From the IMG/VR virus record IMGVR_UViG_2778261420_000010: a stretch of DNA of 4,459 nt. One strand, given 5' to 3'. The notes beneath the pieces were generated by a model that saw only the letters and a list, made by a program, of their open reading frames with translations, made no database searches and had not been told where the DNA came from. The position numbers were made by a program, and so were the translations under genes. Every line of letters begins with the position of its first letter. Within the stretch, counting starts at the first letter, position 1. The DNA is from a virus (Duplodnaviria > Heunggongvirae > Uroviricota > Caudoviricetes). Shown in pieces: positions 1-4,459 of this stretch.

Positions 1-152
1 TGTTTTTGTCATGTGAGTCACCTCTGACTGAGAGTTTACTCACTTAGCCGCGTGTCCACTATTGCTGGGTAAGATCAGATCTTCGTAGGTTAGGAGAGCA
101 AAAGTACAATCTGCATTTGAATAATAATATTCATTAGGTGAAATATTTTTAT

Positions 153-187
153 TTGACTGTTCTAGTTATTATGCTTTTAGTTACAAT
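153..187 (+). promoter_or_regulatory. Putative sigma70-like promoter elements upstream of the AT-rich gene (TTGACT at 153-158; TACAAT at 182-187)
   Basis: Seen in sequence: consensus-like -35 hexamer TTGACT and -10-like TACAAT in an AT-rich leader ahead of the 215 start. The spacing between these two hexamers is about 23 bp, which is non-optimal, and alternative -10 candidates at canonical spacing (e.g. TTTAGT at 176-181) match poorly. The exact promoter is therefore unresolved. Confidence 0.2.
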
Positions 188-214
188 ACTCTCACTATTA
201 ACAGTGAGGTAAAA

Positions 215-769
215 ATGAACGAAAATTATATTGCATATGAGACACTTGTAGCAAACCGTGCTGCTGCTGAGTGGGCTTGTTGGGCAATGATTGCATCTTG
301 GGTGAGTGCTGGAGCTACTATTGTTACTTTGTTTTTGGCGTTCAAGGCATTATTTACGTGGCGGGAACAAGAGAAAACAAAAGTAAAAATAGATTTTAGG
401 AATGCATTAAAGAAATTAAAGACAGCTCTATTATTTATGCCTGTCAATATTGACCCCGAGCAACTCAATGATGAACGAGAGCAAGTTATTGCGAAATGGC
501 TATTTAAAGATGTAGATCTTATTAGTCAGCAAATTGAGTTGGGAGAAGAGAATGTTAAAAGATTTGATGAGCTTTTGAGTATTTTTGATTGTTGCCAATC
601 TTCATGGTTTGCGACAGAGCACTTATTTGATAATACTGAGTTAGAAAAAGTTTGGCATGAGTTCGAGTCTAACTTTAATAAATATATAAATGGTGGTGAG
701 AGTAAGGATTTACTTATGAAAATGCTTGATAAGCTCATCTCTTCTAGATTTGTATTTGAGTCAAGATAA
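215..769 (+). CDS. Hypothetical membrane-anchored protein, 184 aa, family not recognised; AT-rich moron and candidate accessory/defence gene
   Basis: Seen in sequence: ATG at 215 preceded by GTGAGGT (204-210) as Shine-Dalgarno with about 5 nt spacing; uninterrupted ORF to TAA at 767-769. The gene is markedly AT-rich and A/T-ending codons dominate, unlike the GC-rich genes downstream. The translation has a hydrophobic stretch at about residues 21-47 (ACWAMIASWVSAGATIVTLFLAFKALF) followed by a K/R-rich segment (WREQEKTKVKIDFRNALKKLK), suggesting N-out/C-in topology, then a charged D/E/K-rich domain of about 135 aa with no catalytic motif I can recognise. Confidence 0.75.
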   Translation: MNENYIAYETLVANRAAAEWACWAMIASWVSAGATIVTLFLAFKALFTWREQEKTKVKIDFRNALKKLKTALLFMPVNIDPEQLNDEREQVIAKWLFKDVDLISQQIELGEENVKRFDELLSIFDCCQSSWFATEHLFDNTELEKVWHEFESNFNKYINGGESKDLLMKMLDKLISSRFVFESR

Positions 770-819
770 TTGCCTTTGAGCATTTTTCTTTATTATTTTA
801 CTTATTATAAATTTTTTAT

Positions 820-1170
820 ATGCCCCCTAGAATCCCAAAAGCCTGCCGCGTTCGCGGCTGCCGCAATACCACGACTGACCCGTCAGGCTACTGCGAAAGC
901 CACAAAAGCGAAGGCTGGAAACAATACAAGCCAGGACAATCCCGTCACCAGCGCGGCTATGGTTCGAAGTGGGATGTTATCCGCGCGCGTGTGCTGAAGC
1001 GTGATAAAGGTTTATGTCAGTTATGTCTGCGTGCTGGTGTGGTGCGTGAGGCGAAAACCGTTGACCACATCATTCCTAAAGCGCATGGCGGCTCTGATGC
1101 CGACAGTAATCTGCAGAGCCTGTGCTGGCCGTGTCATAAGGCGAAGACGGCCCGTGAACGGCTGAAGTAA
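820..1170 (+). CDS. HNH endonuclease, phage packaging-associated type (HK97 gp74-like)
   Basis: Seen in sequence: the translation contains N-terminal Cys pairs (CRVRGC...YCESH), the HNH core DHIIPKAHGG...N, and a second zinc-knuckle CWPCHKAKT. Established knowledge: HNH proteins encoded immediately next to the terminase genes are a recurrent component of HK97-like packaging machines. The start ATG at 820 has no obvious Shine-Dalgarno (upstream is pure A/T), so translation initiation is unusual, but the N-terminus MPPRIPKACR is typical for this family. Confidence 0.88.
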   Translation: MPPRIPKACRVRGCRNTTTDPSGYCESHKSEGWKQYKPGQSRHQRGYGSKWDVIRARVLKRDKGLCQLCLRAGVVREAKTVDHIIPKAHGGSDADSNLQSLCWPCHKAKTARERLK

Positions 1171-1196
1171 GAATCAGTTCCCACTGACAGAGGGGA

Positions 1197-1256
1197 GGGG
1201 CGGGTCAAATCCCTGTGACCTGACGTCTTCCGGACTGCCCGCCCCATCGTTTTTTT
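1197..1256 (+). terminator. GC-rich inverted repeat plus T-run in the HNH/TerS intergenic region; intrinsic-terminator-like and/or part of a cos/packaging recognition region
   Basis: Seen in sequence: GGGGCGGG (1197-1204) and its exact reverse complement CCCGCCCC (1238-1245), separated by 33 nt, followed 4 nt later by a run of seven T (1250-1256). The loop is larger than in a classic rho-independent terminator, so the assignment is tentative. Confidence 0.35.
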
Positions 1257-1286
1257 ATACCCGCGAAAAATGAAATTTAACCAGGA

Positions 1287-1790
1287 GTGCCGCATATGGC
1301 TGGAACGGCGGGGCGTTCCGGGCGTCGCCCTAAGCCAACGGCGCGCAAGGAGCTGGCCGGAAACCCCGGCAAGCGAGCCCTGAACAAAGATGAACCTGTT
1401 TTTACGCCCATCAAAGGTGTTGAGCCACCGGAGTGGTTCGCTGAAGAAGAGTTTCCTCTCGCCACGATCATGTGGCAACTGACAACCAAAGAACTCTGCG
1501 GTCAGGGCCTGCTGTGCGTGACTGACCTCGCAGTGCTTGAGCGGTGGTGCGTGGCCTATGAGTTCTGGCGACGTGCCGTGAAAAATATTGCCAGACAGGG
1601 CAACACCATCACCGGTGCAATGGGCGGCATGGTCAAAAATCCGGAGCTGACCGCCAAAAAAGAACAGGAGTCCGAGATGAGCAGTACGGGGGCAATGCTC
1701 GGACTCGACCCCAGCAGCCGCCAGCGTCTGATTGGCCTGGCGGGGAAGAAGAAAGCCACTAACCCGTTTCTGAAAATTATCGAGTCATGA
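1287..1790 (+). CDS. terS: Phage terminase small subunit, P27 family
   Basis: Seen in sequence: the translation carries the N-terminal basic tract and GNPGKRAL motif typical of P27-family small terminases, and sits immediately upstream of and overlapping the large subunit. The ORF track starts at GTG 1287, but ATG at 1296 is the more likely start because AGGAG (1283-1287) lies about 8 nt upstream of it. Stop is TGA at 1788-1790. Confidence 0.88.
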
Positions 1791-3520
1791 GCCGGAAATC
1801 TTACCCCAACGTAAATGCTGCCAATCAGTATGCCCGGGATGTCGTGCGCGGAAAGATTGTGGCCTGCCAGTTTGTGATTCAGGCCTGCCAGCGCCATCTT
1901 GATGACCTGATGGCGGAAAAAAGTAAGTCGTTTCGTTACCGCTTCGACAAGGATCTGGCTGAACGGGCCGCCAAATTTATTCAGCTGTTGCCGCACACCA
2001 AGGGTGAGTGGGCATTTAAACGGATGCCCATCACGCTGGAGCCGTGGCAGCTCTTTGTGGTCTGCTGCGCGTTTGGCTGGGTCAATAAAGGCTCCCGGCT
2101 GCGCCGCTTCCGGGAGGTGTATACCGAAATCCCCCGTAAGAACGGCAAATCGGCAATCTCTGCCGGTGTTGCCCTGTATTGTTTTGCCTGTGATAACGAG
2201 TTTGGCGCGGAAGTGTATTCCGGTGCCACGACAGAGAAACAGGCGTGGGAAGTCTTTCGCCTGGCGCGACTGATGTGTAAACGCACACCCATGCTGACGG
2301 AAGCGTTCGGGATTGAGGTTAACGCCTCAAACATGAACCGTCCGGAGGATGGGGCGCGGTTTGAACCGCTGATTGGTAACCCCGGTGATGGTTCATCACC
2401 CCACTGTGCGGTGGTGGATGAATATCACGAGCACGCCACAGATGCGCTTTACACCACGATGCTTACCGGGATGGGGGCGCGACGTCAGCCACTGATGTGG
2501 GCCATTACCACCGCCGGGTACAACATTGAGGGGCCGTGCTACGACAAACGGCGGGAAGTCATCGAGATGCTCAACGGCTCGGTGCCCAACGATGAACTGT
2601 TCGGGATCATCTATACCGTTGACGAAGGCGACGACTGGACCGACCCGCAGGTACTTGAAAAAGCTAACCCGAATATCGGTGTGTCGGTTTATCGCGAGTT
2701 TTTGTTAAGCCAGCAGCAACGTGCGAAAAATAACGCCCGTCTGGCAAACGTCTTTAAAACAAAACACCTCAATATCTGGGTGTCGGCGCGTTCGGCGTAT
2801 TTCAACCTGGTGAGCTGGCAGAGCTGCGAGGATAAATCACTGACTCTTGAGCAGTTCGAGGGGCAGCCGTGCATTCTGGCCTTTGACCTGGCGCGTAAGC
2901 TGGATATGAACAGCATGGCGCGACTTTATACCCGCGAGATTGACGGTAAAACGCATTACTACAGTGTGGCCCCGCGTTTCTGGGTACCGTATGACACGGT
3001 GTACAGCGTCGAGAAAAATGAAGATCGCCGGACAGCCGAACGCTTTCAGAAATGGGTGGAAATGGGCGTTCTGACCGTTACCGATGGTGCGGAGGTGGAT
3101 TATCGCTACATCCTCGAGGAGGCCAAAGCGGCGAACAAAATCAGCCCGGTCAGTGAGTCACCCATCGACCCCTTCGGGGCGACCGGGTTGTCACATGACC
3201 TTGCTGATGAAGACCTGAACCCCGTCACTATCATTCAGAACTACACCAACATGTCCGACCCGATGAAAGAGCTGGAAGCGGCAATTGAATCGGGGCGCTT
3301 TCATCATGACGGCAATCCAATCATGACCTGGTGTATCGGCAACGTGGTCGGCAAAACCATTCCGGGTAACGATGATGTGGTGAAACCCGTCAAAGAGCAG
3401 GCGGAAAACAAAATCGATGGTGCAGTTGCGCTGATTATGGCGGTTGGCAGAGCCATGCTGTACGAGAAAGAAGACACGCTGTCTGACCACATTGAGTCCT
3501 ATGGGATCCGCTCGCTTTAA
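1787..3520 (+). CDS. terL: Phage terminase large subunit (ATPase plus nuclease)
   Basis: Seen in sequence: 577-aa ORF whose ATG (1787-1789) overlaps the TerS stop in an ATGA arrangement, implying translational coupling. It has a P-loop-like PRKNGKS motif, a Walker-B-like hydrophobic-DE stretch ([10 protein letters not shown]), and a C-terminal region with conserved acidic residues ([11 protein letters not shown]; [15 protein letters not shown]) consistent with the RNaseH-like nuclease domain. Stop is TAA at 3518-3520. Confidence 0.93.
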
Positions 3521-3531
3521 CTGAGGTAATT

Positions 3532-3714
3532 ATGATCATGCTGATTCTCGCGCCTCTGGTGGGCGTGCTGGGGGCGCTTTTGCTGGCGTATGGTGCCTGG
3601 CTGATTTATCCCCCGGCGGGGTTTGTTGTTGCCGGGGCGTTGTGCCTGTTCTGGTCGTGGCTGGTGGCGCGATATCTCGACCGTACACAGTCGTCTGTCG
3701 GCGGAGGTAAATAG
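3532..3714 (+). CDS. Small hydrophobic protein, 60 aa, two predicted transmembrane helices, function unknown
   Basis: Seen in sequence: ATG at 3532 with GAGG (3523-3526) about 5 nt upstream. It exactly fills the gap between the TerL stop and the portal start. Codon usage (CTG, GCG, GTG) matches the neighbouring genes. Two hydrophobic segments ([23 protein letters not shown] and [19 protein letters not shown]). GC-rich frames can give hydrophobic ORFs by chance, hence moderate confidence. Confidence 0.55.
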
Positions 3715-4459
3715 TGTTCTTTTTGGGATTATTTCAACGAAAAAGTGACGCACCGGTGACCACGCCAGCAGAGCTGGCGGATGCTATCGGGTTGTCCTAC
3801 GACACCTATACCGGAAAGCAGATCAGCAGCCAGCGGGCCATGCGACTGACGGCGGTTTTTTCCTGTGTCAGGGTGCTGGCGGAGTCGGTCGGGATGTTGC
3901 CCTGCAACCTGTATCACCTGAACGGCAGCCTGAAACAGAGAGCCACTGGCGAACGTCTGCATAAGCTGATCTCCACGCATCCCAATGGCTATATGACGCC
4001 GCAGGAGTTCTGGGAGCTGGTGGTCACCTGTCTGTGCCTGCGGGGAAACTTTTACGCCTACAAAGTGAAAGCATTTGGCGAAGTGGCTGAACTGCTGCCC
4101 GTCGATCCCGGCTGTGTGGTACCGAAGCTTAACAGTAGCTGGGAGCCGGTCTATCAGGTCACATTCCCGAACGGCTCAACGGATGTGCTGACCCAGGAGG
4201 ATATCTGGCATGTGCGCACGCTGACGCTGGACGGTCTGGTGGGACTGAATCCCATCGCCTATGCCCGCGAGGCAATATCGCTGGCAGCAGCGACTGAAGA
4301 GCACGGAGCCAGACTGTTCAGCAATGGCGCGGTGACGTCCGGTGTGTTGCGTACAGAACAGACGCTGTCAGATCAGGCTTATGAGCGCCTGAAGAAAGAT
4401 TTTGAGGAGCGTCACACCGGGCTTGGCAATGCTCACCGCCCGATGATCCTTGAGATGGG
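3715..4459 (+). CDS. Phage portal protein, HK97 family (5' partial, continues past the window end)
   Basis: Seen in sequence: open frame from GTG 3715 with no stop to the window end (about 248 codons), with GGAGG (3703-3707) about 7 nt upstream. The translation contains segments I recognise as characteristic of HK97-type portals: AVFSCVRVLAESVGMLP, THPNGYMTPQEFWE, GLNPIAYAREAISLA, FSNGAVTSGVL, GNAHRPMILE. It is absent from the supplied ORF track only because no stop lies within the window. The first in-frame ATG is about 42 codons downstream, so the exact start is uncertain. Confidence 0.88.

Follow-up and report, generated by a model that had tools for sequence, protein, structure and literature searches.

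The DNA analysed here, a stretch of 4,459 nucleotides referred to below as the window, carries a gene that appears to be a prophage moron, a foreign, AT-rich, single-gene cargo inserted in the slot between the lysis genes and the HNH/terminase genes. Sequence comparison shows that the family of this cargo gene is built on a conserved 5' head, consisting of a -10-like hexamer, a hairpin that pairs an anti-Shine-Dalgarno arm with the ribosome-binding site, and an N-terminal tail with a membrane segment, which can be joined to unrelated C-terminal domains.

The element that hosts the cargo gene is an SfV/ST64B-like lambdoid prophage of E. coli, and downstream of the cargo gene come an HNH endonuclease gene, a P27-family small terminase gene (terS, PF05119), a large terminase gene (terL), ymfR and a portal gene (Table 1). 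The open reading frame itself is exactly as claimed in the preliminary description of this DNA, from its ATG on the plus strand to its length of 184 amino acids. Overlooked at that stage was the left edge of the window, where the end of an IS3 element is followed by a remnant of the spanin gene lysC. The IS3 terminal repeat ends at position 77 and the transposase gene orfA starts (MTKT...) at 12-1 on the minus strand; copies matching 1-77 at 100% occur in 1,664 plasmid records, and thousands of E. coli matches span just this part of the window, which is context outside the cargo and not phage DNA. The peptide encoded by the remnant matches, without a single difference, the C-terminus of the intact LysC of E. 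coli TUM9812; IS3 here interrupts lysC and separates the cargo gene from the late operon that lies upstream of it. Because the first 77 positions belong to IS3 and the next 60 to lysC, the true intergenic leader of the cargo gene is 138-214 only.

Table 1. Features of the window in and around the cargo gene
Feature	Position	Strand	Basis or detail
Left end of IS3 element	1-77	-	100% identity to annotated IS3 copies
3'-terminal 19 codons, with stop codon, of lysC (Rz1-like o-spanin)	78-137	+	Translates to DLRRLGEQKYNLHLNNNIH followed by the stop
-10-like hexamer TACAAT, candidate promoter, without a good -35	182-187	+	Conserved upstream alignment
Leader stem-loop (predicted)	187-211	+	5' arm 187-196, anti-Shine-Dalgarno; 3' arm 203-211 with GAGG at 206-209
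Cargo gene, 184 aa (WP_001005132.1, phrog_6169)	215-769	+	ATG start
N-terminal tail, aa 1 to ~21, net acidic, helical, predicted periplasmic	215-277	+	Charge counts
Transmembrane helix (predicted), aa ~22-48	278-358	+	Hydropathy, conservation, models
Basic juxtamembrane helix (predicted), aa 49-73	359-433	+	Motif W-R/K-x-Q-E-K-x-K-x-K-x-x-F
Predicted cytoplasmic helical bundle, helices 81-97, 101-133, 142-158 and 164-176	455-742	+	Conserved W131, E135, W147, Y157
AT-rich spacer without terminator, 16% GC; right end of inserted module	770-819	+	
HNH endonuclease gene, opening the conserved packaging module	820-1170	+	PF01844, E = 2.8e-16

Synteny across related prophages indicates that the slot is variable, in agreement with the earlier reading of the gene as a lone, compositionally deviant piece of variable cargo. 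In SfV and vB_EcoM-720R4 the slot is empty, the HNH gene lying directly 3' of Rz1, and alignment of the window with these two phages shows similarity ending within the 3' end of Rz1 and returning about 8 nt before the HNH ATG. Similarity to ST64B returns at the same distance (about 8 nt) 5' of the HNH start codon, and the ST64B slot holds two different genes, sb54 and sb55; other fillings are two minus-strand hypotheticals in E. coli 2014C-3338 and five small genes in strain 2c3. The HNH-terS module is present in 1,074 of 5,426 complete E. coli genomes, yet the cargo (138-819) is found in only 26-27 of these 1,074, such that about 97% of E. coli prophages with the module have no cargo gene. 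The copy in E. coli NCTC9041 is intact within a decayed prophage remnant that has no head genes, and that of Salmonella phage 118970_sal3 is split by a 1-nt deletion (a frameshift).

The same lysis-to-terminase slot is used by family homologues in IMG/VR and assembly contigs, across phages with quite different terminases: they lie 3' of holin, endolysin or spanin genes or of other post-lysis cargo, and 5' of terminase genes, and their GC content is always 8-17 points under that of their own locus. The family is nearly confined to this one slot of prophage late regions, where it adjoins other AT-rich cargo, and a scan of 185,579 species-representative genomes found it in just two. One exception, in locus L056, is a family member that lies among apparent tail genes.

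Base composition sets the gene apart from its neighbours as strongly as had been noticed earlier, with 35.1% GC and 30.3% GC3, against 54.6-60.7% GC and 58-70% GC3 in the HNH, terS, terL and ymfR genes. The spacers that flank it contain 28.5% GC (78-214) and 16% GC (770-819). Homologues that are likewise exactly 184 aa long, with 59-70% amino acid identity, were found in Citrobacter, Enterobacter, Klebsiella, Kluyvera, Kosakonia and Serratia, and dN/dS is 0.04-0.11 in comparisons with unsaturated dS, which shows that the gene is real and under purifying selection. Its product, WP_001005132.1, is annotated as a 'hypothetical protein' in E. coli genomes; its match to phrog_6169 has E = 1.3e-74 and aligns residues 15-183 with positions 2-165 of the 165-position profile. 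It is a full-length member of this uncharacterised family, which occurs almost only in prophages. An exhaustive profile search collected 122 cluster representatives of 137-196 aa; those with a name are all called 'hypothetical', and no precomputed Pfam domain is recorded for any of them.

The leader had been described as AT-rich and promoter-like, with a strong Shine-Dalgarno sequence, and here the sequence supports one part of each claim. The candidate promoter is conserved in its -10-like hexamer: upstream DNA of the homologues with 59-70% amino acid identity retains ATAATGCTTTTnGTTACAAT, in which TAnAAT is invariant. A -35 is missing, however, a consensus scan upstream of the cargo gene detected no plus-strand sigma-70 promoter and did not call TACAAT, and much of the supposed leader is lysC and IS3 DNA. 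As for the Shine-Dalgarno sequence, GAGG is present at 206-209, but it is predicted to be fully paired in a conserved hairpin of -9.1 kcal/mol, in which 187-196 pairs with 203-211; RNA beginning at 194 or later (including 196) is predicted to be unstructured.

Several lines of evidence argue that this layout, with a -10 abutting an anti-Shine-Dalgarno arm, is a feature of the whole family. The same fold is predicted in 15 of 18 distinct family leaders despite their differing Shine-Dalgarno sequences, with the arms paired as CCTCA/TGAGG, ATCCTCAT/ATGAGGAT, AATCCTC/GAGGATT, CTCCTT/AAGGAG or ACTCCC/GGGGGT. When 12 leaders are aligned, paired cells make up 89%, a share that drops to 49-61% on sliding the partner; of the eight pairs, five are altered on both sides, and the covariation score was reached by none of 500 shuffles. 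The whole Shine-Dalgarno sequence is paired, in a hairpin with an energy of -6 kcal/mol or lower, in 12 of 18 family leaders versus 7 of 138 background starts, these being the other Shine-Dalgarno-bearing gene starts of the same loci (Fisher p = 2.5e-9). The -10-like hexamer ends between -6 and +1 nt from the helix in 20 of 24 distinct leaders, so that a start 7 nt 3' of the hexamer would lie in the final bases of the 5' arm or just beyond it; the hairpin is absent in 4 of 24. No Rfam family was found over the leader. A promoter-like site on the minus strand (254-225), from which an antisense RNA might have arisen, is not conserved in locus L030 and was deemed a chance occurrence.

We propose that the leader separates two kinds of transcripts. 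Those from the gene's own promoter, assumed to start inside or just past the 5' arm of the hairpin, would have a free ribosome-binding site and would be translated in the lysogen; read-through transcripts of the late operon would hold the entire hairpin and be translationally silenced. The protein would thus be made in lysogeny, and little of it during the prophage's own lytic growth. An arrangement of this kind is reportedly known from the fold-back inhibition of the IS10/Tn10 transposase, attributed to Davis, Simons and Kleckner in 1985. As there, outside transcripts would hold an upstream segment that pairs with the ribosome-binding site, and native-promoter transcripts would be free of it; unlike IS10, the fold-back of the cargo gene is predicted from sequence and covariation, and it would serve prophage cargo in a late operon instead of a transposase. 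From the regulatory layout we infer that a lysogen-specific function, possibly one harmful to the prophage itself, is the more plausible kind. The hairpin is of moderate strength (-9 kcal/mol), and it could also do no more than tune translation or stabilise the mRNA.

A sequestered ribosome-binding site on a membrane-targeted protein would also suit a toxic membrane protein maintained as a selfish, addiction-like element, with a hairpin that just limits toxicity, and the nearby IS insertions and the frameshifted 118970_sal3 copy could then reflect counter-selection. This explanation is very improbable: neither an antitoxin partner nor a conserved antisense promoter was found, type I toxins do not resemble a protein that is 184 aa long and has a folded cytoplasmic domain, and selection across genera has been strongly purifying.

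At its 3' end, the cargo gene of the window differs from most of its relatives. A scan of 770-819 found no terminator, and transcription of this copy is therefore expected to run on into HNH-terS; most homologues have a textbook intrinsic terminator directly 3' of the stop codon, for example ccgccttagggcggtttttt (terminator-bearing loci are L030, L032, L041, L042, L047, L048, L051, L052, L055 and L056). The morons of HK97 and HK022, as described by Juhala and colleagues in 2000, are said to be units of promoter, gene and terminator that lie within late operons and deviate from them in composition, and HK97 gp15, from work by Cumby and colleagues in 2012, is reportedly a moron-encoded exclusion protein of the inner membrane. 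The cargo gene resembles such classical lambdoid morons in being a single AT-rich gene between conserved late genes, with empty-site relatives and a predicted inner-membrane product, and at the level of the family also in having its own -10 and terminator. It differs from them and from HK97 gp15 in that this copy has no terminator and its product is mostly cytoplasmic by prediction and bears no sequence relation to gp15, and it departs from classical morons in having its ribosome-binding site masked by a hairpin abutting the -10. The moron claim of the preliminary description accordingly holds for the insertion between adjacent genes and for the composition; the terminator is absent after this copy, and of the promoter only the conserved -10 could be recognized.

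The missing terminator, which joins this copy transcriptionally to HNH-terS, has to be weighed together with the position directly 3' of the spanin genes and the orientation shared with the late operon, as all three favour an accessory of the lytic cycle, that is, a membrane protein that shares its transcript with the lysis and packaging genes and would modulate the timing of lysis or late membrane events. A single transmembrane helix with a soluble domain is also known among holin regulators. Such a role is nonetheless unlikely: SfV, 720R4 and the great majority of E. coli prophages with the same module do without the gene, its composition is foreign, most homologues have a terminator of their own, and the ribosome-binding site is predicted to be masked precisely on read-through transcripts.

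The product is predicted to be a single-pass inner-membrane protein with a cytoplasmic C-terminal bundle. There is one hydrophobic segment, at aa ~21-48, as expected from the single N-terminal transmembrane helix reported earlier, and the K/R-rich juxtamembrane segment, from which a cytoplasmic C-terminus had been deduced, recurs throughout the family: an excess of K/R after the transmembrane helix is seen in 115 of 117 members. In the cargo protein itself five K/R follow the hydrophobic segment and one precedes it; the family means are 0.7 in the 15 residues preceding the segment and 3.9 in the 15 following it. Because of this bias, the positive-inside rule would place the short acidic N-terminal tail in the periplasm and the remaining ~135 aa in the cytoplasm.

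A confident AlphaFold2 model built with 43 diverse sequences (pLDDT 92.5, pTM 0.74) predicts one continuous helix, residues 3-73, that comprises the tail, the transmembrane segment and the basic stretch and packs with the four helices of the bundle; a model from a shallower alignment had the same topology, again with the continuous helix 3-73. The model shows a helical bundle of a generic kind. Conservation is seen at A42, A45, W49, Q52, K56, K58, F61, P76, W131, E135, W147, Y157 and F181, and no catalytic-looking motif was found among these positions. Within the transmembrane helix, A42, A45 and the adjoining W49 are invariant or nearly so, and nowhere is the family more conserved than in the juxtamembrane helix, where W49, Q52, K56, K58 and F61 are nearly invariant in the 43 diverse members.

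The modularity of the family is seen in relatives that share only its N-terminal part. Numerous distant relatives align to residues 1-80 alone, and a second group (for example P0013, P0098, P0107 and P0133, which fall in phrog_16957) has the first ~40 residues, including the N-terminal tail, in common with the cargo protein and an unrelated C-terminal domain. In locus L064 a phrog_16957-type gene occupies the same slot, between spanin and terminase, and its DNA has the -10-like hexamer, the hairpin of the leader and the opening codons in common with the window gene. The PHROGs entries phrog_6169 and phrog_16957 record neither a function nor the common head, the slot or the leader structure.

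That the most widely shared part of these proteins is the periplasmic tail and transmembrane segment, where incoming ejection machinery acts, and that the product is a predicted inner-membrane moron protein, are points in favour of pure superinfection exclusion, in which phage DNA would be stopped from crossing the inner membrane, as by HK97 gp15 or P22 SieA, without cell killing. We consider such a block decidedly unlikely, given that the cargo protein is predicted to be mostly cytoplasmic, that an entry block would be harmless to the prophage's own lytic growth and the predicted late silencing superfluous, and that the protein shows no similarity to known Sie proteins.

Searches against known families were consistent with the earlier statement that the C-terminal domain has no assignable motif. 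For the cargo protein and 43 diverse relatives, Pfam, PADLOC and NCBIfam gave no significant or reproducible match, and PDB sequences gave none that was significant for the cargo protein. The best hit in PADLOC-DB v2.0 had E = 0.021 (CARF_TM), and no two of the 43 members hit the same model there; CARF_TM, sub-threshold and unreproduced in relatives, was rejected as an identity. SLATT, weakly hit as SLATT_1, was rejected as well (16.4 bits against a cut-off of 41, a weak match in just 2 of 43 members, and one transmembrane helix in place of two). So was Tai: a profile (A3) built from 43 family members was run by hmmsearch on the phi80 right-end proteins (n = 5), a region that contains taiEcA/orf63, and the best E was 0.11, with at most 0.6 bits. 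The Gifsy protein GiPD474, which acts in defence (PMC12724215), contains an ATPase domain and is of unrelated architecture. None of the known defence or exclusion proteins showed similarity to the cargo protein, phrog_6169 is without a Sie annotation, WP_001005132.1 is not in the DefensePredictor supplementary tables, and a search for literature on WP_001005132.1 or phrog_6169 returned nothing.

The slot itself offers the closest functional parallel. Tai systems, which He et al. (2024) describe in phi80-like prophages, PICIs and P4 satellites, sit upstream of the packaging module, and this prophage immunity needs counter-measures against self-targeting, for which a partner protein, Ati, is used (PMC11364771). 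The cargo gene is like Tai in its slot upstream of the packaging module, in that Tai proteins too are moron-encoded and highly diverged single proteins, expressed in the lysogen as is proposed for the cargo protein, and in the problem of sparing its own lytic cycle; Tai solves this through Ati, and the cargo gene, as we read its leader, would do so through an RNA fold. The Tai text mentions no transmembrane segment (PMC11364771). For architecture, PdpSau of S. aureus prophages, outlined in PMC10127798 as a single membrane-anchored abortive-infection determinant, may be compared: as there, one prophage gene encodes a membrane-anchored protein for which population-level protection is proposed. 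The host phylum of PdpSau is a different one, and the likeness is of architecture, with no homology expected.

We tentatively rank a role in phage exclusion first among the possible functions of the cargo protein, at somewhat less than an even chance, because the expression pattern suggested by the leader is what one would expect of a protein that serves the lysogen but impairs the prophage's own development, and because the slot harbours Tai/Ati immunity genes. The design may be like that of abortive infection, in which the swappable cytoplasmic domain would sense a phage product and the conserved membrane head would act as the effector. We favour this over a block of DNA entry since the protein is mostly cytoplasmic by prediction, a domain is swapped on a constant head, and silencing of late transcripts is predicted; an entry block, which needs no shut-off in the prophage's own lytic cycle, is the second choice. 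On a bolder reading, which we regard as doubtful, phrog_6169 and phrog_16957 would together represent a new modular class of single-protein prophage membrane immunity, in which the head is recombined with interchangeable sensor domains and an RNA fold-back replaces the antidote.

The main competitor of phage exclusion is a lysogenic-conversion gene unrelated to phages, which would alter host physiology (for example envelope stress, transport, signalling or colonisation) in a way that benefits the lysogen. Moron architecture and lysogen-specific expression would be equally expected of such a gene, an intact copy has been retained in the decayed prophage of NCTC9041, and the PADLOC searches gave no link of the cargo protein to phage components. 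Set against this are the near restriction of the family to one prophage late slot, with just two occurrences among the species-representative genomes, and the lack of an obvious cause for late silencing or domain swapping in a general fitness gene; conversion of this kind is possible, though we would not expect it.

Phage exclusion remains our first choice, and the cargo gene is a well-defined and directly testable candidate by virtue of its -10/anti-Shine-Dalgarno arrangement, its modular head and the lack of a known relative. Were its function not anti-phage, it would be an ordinary hypothetical moron with an interesting leader. If the proposal is true, an uncharacterised and easily cloned single-gene family would join the prophage-encoded immunity repertoire of the Enterobacterales, and the conserved head, behind which the C-terminal domains are swapped, would help to find more cargo genes. 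How a prophage defence spares its own phage has so far been answered case by case with antidote proteins; the leader described here would provide a simple and general way for late-operon cargo to be on in lysogeny and silent in lytic growth.

A second protein type, phrog_16957 (P0013, P0098, P0107, P0115, P0126, P0128, P0133 and P0134), is encoded in the same lysis-to-terminase slot as the window gene. In common with the window gene it has the -10-like hexamer and the hairpin in the leader, and the two proteins agree over their first ~40 residues. Beyond these residues its C-terminal domain, in which the motif LPxKLEHGE is conserved, is unrelated to that of the window protein. Upstream of the homologous genes in loci L030-L056, at a distance of ~40-75 nt, lies the palindrome GGCATTCAnTGAGTGCC, which is kept even between genes whose products have only ~30% protein identity; it is absent from the window copy. 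In several of these loci the palindrome precedes TGnGATAAT, which resembles an extended -10 motif. The palindrome might act as an operator or as an additional promoter.

A backward-facing promoter-like site at the start of the window gene could be a source of antisense RNA; because it lies inside conserved coding sequence and is not retained in the homologous locus L030, it was rejected as probably due to chance.

Features of the window and of loci with homologues
Feature	Locus	Position	Strand	Remarks
IS3 element end	window	1-77	minus	last IS3 base 77
lysC 3' remnant (Rz1-like o-spanin)	window	78-137		
Promoter-like site TTGCTA-18-TATAAT	window	254-225	minus	10/12; directed back across start codon and leader
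HNH-terS spacer	window	1171-1295		
Split homologue gp071/gp072	L002 (Salmonella phage 118970_sal3)	6145-6698		matches window ~417
Intact identical copy of window gene	L065 (E. coli NCTC9041)	3578-4132		
phrog_16957-type protein P0013	L064	6001-6534		
Diverged family paralogues	L041	3839-4360; 5995-6555		173 aa; 186 aa
Palindrome (examples)	L041; L056	5925-5965; 5930-5965		
Distant family member	L056	5992-6483		between 310-aa ORF (upstream) and 1,017-aa tape-measure-like ORF (downstream)
Further strongly AT-rich genes (30-36% GC)	L030; L047; L051; L052	2157-3928; 4011-4619; 3461-4270; 1234-3832		mostly opposite strand

In the window, IS3 parts the upstream late operon from the cargo gene and breaks lysC 19 codons short of its stop, so that the spanin of this prophage copy is probably defective. 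The identical copy in NCTC9041 persists in a decayed prophage that has a truncated HNH gene and, in place of the genes for terminase and head, tail-fibre and invertase genes. In phage 118970_sal3, a 1-base deletion in a short A run leaves the gene as two annotated ORFs, and this copy is either a pseudogene or the product of a sequencing error. On the other side of the HNH gene, the records of SfI, SfII, SfIV, SfV and ST64B all terminate in the HNH-terS spacer (window ~1168-1280), and therefore this spacer probably holds the cos site that these phages have in common.

The distant family member of L056 looks to be placed among putative tail genes, not beside the terminase. The two L041 paralogues lie ~1.6 kb apart on one viral contig, and both genes have an anti-Shine-Dalgarno hairpin of their own in the leader. 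The further AT-rich genes of L030, L047, L051 and L052 are situated near the lysis genes, and the late region of these phages seems to be a collecting site for several independent cargo genes.

Follow-up and report, generated by a model that had tools for sequence, protein, structure and literature searches.

A probable cos site with a 10-nt cohesive end between the HNH endonuclease and small terminase genes of an enterobacterial prophage

The gap between the HNH endonuclease gene and the small terminase (TerS) gene in the prophage DNA studied here is, with a probability of roughly 0.87, the cos site of a temperate phage of the SfV/SfI/SfII/SfIV/ST64B/phiP27 group, set in an HK97-style HNH-TerS-TerL-portal module. 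All positions refer to the window, by which we mean the whole stretch of 4,459 nucleotides that was analysed (IMGVR_UViG_2778261420_000010). A first-pass annotation of this DNA had proposed a cos or terminase-recognition region between the two genes, and this proposal was borne out: the 10-nt end that has been mapped in phage SfI is present unchanged. The cos identity of the gap is already known for this phage group. Two modest new leads emerged from the comparison with relatives, namely a conserved box upstream of the cohesive end and a match between the edge of that end and the nick site of phage HNH enzymes. The features of the window are listed in Table 1.

Table 1. Features of the window that bear on the cos site and its neighbourhood. 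Offsets with a plus sign count from the top-strand nick.
Feature	Position	Strand	Basis or remark
AT-rich gene, function unknown	215-769		PHROG 6169; 184 aa; 35% G+C
HNH endonuclease gene	820-1170	+	Pfam PF01844, 2.8e-16; PHROG 144
HNH-TerS gap	1171-1295		125 nt
Conserved upstream cos box GGGGAGGGGCGGGTCAAATCCCTG (G-run + GGTCAAATC)	1192-1215	+	39 aligned cos regions
Spacer, box core to nick position, 21 nt	1212-1232	.	Length conserved, sequence variable
GAC|TG (consensus GAC|CG), left edge of the cohesive end	1233-1237	-	GAC nearly invariant before the 10-nt slot
Cohesive end (cosN overhang) TGCCCGCCCC, 10 nt	1236-1245	+	SfI run-off; phiP27 cos-site; HK97 slot
T7 tract	1250-1256	+	+5..+11 after the top-strand nick
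Predicted TerS-binding site (cosB-like), core CGCGAAAAAT at 1262-1271 (+17..+26)	1259-1273	+	Position-conserved; HK97 analogy
TerS ribosome-binding site AGGAG	1283-1287	+	8 nt before ATG 1296
TerS gene (P27 / Terminase_4 family)	1296-1790	+	PF05119, 2.2e-21
TerL gene (ATPase + nuclease domains)	1787-3520	+	PF03354 1.7e-26; PF20441 5.3e-34
Membrane-protein gene, 60 aa	3532-3714		
Portal gene, start only	from 3714		Pfam; open to window end

The window is a segment of an enterobacterial prophage. Pfam matches confirm the order HNH, TerS, TerL and portal around the gap, which is the arrangement of an HK97-type cos region, and agree with the first-pass annotation on the two genes that flank it. The HNH protein is of the terminase-associated kind found at the right end of phage genomes, and the frames of HNH, TerS and TerL are intact. 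We place the start of TerS at ATG 1296, as in the SfII annotation; a mechanical list of open reading frames begins at GTG 1287. The packaging genes are 96-97% identical to those of SfII, SfIV, SfI and SfV and 85% identical to those of Salmonella phage ST64B, and of 5426 complete E. coli genomes, 840 contain at least 80% of the window. Overlapping stop and start codons (ATGA, 1787-1790) join TerS to TerL and suggest translational coupling. The stop of the membrane-protein gene also overlaps the portal start, at 3714.

Upstream of the HNH gene the window parts company with the Sf phages and ST64B, in that it carries a different AT-rich gene and the end of an IS3 element. The IS3-family end occupies positions 1-77, with the transposase start ATGACAAAAACA reading out of the window on the minus strand; E. 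coli matches to this stretch are annotated 'IS3-like element IS3 family transposase', and related prophages align to the window only from position 70-79 on. Between the IS3 end and the HNH gene lies the AT-rich gene (215-769), which is without a Pfam match and is moron-like, with a G+C content of 35% against 52% over the whole window. The SfII and SfV matches stop short of this gene. The gene occurs as well in Salmonella phage 118970_sal3, which aligns with the window from position 70.

The cohesive end can be placed to the base by comparison with SfI. Run-off sequencing from both ends of SfI virion DNA, compared with the prophage, showed that 10 nt, 5'-TGCCCGCCCC-3', are missing, and the authors concluded that SfI is packaged by a cos mechanism and not by headful (PMC3636060). 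The same ten bases form the end of the SfI record and recur in the window without a change. The cos sequences of SfI, SfV, SfII, SfIV and ST64B are essentially the same as that of the window, with an identical 10-nt end and the same HNH and P27-type TerS genes; the papers on SfIV and SfII also state that the cos site is the same. In numbers, 107 of the 116 nucleotides at 1171-1286 match both SfII and SfV, and 72 of 75 at the right end of SfI match the window, which differs from the Sf phages and ST64B by a few substitutions just past the HNH stop codon (1171-1190). Public records disagree on where the genome begins: expressed as window positions, the SfI record starts at 1246, those of SfV and SfIV at 1229, that of SfII at 1171 and that of ST64B at 1281, while a note in the SfII record puts cos at 1229-1295. 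Base-exact mapping of the ends is available for SfI only. A pac or headful signal was ruled out, as SfI uses cos and SfIV has been described as yielding precise restriction fragments.

Alignment with characterised cos regions of more distant phages led to the same 10-nt slot. The phiP27 record contains a 'cos-site' misc_feature of 10 nt, CGCCCGCCCC, which aligns to window 1236-1245. PhiP27 also shares with the window the upstream box GGGGAGGGGCGGGTCAAATCCCTG and the downstream sequence ACCCGCGAAAT, whereas the first base of its overhang is C rather than T and the spacer sequence differs; over the gap as a whole, 86 of 120 alignment columns match (~72%). The HK97 record ends in ...GAC CGCCGCCAAA and restarts with GTTTG, which puts a 10-nt 3' overhang in the slot of window 1236-1245; 10-nt 3' overhangs are established for this phage (PMC11331095). 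HK97 further resembles the window in its gene order, in a G-run and ATCAAATC box at an equal distance upstream, in the GAC directly before the 10-nt overhang and in a CCCG plus A/T tract ~15-30 nt inside the left end. It differs from the window in the sequence of the overhang, CGCCGCCAAA, and in the position of its HNH gene, which lies ~320 nt upstream of the genome end and not tightly beside the box.

The SfI run-off reads left a gap and not an overlap, which we take to imply recessed 5' ends on both sides. From these recessed ends and the analogy to HK97 we infer that the overhang is 3'-protruding; we found no explicit statement to this effect for the SfV/SfI group. With this polarity, the top strand would be nicked between 1245 and 1246.

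A cos site of known identity may nevertheless be inactive in its present host. The IS3 end at 1-77 adjoins phage genes and only 4.5 kb of the element is visible, so that this copy could belong to a defective prophage and the region could be a dead relic without current function. We consider this unlikely, given that plaque-forming phages have the same cos core base for base, that HNH, TerS and TerL have uninterrupted frames and portal stays open as far as it can be seen, and that E. coli genomes carry the module very commonly and in well-conserved form. Loss of function would in any case concern the activity of the site and not its identity.

The cos site of phage lambda follows a similar plan, with a termination element upstream, staggered nicks, and a TerS-binding region downstream beside the TerS gene. 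Lambda departs from the window in that its overhang is 5' and 12 nt long, its TerS is of the Nu1 type, with R sites and an IHF site, its TerL is of the gpA type, and an HNH gene is absent. A cos site of the lambda type is excluded by the 10-nt end, the Terminase_4 TerS and the PF03354/PF20441 TerL.

The first-pass annotation had singled out an inverted repeat in the gap, and its description of the sequence is exact. GGGGCGGG at 1197-1204 and CCCGCCCC at 1238-1245 are 100% complementary over 8 bp, with 33 nt between them, and are followed by the T7 run, by A-rich tracts (A5 at 1266-1270 and GAAATTTAA) and by the AGGAG of the ribosome-binding site, all as described. On its own, however, such a repeat is unremarkable and often expected by chance: when 1171-1286 was shuffled 5000 times with dinucleotides preserved, 8.8% of the shuffles contained a perfect inverted repeat that was 8 bp or longer and had a loop no longer than 60 nt, and the 4.46-kb window contains five such repeats. 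One perfect inverted repeat of 9 bp, longer than that of the gap, lies inside the TerS coding sequence (GAGTCCGAG/CTCGGACTC at 1668-1676 and 1698-1706). The two arms of the gap repeat fall into two separate elements of the cos site, the left arm within the upstream box at 1192-1215 and the right arm within the cohesive end, of whose 10 bases it accounts for 8. Chance complementarity between the G-run of the box and the C-rich overhang in this phage group is all that creates the repeat.

We considered whether the repeat itself works in the DNA, as a two-fold symmetric site or a cruciform through which terminase or the HNH protein recognises cos. Both arms do lie inside functional cos elements, a shorter pair, GGTC/GACC, is invariant across relatives, and about one third of the representative cos regions have 6-8 nt of complementarity between G-box and overhang. 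Yet in 25 of 40 representatives outside the SfV group this complementarity amounts to 4 nt or less, which is just GGTC against GACC, and true box/overhang pairs are not more complementary than mismatched pairs taken from different phages (mean 5.09 vs 4.66). In some relatives (L018, L144 and L027) the overhang has a G-run in place of the C-run, which makes the repeat a direct and not an inverted one. In the alignment of 39 relatives, the proposed helix is paired in 53.3% of cells against 53.1% in shuffles, a value reached by 246 of 500 shuffles and equalled by slid controls. RNAalifold retains only four invariant pairs (GGTC/GACC, -3 kcal/mol), and no covariation-supported fold was found in the 39 aligned relatives. 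A working role for the repeat thus finds its arms in separate elements, its complementarity missing in most relatives and its covariation absent, and we judge it improbable. The short pair is an observation in its own right: GGTC in the box (1204-1207) and GACC at the nick (1233-1236; GACT in the window) are invariant or nearly so in 39 of 39 aligned regions, ~30 bp apart, in alignment columns 29-32 and 60-63.

The other reading proposed for the repeat, a Rho-independent terminator that stops moron and HNH transcripts before the packaging genes, instead of or besides a cos site, is not supported either. An all-GC 8-bp stem followed by T7 does resemble a terminator, and the minimum-free-energy fold of the gap (-36.8 kcal/mol) uses this stem. 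That fold is not beyond what shuffles produce (z = -1.36; 17 of 200 are equally stable), and the features of an intrinsic terminator are missing. The loop measures 33 nt instead of the expected 3-8 nt or so; ATCG parts the end of the stem (1245) from the T7 run, leaving the U-tract 4 nt off where 0-2 nt would be expected; and none of the six terminator-like sites that a consensus scan picks out in the window is in the gap. The stem is no better kept in the 39 relatives than in shuffles, as the pairing values given above indicate. The T-run corresponds to an AnTn tract in relatives, which have AATTTTT, AAATTTTT or AATTTTTT at its position; the tract of HK97 is found at +24..+30 instead. Late transcription in lambdoid phages can reach the head genes only by passing through cos, and this counts against a terminator in the gap. 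In SfII, the authors marked no terminator at cos; the putative one that they annotated corresponds to window 3540-3589. We regard a terminator in the gap as very improbable, and judging from the sequences of the relatives the T7 run would be an A/T tract of the TerS-side half of the cos site and not the tail of a terminator. The window does contain a hairpin of 12 pairs at 3550-3577, picked up by the consensus scan and followed by TTTTG, inside the gene for the 60-aa membrane protein; its counterpart in SfII is annotated 'putative rho-independent terminator', though it lies within coding sequence between TerL and portal.

Searches for structured RNA in the gap (Rfam, 0 hits at E <= 1) and for tRNA or tmRNA genes (ARAGORN, 0 genes) were negative. 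An open reading frame on the minus strand across the gap (1134-1478) was dropped as a coding candidate, being broken up in phiP27 and varying in extent in other relatives.

To compare cos regions across phages, we joined the ends of the sequence records and lined up 13 phage cos regions. Viral contigs were then scanned for the stretch surrounding the left arm, and the hits were reduced to 44 non-redundant cos regions; the alignment comprises 39 sequences. One feature that recurs in this comparison is the upstream box, with the consensus a.gGGGggGGGGGGTCAAATCTCTg; neither TCAAATC nor the G's beside it vary among the 39 aligned cos regions, HK97, phiP27 and phi467 included. The spacer between the box and the nick position measures 18-23 nt, mostly 20-21 nt, among the 44 representatives, and RNAalifold found no conserved pairing within it; hairpins seen by eye in the spacers of L041, L018 and phi467 were rejected, as RNAalifold keeps only the GGTC/GACC pairs. 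At loci with the full box, the HNH gene ends 10-100 nt upstream and TerL lies 0.5-0.9 kb downstream, and the HNH proteins are 29-81% identical to that of the window, phi467 or HK97. Look-alike matches that lack the G-run have neither an HNH nor a TerL gene nearby. The idea that the box is the remnant of a tRNA T-arm was dropped; true T-arms (GGGTTCAAATCC) are only false positives of the pattern scan. Three unrelated viral contigs (L044, L058 and L083) carry GGGG.GGGGTCAAATCC followed by a complementary C-run and a T-run, forming terminator-like hairpins with TCAAAT in the loop; these, too, are false positives of the pattern scan and have no HNH or terminase context.

As a check that was blind to the motif, 80 loci from Firmicutes and Proteobacteria genomes were retrieved by HNH protein similarity alone (using a 5-sequence alignment), and 76 of these were usable. 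Exact TCAAATC is rare among the 76 loci, with 6 matches of which ~4 are genuine. Among these loci, 20 have a degenerate form of the arrangement, GGG-N1-4-[CAG]AAA-N18-28-GACCG, after the HNH gene; the pattern turns up in one locus on the reverse strand and in none upstream. Once duplicates were removed, 40 of the 74 HNH loci had GACCG on the forward strand and 16 had its reverse complement.

A role for the box can be proposed by analogy. It was rejected as the TerS site because it lies outside the mapped TerS site of HK97 (+15..+29) and is common to different TerS lineages. During packaging the box would arrive at the motor after the rest of cos, a position like that of lambda cosQ, which is needed for termination; it may act likewise at that stage or offer the HNH or TerL nuclease a place to dock. 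There is some resemblance to cosQ: the right end of lambda, CGGGTCCTTTCC (NC_001416 48,472-48,483; L260 93-104), agrees with CGGGTCAAATCC of the window (1201-1212) at 9 of 12 bases. Lambda cosQ, which we take to span 48,473-48,479, and the box have CGGGTC...TCC in common, and the distance from the cosQ-like stretch to the first nick is 19 nt in lambda and 23 nt in the window. We treat this likeness in sequence as a lead only. No description of the box, of the general cos layout or of the match to an HNH nick site was found in the literature on HNH proteins, cos motifs and phiP27, a search that key older papers fall outside, and the box sequence itself matched only unrelated primers in the literature.

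The box and GAC stand at fixed spacing in 39-44 divergent cos regions, with the box 20-22 nt ahead of a conserved GAC|YG nick position in divergent HNH-TerS-TerL modules, HK97 among them. Most phages continue after GAC with CG, the window with TG; the second box scan demanded GACCG and so inflates the conservation of this motif, an effect from which the first scan and the reference phages are free. This edge of the cohesive end coincides with a known enzyme specificity. Xu and Gupta reported that phage HNH proteins encoded beside cos and terminase genes are strand-specific nickases, with the core site CG|GT (AC^CG on the other strand) and ACYG among its variants; the HNH proteins of phage gamma and GVE2 both nick CG|GT, HK97 gp74 was reported to be non-specific, and no link was drawn from the nick sites to cos cleavage (PMC3592412). 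The sites of the nickases (phage gamma, GVE2 and phi105: CG|GT = AC^CG) agree exactly with the conserved GAC|CG in both sequence and cut position. The window, with GAC|TG, departs from the AC^CG core in a way that fits the reported ACYG variant. The HNH protein of the window has 38% identity to HK97 gp74 over 65 aa, and its best relative of solved structure is the GVE2 HNH endonuclease (5h0m, E 7.8e-13).

An HNH nick at 1235/1236 is proposed because the GAC|CG edge matches CG|GT in sequence and cut position and GAC|TG fits ACYG. By analogy with the specificity of the GVE2 relative, the HNH protein would nick the bottom strand between 1235 and 1236 (5'-CA|GTC-3' on the minus strand), while the TerL nuclease would cut the top strand 10 nt downstream, after 1245. 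In HK97, the HNH protein gp74 stimulates cos cleavage. The HK97 authors considered that one strand is perhaps cut by TerL and the other by gp74 (PMC11331095). Putting these elements together, we suggest that HNH-dependent cos sites in Proteobacteria and Firmicutes alike might contain the box as a deeply conserved element that has gone undescribed, with GAC|CG as the HNH nick site, HNH cutting the bottom strand and TerL the top strand, and the box serving as a counterpart of cosQ or as an HNH-TerL docking site. We hold this composite proposal tentatively, at distinctly less than even odds.

The half of the cos site on the TerS side is less uniform and varies by TerS lineage, Klebsiella prophages switching right after the overhang. 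In HK97, the minimal TerS site is a 15-bp segment at +15..+29, CTAACCCGATTTTTT, which consists of CCCG and an A-tract, and TerS reads one G and the shape of the A-tract as DNA passes through its ring (PMC11331095). In the window, CGCGAAAAAT is the predicted TerS site, at an offset like that in HK97. A ring-shaped TerS would bind the A/T tracts and CGCGAAAAAT, ~1.5 helical turns inside the left genome end, and so mark the site. The related motif CGCGAA[AT][AT]T is found at +16/+17 in 12 of the 44 representatives, which come from divergent phages, and another clade has CGCGTAAAAA at +7. Pseudomonas prophages retrieved by their HNH proteins have ACACCCGCGAAAT at the position of the predicted TerS site, and their ATCGTTTTCTTACACCCGCGAAAT nearly equals the sequence of the window.

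The TerS proteins of the relatives are all Terminase_4, and 665 TerS homologues are named 'phage terminase small subunit P27 family' in their sources. HK97 gp1 matches no Pfam family, and a BLAST comparison of the TerS of the window with gp1 gave no similarity. An AlphaFold (AF2) model of the window TerS has a mean pLDDT of 74.5, with a core above 87. By TM-score, the model comes closest to 8pop_A, the small terminase of HK97 (TMt 0.56, prob 0.72), but the E value of 1.3 is not significant; the likeness in fold is suggestive only, and the predicted TerS site is an analogy.

The annotation of the gap can be taken as largely settled, with the gap as the probable cos site and predicted genome ends at 1235/1246, so that the linear map of the prophage and its packaging type can be given without experiment. 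The comparison also gives a base-level template for HNH-assisted cos sites, consisting of the box, 20-22 nt, GAC|N10| and a TerS-specific element, which could help to locate the genome termini of prophages and of phage contigs from metagenomes. A division of labour with HNH on the bottom strand and TerL on the top strand would explain the 10-nt 3' overhang, a question still posed in the HK97 literature. Which nuclease cuts which strand, as asked there (PMC11331095), becomes a simple question of strand-specific nicking.

Finally, loci of a Klebsiella type (L017, L055 and ~80 more) carry the same HNH-side half of the cos site, comprising the box, the spacer and GACCGCCGCCT, and this half is followed by one or the other of two unrelated modules on the TerS side, the first identical to the ATACCCGCGAAAAATGAAATTTAACCAGGAG of the window and the second phi467/LV-2017-like. 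This switch of modules suggests a recombination junction at the cohesive end or immediately past it.
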